From: Marsupella aquatica
Taxonomy: Eukaryota; Plantae; Marchantiophyta
Length of the DNA stretch: 64,000 nt
Direction: 5' to 3'
Assembly: GCA_973895155.1 (NCBI GenBank)
Contig: OZ316897.1
Coordinates: 15,251,375-15,315,374, forward strand
Shown here piece after piece: positions 1 through 64,000 of the stretch (positions within the stretch are counted from its first letter, which is position 1; the number at the start of each line of letters is the position of its first letter). A program made the translations under genes and the position numbers. The notes beneath the pieces were generated by a model. The model saw only the letters and a program-made list of their open reading frames with translations. It was not told the origin of the DNA and made no database searches.

Positions 1-949
1 AACAAAAACTGAAACATGTTCGGGGATTAGCATTTTCTAAGGAGCAAGGAATGTTGATATCTTGTGGAGGGCATCATTGTTTAAGTTGAGGGCTTCCAAG
101 TCCAATGAGTTAAGAATGAGGTAGTCCAGAAAATAAAGACCAGATGGACTACCACAACGTGGATGGATTGGTGCAGAATGTCTAAAAGACTTGGGTATCA
201 CCTTTGCACATTCAACTGATATATGACCTGAGAATGGTTTCACTTAGTTTACCTGGTAACTTAGTCTACAGTACTAACGTAGGGGTCATTCTGGACGGGA
301 ATGCTGTGGTCATCTGAACTAGATTGATTTCATTCGCACCTCCTAGACCGATTCCATCCACCTCGTTACCATTCTTGTGAAGTTTTAAGACTCCCCTCAA
401 CTGCTCCCTTGCCCTTGCAAGCAACCTATCAAGATGAGGTCCCAGTACTTCGTTACTGGACGAAGTTTGGTTGGATTGGCAAGACCCATTGATTGGCAGA
501 GTTCGCATTGCTTCTACTTGAGGTAAGTGCTTTTTCAAACGAACCTTCGAATCTACTTTACGCAAGCCACTGTCAGGAAAGGAATTGAAGGATTTCCGCA
601 GAACTCGTACTTGCTGTCAGTGCTTTTTAAAGGAACCTTCCAATCTACTTTACGCAGTGTTTCTGATGATTCCGAGCATCCTTGACAGGACGTGTGGGCT
701 CACTTAGTCAATGGTGACTGACCTCCATGACTAACTGACTCAATCCACATTAGCCTGTGGGTCCTCACCTTGCAAGCGGATATGGTCATAATTATGGATG
801 TAACTATTCTGTGACTCCGCCAAAAAGCTGAAACAAGTAGCAGCACGTGCATTTTCGTCTCTGCAAGTGGACATGCCGATACAGTCATTTTGTGTAACTT
901 TCAGCTACACCAAGCAACACGAGAGTAGTCTCCAGTCTACAATGGTTAT

Positions 950-1160
950 ACATTTCAAACTGCCAAAAAACCCAATCCCTGGCAAGAAACCCAATCAAGG
1001 GAGAAAAAGCAATTATTATATATTTCAAACTGCCAAAAAACCCAATCCCTTCAAACTGCCAAAAAACCCAATCCCTGGCAAGAAAAGGCAAGAAACCCAA
1101 TCAAGGGAGAAAAAGCAATTATTATATTTATATACTTCAAACTGCCAAGAAACCCAATCA
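950..1160 (+). repeat. Imperfect tandem repeat (TTCAAACTGCCAAAAAACCCAATC units)
   Basis: Four or more copies of tcaaactgccaa(aa)aaacccaatc; explains the repetitive spurious ORF 867..1217. Confidence 0.8.
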
Positions 1161-1810
1161 AAGGAGAACAAGGAAAACGCCAAAAAGCCAACAGGACCAG
1201 GGCAATTGGTTATGTAGACTTTATCATTGTGATTTTTAGCTGTAGTATAAGCTAACATGTGGTAAAGCAAACTGTAGCAAATGGTGCTATAATTATTTTG
1301 CTAGAGGACAAGTTAGCGACCCACTCTACCTAGACGTTACTTAGTTCCTTGAAATCATTGTATGGCCCCCAATGTAGTAAAGGAAACTGTAACAAATGAT
1401 GTCAGGATTATTTGCTAAAAGACAACTTGGGGACCCACTCCACCTAGAAGTCATATACTGTTGTTCATTGGCTAGGGCCTCTCTTGTTTTGACAAGAGAA
1501 TATCGAATGAGGGGCATCTGAGTACAATTTTAATGTTAAAAAACTCAAAATAGAAATGGACCAAGTGACTAACCATCTTCTAGTAGTAGGGAGTCTCAAA
1601 ACGGGGCAGTCCGGAAGTTCACTGCTTCTTCATTTTACCTGGGCAATCTCTTGACAAACTGAACCACACCTCCAAATTCAGTCCTGAAAAGTTCTGCTTT
1701 CATCAGCCTGTGACATCTCTTGACAAACTGAAGCCCACGTCAAACTTCAGAGTTTAAGACCCCATTGTGTGCTCTAGTAAGGCTTCTCAAAACTTTTACT
1801 CATTCATGCT

Positions 1811-3553
1811 TTGAGGGCGGCGGATCCAGACATCCAGTCCCTGATCACCTTTGTCCATTTTTTTTATGGACTCGAGGCCCCACTCTTCTATAGTCATCAC
1901 TCCTCTATTGGAGTGTATACCACTATTTCTTGTGCAAAAGGTACACGTCAGGGTGACCCTTTGGGTGGGCCTCTTTTTGCCATTGCCAATTTTACAGTTT
2001 TACGGGAAACCGCCATGGCCCACCCCCAGTGTATCTTCCCCTCCCTTTCAGATGACACCCACATCATTGGTCCTCTTGCCGCGGTTACTTCTGCCCTCGC
2101 CACTCTTTCCACCCATTTGATGGGCCTCGGTTTACGGGTTCAGCCTATGAAGAGTCGTGCATGGAATCCAGCTGGGTTACCCTTTGATCTTGCGCTTCCC
2201 CCAGGGTTCTTACGTCCAGACGATGGTCTTCGGGTCCTTGGCTCCCCAGTCGGTACCGCTTCCTTTTGCTCATCTTTCATCGCTGACGCTCTACAGGCTG
2301 CCTTAGCCCCTACTCTTATGCTCCCTAAGTTAGCAGATTCTCAGGCAGCATTTGGGATGTTGTTGAGGTGCATCCACCCTCGTGCGTCTTATCTGGCTCG
2401 GATGCATCCCCCTACCAAGGATCTTTATCTCCACCTTCGAGCATTTGATATCTCCATTCGTGAGACTCTGGCCTCTCTTTTAGGGCCGGGTACGTTGCTC
2501 TCATCTCCGTGGCTTCATTGACAACTCGGTCTTCCTATTTCTCAGGGTGGTTTTGGGCTTACTTCCATTGAGAGCCTTGCACCTTTGGCCTTTTTGGGTG
2601 CGTGGGTGGCCGCCTTCTCATTGTTGGTCGATCATTTCCTTACTAAGGATCGCCCTTTCTTACTTTCATCTTTCATGGAGGTAGAGGAGGGTTCCCTCCC
2701 GTTTCAGGTTTATTTGCGCACGGCGCGGTCATCATTACCAGATCCCGTTCACGTCGCGTTACCTTCTTTTCAGGAGTTTTTATCCTTGGATCCCGTCCGT
2801 CTTTAGGCAGACCTCGTTGGGCGTATGCACACTTTCACCCTTTCCAACATCCTCTCTGACGCACCTGACACGGACTGAGCTCGGATTCTTTCTTCCGGAG
2901 GGAAGGGCGCAGGAGGATGGCTTCAGGCCAATCCAGCCATTCCTCATTTGCGGATGTCTTCAGCGGAGTTCTCCACAGCCATGCGTCTTTGTATGGGGCT
3001 GCCCCACCCTCTTCTTGGAGGTTTACCTCCTTCTTGCACTTGTGGGAAGCCTTGTGATGCCACAGGTGTCCATCTTCTTCGGTGCAGTTTGGGAGGTGAA
3101 ACTATTATCATTCACAACGTTGTGCGAGATGCGATTGCTCAGGTTCTCTCTGGCTCTTTGGTATGCGTGCGACAGGAGGTGGTACTCGAGTTACCTGGTC
3201 CTCCATCACAACGGTTACGGGTGGATCTTACCATGGTCCGTGAGGGTCAACGTACTTTGGCAGAGGTAGTGGTGGTAAACCCATTGCGCCAAGACATCAT
3301 TGGGACAGCGGCAACAACGGCAGGGGCAGCAGCGTCACGTGCGTCAACAACAAAGGAGACCAAATATGTTGCACAAACTTCATCCGACAACTTCCTCCCC
3401 CTTGCTCTGGAGCTATTTGGGCGTCTTCATCATCAGTTTGATGGGCTTCTTTGGCAAGTTGCCCAGGATGTTCATGACCGAATGGGTCCCACCAGACCCC
3501 CACTATTTGTTTTGATGAGGTATTTTTGCCAACGCATTTCAATCACCTTATAG
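1811..3553 (+). mobile_element. 5'-truncated, degenerate non-LTR retrotransposon of the RLE type (CRE-like): RT plus zinc knuckle plus restriction-like endonuclease
   Basis: RT motifs GTRQGDPLGGPLFA and SLSDDTHIIG, then GLRVLGSPVG. C-terminal CTCGKPCDATGVHLLRC..HNVVRD knuckle and LRVDL..EVVV..KETKY..FLPLALELFG endonuclease motifs. Broken by in-frame stops at about 2519, 2804 and 3551. Confidence 0.85.
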
Positions 3554-3914
3554 CATGCTCAAGCTCAGGTCATCTATCATCTCTTACAATGGGTGCTAGT
3601 GTACCTCCGCAACAGCTACTCCCCTAGAGAATGTTCCAATCCCACTTAGCTACTCCCCTAGAGAATGTTCCAATCCCACTTGCCTATCTAGTTTTGACCC
3701 TTATGTGGACTATTAACTTTTTGCCACATTTGCTAGGAATGTTGAGGACCTCGGTCGTTTGGGTTAATTTTAGTGCCTCTTTCTTGGTTTTTAGGGGTTC
3801 CCTATTGCTCTTTCTTACTTTTAGTTATTCTTTCTTGGTGTTATCTTGGTGTGTAGAGGTTCCATTTTGCTCACTTCTTTTAAGTTTGGTTTATGTCCAC
3901 TTCGGACCCTCTTT

Positions 3915-4140
3915 TGTTTGTTCATTTGTACTCTATTTGGTACCTTTCTATAAAATGTTCATTTGTACTCTATTTGGTCCCTTTCTATAAAAAGTGCATA
4001 TATTCATTTGTAATCTATTTGGTCCCTTTCTATAAAAAGTGTTTGGTCCCTTTCTATAAAAAGTGCATATATTCATTTGTAATCTATTTGGTCCCTTTCT
4101 ATAAAAAGTGTTTGGTCCCTTTCTATAAAAAGTGTGTATA
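3915..4140 (+). repeat. Tandem repeat tail (TTTGGTCCCTTTCTATAAAAAGTG units) at the 3' end of the retroelement
   Basis: About 6 imperfect copies of tttggtccctttctataaaa are directly visible. Confidence 0.85.
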
Positions 4141-5262
4141 TTTCTCTCATCCAGTAGCTCTTGTTATGAGAACTTTTGGTGTGAGATTTTAGAAATGGGA
4201 GAAGTGGATACGCCGATACATTCATTGTGTAACTTTCGGCTACATCAAGCAACACGTGACTTTGGAAATGGAATGTTGTCTCAAAGTTAGATTTTATATT
4301 ATGGAGTTTGGGATAGTCTCTTCGGTCCCTCCGGTTGTGGGACCCGCTAAAGATTTTAATAATGAGGCAATATTGTCCCAAAACAGATTTTTATAACAAG
4401 AGGAATTTTTACACTGGGCAAGAGTTGGGAGACATGTGTCTCAAAAGTTTAGGGTAAAATTTGTAGGCCTTTACTTGGTAACATTAACACCCGAAGGCGA
4501 AGGTTAGGTTCTCTATCAGGTCCAACGTCCACGAGTCTTGTATGATCACAATGATTAATGTTGTGTCCGTGGGCTTTTCAATCCGGTAAGGAAAGACTCC
4601 AAAGTTACAAGACAGTTGTGAAGGTATTATTTAAAAGGCAAAGAACAACTCCCACAATTTAAGGCAGTTCCCATGGGAAATATCAGGGTAAGATTTCCCA
4701 TGGGAAAGATCCACAACTTGTGGAATTTCTCATGCGGAAGCGCTATCCTGGCCTGTTGTATTCTTCCCGCTACCGTGGAAGGGAGCATGCAGAGCAGCTG
4801 CATACTTGTTAGCCTGTACCTCGAAAACCCATTATCGTTCTGGGATCCAAGAGTACGTAATTCTCAGACCGCAGATCTGGTGCCAATAAAACTCTTCTGG
4901 GACACTAGTCAGACATTACAAAAAGCTGCTACAAAAAATCAAGCTCCAACTCGGAATACATTTGTAGGATTGAAAGCAGCATAGTCAAGCTCCTATTCGG
5001 AACACTTCTGTAGGGTTGAAAGCATCATACTTTGATTATGACGGGTAAAAACTAGGGTCGTGAACCACAAGCACCCAGGAAGGATCGGAATACACAACTT
5101 GTCGAGAGTCAAAATCCCAATGCACTAGAATTGGGAGCCAGACTTAATATCTACTCTGAATTCGTTGGCCTGGAGGGCCAGTTCATTATACTCGTAGGCT
5201 AAATCACCTCTCGGCATACGTGACACAGTCAATGGGCCTAATTTCAAACAAAACCCTGCTTC

Positions 5263-7061
5263 TTAGTCGAAAAGTGAGAAACCGATGTCACCATCGCTCT
5301 CTTCTTCCTCCTCAGGTTCCTCCTTCGCAGGAGCTGCTTCCTCCTTGACTGCTGCAGGAGCACCGCCTCCTCCACCACCACTGCCAATAGCACCACCAGC
5401 GCCACCACCGAGGATAACCTGTTATCCAGAGGGTTCAACCACAATCTCGACACGGTCAGCCTCGTTACATCAAGTGGTTAGGAGAAGTCCCAGTCCAATG
5501 CCAGGTTCACTACTTAAAAGTACAATCAGGGTGATGAATTCTCCAATGCGGAGAGCCCTGCTACAATTTAATCACGTCAGGGAATCACTGGGCTACATGA
5601 AAACAATGTACGCCACTTCAGTAAGACAACAAACAGCTCAATGTACCGACGATAGAAATGTAGGGTGCATGGTCTATCCCAAAGAGTAAAGGCGACGACG
5701 TCGCTCCCCAGGGCTATGGAATATGCCACCTTACTCGGAAGCATACATACCTCGGAGGTAGTAGCCATCGACGAGCTTTCGATATCTGACGTTCACGCAA
5801 GAACATACGACATCTGAGACCCTGACGAGTCTTGTCGCTCTACGGCGTGAGGGCGGACATCCAGCCAAGGATGTCTTTCCCCCGTCATGCACAATGTTTC
5901 ATTTTAAAGCAGAACCCTCACCAGAGACAGATACAGTGCTCCGAAGTTGGACAAGCAAATGCGCGGAGCACCACAAAAACCTAACTTTCGGAAACCTAAA
6001 ATGGGATTTCAGGTAATAAGCTAGAAAAGAAGCAGTTGGCAGCCAGAGGGAACAAAGGGGTTCGTACGTGACACACGGACTCATTTAAACAAAATGAGTA
6101 CCAGAGAGAAAAATGAAACCAATTTAATGACTGAGTAATGTAGGGTGCATGGTCTATCCCAAAGAGTCAAGGCGACGACGTCGCTCTCCAGGGCTATGGA
6201 ATATGCCACCTTGCTCGGAGGCATACATACCACGAAGGTAGCAGCCATCAACGAGCCATTTCTATACGACGTTCACGCACGATCATACGACATATGAGAC
6301 CCAGTCGGGTCTGGTCGCTCAGTAGCGTTAGGGCGGCCATCCAGCCAAGGACGCCTAACCCCCGTCGGGACTGACATAGGACAATTCATGAAAAGCGTGA
6401 CTCTAGAGTAGCAAGAAATCCACGGAGCGCACGGAAAACTACGCATCTAAAAACGTGCGCCAAAAATTCAATCCTCGAGCAATCGAAACAGAAACTAGCA
6501 CTAAACCAGCCAGTAGGCCATTGGGGCACTGTACATCGCATTGGGACACACATGCCTCCAGCATGCCATGAATGCACCCGGGAGCGTACCCACAACATAA
6601 AGCAACAGCTCGCGTCGAACACTAAAAGCTCAAACCCTGAATCTACTACGAACAAGAGCACCAAGAGAAACAGAAGCCAGGGGGCCAAGAAGTGTGGCGA
6701 CAACATAGTAAGTAAGTGAGAGACGGCAGAGGTATAACATTGCACATGAACATTGCGACCTATTTCAAATCAACTCAAACACTACGGATCTGCTCTCGGC
6801 GAGCGCAGCAAGAGACATTCCTGCCCGGGTAGGAGGGCAAGTAACGTGGCCAAATACCTGAGCAACGGCAGAGGTCGGTGTGATGATCGAGAAGCTGGAG
6901 GAGACGGAGTTGGGGCCGGCCGTCTGCAGGGCGAGGTTGACGAGCTTTCTCTGCAAAGCGAAGGTCGACGCCGCACTCTCTTCGAGACTATGCTCCCCTC
7001 CGAACTGCTTGGCCGTCCATGTTCCACCGGACTCCTTCGCGATGAAAGTGAAGACCGCCAT
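5263..7061 (-). CDS. RPP3: 60S acidic ribosomal protein P3 (plant-specific); exons 7061-6858 and 5418-5263; 119 aa
   Basis: MAVFTFIAKESGGTWTAKQ...STFALQRKLV...SSFSIITPTSAVAQ|VILGGG...EEPEEEESDGDIGFSLFD* matches plant P3. GT-AG intron 6857-5419, phase 0. Confidence 0.95.
5656..5887 (-). ncRNA. snR30/U17 (SNORA73)-like H/ACA snoRNA, intronic copy A
   Basis: 3' hairpin GGTGGC-ATATTCCA(m1)-stem-AGACCAT(m2)-GCACC, then ACA plus 3 nt. Sense to the host intron and conserved in a second copy. Confidence 0.8.
6136..6366 (-). ncRNA. snR30/U17 (SNORA73)-like H/ACA snoRNA, intronic copy B
   Basis: Same m1/m2/ACA arrangement as copy A. Canonical H box ATAGAA (6265-6260) follows the GACG/CGTC closing stem. 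Confidence 0.82.
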
Positions 7062-7212
7062 CTCCACCGATTGTCTCTCCGGGCCGAGGGGATTACTTAT
7101 GTGCAAGCTATGTACAAAGAGCTCTTGAGGCGCGAGGCGAATAACTGAACTGAGCTGAGCGAAAGGGAGAGTTTCGGCGTTTCAGGAGCGGCCTTGTTCG
7201 TGCAAACGCTCG

Positions 7213-7350
7213 ATTAGGGTTCGGGAGTTTTAGGGTTTATGGTTTTCGCATTCGTACAAATGGCATACAACTTTTTCGTCCACCATAAAGCACTCCCAAA
7301 GGCTCCATATAGGGGGAAAACAAACCCTGCCAAAAGAAAAATAGGCCCAA
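7213..7350 (-). promoter_or_regulatory. Telo-box (AAACCCTA) and site II (TGGGCC) motifs upstream of RPP3
   Basis: tagggttt at about 7231 and ggccca at about 7344; this pairing is typical of plant ribosomal protein promoters. Confidence 0.6.
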
Positions 7351-9039
7351 GAAAGGAAAACAGTTTTTGATTACTTTGTCACTAAAGATATTCTAATTCA
7401 TAATATTACCACTATTTTTTCCTTATTTATAATAATGTCACTGTTTTGCATACGATAACAAGTTTACCAAGGTAACTAGGGGAACTATATACGGAAAACC
7501 GTGGCATTTTTGTAAATACAAAAAAAAAGATAGTATTGTAAATGTAAACATCTTTAGTGACAATGTAGTTAAAAACTGGAAAGAAAAAACAAGGAAAACC
7601 CAAGAGCCAAAGTAGACGAGTCCCCAACAAGCAAACTAAACTACTCTATAGCCCTACTGAGTGACAAAGATGAGAAGTTTGGTAGAGCTCCATATATAGC
7701 AAACCACATAGGAGGGTCACGAAGAGAAATTTGACTAGAAACCCTGAAATAAACCTCCTTGGCCCAGCAAAGAATAATGAATGAGTGAGCCCTTTGATAA
7801 CTGATTTCCACCAAGTTTTCAATTTTGCATTTGATTTGTTTTTCTCTGGAATAAGACAAATTAAAGCTAAATGAGAAATGGAAGATTCGGGGACACAAAT
7901 GAGAGATATGACCACAAATGAGAGATATGACCGCCAGCATGAACATGTCAAACACTGACCAACACAAAATATTAATAACATTTACACTTGTGTTCCAAGG
8001 ATGATGGGAGCATGCATTTGACTAGCAATAGGAGGTTTTGAGCAAATTCATCATTATTTGTTCATGCATTGGCCCCTTGATCATTCGCATGCAATTAAAG
8101 GAGTTGGGTCTTTAGTTACCATGGTTGTTGTGTATGCAACCTTTTACACTCTCATATCACAACACTATCAAGTCCCGAGAGTAAGGTAACACTGTACAAT
8201 TCTTGTGTCCACTCAAGTAGTACTATGAAACATTTGTGTTCATTTGAGCTTCAATACTTGCCAAATGATTTTTGTAATGGTTTTTAGCTTTTGAGCAAAA
8301 GAGGAGAGCATGAAGCCAAATGAATAAAATAGAGGCAAAAATGACAGGATTCTAGGATAAATCATCACACACACTAAAGCAAAGAAACAAAACTAAATTG
8401 ATTTCCTTCAAGGAATGAGGGAGAGATAAAAGATAAACTAACATGAAGGATGTTTGTGAGTATGTTGAGTCGATACAAATTGCCATTTTGGGTGGAAGTT
8501 GTCAGCAATCGTGCTTATTTAGATGATCTCTCCTAGCCGTGCAATCAATGACAAACCCCCTTTGAGATTGGCACAATCAACTTTCTAAATTGTTCACAGC
8601 TTACAGTTTTGGGCTAGGATGCATATGCACATGTAGCTTAAAATAATTATAGAACTAAGGTAGATCCTCAAGCCTAGAAATATAGTTTTCTTGGATATCA
8701 ACATGAAGTTAAAGGTTATTGGTTGTGGGATCCAGTTAATTACAAATTACCTATTACTGGGGGTGTATCCCTCAATAGAGCCAACATTAAAGGAGGGGGA
8801 GGTAATTCAAATACCTACTAATGACAAAACAATGTCTCCTAATCTAGATGAATTGATAGGAGTCAGAGGATGAGCCACATACATAGCAGCATTATTGTAT
8901 CACAAAGCACACTACACCCAAATCAACTAGAGTCTTCAATGCAAAGAGAACTTGCATGTGAAAGTCAAGCCTGAGAAAGATATGGAAGTTTTTTTTATCA
9001 AGCGGATTTGGATGAAGTTTCTGTTTATGCATACTAGAT

Positions 9040-9330
9040 CACTAAAGATGTAGATCCACCTTTGTTTTGCAAGGCTCTAAATTTTATTGACAAGCAAATA
9101 TGGCAAACAACAATGTGCATGAAACTGAATCACTTCACAATCACAAGACTTTGGACCTCACAAATCTTTCTAGTGAGAAATAGACAGTTGACACCATGTG
9201 GGTGTACAAAATATGATGAATCCACAAAGGATGCTCCGAAGATATTTAAGGTTTGGTTGGTAGTCAAGGGTTTTATTCAACGAAAGGTTTTAGACTACAA
9301 TGAGGTTTTCTCAATTGTCGTGCACATATA
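9040..9330 (+). mobile_element. Ty1/copia reverse transcriptase relic
   Basis: KVWLVVKGFIQRKVLDYNEVFS resembles the copia KARLVAKGFxQxxGxDYxExFSP motif. Confidence 0.7.
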
Positions 9331-12300
9331 TACAGATCGCTCAATCAAATAGCAAAAATTCTGTTGTTGTTGATGTTGCGCTTGCCTCTCCCGATGCTTT
9401 CATTAATGGCATCTTTATGTTTGGCATATCTCTCATGCTGAGCCGCCAATACCTGGCTGGGAGGAGGCATGTTGGCAATGGTACCCTCACCCCTAATTAC
9501 TCCATAGTCCCATCCATAGTTCGTTGTTTGCATCCAACAAACATACGTTGTTAGTCATGCAAAATTACATGTCCAATTCCAAGTGCGACAGACCCTAAGT
9601 AAGTTGAACCCTGGTTGGGCCACACCATCGCAAGAGACATGAGATATTAGAAGGAGCCACAGAAGGAGCCCAATATTTGTCAATGATACATCCTATAAGG
9701 GCCCCCTCCTCCCACCCACCAACCTTGGCGAAGTTCCTCAATCCTGCTTCCAAGAGTTGTGCCTCTTGCCTCTAAACCCATGTTTGCCTACTTGGCTTTG
9801 GCTGCCCCAATGTCGAGACCCCTTGGGGCAACAGCTTGGCCAACTTTTCAATGGGCCTTTTTCCTACCCTTGCATCCCCCAATCACATTGGTAACCCCAT
9901 TCTTTTGATTACTTTAAGCTTTTCAATTTAAATTCGTCTTGGCCAAGATCCCTTGGGACAACGGCATGGCGCGACCCACATTTCAATAAACCTTTTTCCT
10001 ACCCTTTGCATGGAAACCAAATCCAAGTTTACTCAGCTCCTTAGTGCCAATACCATGCCCCCTTGAGGGGTGTGATTTGCAACACTTTCCAACTTGGATG
10101 TTTGAGAGGAGGTGGTCCCCTCATATATAGTTCTAGGGACTTGCCACCCCTGGGCCACATTTGGTCCCCATGAGTCTCTCAGTTCAAAATCAGGTGGCAA
10201 CAAATAACCGCAAGGTTGAGAGCACTTTGGGAAGCTCAAACCATTGGAACCAAGGAAAGGAGTACGGCTGACCTGACACTGGGCATTTTCAATGCACCTG
10301 GACTTCTCCCCAGCAGGTCACAGCGGCACTCCAAGAGTGAGGTGCAGGAGTTAAGCAAGGGTCAGGCTGCAGAGATGAGGGTTGATAGTTGGGCAAGATG
10401 GAGTAGGACAATTGTAGCCGTGGTTGCAAAGGTCAGGTGAGGCGCGACACTTGGCCGGAGTCGGGGGCGGCAGCCACCGTGAGTGGTCCAGGCGCGGCTT
10501 CCAACAGTGTCACTCAAAGCGTCTGCCGCACAAGGGGAGTTGACCGACTCCGTTGCTGAGACAGGCCGGGCAAGGGGAGTCGACTGACTCCGGCACTGAG
10601 ATGGGCCAGTCCAGGCAAAGGTGTGAGGAGTGGCGGAGTGGGAGTATGAGGGGAGTCAACCAACTCCAGGGCGAGTCAGGCAGTGCTAGGGCTGGGGTGG
10701 GGTCGTCAGCTCTGGTCGTTGGGCCGTGGCTGTCAACTCAGGCTGTCAGGCTGGCGGCCGAGTCCACGCTCATCGCGAGGGCTGCTGGTGGGGAGGTCTG
10801 GCGCAGTCCAGGCTTGTCGCAATGGAGAGTCAAAGGCGGGGAGGACTCCAGGCGCATCGGACTAGAGCTCATCGTTGGTCCAGGTGTGTCGACTGGTCGT
10901 CGGTCACGCCTGCAGGCAAGCCGTGGCGAGTCAAGGCAGCAGGCAGGCCGTGGCGAGGCAGGTGAGTGGCGAGGCAGGTAAGGTTTGCTGGATCAATCAC
11001 GAGGCACACAGGGCGAGGCAGGCCGTGGCCTCCATCAGGCACACAGGGCCAACTTTTTTCCTCTATATTCCTTCAACATTTTACCGTTTTGATTTTCTGC
11101 ACCCAAAAGTGCACGGGAAATTTAAATGATGACCACGTGGACAAAGCGCACAACCTTGTATTATAGTCTTTGATATTTGTCCCTCCTTGCACATAGGCTG
11201 TAGTTGCACATACTTGTACAACATGCATTGCAGTCAGGTGTACCTTGGCATGTTACTGGACCATTGCATGTGAGACAAGAGAGTGAGGGAAGGCATTGAG
11301 ATAATTTTGATTTTATCTAATGGGTTATTAAAATAATGTTTTCCATGGACAATCAATATTTGATCTAGTCTTTTTGTTTTCATAAGCTGACAAAGCCCAA
11401 GAAATAGGCAGGGCCCTACATTATAGTGTTTAATAGATGTTGTCACAACATTCTTGTATGAATCACCCAATATTTTGTATGTAAATTTCTTGAAGATGTT
11501 CTTTGTGGAGAAGATGATAATGCATGAAGCCATGGTGTTTGCCACAAGGTTTGCAGAATATACTAGATTGCATCAATGTCATTGCATCAAAGTTATCATT
11601 AATGTTTTGTAAACTATGTTGTTTGTTGTGTGAAAGATGACCTTGTGTAACAAACATTGTTTACCACAAAGATGCTATTTGATGGTCACTCGACTATCCG
11701 ATCCATGCACAAGAGTCATTATTTTGCATCTGTTTTCCAAGTTGTGTATTAGTAATTTAGATTCTATTTACTATTTGTGTTAGTCACTAACTTTCTCTGA
11801 CTGTACAAGAGACCCCTGGGACCGATTCCCAGTCCTCCCGTCCCATCCCATCCCATCCCCTTCCCTCCTACTCATGGATGGGATAGGGATGATCCTCCTT
11901 GCCAGCTCCTTGGTCCTCTTGCATGGGTGTTTAGACCTCCCCATTTTCCCGTGGCCTTATTCGCCAACCTTCCCTTCTCTCATTGCCTCCCTTTTTGCTT
12001 CTCTCTTTCTTTGGCTCCCTTTTGCTTCTCTCTTTATTGGGCTTGGCAAATAGTGTAGTTTGTACAAGAACCATTGTAAAAAAAAGTGGACAGGTGCGAC
12101 TTCCTTTTGTACTTGTTAGTGGTTTTGGCCCTAGTTTGAGTGATTTACCTACCACGAACTACAGTCATCATGTCAGAAGGACATCACTGGCCCAAAGATT
12201 GAGAATCTTCTAGAAGCTAAAAGTCTTTTATTAAAATTTTTGAAAATGTGGAGTGTAAAAGTGGGGCCAACACTTGTAAGGCCATGATCATGAGGAGAAG

Positions 12301-13809
12301 GCACATGTGCCAAGTCAGCTAAATATAAGTGATGCAAAATCTTTATCCCAACTCTGTGACAAGGGTTCTTAATTATTCTTCTCTACATCATAATCTGTTT
12401 GAGGCTGGGAATACCACACACAATGAGTTATCTTAAAGAATATTGTTTTGCTGATCTATGTAGAAAGGATAGTCCTAAGAACTTTTCCTTACCATTTGAC
12501 GAAGAATTTCGGTTTGGAGGCTTTATTTTGAGTTGCTTTACAAGATGTCAGGGTAGTGCCAACTTTCTTCTAGTCTCCAAAGATGTGAATTGGAAGCAAC
12601 AAACTCAGCCACTTTTTGCGAAAAGTTGCAGAACTAATTTGGAGAGGTGGAATTTTGCCACTAACAAAAACCCTTGGCTCTAGCCAAAGAACTACAAGAT
12701 GTGATTTTCAGGTGATTGAAGCGGGTCCCAACCTGTCTCTTAGCAAGTTATTCCAGCACCACTCGCTGCAGTTAGCTTTACAAGACTCAACGGTAAAAAA
12801 AAATATTCCAAAATTGTTATTCTGGCCCTGATACACCATCTTCAGGATCCTCGACTTTGCTTTGGTGAAAAGCAATCAGAGTGGCCCCACCTTCTTGTAA
12901 AGCCAGCCTGGGGATATCAGAAATCTTAAATTATGATACAAGGTCCCACTCTTTTATAACTGGTCGTCTTACGAGCTTTACACGTAGGAGGGCCGAAAAA
13001 CTAATGGAATCGAGGCAAAGAGAAGGGAATAAATCAAAAAGGTGATTACTTTAGTGTGAAGGAAAGAGTGCACAGTTTTCCAAGCAAGAAAACAAGGGAG
13101 CAGCTAATACACGAGTATCAAAACCGACCATGCTTAGTAGCATCCATGCATCCCTATGCTATCCGTGCATAAGAAATGATCCTCCCTCTACCATATATGT
13201 ATGTATAGAAAGTAGCACATGATAGTCCCATGTAATAACAGGAGTTTAATTTTGCAGGTAACTATTGCATAGTGTAATCAATGAGCAACAGGAGACCAAA
13301 AATAATGAGAAAGAGGGAAGGGGGGTTGCGGGGGGTGGGTTAAGGTTTAAGAGGAAAACAAGGAAACAGAAAACAAAAAAGGAAAGATAACAAGAAAAAT
13401 AAATGATTTGTTGTACTGTTGTGGTTTTGTTGCAGTTTTTTTGCACCATGACATTTTTTATTGGATGACATTTTTTGTACAATAAGATCTTTTTAATAAA
13501 CAAAATATTTTACATAATGATATACTTTGCATCATGATATTTTTCTCAAGTACATCTTTAGCACAGTGTCTATTTACACAATGATGTCTTTTACTTAATG
13601 ATATCTTTTGATTAACTACATATTTTATTTAATGATTTTTTTGGTACAATAATATCTTTCACTTAACTGCATCTTTAAAACAAGGACATTTTTTTGCAAC
13701 AACATCTTGTGTGTAAAGATGGGATTGAACTCATATCTGTGGAACAAGAAGTGGCCCTCCTCTAGTGGCCCCACCCTCTTGTAAAGCCACCCTGGGAACA
13801 ATCGTTGGA

Positions 13810-13955
13810 ACAAGAAGTGACCTTCGAGAAGTCTTGCACATCACTCCCCATATCTTTAGAAGGAAGAGTGGCCACATCTCTCCCCATATCTTTAGAAGGA
13901 AGAGTGGCCACATCACTCCCCATATCTTTAGAAGGAAGAGTGGCCTTCCAGAAGT
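13810..13955 (+). repeat. 33-bp tandem repeat (CACATCACTCCCCATATCTTTAGAAGGAAGAGTGGC-type, about 3 copies)
   Basis: Directly visible; explains the repetitive ORFs between 13731 and 14046. Confidence 0.85.
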
Positions 13956-15266
13956 CCTGTACATTCACTAATGCCGTCTTTCTAGGGCCACGAGCCTTCG
14001 ACAGGAAGTACTGTAAAGCGCCATAGCATGCACAGTTTAGGAGCAATCAGTTGATTCGGATGTGCCATGCTGGAAAGGAGAACCATGATGCATGCAGGAA
14101 AATGATGGCTACCCTAAAGAGCGTTAAAATGCCATTATAAAATTCTGTCACCAAAATTCGTTTGACTGTGGAAGTGCGAAGTCTTCTTTGCGTTGAAACC
14201 CCCATTTTAGATTGAATCGAAAAAGTGAAGTTTGTTCGAGAGTTAATGGAGAGAGCGGTGTACTGGGAATTTGGTGAAAGCACGAAGAGCATGCAGCGCG
14301 CTTGACATTTGTTTGGGATTAGTAAGTGCGGGTGGTGTGCTGGTGAAGCACAGAGAGGATGCAAGCTGGTTTTGAGGACTTTTGTTTGGAAATAGTGAAA
14401 AGAGTGTTGTTATTCTGTCGGAAGCTCAAAGTGCAGGCAGCTGAGTTCGAGGATATGTGATTGGGAGTAGTGAATAGAGCTTTGGTGTTGTGTGCAGCTG
14501 AGATCGAGGATATTTGTTTGGGAATAGACAATAGAGCGTTCTTGTTCCGTTAAAGCACAAAAAGAAGTTTAGCTGGGTTTGAGGATTTCAGTTTCGGAGC
14601 AGTGAATAGGGAGTCGTTCTACTATTGAAGTACAACGAGAATGCAGCTGGGTTGGAGCTTTGTTTGAGAACTGTGAATAGAATGTTTTACTTTCAAAGCA
14701 CACGGAGGATGAAGCTGGGTTTGAGTATTGTTGGAGAACAGTGCGTAGATCGCCTTTTTATGGTGTCAAAGAGGATGCAGCGCTTTGAGAGATTTGCTCG
14801 AGAAAATAGCGCAGAAATGAATCGTTTCAGGACGTGAATGAAGAGTATGGCACCCTGGACTGGAAACACAATCGGATGAATGGGGAAGGACTCGTGAAAT
14901 GGAGATGACTACTACAGATAGGAAGCGGAATGAGATTCTGGAGGCTCGAATGAATCGTCTTACAGTACTCTTCTCTTCTCGTTATCATTGGAGCGGTTGA
15001 AAACTGGCGTGGACGGAGGAGAGGACTGAGGAGAATGGATATCTTGATCGATGTATGAGGGTCTGAGCACGAAGAGCATTCTCCGTTTCCACCTTCCCAC
15101 GAGTCTGGTCAGTTTGCCTTCCTCTCTGTTCCCCGTCAACCATCCTGGCCTTGGATGAGCCGCACCTCACATTTCATTTAGAACAGATTTGTGTTGTCTT
15201 TCCAGTTTTTCAGATTTGTGGATCAAATGTGTCGGTGGATCAAATGTGTCGTTCGTGATGCCAATA

Positions 15267-15415
15267 CAGCGCTGTTCATTCCATGTACCGAGTGATTCGG
15301 CGGCGGCAATACCATCGACTCTTCTTCCCTTCTAAGCTAGACAGCGCTGTTCATGCCATGTACCGAGCGATTCGGCGGCAGCAATGCCATCCACTCTTCC
15401 TTCGTTCTAAGCCAC
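15267..15415 (+). repeat. About 75-bp tandem duplication upstream of the F-box CDS
   Basis: acagcgctgttcat(t/g)ccatgtaccgag(t/c)gattcggcggc... occurs twice in tandem. Confidence 0.85.
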
Positions 15416-15888
15416 GTCTGGTCTGAGATTTGGGAACTGTATCTATGGTATAGCTGGCCTAACCGGTCTCGAGTTTCTTCAAACTTATCCTTCCTAGCAA
15501 ACTCTTGGTGGATCTGGGGGACACAGTTTAGTCTTGCTGGACTCTGTGTCTCTTCCTCCGGTTGCTTCCCGTAGGTAACGTGCATTCATTTGATTGTTAC
15601 CCACTCGAAATTCGAAATTCTTCCCGTATTACTAGTAGCTTTTAGTCAACGCTTTCCTCTCCTTGTCTAGACGAATGCTGAAAAGCCCAATTTGACTCGG
15701 GTGGGCCATCATTTCCTTTGATTATCTCTTTCTTACATTGTTTGATCCCGAGCACCATTGTGTTCCGTTGTTTTCACGAACGAAAAGTGCTCACCGGTAA
15801 TGCCTCCTGACTAACTCGATTGCTCCCACCCGGACGATTCTCTTCCAGATGCAGTGTTTCCTTCGAAGCTGAGGAGGTTATAGAAAAC

Positions 15889-18474
15889 ATGGATCACAAT
15901 GGCAGTTCATCCTGTTTGTATGACAGCTACTCTCAGCTGCAGCGTCCTGTGGAGGGTGTGCAAGAGGCCGAAGCCATTGAAATGGTGGTAATGTGCGACA
16001 ACCATGATTCGGAAGCATCAGCATGCAGCGGTGGGAGTGATTGGGCTGAGCTGATACCGGATGCGCTGAGTGAGATCTTCCAGAGGCTTCCTTTCGAGGA
16101 CAGGTTGAGAGTGGTTCCACAGGTCTGCAAGAGCTGGAAGGAGGCGTCTTATAATCCAGCGTGTTGGACAGTTGTGGATATGGAGCCCTGGTTGCACAAG
16201 AAGGCGGAGGAAGACTATTGGTGGGACTTCGAATGCGAATCGAAGGTAGACCATCTCGTCAAGGTCGTTGTCGATCGGAGTTGCGGCCGGCTACGCGAGC
16301 TGCGGACCATGCATGTCTCAGACATTTCTACTGACTATATAGCCGAGAGGTGCGTTTCAATGCAGTTCGTGAATTTGATCAAACTCTGGCGTTTAATAAA
16401 ATGTCAACCTGATGTTGTTCTCGAGTAGTCCTCCTATCCTTGCGTACCGTAACAATGAGGCGATCTCTAATGAAGTTCTCGAGGTCGAGATGTATACCCT
16501 ATGTAGACTATATACAGGGTTCTCTTGAACAGAGGCCACCGGGGGTTGTCCAATTCATAAGGCAAGAGTATCGTTTAGCTAAGAGGTTCGCTTTGATCCG
16601 AAATGTATTACGTTGAACCTGGGACATGCATTGTAGGGCTTGTCTTCCTCCTTTTCTTTCAACCTATATCCAGCACTTTTTGTGAGGTGATCTAGGGAAT
16701 TGATTAGTCATATGTAGCGAGTCATCTAGACAATTTTATTGTCTGGATTATCAGTGGGGTTTCCAATCCGGTCCTGTAGTGGGATTGGCTAAAGAGGTGT
16801 GTAACTTTGAGACTACCTGTGGGATTCTCTTGGTCAGGGTCAACTGGTGATTTCAAACAATGGCTAATTTGGTAAAGGAACCACCTAATGGTTTACAGCT
16901 GTTCAAAATGGATCAGATTGGAACGAAGCATTCATTACTTTAGTAGGTCTCCTCCTTCGGGTTCCCTGATCTCATTTTGTGAGGAGATCTCGTCTCATCT
17001 CATCTCATGAGTTGTACATCATTTGGATCACCTACGGGTTTCTCTTGGTCATTGACCACATGGAGGTTTTCCAACCAAGGGCTTGGAACGCCGATGGACT
17101 ACCTAAGTGGTGTCCAACTATACTGAACGGATTACTTGCCTTGTACCGTGTCTCAGTGTTTTTTTTAGTGGCGAAAATTCGCTAGATTCCACCTCCCCAA
17201 AAATCCTTCGCCACTTTTGGCTAAAATTCGCTACTTTTTTGCTGTCTCATTAGCCAGTGTTCCACCTAATCCCAGGCCCCTTTAGCCAGAATGTAACGGT
17301 CCGCCTTAAATCTAGGGAGATCTGACGGTCAAGAACATAATTGAATACAGAATCTTTTGAGCATCTTCTCCTTGACGCACTTTACATTCGCCACCTTGGC
17401 GAAAAAGTGAAATCCTTAAAAAAAACACTGCCGTGTCTCCTCTAATCCTGAGTGATGGAGCAGTTTTTGAGGACATTTATAGAGCTGAGTAATGATCCAT
17501 ACAGGAGTATCAAGCAGTTTGTGATGAGAGCTGGAGAACCGATCATTTATGTCAGTGAATCATCCATGGGTACAGCAGTCATTCCGACCAGCTAGAGGGT
17601 TCTGTTGGTCAAGGATCATAGGGATTTAGCAATGAAGTCCTCTAGGGTGTACACCACTTGGACTACCCATGGCGTTGTCTTTGTCTTGGGCCAGATCAGT
17701 TACTGTACTGGGGTTTTCCGTCACTGGCCAACAAGGCAAATTTATCTTCTAAGTGATCTGCTTCTATCCGAATAATATGGGTTGCACCCATTAGCCATGT
17801 GATGCATTGTGGTTCACACTCCTGATTCTCAGACTAGTATCTAGCAGTCAGCGAGGAGATCGTGAGAGCTGAACAGTGTTGACGGACAATCTGTTTTGAC
17901 TCGGACTGACATGTGGGTGGACAAGTGACGTGATATTGAAGCTCACAAGTGTACATCTCTGGATTTCTGCAGATGTCCATTGATCACTGTCCTATCTATC
18001 CCGTACAGCTTGATGGTCACGAACAAGTCGGCTTTCAATCTTGCCACGAGCAGTCCGAGACTACAACGGCTGGACGTCAGCGATTGTTACAATATTTCAA
18101 TGTCGGCTTTAGAAGCTTTCGGACGCAATTGTCCTTCACTCGACTGGCTGAGTCGCAATATGCTGAAGCACAATGAATCCACTCCTGGACAATCGTCGCC
18201 GGGTGGGGATGAGGAAGCGCTAGTGATGTCCAAACATATGGGGCGATTGAAGCACCTGGAGCTGAAGAAAACAAGTTTGTCGGACTTGGGATTGCGACAT
18301 CTGGCAACTGGGTGTCGAGAATTGGAGAATCTCAACCTTGCCTGCTGTACATCTTTATCTCCAAGAGCGTTGGACGATGTGAAGAGGAGTTGCTCAAACC
18401 TGAAGACGTTTACGAAACCCATTACTCCTCGTTTGCATGTCACCGTCGACTTCCATATGGTCCTGTTCGAGTGA
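15889..18474 (+). CDS. F-box/LRR protein (SKIP1/FBW2-like); exons 15889-16349 and 17973-18474
   Basis: F-box DWAELIPDALSEIFQRLPFEDRLRVVPQVCKSW, then VVDRSCG, LDVSDC, GRNCPSL and LRR repeats. Phase-2 GT-AG intron joins IAER|CPLI. Confidence 0.92.
17154..17430. mobile_element. hAT-type MITE in the F-box intron
   Basis: TIR CAGTGTTTTTTT/AAAAAAACACTG with a perfect 8-bp TSD CCGTGTCT on both sides. A decayed relative lies at about 56220-56300. Confidence 0.9.
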
Positions 18475-19215
18475 ATTCGTTTGAACTCGTGTTGGAGTCT
18501 TCTTCAACTTATACCATGTACAAAATGGTTGGCAACAAAGCCGCCTTCACCTTAGTGACGAGATTAGCTACAGGACTATTCATTCTTTTCCTTTCGTCAG
18601 GCACGTGACGGATTGAAGGTTCCACAGTGTTTCTCCCACTTATGGACCACAAAAGACAACAAAGCTCAGAGCTCGACATCGAGGAATTCTGAGATAGCAG
18701 GAGACTGGAGTTCACTGACTGGAACGAACTCGTCAGAGCTCGAAAGTCGTTATTACAGTGGGAATTGTCAGCCAACACAAGGGCTCCTTCGGTCACAGGG
18801 CTTATGTTCCTGACTTTTCTGTGTCGTGAACTGATCCCACTCATTGTGACAGGCGGTGTGAAACAGGGATATTAAGGCACGTATTCCCCATTGTGCCGTG
18901 CCTCTGTGGACTACATTGTGCTTAGCGAAGGTTTCTGTAAAAATCAATGTCAAAATTGGACGATAGTTCTCCGAGTTGCGGACGTATTCACCTGTGGTGC
19001 AAACGCTACGCATTTCCGCCGTGCAGTATCCTGATTACTTTTATATAGTGCACAAGTGACTCCTAAAATGCAGTGGTCTTCACCAAGCTGGCGAGAGATT
19101 GCCGCTCGTAACTCACATCAAGGATGGTCGACAATTCCCTTGCTAGTCGTCGCCCCTCTTAGATTCAAACCTTCGATTAGGTTGGCGATGTCTCAATGTG
19201 TAGCAAGTGGAACCA

Positions 19216-19412
19216 TGTGGGTGGATCCCAAATCACATTTTGCTTAGAGATCCTTAGAGCAAGGAGACTGGTGGAAATCAGAACAGCCTTTCCTAGGAGT
19301 ACGCAACTAATCATGTCGGTGGGTGGGCCCGAAATCGCATTTTTCTATAAGATCCTAAGAGCAGGGCGACTGATGGACTCTCAGGAAAGCCCTTCCCAGG
19401 AGTACGCAATCA
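19216..19412 (+). repeat. Diverged tandem duplication of about 97 bp
   Basis: Two copies of ggtgg..ccc.aaatc.catttt..gatcct.agagca...caggagtacgcaa. Confidence 0.7.
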
Positions 19413-19595
19413 ACCGTGTTGGGCGCCAACTCTATTTAGAGCGAACGATGGGATTTCATACTTGTGTTACACTGTAATCAATTAATCCATAGTATTCACA
19501 TCGTCTGTAATCTTCCGAAATTATTGCTAACCGATCAAAAAGTCGGCAGGTGAACAACTGGAACCTACACCTACAGTATTTCCAGTCTTTTGACT

Positions 19596-19872
19596 TTCGG
19601 CATGACCATCGATGAATGCGAATGACACAAAGGCTATAATGGAGTCCGAGAACAATTGCTTCAAATCCAGTATTCCGTTAATCAAAATTTTGGACAGTGC
19701 TGTCGATGAAACCACTTGATTCTTGATTCAAACCTTCAGCATGACCATCGATGAATGCAAATGATAAAAAGGCTTTCATGGAGGCCGAGAACCATTGCTT
19801 CAAATCCAGTATTGCGTTAATCAAAATCTGGACAGTGCTGTAGATGAAACCACATGAGTCTTGCATCAAACC
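19596..19872 (+). repeat. Tandem duplication of about 139 bp
   Basis: catgaccatcgatgaatgc...ggacagtgctgt.gatgaaaccac occurs twice. Confidence 0.9.
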
Positions 19873-20417
19873 TCCGTTTCACGCACTCATCGACAAAGTT
19901 GAAGGCACGGTGGAGAAAATTACACTGTTCAACATTGAGAACTAGAACTCCTAAAAATTGTATGAAAGCCGTTTGTGTATTCAAAGTTATGCGAGCTTGA
20001 CATGAGAATAGCCCAGCTTAGGAGCTGAAGGTCGATTTCTGAAGCAACAATGCGCTGCATCCAGTCAGCCCAAAATTTACAGGACTCTACCCCAACCAAA
20101 GAGCTGACAATAATGGAAGCTAGAGTTCACAAGCACTTCGTTTAGTATTCACAACCTTCCCTAAACCACGATCTTCGGCACTCATCCCAACGACACGTTG
20201 TCGGACACCCGTGTATCACTTGATGGCATATGCCTTAATCCTCTTTGATTGATGCTCATTGGTTCTATGCTCCATAGTGTTTTCCTACAGTCTAATAGCA
20301 AAATTAATTGCCAGGACAAATGGGATAGAATATTACAATGCTTCGGTAAAGCCACCAGCCCGTTGGATCGCTTGGTTTACAGGCTTTCAAGAGCAAAGGG
20401 TCCAGACCATACCCACT

Positions 20418-22579
20418 TTACTTATTGCTGGTCAATTTCGATTGTATGTTGTTAGCTAGATGAGGAAGAGTTTTGATATGCTCCTTCAAAGAGGACCCCA
20501 TACACCTTTCCATCTGTTGAACTTTAGCATCATCTCCCTCTATCGACCCCCCATAAGCTTCGACCTTGTCACGACATGTCAAGAAGCTTCGCTCTAAGCG
20601 CTCCTGCACACCGACAATGCCGGCAAAATGTAATCAGGCAATATACAGCTGGAGTAAATTCAGAAAAAAATGCCACAATCACCAACACGTAGATTCGACA
20701 GGAAGTGACGAACAAAGTTATACATAAAGAATACAAGAAAGGCTTATATCTTTAGCTTCAATAAGACGCGAGGACAGGAGGATAATAATTAGTTCACTAC
20801 CAAACCTACTCAAAAGTGCATCGACCAAATTCCATACACAAATATAAGTTGCCTAAGAAGTGATGAAGCGGGAAGCGCATCCAGATCATCAGGAAACAGC
20901 GTAAATGTATACCTTCAATGAGACGCGAGTACGTGCCCATAAAGTACTTATGTCAATCTAAGGCAAATTGAAATCAGGGCACTACAGAACCTACTCAAAA
21001 GTATATATTATAATTTCCAAAAACGCAAACATGTAGATTCCCCAAGAAGTGATGAAGCAGAATGCACATCAAGAACATCGGGGAACAGCATATATATGTG
21101 CCTTCAATGAGACACAAGTACGTGCAATAAAGTACTTATGTCAATCTAAGGCAGTAATTAGTTCACTAATATATACTAAATCTACTCCTAGACTCCCGGA
21201 CTACAGTGACAATAAAACTGCCGCACACAAACTTTGTATACAAGAATTATTTTTCCGATAAAATCTCACAATTAGTAGAGAGTAACTCCGACCATGTCAA
21301 GAATGAAGACTAACAGTGTACAATGATTACTTAGATAACAAAAACTGACTGAAGAATATTGGTTGCAAAATACCTGAAACCTAGCCAACTCATTGTCGAC
21401 AACCACCTGAGCTCTTTGCACAGGAGCCTGGCACCTTTGTAAGCAGTTCTGAATGTTATCCTGGGAGGCTTTCTTGTTGTTGAAGCATTTCAATCCACAC
21501 TCGTAAAACGATCTCTGAAGTGACAAGAACCATCCGGAAGGGATCAGTCATAGACTAAAACTCCTTGGGACTACTCATCACCATGAAACGTGTTCAAAGA
21601 GGAGAACGAAGACCCTGTGAGGAGAACGAACACGGCTGTACAGATATTGAAAGTAGCCATCCTCAAAGCTAGTAACGCTGATTTCGGGGCAGCGCCACAT
21701 GAAAACCATCCCTTAAAATGGTACAACCTTTACTCTAATCCTCAGGAACAGGGTAACTGGTTTTATCCACATCAATGCGCTACATTTTGAGAGGTTTGCA
21801 CTGCATGAATAACCTCGCCAAAGGTCGAAGCAGCAAGTATATAGATGTGACTGTCATTCGCAGTCGGTTTGATGGAATTGAAGGTTCTGCCAGGGAAAAT
21901 TCCGAGAACGAAGCTTTTTCGAAAGAAGATGTTGGACAAAGAAATTGAGGCAGTTCTGTGGCCAAAAGATGACACTGAAATGCCAACACAAACAAGTCGT
22001 TCCCAGTCGTTTGGTATAATTGGGCATTCTAGAAGGATACCAAGTGAAAAACGTTCCGCGAAAGGCAGTGCTTGGCAATAAAAGCGGAGCACTTCGTGCA
22101 TAAAAAACAAGACATTAAAATTCTATCACAAGGTTAAACCCCAAACCTTTGAGCAGATTCTAAAACAAAGCGAGGTCTCCATATTCCACGTGATTGCCAC
22201 TCTCCATACGTATTTCTTCGTCCTAAGACTGACAACATAAAGAAGGAACACCAACGACTTGAATGTAGGTCATTGAGGCAATGCCAAGAATCATCACCTT
22301 GCCAGACACCAGCATAATTGGACCGAATCACGGGATATCTCCCCTCCGTGCGCCCGGGAGGCAGGAAATCCAAATGTCACAGAGGGCTGGACAAATGAGA
22401 ATCCATAGCCGAGAGCGAATGAATCGATGAATGGAAAGGTAGGGTTTATCACACTCAAAAGGAGCAGAGGTTTCAGTCCTGACCTGAAGGTTGAAATATA
22501 TATGATATTGGATCGGCGACAACGTTTCTTCCACAGCATCCTGCACAGTTTTCATCAGCTCACTCATCGACTCCCCCAT
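20418..22579 (-). CDS. FAM136A / DUF842 family protein; exons 22579-22484, 21514-21374, 20603-20418
   Basis: LSPIQYHIYFNLQ|RSFYECGLKCF...NCLQRCQAPVQRAQ..NELARFQ|ERLERSFLTCRDK...HIKTLPHL. Twin CX3C motifs and phase-0 GT-AG introns. Confidence 0.92.
20850..21155. repeat. Diverged intronic duplication (about 110-bp core at 20852 and 21042)
   Basis: aagaagtgatgaagc...ccttcaatgagac.c.agtacgtgc..taaagtacttatgtcaatctaaggca occurs twice. Confidence 0.8.
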
Positions 22580-23365
22580 GGTCGCTGTTGTTCGAGTGAG
22601 CAGAAACACGCCAGGATCTCAAAGTGAGGTATCAACTATTCATCCCTCACAACCAGCTGAAAACAGAGCCGAGCAGAAGACACTCGGAGCACAATCCTCC
22701 ACACTACAAATCCTCCTCGAACCTCGAATGCTTTGCTTGAGACCCAATTTCTCTCACAACTTCACCGCTCATGAATTGAGATCTAGGTCTGGACATCATC
22801 GACTCCTGACTGTTATCCAAAGGGAGGTTATTAGGGTTTTGGCCTTGAGGGCCAAGCTCTGTGGGGACAACGCATTGCTGTCCGATTCCATTGGGCTGCC
22901 CTCACCCCCATTTCTCGTCCTCACTGCCACATTAATTTTGGGAGGCCGCAAAGAGAAAGTGTGATTGTTGGACTAGAGCATGGGTGCTCAACTCTCTAAA
23001 CCATCGCCTATAATGTCAGTAAGCAGTAGGGCGTCTCACATATGAAAAATTTATTGAAAACACGGGCTGCCCGAGACGCTGTCAGGCGCACCGCGACAGG
23101 GTTTATGCAGGCGAAGATTTCCCGGGGTAGTCAAATATGAGACGGGTCGCGGGTGCAAATGGCCATGGGTTTTGAGTTAACCATGGTTAACTCAAACAAA
23201 TGAACGACAACATTTTTGGACGAGTTCCCTCGCTGAATTTTTTGAAAGCGCCGCAAATGTTTTGAAGTTCCATGAATGCATTTGCTGATTTTTGCAACTT
23301 TGAAAATTGGAGTTCCCTCGCTCAATGCGCGGAATCTGAATTGGTTCGGATCTACATTAGCGAAG

Positions 23366-24800
23366 ATGGCATTTACAGGCAACATGTCTCCGCTGAACAA
23401 TCAAGTTCTTCAGCATCCAGATCGACCTCGCTATTCACCTGGTGAAGTTGTGATTCTGGACTCTCAGCTTCCTGAAGCCGGAGTCGACATACAATTGCCA
23501 GTTCCAGCAATGGCCACAGGCGGCGATAATCGGAAGCTCTTGCCACAGCATCTCGCACACATTGTTGATTGGTTGGAAGTACCTGAGAACTTTGCCATGC
23601 TGAATGGGACGAGTAGTCGGCCGTCTGTCACCGGTAAACATCCTCCGAAGAAGACGGTGTTCAAAAAAATGCTCATCGACCTTCATGACGTTGGGTTCCC
23701 CAAATTTGTGACAACAGGCGATAACCTTGGCAAACGGTTTCAGAGTTTCATCAAAAAATACAAGGAGGCACTGGCGATAAAGCGAGACTCTGGTGCTGGA
23801 TTGACAGATGCAGAGTTGAGGCAGGGTCTTACTCTGGCCAATAAGTATGAGAAGATTTGCCCTCATTTTGAGCGGATGCATGCCATTTATGGGGAGAGGG
23901 CGAATGTTTCACCTCCGAGCACAATCGCTGCTGGTCTGCCAGGTCACGTGAATTGTATGTTGATGAAGGATCTGATGATGACGAGGTGCCTCAATCCGAA
24001 GTGCCAACTCAAGATCCCCTGGATTATAACGATCTGCGTAAGTTCAAACTTTAAATCCCTCAAATCCTGAATTCTTCAATTCTGCAAATTTACATCTTCT
24101 ACAATGTGGGAGCGCAAGTTATTTAGGCCTTTCAATTGTATGTTGTAGGTGATGAAAATTATGATTTTGCTCAAACTCTATCGGACGATGACGTCGATGC
24201 CTTTGATGCTGCTGCGGGCTTCAACAACGTACCTCAAGAACCAGTCCTTCCCACACCAGGTGACCACCAATCACCCCCTGCATCAAGTTAGCCTACTGTG
24301 GAGGAACCAATGTCCACTCCAGCACCCACAAGGTCACAAGGATGAAGCAGAGGCACTAACTCTGCTCATGCAACTCCTACGAACTCCACTCATGCAAGTC
24401 CTACTGTGACTCAGGAACGAGGTGCCCAACGACCCAGACAGGGGAAGAGGCCATCAACCACACAAACCTCGTCAAGGCCCAATCTTGCTGAGGTGTATGT
24501 TGAGAAATTGGCAGAAAAGAATGCCTTTAGGATTCAAATGATTGATGCCAAGGACAGATGGCGCGGCCAAGAAATTGCAGATCGGAAGGAGGCCAGAGAA
24601 GCATATGCCGCTAGACAGAAGGAAATGCTTGATACCCAATCTGCAGAAGTGGCAAGAAGAGAACGGTTCAACGCAAACAAGAGGAGAAACGAGCCAGAGT
24701 TGATTTGACTCACCAGCTTGCTATTATCAAGGCGCAACAAGCCACAGTTTTGTTGACTGAGCTTGTAAGGCAAAATCGGACCGCAGAGCAATTTAGGGAA
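23366..24800 (+). pseudogene. Harbinger-associated Myb/SANT-like DNA-binding protein, degenerate
   Basis: HIVDWLEVPENF..KKTVFKKM..LGKRFQSFIKKYKEA..SGAGLT..KICPHFERMHAIYGER, then acidic and coiled-coil parts. Frameshift at about 23945, intron about 24038-24148, stops from CAG>TAG and CGA>TGA changes. 3' end approximate. Confidence 0.75.
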
Positions 24801-24999
24801 TTCAAGGCCATTATCGACAAAGGGGCTACGTTTATCCCCGACTCGGCTGGCCCATAAAGTTCTGCAATTATGGTCAATTGTGTTGGAGTATGACATTTTA
24901 TTCCATTTCTGACATGGAGTTATTTACAAATGCTATGGCACATTTCCCACTTCTCGACGTTGTATTCCTACTTCACACATATAATAAATTCACAGCATA

Positions 25000-26486
25000 G
25001 ATCGTAAATAATGGTACCAAAGCTCTGTTTTTGACACACGTACGAGCAGTACCTGTCAAGTGCTTCACGAGTCTTGACAGGGTAAATCTCAGGTGCCGTA
25101 GGGGGCATCGACACTGCAAGGTTGAATTACATGTGACATTCCCACCACGGCCCTATGAAACGCGTGGGATGGGAGGGAATCCAAGGCCTTCGAGGTGGAC
25201 ATAAAATAGTGTGCTCAGCCATAGCCAACTCCACCATTTCACAATCCACCGACGAAGTGTATTTTGCATACGAAATCATAACATTTGGATTAAGACGTTG
25301 TGTTCTTCTTTCGCTTCTTCCTTTGCGCAATGGCTCCTCAAACACGCTCGGCCAAAGCGAGTTCTAAGTTGGAAATTCCTCCAGTGCCAAGTTCAGAGCT
25401 GGCCATTGTCATAGGCTTGACGGGAGGCTTGAGCGACCACGATGAGCCAACAAAAGCTGAAAAGGCAACGACGTGCTACTAGGAGACTCAGATTGGAGAG
25501 GGAGAAAGAGTAGGAAAGGGAGAAGGAAGCTCGTGAGCACTCCGACTAAGAGCAACACAGCACTTTGGGTCCCTCTCTGTGAAGCAATGAAGCTCAATGT
25601 GGCCGCATTTTGTACTTGCTCGTAGCGTTAGCAATAGTAGTAGTAGTTAGTAGACAAGCAATGTCTACAGTTAGCAATAGCAATAATAGTAGTAGACAAG
25701 CATGTGGTCCTAACGCTACCACTATGTTCACGCTTTATGAACCTATAAACATTTTGCAATAATATTCGGATTCATTTGAAGCTTCCATTCATTGTGGACC
25801 ACTTGTCCCGTTTATATTGTGTATGTATACCATACTTCGAAGCAAGGCTTGCACACAAATTGCACACTTGACGTACTTGCAAAACGAGTTCAAAATTATA
25901 TACTTCGGGTGTTACAAGGACGGCCTCTGCCAACTTCAACGCCTTAAAATACCCTAAGCCCCTTGCCTAGTGGGAAATAGCACGAAGTACATGGGGCCTG
26001 GTAGCTACAGACTTCGAGGCAGAGTTCGAGCCTTCAAAATGGTACCTAAACCCTAAGCACACAACAAGCGGTCGGGCGTCATTACTCCTTCGAGTCTCCA
26101 TTGACTGAAATCTTTTGGCACTCCCACTTGTCTCCGCCTCTCTTAGAGCAGACCTTGCTGTTATCCACTTCCCCCGTCCCATCAACTTGTGTCAAGTTGT
26201 TTGACGTCTCCTCTACAAAATCCTCAATCCTAATGACTGGGAGGTGCGCCATACAGGGCTGCATTCCCTCCAATCGTTCCTCCCTCCCAAAAAGCGCAGC
26301 CTCTATGTGTATGAGGGCGAGCTTGCTCTCGACCTCCAAGACTTGCACACCACGAAATGTTGGGTCAAAATTTTCAACATCACCAAAAGTAGTCTGGAAG
26401 GAAAGACAAGGGCCCAATGGCCATGTGGGGAACCCTCAGATTGCAATCCACATGGATGCGTCGGTTACCCCCTCCCAACGTGCCAT
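25000..26486 (-). pseudogene. Degenerate cargo gene of the transposon with PWWP-like and WRC-like motifs
   Basis: MARWEGVTDASMWIAI*GFPTWP (TGA probably from CGA) and VCSKRGGDKWECQKIS, with a possible downstream YC*RY. 3' extent uncertain. Confidence 0.4.
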
Positions 26487-26872
26487 AGCTTTTGATTCTC
26501 CATTATTCGCTTTCTGTGTACACAAACGTTGTGTGAGTGAATGAGACGCGGACATACACTGATCAGACAAACAAGAACCAAAGGAAGAGGAGGGCCCATG
26601 AAATAAATATGGTGAGTCCACCAGGCGATGAAGATTACCAGTACTCGGCCTACTGCGTTTCTGTTGACAAAAATCTGCCTGGGGCTCTATTAAATGCTAG
26701 TGCATGGTCCATGACTTGCACTAGCAAGGCATTCCCTGCCTGTGATGTTGCTCGCCTAGTACTCCTTGGCTGATGTTCGTTGTCTGCCGGGTTTGAATCG
26801 TTCGGCAGTGGTGCCTCCAATTCCTCCATTTGATCAGCTTCAGTCCATTCGTCATTCTTACTTATGACATAA

Positions 26873-28684
26873 CTAGCAATACCCGTGCGTTGCACAAAAG
26901 AAGTCATGTCGGCCAAGATGTCATTGAGAAAAAAAGATGTCGTGTCGGCCAAGAGGTCATTGAGAGAAAAGATGTAGTGTCAGCCAAGAGGTTGTGGAGA
27001 GAAAAAGATGTTGTGTCGGCCAAGAGGTCGTGGAGAGAAAAGATGTAGTGTCGGCCAAGAGGTCGTGGAGAAAAAAGATGTAGTGGCGGCCAAGAGGTCA
27101 TGGAGAGAAAAGATTTTGTGTCGGCCAAGAGGTCGTTGAGAGAAAAGAAGTCGTTGAGAAAAAAAGATGGCCAAGAGGTCATTAAGAGAAAAGAAGTCAT
27201 TGAGGAAAACATTTGTCATGTCGGTCAAGAGATCGTTGAGAAAAAAGATGTCATGTCGGCCAAGATGTTGTCAAGAAAACAATTGTCATGTCGGCCAAGA
27301 TGTCGTTGAGAAAAATATGTCGTGTCAGCAAAGACATCATTGAGGGAAAAGATGTCATGTCAGCCAAGACATCGTTGAGGGAAAATACCTGTGCATTGCA
27401 CAAAAGATGTCCTTGAAGTCATTTTGCCAAAGATGCCATTATATGAAAGATGTTGATAAGAAAAATGTGTCATTTTGCCAAAGATATCGTGAAGTAAAAG
27501 ATGTTATAAAGAAAAAAAAGGTGTTGTTTCATCCAAGTTGTCATTGTGTGAAAGATGTTATGAAGTAAAAAATCAAGGAGAGAGGGAGCAGTCTTTTTCT
27601 TTGTTTGTTTTTTACCCAAAATGCCCTTGCATTTGAATGGCGACCACTCTATACATTGGCGCAATGTTATATTATCGGTTTTAGGTTTTAGGTTTTAGGG
27701 TTTAGCAAAGATGATCATTTTATCGCTATCCTTTCAATCCCCGTGCGTTGCATAAAAGATGTTGTTTGGTTAAAGATGTTGTTGAGAAATAGCTCATGGT
27801 GCAAAAGATATCATTGAATAAAAAATTGCACAAAACTTTTTGTTGAATGAAAGATATCATTGTGCAAAATATTGGCCATGGCAGCCACAAAAGTTCCCTT
27901 TTTCTTTTTTCTCCTTGCACAAAAAAATTCTTTGAATAAAAGACGTCATTGCACAAACCACTGGCTATGACAACCACAAAAGTATAACAAAATGAGAGGT
28001 GTTTTCCCCCCTTTTAAACTTTTTTTCCTCTTATGTTCCTTTTAAACCTTAACCTCCCCCTTTTCCCCATTTCACCATCACTCCACTCGCTCGCCGCCCC
28101 CTCCCTCCCCACCCTTGCGCGACTGGAGCCCTTCGAGGGGCTGCCCTACATTGCAAGTGTGCCCCTTGCCCGACAACTTGCCATCAACGTCCGTGTCATG
28201 CGTTTCACTATGTCTTTGGGCCTTATTACTGTTGTTTTTTGGCATTGAAAATGATAGTGCAAATGACTCTAAAAATCACCACAAATATTGGGAGAACAAT
28301 TTTTTATTTATCAAGTGACTAAAATATTATTAGCAATTAAACTCCTTTTATCACTATTATACAAAACTATGTTGCACATAATATTGAATATGTAGAATAC
28401 TCTGAGTATGTACAATACGGATCATGGAGGCCTGGAGGGAGTATCCTCCTTGATCCTCGTGCATTGATTGTCGTGCATTAATTAAAGTCTTTCACTTTTT
28501 GGGGTGTCTTGTGTGATTATTTGGCTTGTCTTGAACAACGGTGTAACTTTTTGTGTCACACTAAACTCAATCCACATTTTGATTTTATTACTTACCTTTG
28601 ATCACATTTTAAAATTTTTATGCCCTTCAAATTTGAATGACGACCACTCTAAAAAGTGGCGCAACTGTGTATTATACTTTAGGA
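26873..28684 (-). mobile_element. Non-autonomous composite Helitron inserted at A^T in the transposase
   Basis: On the minus strand it starts TC (TCCTAAAG) after A and ends GTGCAACGCACGGGTATTGCTAG before T. No TSD; contains internal tandem repeats of about 34 bp. Confidence 0.88.
26895..27385 (+). repeat. Minisatellite of about 34 bp (GTCGGCCAAGAGGTCGTTGAGAAAAAAGATGT) inside the Helitron
   Basis: More than 10 imperfect copies visible. Confidence 0.9.
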
Positions 28685-30232
28685 TTGTGCAGTTTACAAC
28701 AAAGGCCTATCCATCTAACCATCCAAACAGAATCTTTTGTTTTATTCAGTTGAACCCTCACCTCCTTCACTGAATGCCAACGAGATTTAAGAACCCCAAT
28801 ACAGTGTTCATTGGTGACACGACATTTGGCTACACAGGTGTTAAAATCCTCTCTGTTGGTTGATATATCTGCCCTCTTGAAGGAGCATACTAAATGGGGG
28901 CAGGCCTGGTAGCCAAAGTCACCTAGTAAGTACTGCCCCTCCTGGAACAACAAATTTCGGCCAACCTGGTTACAATAATTCCACAAGGGAGACCTCCTTA
29001 TACTGGTGAGGTCACCACAGGATCCAGGCATTCCTGTAAGAATTCATAGACAACGAGGGGTGAGCCAGAAATGCTCACTAGTAAGAGCAATAAGAATAGT
29101 AATGTGGGGTTTAAAATATGAAAAATAAGTGAAATCGACATACCTGAGAACATGAAAATGATTTTCCGCCTGTGGTCACAGACAACCTGAGTGTTGATGG
29201 AGTACCAACTCTTCTTGTCATAATAACATTCTCCGTGCTCCTTTGGCCGTTGAGTCAGTGGCATGAGTGACCCATCGATGAGCCCTACACATCCTGGGAA
29301 GCCATGTGCTGCAAATGCTTTGGAAATGTTAGTTCTCTCATTGCTGTCTGGCCAAGCAATTTCTTGAGCCAGGATTGCCTCCAAAGCCACAAAACATCGT
29401 TTGCTGAAACTGACAAGGCTACCACAACTTACTCCCCAAATTGGAATCAAGTGGTTAATACAGGCCCCATTACCATCGTGGCCTAGTCTATCCAGACAAA
29501 TTGCAAGCTGCCTGATGATGGGGGCCTGGCTATGATGAGAATGGTTCTCAAATATGGGGTGAGATTCTATTTTGTCAACTAAGCCAAAGAATGTGGTTTT
29601 GTCCATCCTGGTAAGCTGCCTGAATAGTGTATCAGGCAAGTTATGGAAGAACTGGGTAGCAAACTCATCTGACTTGCTGGTGACATGTCTAGGAACAAAG
29701 AACCTGGTGTTGTACATGACAAAGTACAATTCAAACATGGAAGTGGGAGTAGTACTACTAAATTCTTCAAACTCATGCGCATCCCGAGAGTCCTCCGAGT
29801 TGGAACTAGAATCCATAGGCAGGTCACTGTCTGACAGTGAAATAGTGGACACAGTGCCAAAATCCTTTGCCTCCACATACCCCACTGATATATCAAGTGA
29901 GTCTGCATCAGATGAACTATCTGTGGACTCCAATGCAATTTTCACTTGAAGTGAATGCCTCATTGCTGTCAATTGTTTCTGGCACTGTGAGACACGAGGC
30001 ATAGCTGAGGTAGCAGAGTTCTGGAAAATGTACAACATGTGGGCCAGAACGTTCAGTCATACTCATTAAACCTGATGCAAAATTCACTGCAATTAAATGA
30101 AAGCAGATATTCTTCGTCTGCTGAACAATATATGACTCAATTGTATGCAACGAGAGTTAAACAATTCGGGCACAAATGTGCTTTACAATTCAGAATTGTG
30201 ACTGAGTACATATTGAAAACAAGATATCCCAT

Positions 30233-31100
30233 CTACTCGTCTAGGTCAGTATCTTTCAGAGCCTCTATCAAGTCAGCCAGAATTTTTTTGGCACTCTTAG
30301 GCTTCGTGGGAGTGCATTCCCGAAATTCAGACCGTTTTGGTGTACCCTGGCTAGGTGAGTTGCCTATGCTTTTACCTAATTGGACCCCAGGGCTGCTTGT
30401 ACATCCTTCATGAACAAATGCCAGGCGTACAATGTGCAGCTCCAGGTCCTTAACTGAAAGCCAGACTTGGAGTTTAGGACATTTTTGCAAGACCTTCTGG
30501 ACTGTGACTAACTGCTGAGCTTCATCTAACAGGCTGAATGGCCTTGGCTGGATATTGAGAAGCACAGTTGCCTGATCCCAGATTAGAGCTTTCAGTGGCG
30601 GGATCCCACTATTAACAGCATCAAACAAAATCAACTGGAATCAAAATTTGAGCTCTCCAGGGGCGGAATGCCCACATTTGTGACCAAATTCCAGGGACCT
30701 CTTACAAGCTACGCCAGGCTCCATGGGCTCAGTGCATGCTGATTAGGTGAACTTCCTTGGGAATGGGCTTCGTGCCACATAGTTACCTGCCCAGACTAGG
30801 GAGGGCGAAAATGACTCGGTTTTGCCACATTGTCTAGCATACTCCACCTGCGAAAGGGAAGTCCAATCCCCCATTGCCTGGAATGGCAGTGTCAAACAAA
30901 TGATCCATGACAACAATGCATATACAAATAACATTCTTTGCTGAAAAAATTAAGGACTACCTTGGAATATCAGCGCAATCTGAAGCCACCGTAAAGCACA
31001 GCAGCCCTCTCACGCCGTGCGCCCTGATTCACTCCCTGATGGAGCCGACAACGCAGCGATGTGTGAGTCTATGCTCTGCTGGAACGTGCGCGGAGCTTCG
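30233..31100 (-). pseudogene. Second cargo ORF of unknown function upstream of the transposase, degenerate
   Basis: 133-aa open C-terminal part ending KKILADLIEALKDTDLDE*, preceded by same-strand coding-like fragments with stops and a GT-AG intron at about 30960-30890. Confidence 0.35.
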
Positions 31101-32988
31101 TTGATTCGAATTCCTGCAGTGTGAAAAGGTCGAGGCCGCTGACTACTCTGCGCGGCGGATCGTTTGTAAACCCTATACGTTTAACCAGGGTTAAACGCGG
31201 TCGGGCGGGGGTTTCGGTGACAATTTCCTGGGCGTGACTGGTCGGGCACCAATTGTGGTGCCCGACCAGTCATGTTCGGAGTTCCGGGCACCGATACTCC
31301 CGGGCGCTGAAATATACCCAAACAGGCTATATATGATACGCCCTAGTAGACATTTGACAGTTTCCTGCAAATTATGGCTGGTAAATCTGGGAAACTATGA
31401 AAACATCCAATTGTTTTTCCACATCCAATGGCTCAGAGTGATTGTGAACAAATCCTTCATTCACTCAAACAAGCCGTGAATATGAGCAATGCTTTACAAT
31501 TTTGCACATTAATCTCTCTCATGGAGTTGAATGAGCCAAACTAGAGAAAAGTTCACTCCTGTAGTGTCACTTCTCAAAATACAATTTTAGTATGTTTAGC
31601 AGATTACGAGTATTGCTACAGTTAAGTAGGGTATGAGTCCAACTAGCTTTTCATTTCCTTAGTTTTTCCAAGGACAAGTTCTGATGCCTACTACATAGGC
31701 TATTATAGCTCACAAGCCCAATGCCAGTGCATTGCAAAGTTCATGTTGAGGCAAGGCAACGATGTCAAGGGGAGACAAGTAAAATTATGTAGGTGAGGAA
31801 AGAAAGCGTTGTGTCGTATAGTCCTAGCACAACCATGTGAAAGGAGGGAATGTTTTTTGCTTCATATTTACTCTTTTGTTAGAATTTTAGAATTTTAAAG
31901 AAATATATATTTATAGAAAACATTTATTTTCTATTTTAAAGAAATAAACTTGTCAATACTTTATTCTTATTCAATTCTCTAATCCTCAATTTGCAAGAGT
32001 TCAGGCCCATTTGAAATTGAAGATTTCCCAAACCTTGGATGTTCAGAGCCCATACGCCTTGTTTTTGCCACGCTTCAACAAGATGATCCAATCTGCCAAA
32101 TGGACCTCAAATGCCCCACAGTCATGCCTCTAGACGCCTTCTCATATTTGACTCAACCAAGTAAAGTCCCAACATCAAGACCTGGCTGCATATGGTCTGT
32201 ATTCGAGGGAGAGTCGACATCCAGAATGTTACAACCAGGTTTAGGAATATACAAGAAAATATGTGGGACTGGGATGGTACACAACAGAGCATGAGGGAAT
32301 GGACTTACTACTGTAGCCAACGAGGAGGGATGGAGGAGCTAATGAATTCAGAGTCTCTTGGGCCTGGTAAGCCTGGCTATTTCTACACCCAAATGCAGAT
32401 ATGGATTTGTAGGGGGGCTAAGGGGGTACACCGAAGCTCCATGCTAGAAGATGTTATCTAGTTACCAGGCATGTAAAATCCAAAATCTTGTACATTGAAA
32501 ATGCATGCACTCACCTACCAAAAGTATCATAAGCTGGACAACAAAATCTCATCCAAGTTGGTAGATCTCAACTAACAATCCTTTTTGCTAAGGTCATGCA
32601 ACCTAGAGTAAAGTCTGTTTAACTCCAACTACTCATCCAAAACTGAGCATTAACAATTACATCTTCAATTTGATTGTTCTGTTTGACTTAGTTTGAAGGT
32701 AATCTAAAGCACATATCAACTACTATAATATCCAATCCAGCCCTATGGAGCCATCGTCTCTTACAAACTAACTTTTGGTGTAAATTTGTGACAACTTTTG
32801 GATTCATTGTGTCCCTTTCTTGGGCAGTGGGATTATCTGAAAATGGGGCAAACTATAAACTTAGGCAGATGTGTAGGAATAGGTGTACAAGGCATGCAAG
32901 CATAGTGAATGACGCACTATAAACTTAGGCAAATGTGTAGGGTGCTGAAGGCATGCATGTATAGTGAGTACAATTGGCAAGTATAATG

Positions 32989-33288
32989 CCAGGTTTAACC
33001 TGACGGGCACCTTGACGTCTTGCCGGGCACGTCAAATCGTCAAATGACTGCCCGAAAACGACCAATTTGACGGATATTTGATAAGATTCTCCCGAACTCA
33101 CCCGAACCCGAACTTCCCCCCCCCCCCCGTACCACCCCCGAAGCCAAACCCGAACCCGGACCGCCCCCGAACCCGAACCCCCCCAAACCCGAACTCACCC
33201 CCCCCCCCGGACTACTCCCGAGCCCGGGTGCCAGGTTGCCGATTTGCCGGCCATTTTCGCCCAGTTTGATGGGCAAGGTCAAACCGGG
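32989..33288. mobile_element. 300-bp MITE with 8-bp TSD (hAT-like)
   Basis: TSD GTATAATG at 32981-88 and 33289-96; TIR CC(A/C)GGTTT(A/G)ACC; internal CCCGAA repeats. Confidence 0.85.
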
Positions 33289-36200
33289 GTATAATGAGTA
33301 CATCTGGTAGATTGTTACAGGTTCAACCCACACCTCTACACTCAATCATTAGTGGGAAAAGGCCATAGGGAGAAAAGAGGAAGGAGGACCACAGAATAGA
33401 TTTTGATTCTCATTTCTTGAATAGTATTCCATTTTCAAATTTTCTCCAGAGGTAGGGAGGTAGGTTTTTTCTTTCATTCTCATTTCTTGAATAGTATTCC
33501 ATCTTCAAATTTTCTCCAGAGGTGGGGAGGTAGTTTTTGTTTTGTTTTTGGTTTGTCTTTTTCGGTGGTGGGGGGATTGTGGTTTGGTGGACAGGGAGGT
33601 GCAACTTTTTAAAAACTAGGAAAGCCCCTATGTCTTGCTTAGTCTATCTCTTGCTCTTATCTCAGCTCTTGCCTTACTCTCACTCTGATTCTGGCTCTCT
33701 ACCTATTGCCCCTTCCATCCCCTACTTCTTCATCAACTTCTGCATTGTTTGACAAATCAATGTCACACTTTTGCAACGACACTCTTTCTGCAATCATGAC
33801 GTGAGGGAGGGAGGGCAGCAAAGGAAAGGAAAGGACAAAGGTGTCCCTCCATATATTAGCACCATGCCATTGTGCCTGCCCCGACCACTCTAGCTTGACT
33901 CGTGCTTGCCAGCACTTTTGCAACAACAATATGGTCACCAGAAAAAGATGGGCATTAACCACATGACAATGTTGACACCATGGCTGCAACACTGCATGGT
34001 CGCAATGACAACCAGCCGTATTGACTAATGATTGCAACAACATGTAAGATGCCTCATAAATTTATTGTCACACCTGAATTTCTTTGCCTTGATACAGCAT
34101 CTGGAGTGCAACGCACATGGCGTTGAGCTAGGCCTATATAAGAAGGGACTATATAAGAAGGGAATCGGCTGGTGCATAAAATATGGTCTACATCTATCCA
34201 TGTCATAAAAAAAATCAGTTTTGTACTCACCAATTATTAAGTTAGGCAACATCCAACCAAATAAAGTACCCTCCACTCACTGTGACACTCATTGACCCTT
34301 CTCTACTAATTTAAGTACTGTAGCTGACCCATCCTCAACTAATGATAGACCCCCATGGAAAGTTCCTTCCAAAATCCCTAGCACCACATGCAGCCACATC
34401 ATCATAGTAAATCATAAAGAACAAGAAAGAAACACAACTGTTTGTGTTTGATGTGTGACAAGAAGAAAAATTTGACCCAATAACTATAAAAAGATAAAAA
34501 TAAAATAAAACAACAGGGTAACACAAAATAACCAATTGGATGCCTTGTCAGTGATACATGAGTGTGTTTACATCAAAATAATTGTAACTTTTATTGTAGC
34601 AACTTTCCAAATGAGCCCATGTTGCGGGTTGCTCCATGAGTGCAAATGCTCTGTTCATATAATTGAATATAGTAAACGTTTCTGGCCATGTGGGACTCAC
34701 ACAGCCCATGGCATAGCAGGGTGCATAACTTTCATACAACATTTAGGATATTTTCCGCCCACTGAATTTAAGAACCACTAAGGGGAGATGGGAGGATGGG
34801 GAGGATGGAGGTTACAAACTAATTTTAGGAGAGGACCGCGCCCTTGGCTAATTTTAGTAATGGACATCTCATGCTCCGCTGATTAAATGAAATTTCATTG
34901 TCCAGGTAAGGCATATGTGGGTCGCTTGTTATGCTTGACTTGGGTAGCTTTAGTAGGGGATCCCTGCTTAGCTAATTGGGCCCCTCCTTGACTAATTTTA
35001 CCATTTGATTCATATTTAACAAATTTTAAGTGAGAACCTTGCTTGATGCAGTTTAGCAAAGACCCATGCTCACACATGTGAGATCATAAGCATGCATCCT
35101 AGGCATGGGTTATGAGCTAGTTCAATTATTTGTAAATGTGTAGAGCATTTTAATTATACAATATAAGTTTATGGGAATTAGACATCAAATTTAAACCATG
35201 GTGATTTATATCTAGACTTTGGGCATAAAATAATTTTCTCTCTCTTTTCAACATTTTGCGAAAATAACCTTCACCTTAACCTGTAACTGTAATGTTATCC
35301 GTTATCAATGCATAAGATATTTGGAAACGTCCCCTATAATTAAGGACACCTCCTCCTCCTTCCCCAGGACAACCGTCCCCTATATTTAAGGACACATCCT
35401 CTGACCACTCCCCACGACAAACTAAGCTAAAACTCACAAGGAATTTTGGCACCTACGAAGGCATTTTATTCTATTCGGCAGTAAAATAAAATATCCCAAT
35501 TATCTCGATTTTCTCGAAAAAAATAAATTCAAAGCTCATCCACTTTACAAGCTGGCACACCCCTTTTTTGGTATGACTTTATTTTCCATGTTATAAATAA
35601 ACTCATTATAATGCGAAAAAAACAGGATTGGAGCAACCACCGCAGTGCAGACTTAAAGTCAACCCCGGTTCGCCAAAGGATCACCGTAATAATGGAGTCA
35701 AACATTTTTAAAATAGGGGCAAGTTGATTAGTTGACACAATCTCACGGACATTTTAATAAATGCCTGCGGCAGAAGAGCAAAACAAAATAGTGGGGCCAA
35801 TGAAAAGATCCCGCTGCCGACGAACTCCTGACCTGAGCTGAAAGTTTGTTTCAGCTCGGTTCATCAGATCGTTTGTATGCAGTAGCAGACAACATTGCAA
35901 TTCTGTAGCAGCTGATGCCGAGAACGAGATTCTTGATGCTCAATTGATCATTTTTTCTACAGAAATCCACCTTAAGATAGAGACAATCATGGTGGTGGGT
36001 CTTCAGAGAATGATAATGATGTTTCAATCATCTGGGTGCTGGACTTTCATCATGGGGGCCTTCTACTGTACGAGGCTGGAGTTTTGGAAGGCAGCAAGCT
36101 TCAAGCGTCTTTGCATTTCTGAACGGGAGTACTGTATGACGGGTTCGCTACTTCGCTTCTCTCGTAGAAGGTTCTGCCGTTTTGTCAAGTTGGAGAGATT

Positions 36201-37072
36201 CTCTCGAGGCAAGGAAAAAGATAGATACTTCGTGAAAATTCTTTCATGAATTTCGTCTCCCCTGAGGTTTCTGGCGTTTTGTCAAGTTGGGGACAACAAC
36301 TCTCCAAAGCACAATGGTGGCAGTAATCTGTGACTATTTCTCGAGGGATGTGCGGTGCAGTCTGCATCTCTCTCTCTCTCTCTCTCTGTAACTGTGATCT
36401 GATAGCTTTGCAGGTTGATGGGTTGGAAAGAAATTGGTTCTGATCCTACCCTATGATTTTGGAGGAGCGACAGAAAGAGAGATTAGTCAAGAAGCAGGAA
36501 GTCTGTCACATGGGTAATGATGGGAAACATCATCAATGGGGAGCTGATTGACCGAACTAGGAGGATATCGTTTGTGGGTCCCTGGGGAGGCATACAGCAA
36601 CTCTCTCATATTGCTGTTCAGCATTGCGACGGTTATTTGTACGAAAGGAATGATCTGTGAGTGAGGCAAATTTCTGGAATTGGTCACATGGGATCGAAAG
36701 GAATGAACTGGTTTGAAGAGGAGTGGGGGCCAGTTCACCAAGGGAAAGGGCGATTAGGAGATTGGGTTCGTTTTCTGGTCTTTGTCCAGCGCCATGACAC
36801 TCGCGTTCCTCACCCACGGGGAATGTTGCTTACGTCGGTCGATTTCATTAAATTGGATGTGCCAAGATCTCTCACATCCGATAATTAGATGCTTTTTTGT
36901 TGCGCATGCCAGGAATACCGTCAGGGCGACAGGAGCAGACCTTCCACAAAAGCTTATAGGGTACTGAAGGTTCGAATATACAAAATCAATCGAGCTCATG
37001 AATTGGGAATCGGGATAGGAGAACAGAGGTGACGAAATATGATACAGCCTTTCTGAAGAGATATCTGCTTCA

Positions 37073-40000
37073 ATGGAGAGTTTTGAGGCAGCTGTTGCCT
37101 CCATCCCTCCAGCATCACACCTTGTCAGGCACCTGCATGTGAAGAGCAGGTTGCCCCGGGTATGTGCTCATCGTGCAATTTCTAAACCCAACTAGGGAGC
37201 GAAGCACCTAAGATAATGTTTGTTAACTTGAAAAGAATCCGATGTTGTAGACTTTTCATTACCATGAATACCTCTGAACGGTTGCAGTTGATTGAACCTT
37301 AGGCAAGTTGCGAGCAGGATTTGTAAAGCTTGGTCAGATTTCGTTGTCATTCATACAGTTTTCTGAAGGATGTTTTCTCTTGTACTGTCCAGAGAGACGG
37401 GGACGTGACAATCTGCACACAATGCTCACTTGACAGGTATAAACTCTTACTGGGGTCCTTCGGCGACAGCTTCATTCAAAATTTACTTATTTGGTCGACC
37501 ATGCAGCTCTTCATGCAATCCAACTTAGTTTTCATTATTATAGCATTTAGTGATTACAACAGCATCCAACTTCTCGCAATTACCAGCTTTGTATAGCCAT
37601 CTTTAAATCAGCGGACGGCGAGCATATGTCACAATAAGGAATCTCCAGCGGCATTTTGCAAGTCTGCTCCTGCCGGGCTCTCATATTTCCTTCCTTGCCC
37701 CGTTTCAAACTATTTCTATATTTGGTTTTCATAATCTTTTTTCAACTCAAGATTGCTGCTCCTTTACACTTGTTTACTTACTCTAATTGCAACATTTTCA
37801 ATCCTCAGATTGGAGAGGCTCGAGGCTCAGACGAACGCATGGAGCGGAGTGATATGTGCAGCTGTAATGTGCCCTTGTCCTTGTAGCGCAGACTCTCTGC
37901 TAGATGCCAAAGAGTGTATCTTGGCATTACATGGGCGTGTGGAGGCAAGGGCGGGTCCATGCCGGTTAGACATCATACTTGTTGCTCACCAACAGAAAAG
38001 AAATGCAAAAGCCTCACCTTGTCAGGATCCATGGCGATATCCTGTAAGTCTTCATGCCTTTCGTAACGGCCTGCGTCACAAAACGCTTTCTTTGAAGAAG
38101 TTGCTTCAATGGTGGTGTACGAGGTGTACCACCATTTCTTGCTACCTTGTAAGCTTGAGTGGTTACAGTTATATGACACCTCTTGTTGCTCATGGCCTCT
38201 CTGATACAGTGCCGTTTGTCCCTAGAGCAACCATACCCCATAACTATCACTTATGTTGGCATATCTGAATCCTGCCCCAATTTTTGGGATTTGTGGACTG
38301 CCAGTTTGATTCAATTCAAATAGGCATGAGAAGCTGTGGCCTGATGAGTTTATCAATTACCTAGCTTGGATTTTATTTATTTATTTTCCCGACGAAAGTT
38401 TTGGGGTCAGTCCATTCCGATTCAGAGAGCTGGAAATCTGGACATCGCTATGGCTGACTATAGGTATTCGGTGTTGGTTGCAGGTCAATAGTTTACGCAA
38501 TGTTGCTCTGCAATCCGCTGCCACTGAGCTGGTCATCGTGCTGGATGTGGATTTTCTTCCAGGTCTACCCTCTCATCCATTTATCGTAAAAATACTTTAG
38601 CTTATGATTGCTCATAGTTCTATCTGGAAGAAAATTACTGATATTTAACTTATTCAAGTCCCAAAACTAATTCACATGAGTGCTGACATACAGGTTTCGG
38701 CATCCAGGAGCAGCTATGGAAGATGGATGTATACTCTGGATATCTCCGTGCCTGCACAGACCTTAGGAGGGTTATTATTCTACCAGCGCTAGAGGAGTCA
38801 CCTGATCTAGAAGATTCAAATCCAGATTCAAGACCTTGGGAGAAAGATCATCTTCAAAGTGCTTTCCAGATTGTTTCTGGAAGTAAAGCCACTGTAGAGA
38901 ACTTGTGGACCCGCAGGAAACTGAGAACATTTGCAGTCGATAAATACCCACGAGGCCATGGGCCTACAGACACGGATCGGTGGGTCTCTTCAGCTGCAAC
39001 TTATGAGGTGCAGTACGAGGTGGACTATGAACCTTACTTTCTCTGTTCTCGTCGCCTGGTGCCGTGGTACGATGAACGTTTTACTGGTTACGGAAAGAAC
39101 AAAGTTATTCATGTGTTCCATACGGCAGTTTTGGACTTCCGGTTTTGGGTACATCCTGAGTGGTATGTGGTACACGTACACCACGAGGTTTCCAGGGCTT
39201 GTCAAGCAACACTGGGAAGCGATACCCTCGCCAGTACACGACTCTCTGACGTCAAACGTTTGTATGCTATTGCAAAGCACCAACTCTTGTCTCTAGCCAC
39301 TCACTCAGGGGTGCACCTGTCTCCAAATCCATGTGCTTGTACGGCTCCTAACACGTCAGTTCGTAGCACTACTTGGCTACCCTGGAAACGAGGACACGAC
39401 AAGCCCAGGGAGGAGCCAATGGGTCACTGGAGTCATGCAGACCAGCCTTCACCTTTGCTGTTACAAACAAGTAGTAAAAAAGTAAGCCCAAATTTCATTC
39501 AACGTAATGTCTTTTGTGTAACAGATCTCTTCACTTTCACAAAAATTGCTTTATTATACCTTCATCTGCTTCAACTATACTGAATGGCTGACTTAATTGT
39601 ACATTTCTTGAACAGTATATTGAGGCTCTCTATGATCTGCGTCACCACTTCTGTGCTCCAAAACTTCATCGAATAGCGATTCATTGCAGCCAATTAAAAC
39701 CAAACCTCAGGGACATCAGTCTTGTGACAGTGGCCACCGAAGATCGTCTTCAGCGCCTAGCAGCACAATGCCAGCGGTGGAAAGGAGTGATTTGTGCTGC
39801 AGTATATGCTCCTCCCAACAGTCATGTGAAGGATCTCAAAAGAAAAGTTCTGGAGCTACATCAGGAGGTTGAGAAAGCTGGCATATGCCGGCTAGATCTT
39901 ATTCTCATGGAATCAGCAAAGGTTGAAAAGAGGAAGTACATTGGGAGAAGAGCAGCATCGTCATATGATCTCTGTCCCATCAATGGATTACGAAATGCAG

Positions 40001-43000
40001 CCCTGAAACTTGCAACGACAGACCTTGTTTTGATTCTGGACGTTGATCTCCTTCCCACTCCGTCTCTCAACGGTTTGTATTCTCTCATCCTTATCAGAAA
40101 ACCTTGCGGTTGTACTTGTTTACATTCACCTGACGTCCAGGATACATGGAGAAAGGCAGCCTTCCCCAACTTACTTGAATAGAGCCTTCTCAGCCCATCA
40201 TCAATCCTGGTTTGCTCTTTAATTCCTCAAGGCCAATAGTACAGCTGTTCTAGCCTCAGACTCAGCTTGGGTTCTCAAGTGGCTCACATACTTGATAAAT
40301 GCTTGCAGAATGCTTCTTACGCGAGCAGCAGTACAAATGTCTGTTGCGCATGGCGGTGGAAGAGAGAACTGCTGTGGTGGTACCAAGTTTTGAGTACGCA
40401 GGCATGTCTCTGAACGCTTGGACTCGAAGTAAGCTTTCCTGATTTGAAAATCACCATCTTGGACAGTTCCAAAGGACTTCCGGGACAGGAAACTCCTAAT
40501 CATAAAGCCAAGGACTGCTTGAAAATAGTGGAATTGCAGAAAGGAAAGGCATGTCTGATCAATGAGTTGTGTCGTCCGTAACTACCCCTAATTTATTATT
40601 CACATCAGAGGAAACCTATACATTTAGATTCTGTTTATTCCATTTTGGTGGTCGTCAATTACCGTTTGAATTAGGGCAATCTCCTCAATTTTCCGTCTTG
40701 TTGAATGGAGTGCAGATGGGAGAGTTGAAGAATATCCTGCCTCCCAACCAGCTAAGGAGTCTAACTCAGGGCTTGAGATGGGGAACGAAAAGAAGCCAGT
40801 CGAGAAAGGATCCACCTTGCAAGAAGTGAGCCACATATCTGATACACTGGAAATGACGGGAAAAGGCGTTCATACCATTTGCAAGGGCTTGGCCTCTGGT
40901 AGCCTTCGTGGCTTCCACGTGAACCATTATCCCGCAGGACACAGTCCCACTGATTTTGAGAAATGGAGAGACCTCTGTGAAAGTTCTAATCGGGCAGATA
41001 GTCCATGCTGTGAAGTTTGTAGATCGTATAACATAAAATTTGCAGAGGGGTTTGAGCCTTTTGTCATCTGTTCACGCAAGCTCATTCCGAGTTTTGATGA
41101 GCGTTTTCGGGGCTATGGCTTTGACAAAGTTAGTTTCTTCTATCACCTTCATCAGAGTGGGTTTGGATTCCGTGTACTTTTGCACAGCGTTTGTCTAGAC
41201 GTTCCACATCCGAAGTCCCAAGATTGGAGGAAGACATTTGGTCCAGCCTCAGATCCTTGGCAGGTAAACCTTCTAAAACTTTCACAAATGTACATGTGGT
41301 GGTCTTCTTGCTGTTCTCATTTGATCCAGCCAGTTCAAGCCCCGAATTACTCTGATGAAGCTTAATATATTATCTTACAGCAAAGCCGTGTGAAGGCCAT
41401 GTACCAGCGGGCTAAGCGAGAAATTCGTGTTGTAACTGGAGGATCAGCTTTGGCCAACTATGTCGTTGAGGAGTTGCCTGTACACTTGATGGGTAAAGCA
41501 TCAGCAGGGCTTCTCTCTAGAAGCAGCAAAAAGTTCCGCTCTGTATCTTTGGAAAGACATAAGAGATCGACTCTAGACGGACTGCAGCTGGCATGGCAGG
41601 GAGTCATTCGTCGCCAAGACGGGAATGCCGATACTTCCTTAGAATTCCATGACGAGGGAAAATCGTCCCATGAAGAGGAGAAATCGTCCCCCTTGCCCAC
41701 GCCCTGTTCTGAGGAGGAAATGAGTTCTATGGGTAGTGGAATATCAGGACTTGCTGAGAGAGATCTTGCAGGCAAGGGAATCCCCAGCTGTTTTGGATGG
41801 AGCAAGTTTCGGGCACATGGACATGCAAGTTTACCCGCAAGTGAATCAAAGTCTTTCCAGTCAATGGACTGGGTGAGAACGTTGGAGGAGTTTGAGTGGG
41901 ATAGAACAGGATGGAAGCTCAAGTGTAGTACAGACAGCCTTTCAAATTGCAGTGTTGTCAAGGCTCCTGATCCCATAAGTGAGAAGGAATGGTTCCAACC
42001 TGGAGGGTACTGGCTAAGAATTTCAATGTCTGCGGGTTCTTGGAGTCCTCAAGCTTCTCGGTTAGCAGGTATCACAACAGGGGGAGTTTCTGTTCGTTCA
42101 GTACTACCCATCAGGTAATATTAGTTTTCCTACAGTATTGACGTCCTGGCCATTTCCAACTTTTTCCCTTAAAGATGTGGATTTTTCTACTTCGTGTCGG
42201 TGTCTGCAGTTTCCCAGTTAGATTCCTTATGTTTTCCTTTGTTGTGGCACAGGGCTGTAAAGGAAGTGGTCGTACGCTACATGGTTCGATTTCCTAGCTC
42301 ATTCGAGTGGGTTAAAGGTGGAACTCTTCCAGGTGTCTGGGTTGATGATGTTGTGCAAGGCAACTTTGGGTGGCGCAGAGGTGGGGAGGGACATCTGAAC
42401 ACTACCCTGATGGGTCTTGCACGCATAGAAAGTGAACAACAAAAGCCTTCTCTCACCAAAAAGACCTCCAAATTGTCAAGGCCATTTTACTTTGTGCCTG
42501 AGCAATGGCATGCCCTCCAATTAATTGTCTCAGTGGTTGATCAGACAGATACCAGTGAGCGAGATAGAAGTTGTGATGAGAGCGACAAGCAATTAATCAG
42601 TAAACGAACGTTGTCTTCTCACACCCTTGGGATTGAGAGCATTCGAGATGGTGCTGTGGTTGAGTTACGCGCATTTGTTGACTTTGAATTGGTATCCACA
42701 ATAAAATATCCATACCGCGGAGGAGGTTCGCCCAATGTGACAAGAACCAGCTCAGATCCTGGGGCATCCATGGGCCTTCTGCTGTCTTGCTACTTTGGAG
42801 GAAAGACACAAGATTGGGCCGCTACAGAGGATACTCACGTTGATTTTAGCCAAGTAAGTATCTCCTCTCATCAAATCAAGACGTCTCGATACGTTATGTG
42901 ATGTGACCAGGCTCGCTATTTGAATACCTTTGTGGCGACCTACCGTAGGAGAAACTGCTGTAACATTGCATATTTGGAAAAGTGGAACTCATGAACCTTT

Positions 43001-43033
43001 TCCTGCGTGCAGTTTGAAATTTGGACTAACTGA
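37073..43033 (+). CDS. GT49-GT49-PL14 fusion protein, about 1228 aa; exons 37073-37159, 37393-37436, 37809-38043, 38484-38562, 38694-39481, 39616-40072, 40309-40401, 40716-41263, 41381-42114, 42253-42853, 43013-43033
   Basis: Two full GT49 motif sets (DVTICTQCSLDRL / DISLVTVATEDRL; YPVNSLRNVAL / PINGLRNAAL; LDVDFLP / LDVDLLP; YEPYF..YDERFTGYGKNK / FEPFV..FDERFRGYGFDK). Then PL14 motifs YMVRFPSSFEWVKGGTLPG and SCYFGG...WAA. Intron phases are mutually consistent; the start codon is uncertain. Confidence 0.85.
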
Positions 43034-44617
43034 TGCATTAACTAAAATGACCCGACGGATTGGGAGGAACATGACGTTGCACGGCATCCCACACCGGCTT
43101 TAAAGGTTAGTCAGCGCAGCTCTATGGGAATACTCAGATGTTCTTGTACATCATGATTATTTAAATCTTAGGAATAGGCTTACTCGATTTCCGTTTGCAG
43201 TGTGAGAACGTGAAATCAACTCTTTGGATTATGGCCATCTCTGGCTGTCAAAACTGTCGTCATAATGCAATATTCAATCTTTTTGCAGAAGTTCAACGAT
43301 GCCAGTCCACAAACTTGCAGATTCCAGTTGAAACGGATTCATGAAGTGTCGGTGAAAGCCGCTACAACCAAAGACCCCCAACGTTTCAATTCTCAAAGAT
43401 GAGGTCAGAACTCTAAGATCAAAACCATTCAGAATGATTGGAGTTCTCCAATGAGCGTTGAAGAGCATAACAATAATGAGCGACCCGAACGAAAACTAAT
43501 TCATCACTAGAATGGTGCACTGATTGCTAGATGTACTGTAGTAAGGTAGGAAGTGCTCTTAAACCCTGGCGCGATATGTGAAGTTAGCTATAGAAGTGCA
43601 GGGAGCATCACTTGCAATAAAGGTATTTCTCTATTTTAGGTCTCCTTTACACACTCAGAAGAACTAACTTTTGAAGCGTGTCCTATTGCCAAGACCAGAT
43701 GAAAGTCTCCAGTAAAGACCATCAACTCTTGGACCTGCACTCAGAATTGATCTACGTGAAACGGCCTTTCAGAGGCACGACGATGTTATTCGGAACATCT
43801 TCTACACTCGACGGATGTGGATCAAACGTCCTTGGGTGCTTCATAGGTCTGAGCATATATCCTTGCAACAACGCAGAAAGCTTTGTGGGTGTCAACCTGA
43901 AATTGGGAAAGCCATCAGTGAAGAAGGGTTGATAGGTAGGGCTTTGTCAGGTATCAGTTTCTCTATATGAAGAGGTCATGAGGTAGTGGAGTTTGTGCCG
44001 TCTGTCTTTGCTGATCTCAGTAGCGTATTTCCAGCAGTATCTGATGAATTCACAAGACAGGAGGAGTTGTATCTGTCATACCGTTCTATGAAATCCACCA
44101 TCGTCTACACTGGAATGGAAAAAAGTTGGATATATTGCTAGTGGCGTTTGTCCAGTGAAAAAGGGGTGGTAGATAGGGGCTGATACTAGTGGTGTTTGTC
44201 CTGAAAACCTAGTTGCAAATTAAACAATCAGCCGTTCTTCGCGTTATTATCGTTTGACCATCGGAAATCTTTGTATTGTGTTCGTCTGCTGGCCTCATGG
44301 GGCCCCAACCTTCATTCGCTACTAGGCTGATGCTGCCTAGAAGCAACCCAACCAATCGTGAGAATGAATGAGTCCACCGAAACTTTAGTCTTCAGGAACA
44401 AGAACTCAAGTCTAAAACAAATACAAACCTTACCGAGAACGCAATCAGCATGCAAATTCTCGGAGTACCGTCTAGATATTTCAGGTTTCTCTTAAGTCTG
44501 TACAACGAGGAGCTAAGTTGAAGCTAAAGACAATACTAACTAGGGTCTCCCTTTGTAACTATACAAGTGTTAGGATAGCCGTAGTCCAGACCAACATTGC
44601 GCCAAATACAGGTTGCT

Positions 44618-46405
44618 CTACCCCGGAAGCTTCTGTCTGACAAGCCCCTTCAAGAAGTCAAAACTATTTCCATCAGGATGAAGTTCATACTGCTCACCTA
44701 CATCATCTGACGCCAACAGGTAACCCATAGGCGTTAAACCCTGGATTGTGACTGCAACATGTGAAATACCTGAACTCCCTGTTTCCTTCTCCTCCAATAC
44801 CACACTTTGTCCAGTGTGGAGCCATTTCCTATAGTAGGCCTCCTGCAGCGGTAAGAACCCTTGCTCTTGAAATATCTTGTTTAGAATCTCAAACCTGGAC
44901 ATAATGGATGCCAAAACAAGCTCCGGTTGAATGGCACTTGACCCTCCCTGAAGCTCTTCGATGAGGGCATCGAGACAAGTTGTGGGCTCCCTGTTACCTA
45001 CATTTAGGCCAACTCCCACTACGATGTTGAAGGTCTTGGCACGGTAGGTTGACGTGCATAAGACACCTCCAATTTTGAGTCCCTTGGCATACAAGTCGTT
45101 TGGCCATTTTATCCTCACATCCGGGACAGAAATTCTACTGGCTTTGCAGGCTTCGTCGATTCCTTCAGTCACGGCAAGAGACACAACATATTGTAGGAAG
45201 GGCACCATCCGTCCATTCGTCATCTGAGTCGTATATGAGAACATGAGACAACCCTTCGGGGATTGCCACATATTTCCTCCGCGTCCTCTCCCTTGCAGCT
45301 GAGCACCAGCTATACATATTGTCCCAGCGGGAAATGAATGAAAATTCTGTGAAAGTAGGGTATGTGTTGATGGGATAAGGGGCGAATACAGGACCAACCT
45401 TCCGAACTGAGATGTATCGAGATTCTTTAAATATTCGTTCACATCAAAAGCTTCTCTCCCACTTGTATCCGTGCTTTCCGCTGCTGTTGTTACTACAGCA
45501 CCACCAGGTAGGTGCAATTCGTCTTCCCTTTTGAGCTTCTCGACATATTCTGCTTCTGCAGAGCCCTTTGAGGCGAACTGGATCACACACACTGAGTTAC
45601 CACTGCCTGCTTCTCCTAATATGTAGCTTTCCGTCTTCTCTGCACCCTTTCCTTGTTCAGATTCACTAGCTTGTCTGGTCTCAGTCTCGCCTGGGTCTTC
45701 TGCAGGCATTATATCAGCCTTCTCAACTTCTCTGGACTTGACCTTTCCTCCATCCAAGCTTGGCAGTTCTTCCCCTGTCTGCACATCAAGCCTCCCTGGC
45801 GAATTTTGATTTTCAGCATTATGCACATTGTCCTTGACTCTGCGTCGCGTCTCACTAGCTATACAATTAGCTGGGGTTGACACATTATCTCTACCTTCAG
45901 TCTTGCCCACTATCCCAGCGCGGAGTTCTGGAGGGTACAATTGTTCTAATTTGCGCACATTCTCCTCCAGCTGACTTGGAGCATTCTGACTTTTCGTTTC
46001 GCCTAAACTTTCTTCACTCCCCTCAAATATCCCTGACTGCTTCACTTCTGGAAAGCTACCTGGGATTGACGCAGGCTCCTTGCCCTCAGTCTGTCCTACT
46101 ATTCCAATATGGACATCTGACCCGAATGATTCCTCCAATAAAGCAACATTTTCCTCAAGCTTGCTTCGAGCTTGAGGATTGCTACGCTCCCCAGCCTCTT
46201 GCATATTCTTGGAAGCCTCCCCTGAGACACAAATACCGTCAATGGCCTCACGGCCAGTATCTCGAACAGCCTCACCCTCCAAATCGTGGGATTGCCCTTC
46301 GTAGTTTAACAAGGAACGAACCCTCCCAGCTTGCTGTTGAATCCCATGTATAAAATTCGGCCCACCCTTTCCTATTGCGCACTGAATGAGTCGTAGAGTC
46401 TGCAC
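44618..46405 (-). CDS. HCS: Biotin--protein ligase / holocarboxylase synthetase with long N-terminal extension
   Basis: QLQGRGRGGNMWQSPKGCLMFS, IKWPNDLY, KIGGVL, GVGLN, YELHPDGNSFDFLKGLV. Start unresolved: first ATG at 46204, or ATG at 46804-46802 spliced to the acceptor at about 46400. Confidence 0.93.
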   Translation of the reverse strand: MQTLRLIQCAIGKGGPNFIHGIQQQAGRVRSLLNYEGQSHDLEGEAVRDTGREAIDGICVSGEASKNMQEAGERSNPQARSKLEENVALLEESFGSDVHIGIVGQTEGKEPASIPGSFPEVKQSGIFEGSEESLGETKSQNAPSQLEENVRKLEQLYPPELRAGIVGKTEGRDNVSTPANCIASETRRRVKDNVHNAENQNSPGRLDVQTGEELPSLDGGKVKSREVEKADIMPAEDPGETETRQASESEQGKGAEKTESYILGEAGSGNSVCVIQFASKGSAEAEYVEKLKREDELHLPGGAVVTTAAESTDTSGREAFDVNEYLKNLDTSQFGRLVLYSPLIPSTHTLLSQNFHSFPAGTICIAGAQLQGRGRGGNMWQSPKGCLMFSYTTQMTNGRMVPFLQYVVSLAVTEGIDEACKASRISVPDVRIKWPNDLYAKGLKIGGVLCTSTYRAKTFNIVVGVGLNVGNREPTTCLDALIEELQGGSSAIQPELVLASIMSRFEILNKIFQEQGFLPLQEAYYRKWLHTGQSVVLEEKETGSSGISHVAVTIQGLTPMGYLLASDDVGEQYELHPDGNSFDFLKGLVRQKLPG

Positions 46406-49400
46406 AAACGCAGCAAAACCTGTCAGTAGCCTTAACTATATTCCAACGAGAGACTGTGTTCAGCAAGTTGCAGCTGGGGTAGAACAATATGCAGGCAATC
46501 AAACAACTCTAAACTTCACTCTGGGGTGCCCATTACATACCACAGATTGACAGAAAATATCGGACCGAAGGTTTACCGAGCTAACAACCTGACCAGGGTT
46601 GACGGACATCAAAGCTACTGCAGAACAAGGTGACCGCAACCCGACAATCGGCTGCACTCTTTGGCCTGCAATTACTTACAGAGAGAAAGACCGGTCATCT
46701 CACCTAAATCTGCAAATTGACGAGGACTTCAATGACATTTGCTGACAAAATTCGTAATTCGAAGGTTGTCAACAATGTCCAATTGCGAAGGAGGGGATCA
46801 CCATTCGGAAGAGGAAGAAAGACGAGGAAATGAGGAATGACTGATTTTTAAAGTCCACGGGTCCCCAATTGGAGCCAGGGTCAGAAAGCAAAAGTCGGCA
46901 AGTCTGCCAAAAAGTGAAAGGTTCACAAAGTGAAGATTACGAACCAAACCCGCATGCAAAAGAAGCAAACAAGAAGAAAACAGAGGGCGAAGCATGAACA
47001 AGTGGGGCAGACAAGTGTCCATCAGTACACTTCAGAGCGAATCAGGGAGTGTCAACATGCGTCTCCAAAGAATGTACGCCGAAGAATTTTCTGATCAAGC
47101 CATACCTTTAGCTCGACGACAGGGTTTCAGAGGTCCAGCCGATTCACAGTGTGCTCCACCATCTCGTGCACAATTTCCAGAGGCAAGTCCTGCAACAACA
47201 GCATACATGTCTCTGAGATCTGGGCCTGGTAGATGGTGGTGATCTGGATTCTGTACGAGCTCACACCATCTGTGAGGCGATTACTCGTCCATACCTCCTG
47301 CACTGCTGGAGCACTGTAGTCCTGGCGATGGAACCCAAGTGCTGTCCGGAACTCCTCAACTCGTGCAGCTCCGATGGAATCTCCATAGAACTCGGCGTCT
47401 ATCTGGATGTGTGACCCAATTCGGGCTCATCCTCTCCTTTCCCCTGAAACGAGCTCATCCAACAACAATCCTCATTTGAGAAATGTGGGCATCTCACTCC
47501 TGAAGTGGACAAGACAATGAATCTGCATAAACTATTCCTTGGTGAGGAGAAGGAGAAGAACCATCACAGATTTATGGGGCTTCCTCATTCATTACATTCC
47601 TTGTCTTGATTTTATTCTTTTGTGTATAGTAATGCATTATTGATGTGGAGTAGATGGTATTCTTCATTTTTGTGTTGTAAATATTTTCTTTTAGATTCTT
47701 GGGTTTTCTATAACTTTAGTCAGAACAATATGAGAATACATATTTTACATTGCACGGATGACTAAAAAAGTTTGTGGTTTACACCCCCCCACCCAAACAC
47801 ACACCCAGAAGTGTTGGGAGTCAAGGAAGTTATTGAGGAAAGTAAGTGTCATGGAGACCAGGTAACTTTTGAGCCCAATGCGTGTGTTGCATATTTGTCA
47901 TTAATTGTGACTGTGTTGTGCTTGTCAAAGTCAATTGTCATTTCAAATTGGTTCTCAATGCGGAAGTGCTGTTGTTCGGGCCATGTCATCTGTGCAGTCT
48001 TGTTATTGTTGGGAAAGTGTTGTAACTTCAGCTGCATGGTTGTTGCTACCAAAATGTTGTTATTGTTGTTGATGGTGTTGTTGCAAAATGATCTTGTTCC
48101 AATCATAGATTTCCACTTGTTGCAAAATTGTCCCGGCTGTTGGGAAAGGTGTTGGGAACATGTTTTTTGTGGTTTTCTTACCCGCAAGGGAGGCAAAGAG
48201 TCCTCTCCAATGCCTGTGCATTGCAAAGGGCGCCCCTTTTCTCCTCTGTTCCCCTCTCATGTCTTCCCCCATTCCCCTCCCCCCCCCCCCTTTTCCCTTT
48301 CTCTCCTCCCCCTCCCCTAGCAAGGGAGGCAGAGGTAGTGCAAAGGCGCAGGAGAGGCAGAGGATTGCGCATTGTGGTATGGTGCAGGCATGGCAGAGGG
48401 TCACCCCAGGACAGGGGCAATAAGAGTGTTTGGACCGATCCAACAATGCGGGACACACAGTCTGCAATCAATCACCTAGAGTGCAATTCATAAATTGAAA
48501 TGGGAGAAATATGGCATGATTACATAGATGCCCTCTCCGTTGGTTCACATGTGACAGAGGTGATAGATTAATCCTATTCTTACTTTTCTTTGCCAGTAGA
48601 CCCTTTTGTTGCTTTAAAACCTATCATGCAACAAGTGCTTTCTGTTCACAATTTCTTTTATTTATGGGTGTACAAGTCCTTTGCTTTCGCTTGAATTTTA
48701 CTCATTCTCATTGCTGGATTCTCCTTTTAAGTTGGCCCTTAGGTATTTTCTCAGAGGCTATTGTATCTCATGAAACTTTGGATCTTTGCCTTTTCCTTCA
48801 AAAAAAGAAACAGAGAAAAGTATTCTAGATGAGTCATAGCTGAATGTTCTCTGTGTAGGTCATCCTCCGGAGCACTTGCAAGGTTGATCACCTCAGCTGT
48901 GGCTCGCCCCTTAGAGTACATCTATGTCCCACTTGCAGATTTAGTTACAACACTAGATGTGCACCATTATAGCGTCACATTATTGGAGTGAAATATTCCC
49001 ACCTGCCAGTTGTTGCAACTAAAGACTTGATGGGGCCGTGGAGGGAAACTAAACCCCAAACTAAACCTGACATGGTTTCTTTTGTAAGGGACTTGTTGGG
49101 GCCCCCTTCACCCTTGTACATCACCTGCCAGAGTAGTCATTCCCTCTCCCAGAAGTAGTTGTCATTGCATGTCCCTGACTCCAGTATGGTCATGGTGCTT
49201 CAGAGGCTTGTCACTCTTACTCCTCCATGTTGAGAATTCTGACTTACAGAGGTGTTACAGAATTAGTTTGCAAATCTTACCATAAAAGCGCTAAGGAAGT
49301 TTACTCTTAAGGGCCTAGGGTCTAGAGTGAAGCCTCTAGACCGTAGTCTGAGTACATGCAAAAGTGATCATGAATCTCAATAAAAAAAACTTAAAACAAC

Positions 49401-49569
49401 GATGGACAAAAATGATATTGACTCCCAAATAAAGACAAAACTGAAATGGGGGTGGACCAAAAACAAGGATGGGACAAAGATTAAAGGAAATAGCATAGAA
49501 ATATTATTGCGCAAGATTGTTTTTCTTCATATCTGATTACTTTTAAGGAACGGGTAATCGGGCTAGTCG

Positions 49570-49795
49570 TGATGGAAGAAGTAAGAATTACCCTCCACAA
49601 CGAGCACCCTTTAGACTACTTGGGCAGCAAGAATCTGTTTGCAAATTGTGATGGAAGGAGTAAGAATGACCCTACTTGGGGCAGCAAGAATTTGTTTGCA
49701 AATTGTGATGGAAGGAGTAAGAATGACCCTACTTGGGGGCAGCAAGAATTTGTTTGCAAATAGTGATGGAAGGAGTAAGAATGACCCTCCACAAC
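49570..49795 (+). repeat. 59-bp tandem repeat (about 3.5 copies)
   Basis: gcagcaagaatttgtttgcaaattgtgatggaaggagtaagaatgaccctacttggg repeated. Confidence 0.9.
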
Positions 49796-50699
49796 AGGCA
49801 CCCTTCAGACTACTTGGATAGCAACTCAACATGAGGGAGCATAGTAGCAGCCTGTGGAGCACCATGACCATGCTGGAGTTAGGAACATGCAATGACAGTT
49901 AGTCCAGGGAGAGGGAGGGAATGGGGGCTCTGAGGTGATGTACAAGGGTGACGGACAGGGGGGCCCATTGTCCCTTTCAAATCCAGGGGGCATATTGGGG
50001 TTTATTTCCTCCAGGGACCATGAAGGTTTCCACGGGGCCATCAAATCTTCTGATGTCATTTGTGGAGCTTAAGGTTTGCAATTGTATATTTTATACCCAT
50101 CAGTTGCTTAGCCTGGAGTTTGGACTGCCCTCTTCTTTTGTGTTGATCATCTCTTTGAACTGTTTTGCATTTACTCTTGCAATTTACTTGGCCCTTTTCC
50201 CCCACTTCCAAGTGAGTCATCATTGCTTGAACTTTCAAGATCTTCAGTGGAGTATCAAAACTCGTTGATGATCAAAAATTACCAGTTGCTGTTTAATTTT
50301 CAGACAGGAGGCAGGTAAATCCCAAGCTGACTTATTGAGGAGACCGTTCAATCACAGCAATGAGTACTTACAACATTCAGAAGGTAATATATGCTGAGAC
50401 AAAACCTGCCTCAACCAATTGTTGTGCATTCAGGACTCCGCAATTCCCCAGGTCCAACAGCAAGGAAGAGAGTACAATGAATAATAGAGTTAATATAACG
50501 ATAGACATTAAAAAAATAGTTCACATGTCATCTAAAGTACTCTGATAGATTTTTCTAAAGCAAACAAAATCTCATTCATACATTCAACTGTGCTCTGATA
50601 ATGCTATTTCGGATTACTCCACAACATTTCTGCCCATTCATGCATTGTTGCTTTTCAATGGACACAACTGTCTCTTTGATTCCACCCGGGTCAAAAAGA

Positions 50700-51110
50700 C
50701 ACATGTTGCCTCCATGTTCGGGCCAGGGTTGTGCAGGACAACCTTAGATGCTGTTAAACTAGGGTTGTGCCGGAGGACCAGGTTTTCACTGGCGGACACA
50801 TTGTTGACTTGTCAGAAACCACAAATGACAACTTGACTGGTCAAAAATGGGTCATTTGTCGGATCTTCCTCTATATTCCCCAGCCAGGATGAAAATTTCC
50901 CAAATTATCCCCAGCCTGGTCCCAGACTCTCCCAAACCCTCCAGCCCCTCCCTGGCCCGGCTAGCCCCAGCTGCCGGCCCGACCAACCCCCCGACTCATC
51001 CGGCTGCCCAACCAACCCTAAAACCCCCCCCCCCCCCTCCCCCCAGCCCGACCCGCCACCCTCCCGGCCCAACTCTATAATTCGGCCTGGATCAACCGGG
51101 GCAACATATT
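50700..51110. mobile_element. Probable MITE with C-rich interior
   Basis: Imperfect inverted ends ATGTTGCC..CCAGG / CCTGG..GGCAACAT; no clear TSD. Confidence 0.4.
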
Positions 51111-51261
51111 TTATTTGTCAGACCCAGAGGCCCTATTTGTCCGACAGGGTCAGAGGATTTTTCTTTGTCATCACACATGAGTAGAGCACACACAACAAGC
51201 TGCGACTCACATCTTCAATCACTTTTTTTCCTAGATCTCTTCAACCAAGACACGCTATAAG

Positions 51262-51563
51262 CAATGGGATAGGGGTCTCAGTCCCACAACATAAATGCTT
51301 CCATCAGCTATAGTAAAATCTGAGGTACAAGATTCTGTAATCGTACATTGGTTAATTGTTATTGAGAAGCCGCACCTTATTATTGTCAATTGACACAAGG
51401 CCAGCCATCATCAATGGGATAGGGGTCTCAGTCCCACAACATAAATGCTTCCATCAGCTATAGTAAAATCTGAGGTACAAGATTCTGTAATCGTACATCC
51501 GTTAATTGTTATTGAGAAGCCGCACCTTATTATTGTCAATTGACACAAGGCCAGCCATCATCC
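51262..51563 (+). repeat. Near-perfect tandem duplication of about 151 bp
   Basis: caatgggataggggtctcagtcccac...ccagccatcat occurs twice with about 2 mismatches. Confidence 0.95.
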
Positions 51564-52203
51564 TCAAACTGGTGCGGCTGCAAAATGAGCCAGATGACTA
51601 ATAATTAGGAAACCTAGCTTATGTAGACACTACTAGCTTTGTTGATAAAGTTCCAATTCACAAAAATAGAGTTTCTCCATGGTGAGTGGTGCTACAGCAG
51701 GCAGGTGAATGATCAGCCCCCAGTTTGCTTCTCTTCATGTGATATACAAAATTTCAGATTTCATCTGAGAAACGGAACCCATTCACCTGCCGGCCAAAAC
51801 ATCAACCGCCCTCGTATACAGTTGGACTATAGATGGGGATAAAGTTAGGACCATAGAGAGATCGAGAGAACTCAATGGTCTTGAGTAATTCAGAATGTAG
51901 TGCTCTGTGCAGGAGAGAGATCCTTTGCAACCTACCTCATTGTGAGTGGGTGCATTGGCATGGTCACAAACAAAAACCAATTTCGAGTAATTTCTCCACT
52001 GCTCTGCATTGCATGGAATGAAACCCAATGGCACTGCCGCAACGCTTTCCAGATACAAGATGAACGACCCATCACCCACTTATGGGTAGTAGAAACTAAA
52101 TCAGCAGCCTAGCCTCTAAAGACTTAGTGAGCTGCTGACGACCTCTCCATGCGAGGACACGCAGGCCGTGGAGCTGCAGCGATTCATATTTGGCAATCTC
52201 GTG

Positions 52204-52356
52204 TCATTTAGGAAAGTCATTTGCGAAAGTCTTCCTATACTTGAGCTTGATCCAATTCCACCCTGACTTGAGTTGGGTCTTAATCTTGTACTCGTACTCA
52301 TATCGGCTGTACTTCCATACCCGTTTCGACCGCGCAGTGTCTTTGCCGCGATCCAT
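52204..52356 (-). CDS. Small DUF3511-like plant protein (50 aa)
   Basis: MDRGKDTARSKRVWKYSRYEYEYKIKTQLKSGWNWIKLKYRKTFANDFPK* fits the DUF3511 pattern R(K/R)RVAxYKxYxxExKxKxSLxxxFxWIK. Below the length cutoff of the ORF track. Confidence 0.75.
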   Translation of the reverse strand: MDRGKDTARSKRVWKYSRYEYEYKIKTQLKSGWNWIKLKYRKTFANDFPK

Positions 52357-55300
52357 GATGCCTTGTTACACTACTACTGTAGCCTTCCTGTTCTCCCAAG
52401 TAGACAACTCCTTCCAAAGCAAAAATGGTGATTTAGCTGAGTACGACCATGTGCGCCCTTCCCCCACGTTTTCCAACCTTCCTCGGGATCGAAGTTCTTT
52501 CCCTGTTGAACAATCAACCCATGAAGATCTTAGGAGCCCTTTCATCTCAATCGCAAGACAGATATTCCCGACGAAGGCAAAGAGGAAAGTGAAAAAACTA
52601 TTAGAATTTGTTCCCCCTGCATTCAGGAGTCCTAAGATAGGATAGCAGTAGCACTACTTTACACAGTCGCCAAGAGGCTACGACAAAAGAGATTGATGTG
52701 GTATGTTAGCACAAAGCCTCTCAGATGACAACTGAGAGGGAAGTCCCATTTCACTAAGGTCCTTATTGCTAAATTTTACGGTGTGTGGTCTGCCTCAGAC
52801 CTCAAAGAAGTTGGCAACGAGACTACACACAGAGAGGGGAGGGATCAATGGACGAGAGACATTCGGAGATGTGGCCGGCCTTAGGCCTCAATAAACTGAC
52901 CATCCATAAAGTCAACCCAATCACGCTAGGTTGTGTTTGTCGCCTTCATGCTTTCTCGTTCTCTGTTTTGCCATCACCAAGGCTACAGCAGCAATGGAAG
53001 ACGGGAACCTCTCGGACCAAACTTTACTTAACTACTAGACGAAGAACTTCCCAAATAGGAAGCATGCTACTAAGCTTTCAGGCAGTCCAGATCCCTCCCC
53101 AAACTTTTGCAACAGCCTCACTTCGTGGCTCAGAAATGTCCACTGCCGAGAACAATTGAAAGGCTGCAGTGGAGATATACCCATATTCACATCGTTTGGA
53201 CAGTTGTTGACATGACAAAGAGAGACAAAGGGAACCAAGCGACAGCCAGACAGACCCAAGAGAGAGAGAGAGAGAGGGTAATTGCAATCCACGGCGAGCA
53301 TGAATAAGCGTAGCAAAACTAGAGTTGATCTAAGTAGGGTTCCAAAGTAAGCTGAAAGACATGATTTGTTTGTCTAAGAAAAACGAAATCGCTAACTATG
53401 CGTCAGGGTCTATCTATGTCGCTACCCCTTCCCAAACTGAATTGAATCAAAACTGCCGATGCGAACAAACCGCAGTACTCAAGACTCAGGAATTATTGCT
53501 TACAATCGAACTAAGTATCCGTCCGAAACAGGGGAGGCACAGAGTCCAAACCTGAAAAGAGCAATAAAACATTCTTCATTAGTTAGGAATCCAGTCCGTG
53601 AACGACTGTCCATCACTGTAAGTCAAGCAGACGAGACCAATTCCAGCAGTTAGTTCACTGCCCCACTGACGTTTGACCACTAGCTGCTGGACACTGATAA
53701 CCCTCTAATACTTCATGTATTGGAATCCCCAACGATTCACTCCTTTCCGCACATCCTCCACGAGATAGAAGTTACTTCGCTAATCAACCTATTATCCACC
53801 CGAGCTCACGCTGTCCTGGTAGACGGATTTCCCAAAATCACCTCACAACTTAAGATTATGATGACCTCACAAACTACGAGCATAGCAACCGATACGAACT
53901 CAAAATTTCTCATAGAAATGCACGCCATGCTACAACATGAACAGATGATGACCTTCTCACCAAGCCCCAAGCACCAATTGACCAGCTTCCGTCCTTTTTC
54001 GTAGATTGAGGAACAAATATCTTCTTCAAAGGAGAATATTCAATTTGATGCAAAACAGACGAGAAAAATACGAGAAAAATCCTCGACCCTCACTGTAAAT
54101 CCTGCTCTGAACGTGGAAGTGAATGCAAAAACGTAATCTCTGTCATATGCCGCAAAACCCACAGCAGTTGTTGCTCACCTTTCTCGTATGCTTCCCTTGC
54201 TCCTCTGGCTTGCTTGCTAGAATGCTCACTAGTAGGAGTTTCTATGTCCTCGTCCCAGAGCAGCACACACTACTTGACCAAGGCTCCTGTACAGGAAGTG
54301 TCAATCAACAGCTCCAAGTACACACACAAAATACATGCTAGCACCGCCCATCTACGCGAATTAGTGTATGACCACAAAGTTTCCAATCAAGCTGGGTGGT
54401 GCTTGATTTGAAAATCCGATCCTGTTGCTGCTGCTTCTCATCAATCGAGGAGAAGCTCTGATAACTAAAAATTCCCCCGTGATTCTCTCTTCGCTTCCTT
54501 TCTCCAAACGTCGAACTCAAGCCTGATCTTCTTTCCTGCCTGCCAACCCTCCCGCCCAGGGAAAGTTCTGGCCCTCTTTCTCGGGAGGTTTGTGGTGGAT
54601 CTAGCGAGATAGGAGCCTAGATTGGGGGAAGCTGATCAGGAGCAGCCGATGCAGGCACCTGTGGGCTCTACTCTAGCACAGCACAGCTCAAAAGCTCGTG
54701 GTAAAGGTGAAGCTTCGGCTCCCTTTCCTGCCAGCTCTAGGACCTGGGCACTCTCAAGTCTCAAGCTTACAGATGGAGATGGAAATTTAAATATAAGGAG
54801 ACGAAAGAGTAGTAAGTGCACATGCAAGCAGAGAAGGGACCCAGTCACATGACAGATCACCATGATGAATCCTACACGGCTACACAGGTACTTTTCCTGC
54901 GAGTGGTGGTGTGGAAGAGTTTCTACTTGACAACACTCTTTCTCATTATCATCACAACTTCACAAGCCTTCATCTATCTACTGCTCGACAGTGTGGTGTA
55001 CATGTAAAGCCAATAGGACAAAACCCAATCTGATCCATTCAGAATGTGTGAAGTGGTATCTCCCATGCCCTCAACATCCACCAGGGAAAACGTTAGTGTT
55101 GATCAAAACCAGTAAAGCCAAGAAAGTAACAACAAGATTTGGTTGTCCTGATTATAGAATAATTAGTAACAACGAGCCCTATGCCTGTGCGTTGCAAGGT
55201 GCAAAGAGGGCCGGCCCATAGGGAGTCCGGCTGGGGCATTTATGGGGCAGCGGGAAGCACAAATTCAACAACTATGGATCTTTCCCGCCTAGGAACCTTT

Positions 55301-55502
55301 TTTTATTGGGATGAAGGACAAAAAAAGACAGGATCCCTTTTTATAGTTGTAGATGGTAACTATGGTAGTTAATGATTGACATGACTTGACTCATGCCCAG
55401 GTTCTCACCAAGCATTTCATCTGTACATACTAGATCTAACAATTGAGATTTTTGCATACAAGATCCAGCAGTAATATATGTGTCACCTACTAAAAGAAGC
55501 TA

Positions 55503-55979
55503 CACTGATTACCGTAATTAATCTCACACACAGTATTTGGGAATAAAGGTTTTTGAAAGTTGTCACCATAATTAATGTGTGTGAGACTATATAAGAAATG
55601 AGACTAAATACATGTTATTCTAAATTAGAGTAAGTGAGATTATTTTTGGTGACACTCAAATAGTGTGTGATGAACACATATTATGTATATAGCTTATGAA
55701 AAGTACAAATATTTCTAGTAATAAGATATATTTGCAATGGCATATAAAATTAAAAATGAATGTCAATTGAAAGTCAGATTTTATTAAACTATGATGAAAT
55801 GAAAACCAGGTTATAAATACAATCAAAATCAAATTAGAACTAATGACAATAGACTGAACTCTCTACTTGTACTAATATTTATATTTTTTCAGATTTGTAG
55901 TCACACCCTTATTAGTGTGTGTGATACTATTTATGCAGGGAGACTATATAAGTTATGATACTAATTACAGTAAACAGTG
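55503..55979. mobile_element. Tc1/mariner-type (TA-TSD) MITE
   Basis: TA|CACTGATTACCGTAATTA ... TAATTACAGTAAACAGTG|TA. A related partial copy starts at 63463. Confidence 0.8.
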
Positions 55980-56877
55980 TATCTCAATTTGCCTTTATCA
56001 CTGCTTGTGACATTCACTAAAAATACCATGTCACCTACGGCACCCACCACAAAACCAATTCCCCATCTCTGCCAATCAATTAGACTTTTTCATTTTACAG
56101 TCTCTCTAACTGCACAATCCAAAACGGCCTGGGAGCACAATCCAAAACGGCCTGGGAGATAGATTGTGGGACCATGAAAAGAAAGAGGGGGATTGCCACA
56201 TAGAAGGTACACATCAGCTTATTTTTTAAGTGCAAATTTTAGCCAAATTCCATCTCCCCAAAAAGTGTTAGCCACTTTTGGCTAACATTCGCATATTATT
56301 AGTGTTTAGATTTATAGTGAATTCTTTCTAAGTGCACACTCTATAGTGAAAACCTTGGTATTGCAAGGTATCCCATTTCCCCCATATTGGCCCCACAAAT
56401 TTGCTCTATTTTTTAAGTGCAAACAGGGGTCCACTAAAATGACAAATGTATGATGCAAACGTATATAATAAGCGTTAATCCACATGTATGGCTAAGCGCA
56501 CAATTCCTTTGACTTACACTTATGGACAAATGAAAGTCGTTTAAGTAGAGCCAACTTTGCACTTATGAGGCAGTTGATCATGTTTGGGGCAGCAATGCAT
56601 ACAAATAGTAGGGAAGCCTCAAGAATATCGAGTACAAGATGGCCATTCCTTGTCAAGGCACTCTAGCTCTCATCCATAAATGCAAACTCCAATTGTTTGC
56701 ACTTATGACGTAGTTTGAAGCCTAGTTAAAAGCACAACTGCCCCTTCAAGAGCTATAGGTTACCCATGGGAACTAAACTTCACTAGGAACAAAAATAATA
56801 ATCTGAAATTGTGGAGCAGCACGTTAGAGGAAAAAAATGAGTGAAATGTGGAGAATGTTGGACACTTCCCCTGATAT

Positions 56878-59800
56878 TGTTGGGGATAATCCCTATCCCG
56901 ACACACCATGCACATGTGAACACCATACAAAGTAGTCGACACAACAAGTACGTGGTTCACCTCATGACCGAGGCTACGTCCACGGGAAAGCAATAGACCT
57001 TTACTTCTCTCTTGCCCAACTCCAACAATGAACTGAAGATCCACCAGGGACCGGCACCAGCCTGGCTAAATACACAACAGCACTACCGCTAACCTTAGCT
57101 AAGTCCTAACCTGAGTTAGCCTAATTGTGGTTAGCTCAAGAGTCACAAGACTAAGAGCAATACCTAACAAACTCCCCCTTGACTCTTGTCTTGGGGACTG
57201 GACTAATTGCTACCATATGGAATCCTCAACGGGAAGTTCTAGACAATCACCTAAACAGGTCTCCCCCTAAAAACCACAAGGGTTAACTAAGGGTTAACTA
57301 GAACTAAGCCATAGCCAAACTGGAATGAGTAATCCATATACAAATAATCACAACCTTGCTAAATAACTCTACTTGTGCTACAACTGCAAAACCTGCAAAG
57401 TAGCACAGTGTCTTGAGAAACTTTCCAAAGGAATGACTTTGGTAAAGGCATTAGCGGGATTGAGTTTTCCATCAATCTTAACTAGCTCAAAAGTTTTGTC
57501 AGACACTGTTTGCCTGATAAAATGGTACCTAATATCAATGTGCTTCACCCTGTTATCCATCACCTGGTTAGCAGCCAAGTGAAGAGCACTCTGACTATCA
57601 CAGTTTAGAGACATTTTGCCATGCTCTAAACCCATCTCTGTGATCAACCTGTCCAACCAAATTGCTTCCTTTGCCGCTTCTACTGCTGCAACATACTCTG
57701 CTTCTGTAGTAGACTAAGAGATACACTTCTGCAAGGTAGACTTCCAACTGATACATCCTCCTCCAAGAGTAAATACATACCCAATTGTAGATCTCTTTGT
57801 ATCCAGACAGCCTCCATAGTCAAAATCTACATAGCCAACCAACGCAGTGGTTCTATCTGATCTGCCATCAAATAGTAATCCATAGTCCTGTGTTCCCTTC
57901 AGGTACCTGAGAATCCATTTCACAGCTTCCCAATGTACCTTCCCTGGATTTGACATGAATTTGCAAACCTTGCCCATTGTTAGGGCCAAGTCAGGTCTAG
58001 TACAAGTCATCAAATATATCAGACTGTCTACTGCCTTCTCATAAGGAATCTTAGCCATCAGACCTTCTCCTTAGCATCTGTATGAGAGAAAGCCGATGAT
58101 TACTTGAAATATGAAGCTAAAGGAATACTCACTGGCTTACAATCCTCCATGTTGAATCGTTGAAGTACCTTCCTCGCATACTTGCCTTGATTCAAGCACA
58201 ACTATCCAGTATCAGAGTTCCTAAAAATCTTCATTCCTAAGATCCTCTTGGCCTTACCAAGATCCTTCATCTTGAATTCAGAACTCAAAATTTTTGCCTT
58301 GAGTCTGTCAACCTCAGATTGATCTTTAGCCACAATAAGCATGTCATCCACATAGAGAACCAGAATGATGAAACCAAACACATCATTTTTGACTGATTTC
58401 GTATACACACAAGGATCATACACCATCCTTGTAAAACCTTGAGCAAACATGAAATCATCAAACCGCTTGTTCCACTGTCTAAGAGCTTGCTTCAATCCAT
58501 ACAAGGACTTGAGCAATCTGCAAACTAAGTTCTTTTGGCCCTTCTTCATAAAAGCCTACTAGCTGTCTCATGAAGATCATCTCTTCCAAGTTGTCATAGA
58601 GAAAAGCAGTAACAACGTCTATCTAATCCATCACCAGACCAAAAAACACAATGTTCAAGTTGACACAAGATCCGAATTGTGGAATACTTAGCCACCGATG
58701 AAAAGACCTCATTATAATCCACTCTTTCTCCTGAGTGAATCCTTTGGCAATAAGCCTTGCCTTGAAGATCTTGTCTCCACCCTTTGAAGGACTGTCTTTC
58801 AAATTGTCCACCACTTGCTGACCTCTTGGAAGCTCCACCAACTCCCATGTCTTGTTGTCACTCAAAGATTGTAACTCCCTCTGCATTACTGCATTCCACT
58901 CATGCTTCTGCTTTGAAGCACAAGCCTCACTGTACGAAGAAGGCTCTCCTTCTTCCAAGATCAAAGCCATATCATCTTCATCAGGTGCAATGTCAATATC
59001 ATCTAGCTTAGATGAGTCTGCCCATTGACCATACTTGGTAGGAACTCTAGTAGAACGACTGGAAGTTCGTCTAGTAAATGATTCAGACTGATCTGCTGCT
59101 GCTGCTGGCTGAATTTGAGGTACCCCAACAACAATTTGCTCCTCTTGTTCCATCATAGGAACCAGCTCCATGCCCGAAGCTTCTACATCTCTCCTATCAC
59201 GAATATCATCATGATTAATCTCCCCCTCAACCCGGTCCAGGATGGAAGATTTCCCCTTGTCAATATGGGAGTCCTAAGAATTCTCCCCCTCCTTTGATGA
59301 TCTGGATTCATTAAAGGACACATCTCTACTGACAATTAGCTTACAGGTTACTGGATCCCATAACCTATAACCCTTCACACCTTTCTAATAGCCAAGGAAA
59401 ATGCACTTCTTCGACTTGGACTCCAACTTGGATCGAAGCTGGGAAGGTGTAAGCACATAAGCATCACATCCAAAAATCCTCAGATGTGAGTAATCTGCTG
59501 GACGCCCGTACCTCATTTCAAATGGCGTCTTGAATCCAATAGAACTTGTTGGAGAGAAAGTTACCAAATAAGCTGCAATGTTGACAGCTTCAACCCAAAA
59601 CTCATGTGGTAAGCATGATTGACTCAACATACTCCTCGAGCGTTCCAATAGTGTTTGGTTGAGCCTCTCAGAAACATCATTTTGCTGAGGAGTATAACTT
59701 GTTGTGAGATGGCGTGTAATCCCCTGCTCCTTACAATATGTTCCAAATTCACCGGAACCGTATTCACCGTCGTTATCCGATCGAAGATATCTCACCTTAT

Positions 59801-62800
59801 TACCATGCTGATTCTCAACTTGGGCTTTCCATTCCTTAAAAGTGGCAAAAACATCAGACTTAGTAGAAAGTATATCCATACATACCTTGAGTAATCGTCT
59901 ATAAACGTGACATAGTATAACCATCCAGAGTGTGAGGGAGTAGGGGCTGGTCCCCACACATCACTATGTACATACTCAAGTACCTCCTTGCTGATGTGAG
60001 TTTCAACTCCGAAGGGTTTCTTGTGCTGCTTCCCAAGCACACAATGCTCACAGAAATCTAACTTACTAGATTGCAAATTAGAAATCAAACCTCTTTTCAG
60101 AAGTACAGTCAAACCTTTTTCACTCATGTGACCTAGTCGGAAGTGCACAGCCGGGCGGTCTCCTCATGAGATAAGGTTACATTGGCTTCATCACATACTA
60201 CTCTACCCTCCAAAACATACAAATTTTTGTGCCTCTTTCCCTTCAACACAACCTTAGTACCGATTGAAACCTGAAGGACACCATTAGCAGAACTCCACTG
60301 ATGGCCATTTGCTTCTAACATTCCAAGTGAAATGAGATTTTTCATCATGCCAGAAATATGTCTCACATTCCGCACTGTTCTTACAACACCATCAAACATC
60401 TGTAATCTCACAGATCCAAGTCCAACTACTTAGCATGGGATTCTATTTCCCATCAACACTGAACCGTTGGAAATTGTGTAAGAACTGAAAAACTCTCTCC
60501 TATAGCAAATGTGAAAGGTACAAGCTGCACTATCTAGTATCCAACTATCATCTCCCTGATGTGATACTACGTTGAGGGCAAAGTAATGGCATCACAAAAT
60601 ATCATCATCGAGTAAATCTACCTCATGTGCGCTGGATGCCGCATTAGCTGATGGGGTAGAGTCCTTTACCCGACAATCTCTCTTCATGTGGCCTGGCTTG
60701 CCACATTTCTAACATGCAAGAGGCAACCTCTCTTGCGATTTTCCTCTAGATTTAGATCTCCCCTGTGTTGTAGATCTAAATCTGTTCTGCCCATTCGTGC
60801 GCTGCGCTGGTCTTCCACGATTCACGTTCAACATAGTACCAAAAGAAGATGATGCCTGTGCTAGACCCAGCTTCTTCTGAGCATCATCAGACAATAGAGA
60901 GCTCACCACCTCATCATACGAAATGGACTTCAGATCTCTGTACAAGAGCACCTATTTCAAGCCCTGATAAGATGGCGGTAAGGAGCTTAGCAAAAGCAAG
61001 GCCTTATCCTCATCTTCAACTCCCTTACCCAGGTTTGATAGATCCACCGCCAGACTGTCAAACTCATCTAGGTGATCCTACAGCTTGCTCCCTTCCTTGA
61101 GCCTGAGGCTCATCAAGAGAGACTTCTTGTACAGCCGGTCTGATGCATCTTCCCGGTAGTACTTTTGTCTAATGGCCTTGAAGAGTGATGCGCAATCCGT
61201 ATAATCATCCAGCTTCTTGATGATATGCGGCTTGAGGTAAAGCATCACCGCATTGACAGCAATCACATGCTCATGTCTCCACTGCTTCATAGAAATTTTC
61301 TCCTCTCCATCATACTGCTCTCGCGTAGAGAGGAGATGATCTAAGCCCATGGCACGAAGAACACCCTTTACTTGCTTCTCCCATAGCAAGTAATCAGTAC
61401 GGCCATCGTACTTCTCCACCTCAAACTTCCCTCCTCCAAATCTCGCAATCTCTCTCTTCTTCCCAACTACCGACAGCTCTAGTAGTAGAACAGCTTCCTC
61501 CACTGCACGTCATACCGGTGATCGTACCGGTGATACTTGTTCCTCCTCAAACAGTACCAGCTCCTCCTCAGACTCTCCATCTGACCGTCGCAAACCTGAA
61601 GCTCCACCAACATCGATTCTTCCAGTATTCTCCGAGTCACTCATATGAGAAAATCATGAAAAAACATATTTTTTCAAAACTTCTCATAAAACTCAGAACT
61701 CAACACCGCCGCACAGCCCACGTAGCTAGGAGTCCAAAACTAAAAACAAAAATTGAAAATGAACTTTGACAAAAAAGTTATTCAGATTTCGGTCGGGGTG
61801 AGTAAAACCATGGAAAACTCCCCCGTTTTGACCACCTCCGAGAATCTCCGAAATGTGAATGGGCAATTGATGTCGGAATTCGAATGGAGTGCGGCACCGC
61901 ATAGCTAACTCGAATAGCTACCACCTCTCCAAAAACAACCGGAAAAAGTTATTGTTTCCCGGTATGAATTTTTGTCGTACGGCCGAAAACATGCTCTCTA
62001 TTTTTTTTGGAATATTCCCACACAGTACAACAAGGCTCACAGGGGGCTGTTCCCCCTATCAAAGCGGTTGAAACAGAGGGTCACAGGGCCCGGGATGCGG
62101 CACAACCAATGAGGAGGAGGAGAGAAAAAAATGAGAAAAAAAGCACTTTAAAGGGGTCTTAAAGCCCCTGGAAAAAATGCGCTTATGCGCACAAATTTGC
62201 GGCCAGAAACACGTATAAACACCAAAAAACGGGGTTAAAACATATTTTCGCGTATTTGGGCCATATAAGGGCATTTTTGGCTGTATTCGCGCCAAAAATG
62301 CATGTTTTCGCACTTAAAGGGGTGTGGGGGGCCGGGGCATATGGCGAAGCTGGTTTGTCGGGGTGTGAAGGTATGCGGGCCGTATGGGGGCAAAAAAATG
62401 CCCTAAACTAACCTAAAAATGTGCCAAAAAATGACACAAATGTCGTGTTACAAACCTCAGTCGCCTCCACTTTGGTTTCCAATGAGAAAAGTGATGACCA
62501 TTGACATGAAAATGTTGTCGAATTGCATTGGCAAGTCTGCAGCTCCACCAGAGAAGAAAACCTCCGCAGCGTCACACTCTCTCCGCGTCAAGAGCCAATC
62601 CCGGACTCAAAATGATTGCCTCACCACGATCTCTCCGTTGAGCCTCAGCACTTCAAGTTTCCTCCATCGAGTTGAACGCAACGACGAGAAACCTAGTTTA
62701 GGCAAAAACAAACTCCATAGCTTGCCAAAAAACCAGAAAACGACTTTCACTCGTCATGAATCACTTGGTCCACGTTCAGGAGCAAATCAACTACCGAAAC

Positions 62801-63430
62801 GATCAGCTCGTCTCAATCTACAAGCGGAGCAACACCATGCGATACCTCGTGCACCAGAAAGCTCACACCAACGAGAAAATGAACTCTGGTCCCAACACCA
62901 AAAAACCGTCGAACACGAAACTCCACAAAAAAAATGATTTTTGCGATTACTTCTCATTCAGAAATATCATCGATGATTTCTAACCGCCGTTAAAAAGCCC
63001 TCACAATGATCTATCCGATGAGTCCCCCTCAAACAAGTTTCATGTGACTAAACCCCCCCGGGATCTTCAGACCGTCGATTACACAAGAAAACTCTTGTCA
63101 CCACGATGTCACCTCCCAGGCATGCTCTGATACCACTTGTTGGGGATAATCTCTATCCCGGGACACCATGCACATGTGAACACCATACAAAGTAGTCGAC
63201 AGAGCAAGTACATGGTTCACCTCATGACCGAGGCTACGTCCACGGGAAAGCAAGAGACCTTTACTTCTCTCTTGCCCAACTCCAACAATGAACTAAAGAT
63301 CCACCAGGGACTGGCACCAGCTGTGGCTAAATACACAACAACACTACCACTAACCTTAGCTAAGTCCTAACCTGAGTTAGCCTAACTGTGGTTAGCTCAA
63401 GAGTCACAAAACTAATAGCAATACATAACA
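56878..63430 (-). mobile_element. Full-length, decayed Ty1/copia LTR retrotransposon
   Basis: LTRs 56878-57169 and 63138-63430 (TG..CA), 5-bp TSD GATAT, PBS TGGTATCAGAGC (63135-63124), PPT next to 57169. Gag-PR-INT-RT-RH fragments in copia order (HSDVWGP, LRSDN, KSLYGLKQA, LYVDDM, KHIDIRYH) with stops and frameshifts. Confidence 0.97.
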
Positions 63431-64000
63431 GATATATGGGTAAGTGGTTGTAGTGCACACTACACTGTTCATCGTAATTAGTGTGACTAACACTAATTTG
63501 AGAGCGCCCATTTTCAGGGTCTACTCGCGAATTAGTGTTAGTCACACTAATTTTATGCTAACACTATTTTCGCGCACATGAATTAATGTTATTATGGTCT
63601 TAAAAGTGTCAATATAGAGTAAAAAAAACTATTTTGATAAATTCACAACAATTAATGTTACTTTGGACTAAAGATTAGCCATTTTTTACAAGCAATTTAT
63701 ACTAAAGTGAACAAAATCTGTTTTGGAAACCAACAAAAATTAATGTTACTTGGGCTCAAAATCATTTTTATCAAAAAGTAACACTAATTATATACTAACA
63801 TTAATTCTTGCATAACACTAATTTGTGTAGATACTTTTAGGGGAATGTGCAATTATAGAGGGGACGACTGTTCAACCTAAATTTACAGGACAGTCCCTAT
63901 GACTGCGACCTCCTTTGCGTATCTTTCCTAAATCAGTAAATCTGGTAAATATGGCCATCAGTCATCAGTGCATCACCTTATAAAGGTACTGTAACGAACG

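Follow-up and report, generated by a model that had tools for sequence, protein, structure and literature searches.

Two GT49 domains and a PL14-like lyase-fold domain joined in a single predicted liverwort protein

Is a single liverwort gene able to join two GT49 glycosyltransferase domains to a polysaccharide lyase fold, and what might its product make? The question arose from a first-pass annotation of a 64,000-nt stretch of Marsupella aquatica DNA (contig OZ316897.1; hereafter the window), which had proposed a splice-consistent reading frame of 11 exons. An exon-by-exon check bore this out: the gene model (37073-43033, + strand) contained 11 exons and 1237 codons with 0 internal stops, all ten introns were of the GT..AG type, all split codons were sense, and the coding total of 3714 nt corresponded to 1237 aa and the TGA stop codon (43031-43033; Table 1). 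Full-length liverwort proteins aligned collinearly from 37073 to 42862. The N-terminus in exon 1 was conserved in Riccia, Marchantia, and Calypogeia proteins, exon 2 matched the N-terminal GT49 motif of Riccia as well as Calypogeia (alignment 37390-37449), and identities to Calypogeia were 73–77% in exon 3 (82% to P0097) and 92–96% in exon 4. The least certain boundary was the donor of exon 7, where the Calypogeia model is ~10 aa shorter; this exon had 50–67% identity to liverwort proteins (tblastn). The C-terminus in exon 11 was matched by F-E-I-W-T-D in Calypogeia and F-Q-I-W-T-D in Riccia fluitans. At the sequence level, the splice-consistent frame, the domain matches, and the collinear liverwort proteins were far beyond chance and confirmed a real gene model.

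Table 1 Exons of the gene model and GT49 profile matches in the window. The Pfam search was run on exon pieces, with a cut-off of 27 bits for PF13896.
Feature	Positions	Strand	Description
Exon 1	37073..37159	+	Start codon, 29-aa N-terminus without hydrophobic anchor; donor GT
Exon 2	37393..37436	+	GT49 domain 1 begins (D-V-T-I-C-T-Q-C-S-L-D)
Exon 3	37809..38043	+	GT49 domain 1, N-terminal part
Exon 4	38484..38562	+	DxD strand of GT49 domain 1, DVD 38544-38552
Exon 5	38694..39481	+	GT49 domain 1, C-terminal half, and inter-domain segment
Exon 6	39616..40072	+	GT49 domain 2, N-terminal half; DVD 40039-40047
Exon 7	40309..40428	+	GT49 domain 2, middle
Exon 8	40716..41263	+	GT49 domain 2, C-terminal half
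Exon 9	41381..42114	+	GT49 domain 2 tail, 143-aa Ser-rich linker, first PL14-like strands
Exon 10	42253..42853	+	Body of PL14-like beta-jelly roll; Thr codon 42323-42325
Exon 11	43013..43033	+	Final six residues F-E-I-W-T-N, then TGA
PF13896 Glyco_transf_49	38478-38597		24.6 bits (cut-off 27), DxD strand
PF13896	38723-39580		66.9 bits
PF13896	39724-40179		55.1 bits
PF13896	40778-41362		64.5 bits

The closest relatives were liverworts, in agreement with the non-seed plant origin suggested earlier. The same architecture was found in Marchantia polymorpha, two Riccia species, and Calypogeia fissa, with the full fusion present in M. polymorpha P0094 (1303 aa), Riccia P0002 and P0073, and Calypogeia P0075 and P0097. 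It was also present in further sequences (P0006, P0011, P0089, and P0016; algal-like sequences are among those that carry it) and in P0013 and P0072, which come from an MMETSP marine-transcriptome source. Public labels of the relatives were "hypothetical", "LARGE-like", or "PL14 domain-containing"; M. polymorpha MARPO_0100s0035, which carries the architecture, is annotated "LARGE-like" or "glycosyltransferase-like protein LARGE". The first-pass annotation knew of no described example of the architecture. It is in fact not unique to this genome, and the family is conserved and already in public databases; our literature search found no functional study of a GT49-GT49-PL14 family. Identity to Marchantia was 50–64% in the PL14-like domain and 46–61% in the GT49 exons, compared to 10% in the linker, which indicates purifying selection on a PL14-like domain that is as well conserved as the two transferases.

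The junction between the transferase and lyase-fold parts lies within exon 9, a single open frame of 244 codons that runs from the tail of GT49 domain 2 into the N-terminal PL14 strands. This exon also carries a conserved post-GT49 helix with the motif R-V-K-A-x-Y-Q-R-x-K-R-E, as seen in the alignment of orthologues. In the orthologue P0075, the GT49 domain-2 envelope, defined with a profile built from these same proteins, ends at residue 806, and the Pfam PL14 match begins at residue 993. Because exon 9 alone holds both domain ends in one open frame, the GT49-PL14 fusion is not an annotation artefact. Open exon 9 and the collinear orthologues thus support the predicted single polypeptide, in which a C-terminal PL14 fold follows two GT49 domains.

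Two GT49 domains with intact DxD motifs had been recognized in the first reading, and the PF13896 matches and the two DVD motifs in Table 1 agree with this. The full orthologues scored 249–258 bits against PF13896, in two or three stretches, and the DVD of both domains was invariant across five orthologues. Exon 5 matched the LARGE1 GlcA-T domain with an E value of 4.9e-17 and retained the H-x-x-H equivalents, and exon 8 matched LARGE1 with an E value of 3.4e-09. The DVD of domain 2 aligned with the D-I-D strand of LARGE1, whose DxD is Asp563-x-Asp565 (PMC9746966). We thus recognize two paralogous GT49 domains of the LARGE/B4GAT1 type (GT-A, inverting), each with the DxD of its predicted metal/nucleotide-sugar site intact. 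In the phylogenetic tree, the family formed a separate GT49 clade outside the LARGE clade. The domain-1 clade and the domain-2 clade each included liverwort, brown-alga, and further sequences, which implies an ancient GT49 duplication after which neither copy was lost. The GT8 domain PF01501 was absent from every exon and orthologue searched with Pfam, while the animal LARGE2 matches do carry it.

For the C-terminal domain, all PL14 signature strings listed by the first-pass annotation were located in the sequence, and its assignment to PL14 held up in both profile and structure searches. Exon 10 alone matched PF21294 Polysacc_lyase_14 at 42194-42898 with 63.1 bits (gathering score 27), and the orthologues scored 60–61 bits. 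An AlphaFold2 model spanning exon 10 only (pLDDT 74, pTM 0.70) was matched by Foldseek to 5GMT (E 9e-07), 3GNE (4e-05), and also 3A0N. In VIA-align, PL14 and PL36 lyases were the best matches of this model (Z 10.6–11.4), with Z of 11.1 for 3GNE and 10.6 for 5GMT, whereas unrelated jelly rolls reached at most 8.7. The rmsd to vAL-1 (chlorovirus, 3A0N/3GNE) and AkAly30 (Aplysia, 5GMT) was about 2.7–3.1 Å over 142–147 residues. The model thus shows the C-terminal domain to be a predicted beta-jelly roll of the PL14 lyase family, to which both of these enzymes belong by Pfam family and fold. Unlike these two lyases, which are free or secreted, the liverwort domain is joined to transferases.

The residues needed for cleavage have nevertheless been lost from this fold. 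The vAL-1 enzyme, which acts on the glucuronate polymer in Chlorella walls, requires both Lys197 and Ser219 (PMC13709232), and residue mapping (chain offset 105) placed these two residues in the GGK and S-x-R motifs, respectively. The catalytic Lys of GGK is replaced in the window by Thr, giving G-G-T-L-P-G, and the Gly-rich loop that follows is deleted. Alignment to vAL-1 found neither S-x-R (Ser219-x-Arg221) nor Y-x-Y (Tyr233-x-Tyr235) in the PL14-like domain of the window, the aligned residues being Gln/Asn and Asn/Thr, although the Ser219 mapping crosses the loop deletion and is less certain than that of the Lys. GG[T/A]LPG was found in 20 of 20 GT49-clade sequences, and [FW]SxRxMW in none of the GT49-linked PL14 members compared. 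In contrast, GGKLPG was kept by nearly all free PL14s and by a GT2-fused PL14, most of which also had [FW]S/TxRxMW. Loss of beta-elimination activity on uronic-acid polymers is therefore predicted. Since the lyase residues have been lost and yet conservation equals that of the GT domains, the PL14-like domain is probably a glycan-binding module. Of the two roles first suggested for it, product binding fits best.

The reading we prefer, with a probability of roughly 55%, is a single gene whose soluble product of ~1237 aa carries two GT49 domains that would act in turn to build a glucuronic acid-containing glycan and a dead-lyase domain that would serve as a tethered lectin. UDP-GlcA is, to our knowledge, the donor of all characterised GT49 enzymes, and a GlcA-containing product is inferred for this reason. 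It is the donor of LARGE1 (PMC9746966). The UDP-GlcA donor and a glucuronan- or matriglycan-like product are thus proposed here from family membership; the polymer could be glucuronan-like or alternating. The lectin may keep either the uronic-acid acceptor or the growing product close to the active sites without cutting it, which would contribute to targeting or processivity. Within the green lineage, the family is a candidate for the synthesis of glucuronic-acid glycans.

Known systems resemble parts of this arrangement. The animal matriglycan polymerases LARGE1 and LARGE2 (GT8 + GT49, type II Golgi proteins) are likewise bifunctional polypeptides with two GT-A domains, and the LARGE1 GlcA-T domain is homologous to the liverwort GT49, with the DxD and the His708 equivalent in common. 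Compared to LARGE, the liverwort protein has a second GT49 in place of the GT8 xylosyltransferase domain, lacks the transmembrane anchor and coiled-coil stem, and has an extra C-terminal PL14-like domain. The beta-1,4-glucuronyltransferase B4GAT1, a single-domain type II Golgi protein, belongs to the same CAZy/Pfam family (GT49, PF13896) and has a DxD; it is likened here by family, from outside the compared sequence set. By analogy only, E. coli K4 chondroitin polymerase (K4CP) and the Pasteurella synthases make alternating GlcA polymers with two GT-A domains on one soluble, anchor-less polypeptide, but they are bacterial GT2/GT45 rather than GT49 enzymes and lack a lyase-fold domain. The GlcA-T domain of LARGE1 has its closest structural homologue in K4CP (PMC9746966). 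In the green lineage, Volvox carteri InvC (BAH03159), the only genetically studied GT49 found in our literature search, is LARGE-like and needed to enlarge the glycoprotein vesicle around the embryo (PMC5919742, PMC6560780, bioRxiv 10.1101/2021.02.16.431445). InvC, likened by its published description and not by sequence, provides a link between GT49 and the glycans of the extracellular matrix in green algae.

A Kyte-Doolittle scan detected neither a signal anchor nor a transmembrane segment in any of the exons or orthologues: the maximum over 19 residues was 0.55 in exon 1, no 19-residue stretch reached 1.6 in any exon, and the only stretches reaching 1.6 in the orthologues were DxD beta-strands. 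The missing anchor sets the family apart from every characterised GT49 enzyme and makes a role in the cell wall or matrix less likely, and a Golgi or matrix "matriglycan-like" role is therefore not simply transferable from LARGE. Synthesis might take place in soluble form or at a cytosolic face, by analogy with bacterial tandem GT-A polymerases, or else in the Golgi. The same observation, made in every member, favours a rather unlikely alternative in which the GT49 domains, possibly with another UDP-sugar, glycosylate a cytosolic or nuclear protein, a lipid, or a small molecule and the PL14-like domain is a jelly roll for general binding of ligands or proteins. A GT49 clade apart from LARGE could likewise mean a different specificity, and galectins and LG domains also match the exon 10 model, at lower scores. 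However, the C-terminal domain is by sequence specifically PL14, a family associated with uronate polymers, and the characterised GT49 enzymes, as far as is known, agree in using UDP-GlcA (PMC9746966 for LARGE1). An independent second fusion also points to polysaccharide chemistry: in the metagenomic protein P0028, a GT2 glycosyltransferase stands N-terminal to a canonical PL14 domain. Unlike the liverwort protein, P0028 is of the membrane-embedded synthase type with three hydrophobic segments, and both GGKLPG and L-S-T-R-L-M-W-R are present in its PL14 domain, which by these motifs is probably a true lyase.

Alginate and cellulose synthesis systems pair with the trimming enzymes AlgL and BcsZ, and P0028, with its catalytic residues, shows that a synthase can be paired with a lyase. 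It is nevertheless improbable that the liverwort domain still cleaves through other residues, so that the protein both builds and trims a polymer for length control or release. The PL14 fold and its cleft-forming motifs are retained, and how PL14 enzymes catalyse cleavage is only partly understood (PMC13709232), but S-x-R and Y-x-Y are missing and the GGK Lys, catalytic in vAL-1 and at the same position in PL36 Aly36B (Lys143; PMC13709232), is Thr or Ala throughout the clade.

We consider it just as improbable that only one GT49 is catalytic and adds a single residue type, the other being a structural or acceptor-binding pseudo-transferase. Domain 1 retains the equivalents of both LARGE1 His705 and His708 (H-V-H-H), whereas domain 2 retains only that of His708; because the His705 position is Asp here and Asp or Asn among the sequences aligned, its metal site would differ from that of LARGE1. 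A tandem glycosyltransferase with one inactive domain is known in EXTL3 (PMC9178029). Against this, distant members keep DVD, E-P-[YF], D-E-R-F-x-G-[YF]-G, and the equivalent of His708 unchanged in both domains, and both domain clades are conserved.

Finally, one public annotation, that of M. paleacea, divides the orthologue between the adjacent models Mapa_007204 (737 aa) and Mapa_007205 (506 aa). This would suit two neighbouring genes, one with tandem GT49 domains and the other PL14-like, that homology-guided modelling had joined by mistake. We regard such a merger as very improbable given that exon 9 is stop-free across the junction, that five other annotations, continuous ORFs on short contigs, and MMETSP entries give one protein, and that there is neither need nor evidence for an in-frame ATG preceded by space for a promoter.

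The GT49-PL14 gene was read as 11 exons on the plus strand, without internal stops and with only sense codons where a codon is split between exons. All ten introns (117–440 nt) were bounded by GT..AG, and the coding length of 3714 nt corresponded to 1237 aa followed by TGA. The window sequence was queried one exon at a time, while questions concerning the whole protein were put to the liverwort orthologues P0075 and P0097 (Calypogeia fissa), P0094 (Marchantia polymorpha), and P0002 (Riccia). The model is least secure at the junction between exons 7 and 8, since the donor of exon 7 and the acceptor of exon 8 both sit in a weakly conserved loop of GT49 domain 2, where the Calypogeia model is ~10 residues shorter.

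Exons of the GT49-PL14 gene in the window
Exon	Position	Strand	Basis
E1	37073-37159	+	sequence reading and exon-by-exon check
E2	37393-37436	+	sequence reading and exon-by-exon check
E3	37809-38043	+	sequence reading and exon-by-exon check
E4	38484-38562	+	sequence reading and exon-by-exon check
E5	38694-39481	+	sequence reading and exon-by-exon check
E6	39616-40072	+	sequence reading and exon-by-exon check
E7	40309-40428	+	sequence reading and exon-by-exon check
E8	40716-41263	+	sequence reading and exon-by-exon check
E9	41381-42114	+	sequence reading and exon-by-exon check
E10	42253-42853	+	sequence reading and exon-by-exon check
E11	43013-43033	+	sequence reading and exon-by-exon check

The first-pass annotation had proposed a single polypeptide rather than neighbouring genes, and exon 9 largely bore this out. 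This exon is one uninterrupted frame of 244 codons, which starts with the conserved helix closing GT49 domain 2, continues through a 143-aa Ser-rich linker, and ends with the first PL14 strands. In a Calypogeia orthologue, the envelope of GT49 domain 2 reached residue 806 with a GT49 profile made from these proteins, and the Pfam PL14 match began at residue 993. Because exon 9 is open from the GT49 tail to the PL14 strands, there is no stop, intergenic gap or obligatory second start codon between the two parts. Full-length proteins collinear with all exons were found in Riccia fluitans (KAL2633662.1, 1327 aa), Riccia sorocarpa (KAL3694041.1, 1384 aa), Marchantia polymorpha (MARPO_0100s0035/PTQ32327.1, 1303 aa), and Calypogeia fissa (CAM6107877.1 and CAM6127434.1, 1233 and 1237 aa), the last being the nearest among the full-length liverwort proteins with 66–96% identity per exon. 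This level of identity places the window in a different liverwort, probably a leafy one, rather than in C. fissa. Only the annotation of Marchantia paleacea divided the orthologue into two adjacent models, Mapa_007204 (P0074, 737 aa), which carries the GT49 domains, and Mapa_007205 (P0095, 506 aa), which carries the PL14-like part and aligns at 41372-42862 of the window. This split is probably a matter of annotation and not of biology. In the Riccia sorocarpa model (P0073), an insert of ~35 aa directly after the DxD motif of domain 1 and a changed C-terminus, both absent from the other species, are probably retained intron sequence.

The GT49 and PL14 combination was also present in the database relatives P0006, P0011, P0089, and P0016, which are continuous ORFs on short contigs (1333 aa on a contig of 4407 nt for P0006), and likewise in the MMETSP marine-transcriptome entries P0013 and P0072. 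Word-indexed homology searches with family profiles added no named algal protein with the full GT49-GT49-PL14 architecture. The only named carrier found outside liverworts was CYMTET_31320 of the prasinophyte green alga Cymbomonas tetramitiformis (P0010, 558 aa), which bears a PL14-like domain with the Lys-less G-G-T-L-P-G motif and may be a partial gene model. Another apparent carrier, P0079, was rejected, as its G-G-T-L-P-G was a chance match within a leucine-rich repeat. The 1512-aa protein P0076 of the brown alga Scytosiphon promiscuus has tandem GT49 domains; about 700 of its C-terminal residues had no assignment, and no PL14-like domain was detectable in it. Three Logan contigs (P0001, P0070, and P0071; 2–2.8 kb) showed 64–67% identity to exon 10 and ran past the exon-10 donor into intron-like sequence, as does the window ORF 42194-42901, indicating that they are genomic pieces from a related species and not spliced transcripts.

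The presence of two GT49 domains with intact DxD motifs was confirmed. Pfam found PF13896 (GT49) twice on open pieces, each time split between an N-terminal half with the DxD and a C-terminal half, and the DVD motifs lie at 38544-38552 in domain 1 and 40039-40047 in domain 2. Exon 5 matched the GlcA-transferase domain of LARGE1 (E 4.9e-17), as did exons 6 and 8, and the DVD of domain 2 aligned with the D-I-D strand of LARGE1, which is its Asp563-x-Asp565 DXD motif (PMC9746966). The equivalent of LARGE1 His708 was retained in both domains, and that of His705 was His in domain 1 and Asp in domain 2 (Asn in Riccia). Across five distant orthologues, the DVD motif, the P-I-N-x-L-R-N strand, E-P-[YF], D-E-R-F-x-G-[YF]-G, and the final His were invariant in both domains.

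When 28 GT49 domains were placed in a maximum-likelihood tree, all domain-1 copies fell into one group (support 82/87) and all domain-2 copies into a second (92/80; inner node 96/93), each including liverwort sequences, other database sequences, and one domain of Scytosiphon P0076. Taken together, these groups had support of 86/94 and were separate from animal LARGE. As both groups span liverwort to brown-alga sequences, the duplication is old and both copies were retained, which argues that both are functional with different roles. Unlike LARGE, the liverwort family has no GT8 domain, and it is therefore not orthologous to LARGE despite the LARGE name that NCBI gives to the Marchantia protein.

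The C-terminal domain matched PL14 in sequence and in its predicted fold, as first proposed. PF21294 (PL14) scored 63.1 bits on the exon-10 piece, above its cut-off of 27. Exon 10 was modelled with AlphaFold2 from a 23-sequence alignment (pLDDT 74, pTM 0.70), and this model had its best Foldseek matches in the PL14 lyases AkAly30 of Aplysia (5GMT, E 9e-07) and vAL-1 of a chlorovirus (3GNE/3A0N). With VIA-align, the model gave Z scores of 11.4 to the PL36 lyase Aly36B, 11.1 to vAL-1, and 10.6 to AkAly30 (2.7–3.1 Å over 142–147 residues), compared to no higher than 8.7 for unrelated jelly rolls. A phmmer search of PDB sequences with exon 10 alone returned only weak matches (Aly36B, E 2), and AkAly30 and vAL-1 were reached by sequence with the family profile. 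A match to interpain A in the same phmmer search (E 0.005) was judged spurious.

The residues on which lyase activity depends are missing from this fold. Lys197 and Ser219 are essential in vAL-1, and the equivalent single Lys143 is the acid/base of Aly36B (reviewed in PMC13709232). Profile alignment to 3A0N (chain offset 105) identified Lys197 as the Lys of the G-G-K motif, Ser219 and Arg221 as the S-x-R preceding M-W, and Tyr233 and Tyr235 as the Y-x-Y following it. The window domain reads G-G-T-L-P-G (Thr codon 42323-42325), lacks the Gly-rich loop after this motif, and carries Gln/Asn and Asn/Thr at the S-x-R and Y-x-Y positions. Throughout the GT49-linked clade (20 sequences including fragments), the motif was GG[T/A]LPG and S-x-R-x-M-W was absent; nearly all free PL14s had GGKLPG and most had [FW]S/TxRxMW. 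By the known rules, the domain is thus predicted not to be a competent lyase.

It is nevertheless under constraint, since its segments were 50–64% identical between the window and Marchantia, comparable to the GT49 exons (46–61%), whereas the linker was only 10% identical. The simplest reading of a lyase fold that is conserved yet catalytically disabled is a putative binding module for the type of polymer its ancestors cut. Of the functions considered for the domain, product binding, one of the two options in the first-pass annotation, fits a conserved fold without lyase residues best and is predicted from sequence, whereas lyase competence is unlikely without the GGK Lys, S-x-R, and Y-x-Y. 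A complex prediction for GT49 domain 2 (445-810) and the PL14-like domain (950-1233) of Calypogeia gave no answer (score 0.00) and is evidence neither way. Separately, the ENA metagenomic protein P0028 (777 aa) joins a membrane-type GT2 synthase domain, which has three hydrophobic segments, to a canonical PL14 that has the Lys of GGKLPG and S-x-R-x-M-W. Transferase and lyase are thus fused in a second way in this protein, which is possibly a synthase with a built-in trimming lyase.

LARGE1 is a type II Golgi protein (PMC9746966). No 19-residue stretch with Kyte-Doolittle hydropathy of at least 1.6 was found in any window exon, and the only stretches reaching 1.6 in the orthologues were the DxD beta-strands. 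GT49 domain 1 begins ~30 residues past the Met in the liverworts and in the distant P0006. A missed 5' exon is conceivable, but it would need to be missing in every species. By default, the GT49-PL14 protein is predicted to be soluble, and without an anchor the liverwort family cannot be taken to share the Golgi and matrix setting of LARGE. The predicted soluble protein would resemble K4CP and other tandem GT-A polymerases of bacteria, and K4CP is also structurally the nearest relative of the GlcA-transferase domain of LARGE1 (PMC9746966).

In the mechanism that we propose, the two GT49 domains would add sugars in turn, and the PL14-like domain, tethered by a flexible linker, would hold a uronic-acid acceptor or product. 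The donor would be UDP-GlcA, giving GlcA, which is to our knowledge the sole GT49 chemistry. PL14 subfamilies include endo-beta-1,4-glucuronan lyases (PMC11890756), vAL-1 attacks a glucuronate polymer in the Chlorella wall (PMC13709232), and the Volvox LARGE-like GT49 protein InvC is required for an extracellular glycoprotein vesicle to enlarge (PMC5919742, PMC6560780). These facts are circumstantial links to the proposed mechanism. Our broader reading, to which we give a probability of roughly 0.15, is that the family could be a synthase of green-lineage wall or mucilage polymers of the beta-glucuronan type that vAL-1 degrades: a soluble tandem GT49 polymerase acting in the manner of bacterial capsule polymerases, with a domesticated, dead lyase of matching type as product clamp, kept in liverworts and lost in other land plants.

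The first-pass annotation knew of no described GT49-GT49-PL14 architecture. This holds for the literature, as searches on GT49+PL14, GT49+Marchantia, and PL14+glucuronan+glycosyltransferase found no published description or study, but the proteins themselves are already deposited for Marchantia polymorpha, Riccia, and Calypogeia. Public databases hold the combination solely as hypothetical, 'LARGE-like' or 'PL14 domain-containing' proteins. The component families are thus known, and the fusion is conserved and already annotated in a model liverwort. We know of no GT49 chemistry other than animal matriglycan synthesis. When the glycosyltransferases of green and red algae were surveyed in 2013, GT49 was listed among the families lacking plant entries (PMC3797821). 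If the proposed mechanism is true, MARPO_0100s0035 would be a knockout-ready candidate for a GlcA-glycan pathway without a seed-plant counterpart, a polysaccharide lyase would have been recruited as a binding module by the matching synthase, and eukaryotes would have a tandem GT-A enzyme without a membrane anchor. If the protein instead acted in the cytosol as a glycosyltransferase on a different acceptor, this would still be new for GT49.

The GT49-PL14 gene stands isolated in the window. Upstream of it to 31.3 kb, no assignable ORF of 70 aa or more was found. Downstream and tail to tail with it, a minus-strand ORF at 44618-46405 (595 aa) belongs to the biotin/lipoate protein ligase family (PF03099, 107.6 bits) and is probably a gene of the holocarboxylase-synthetase type.
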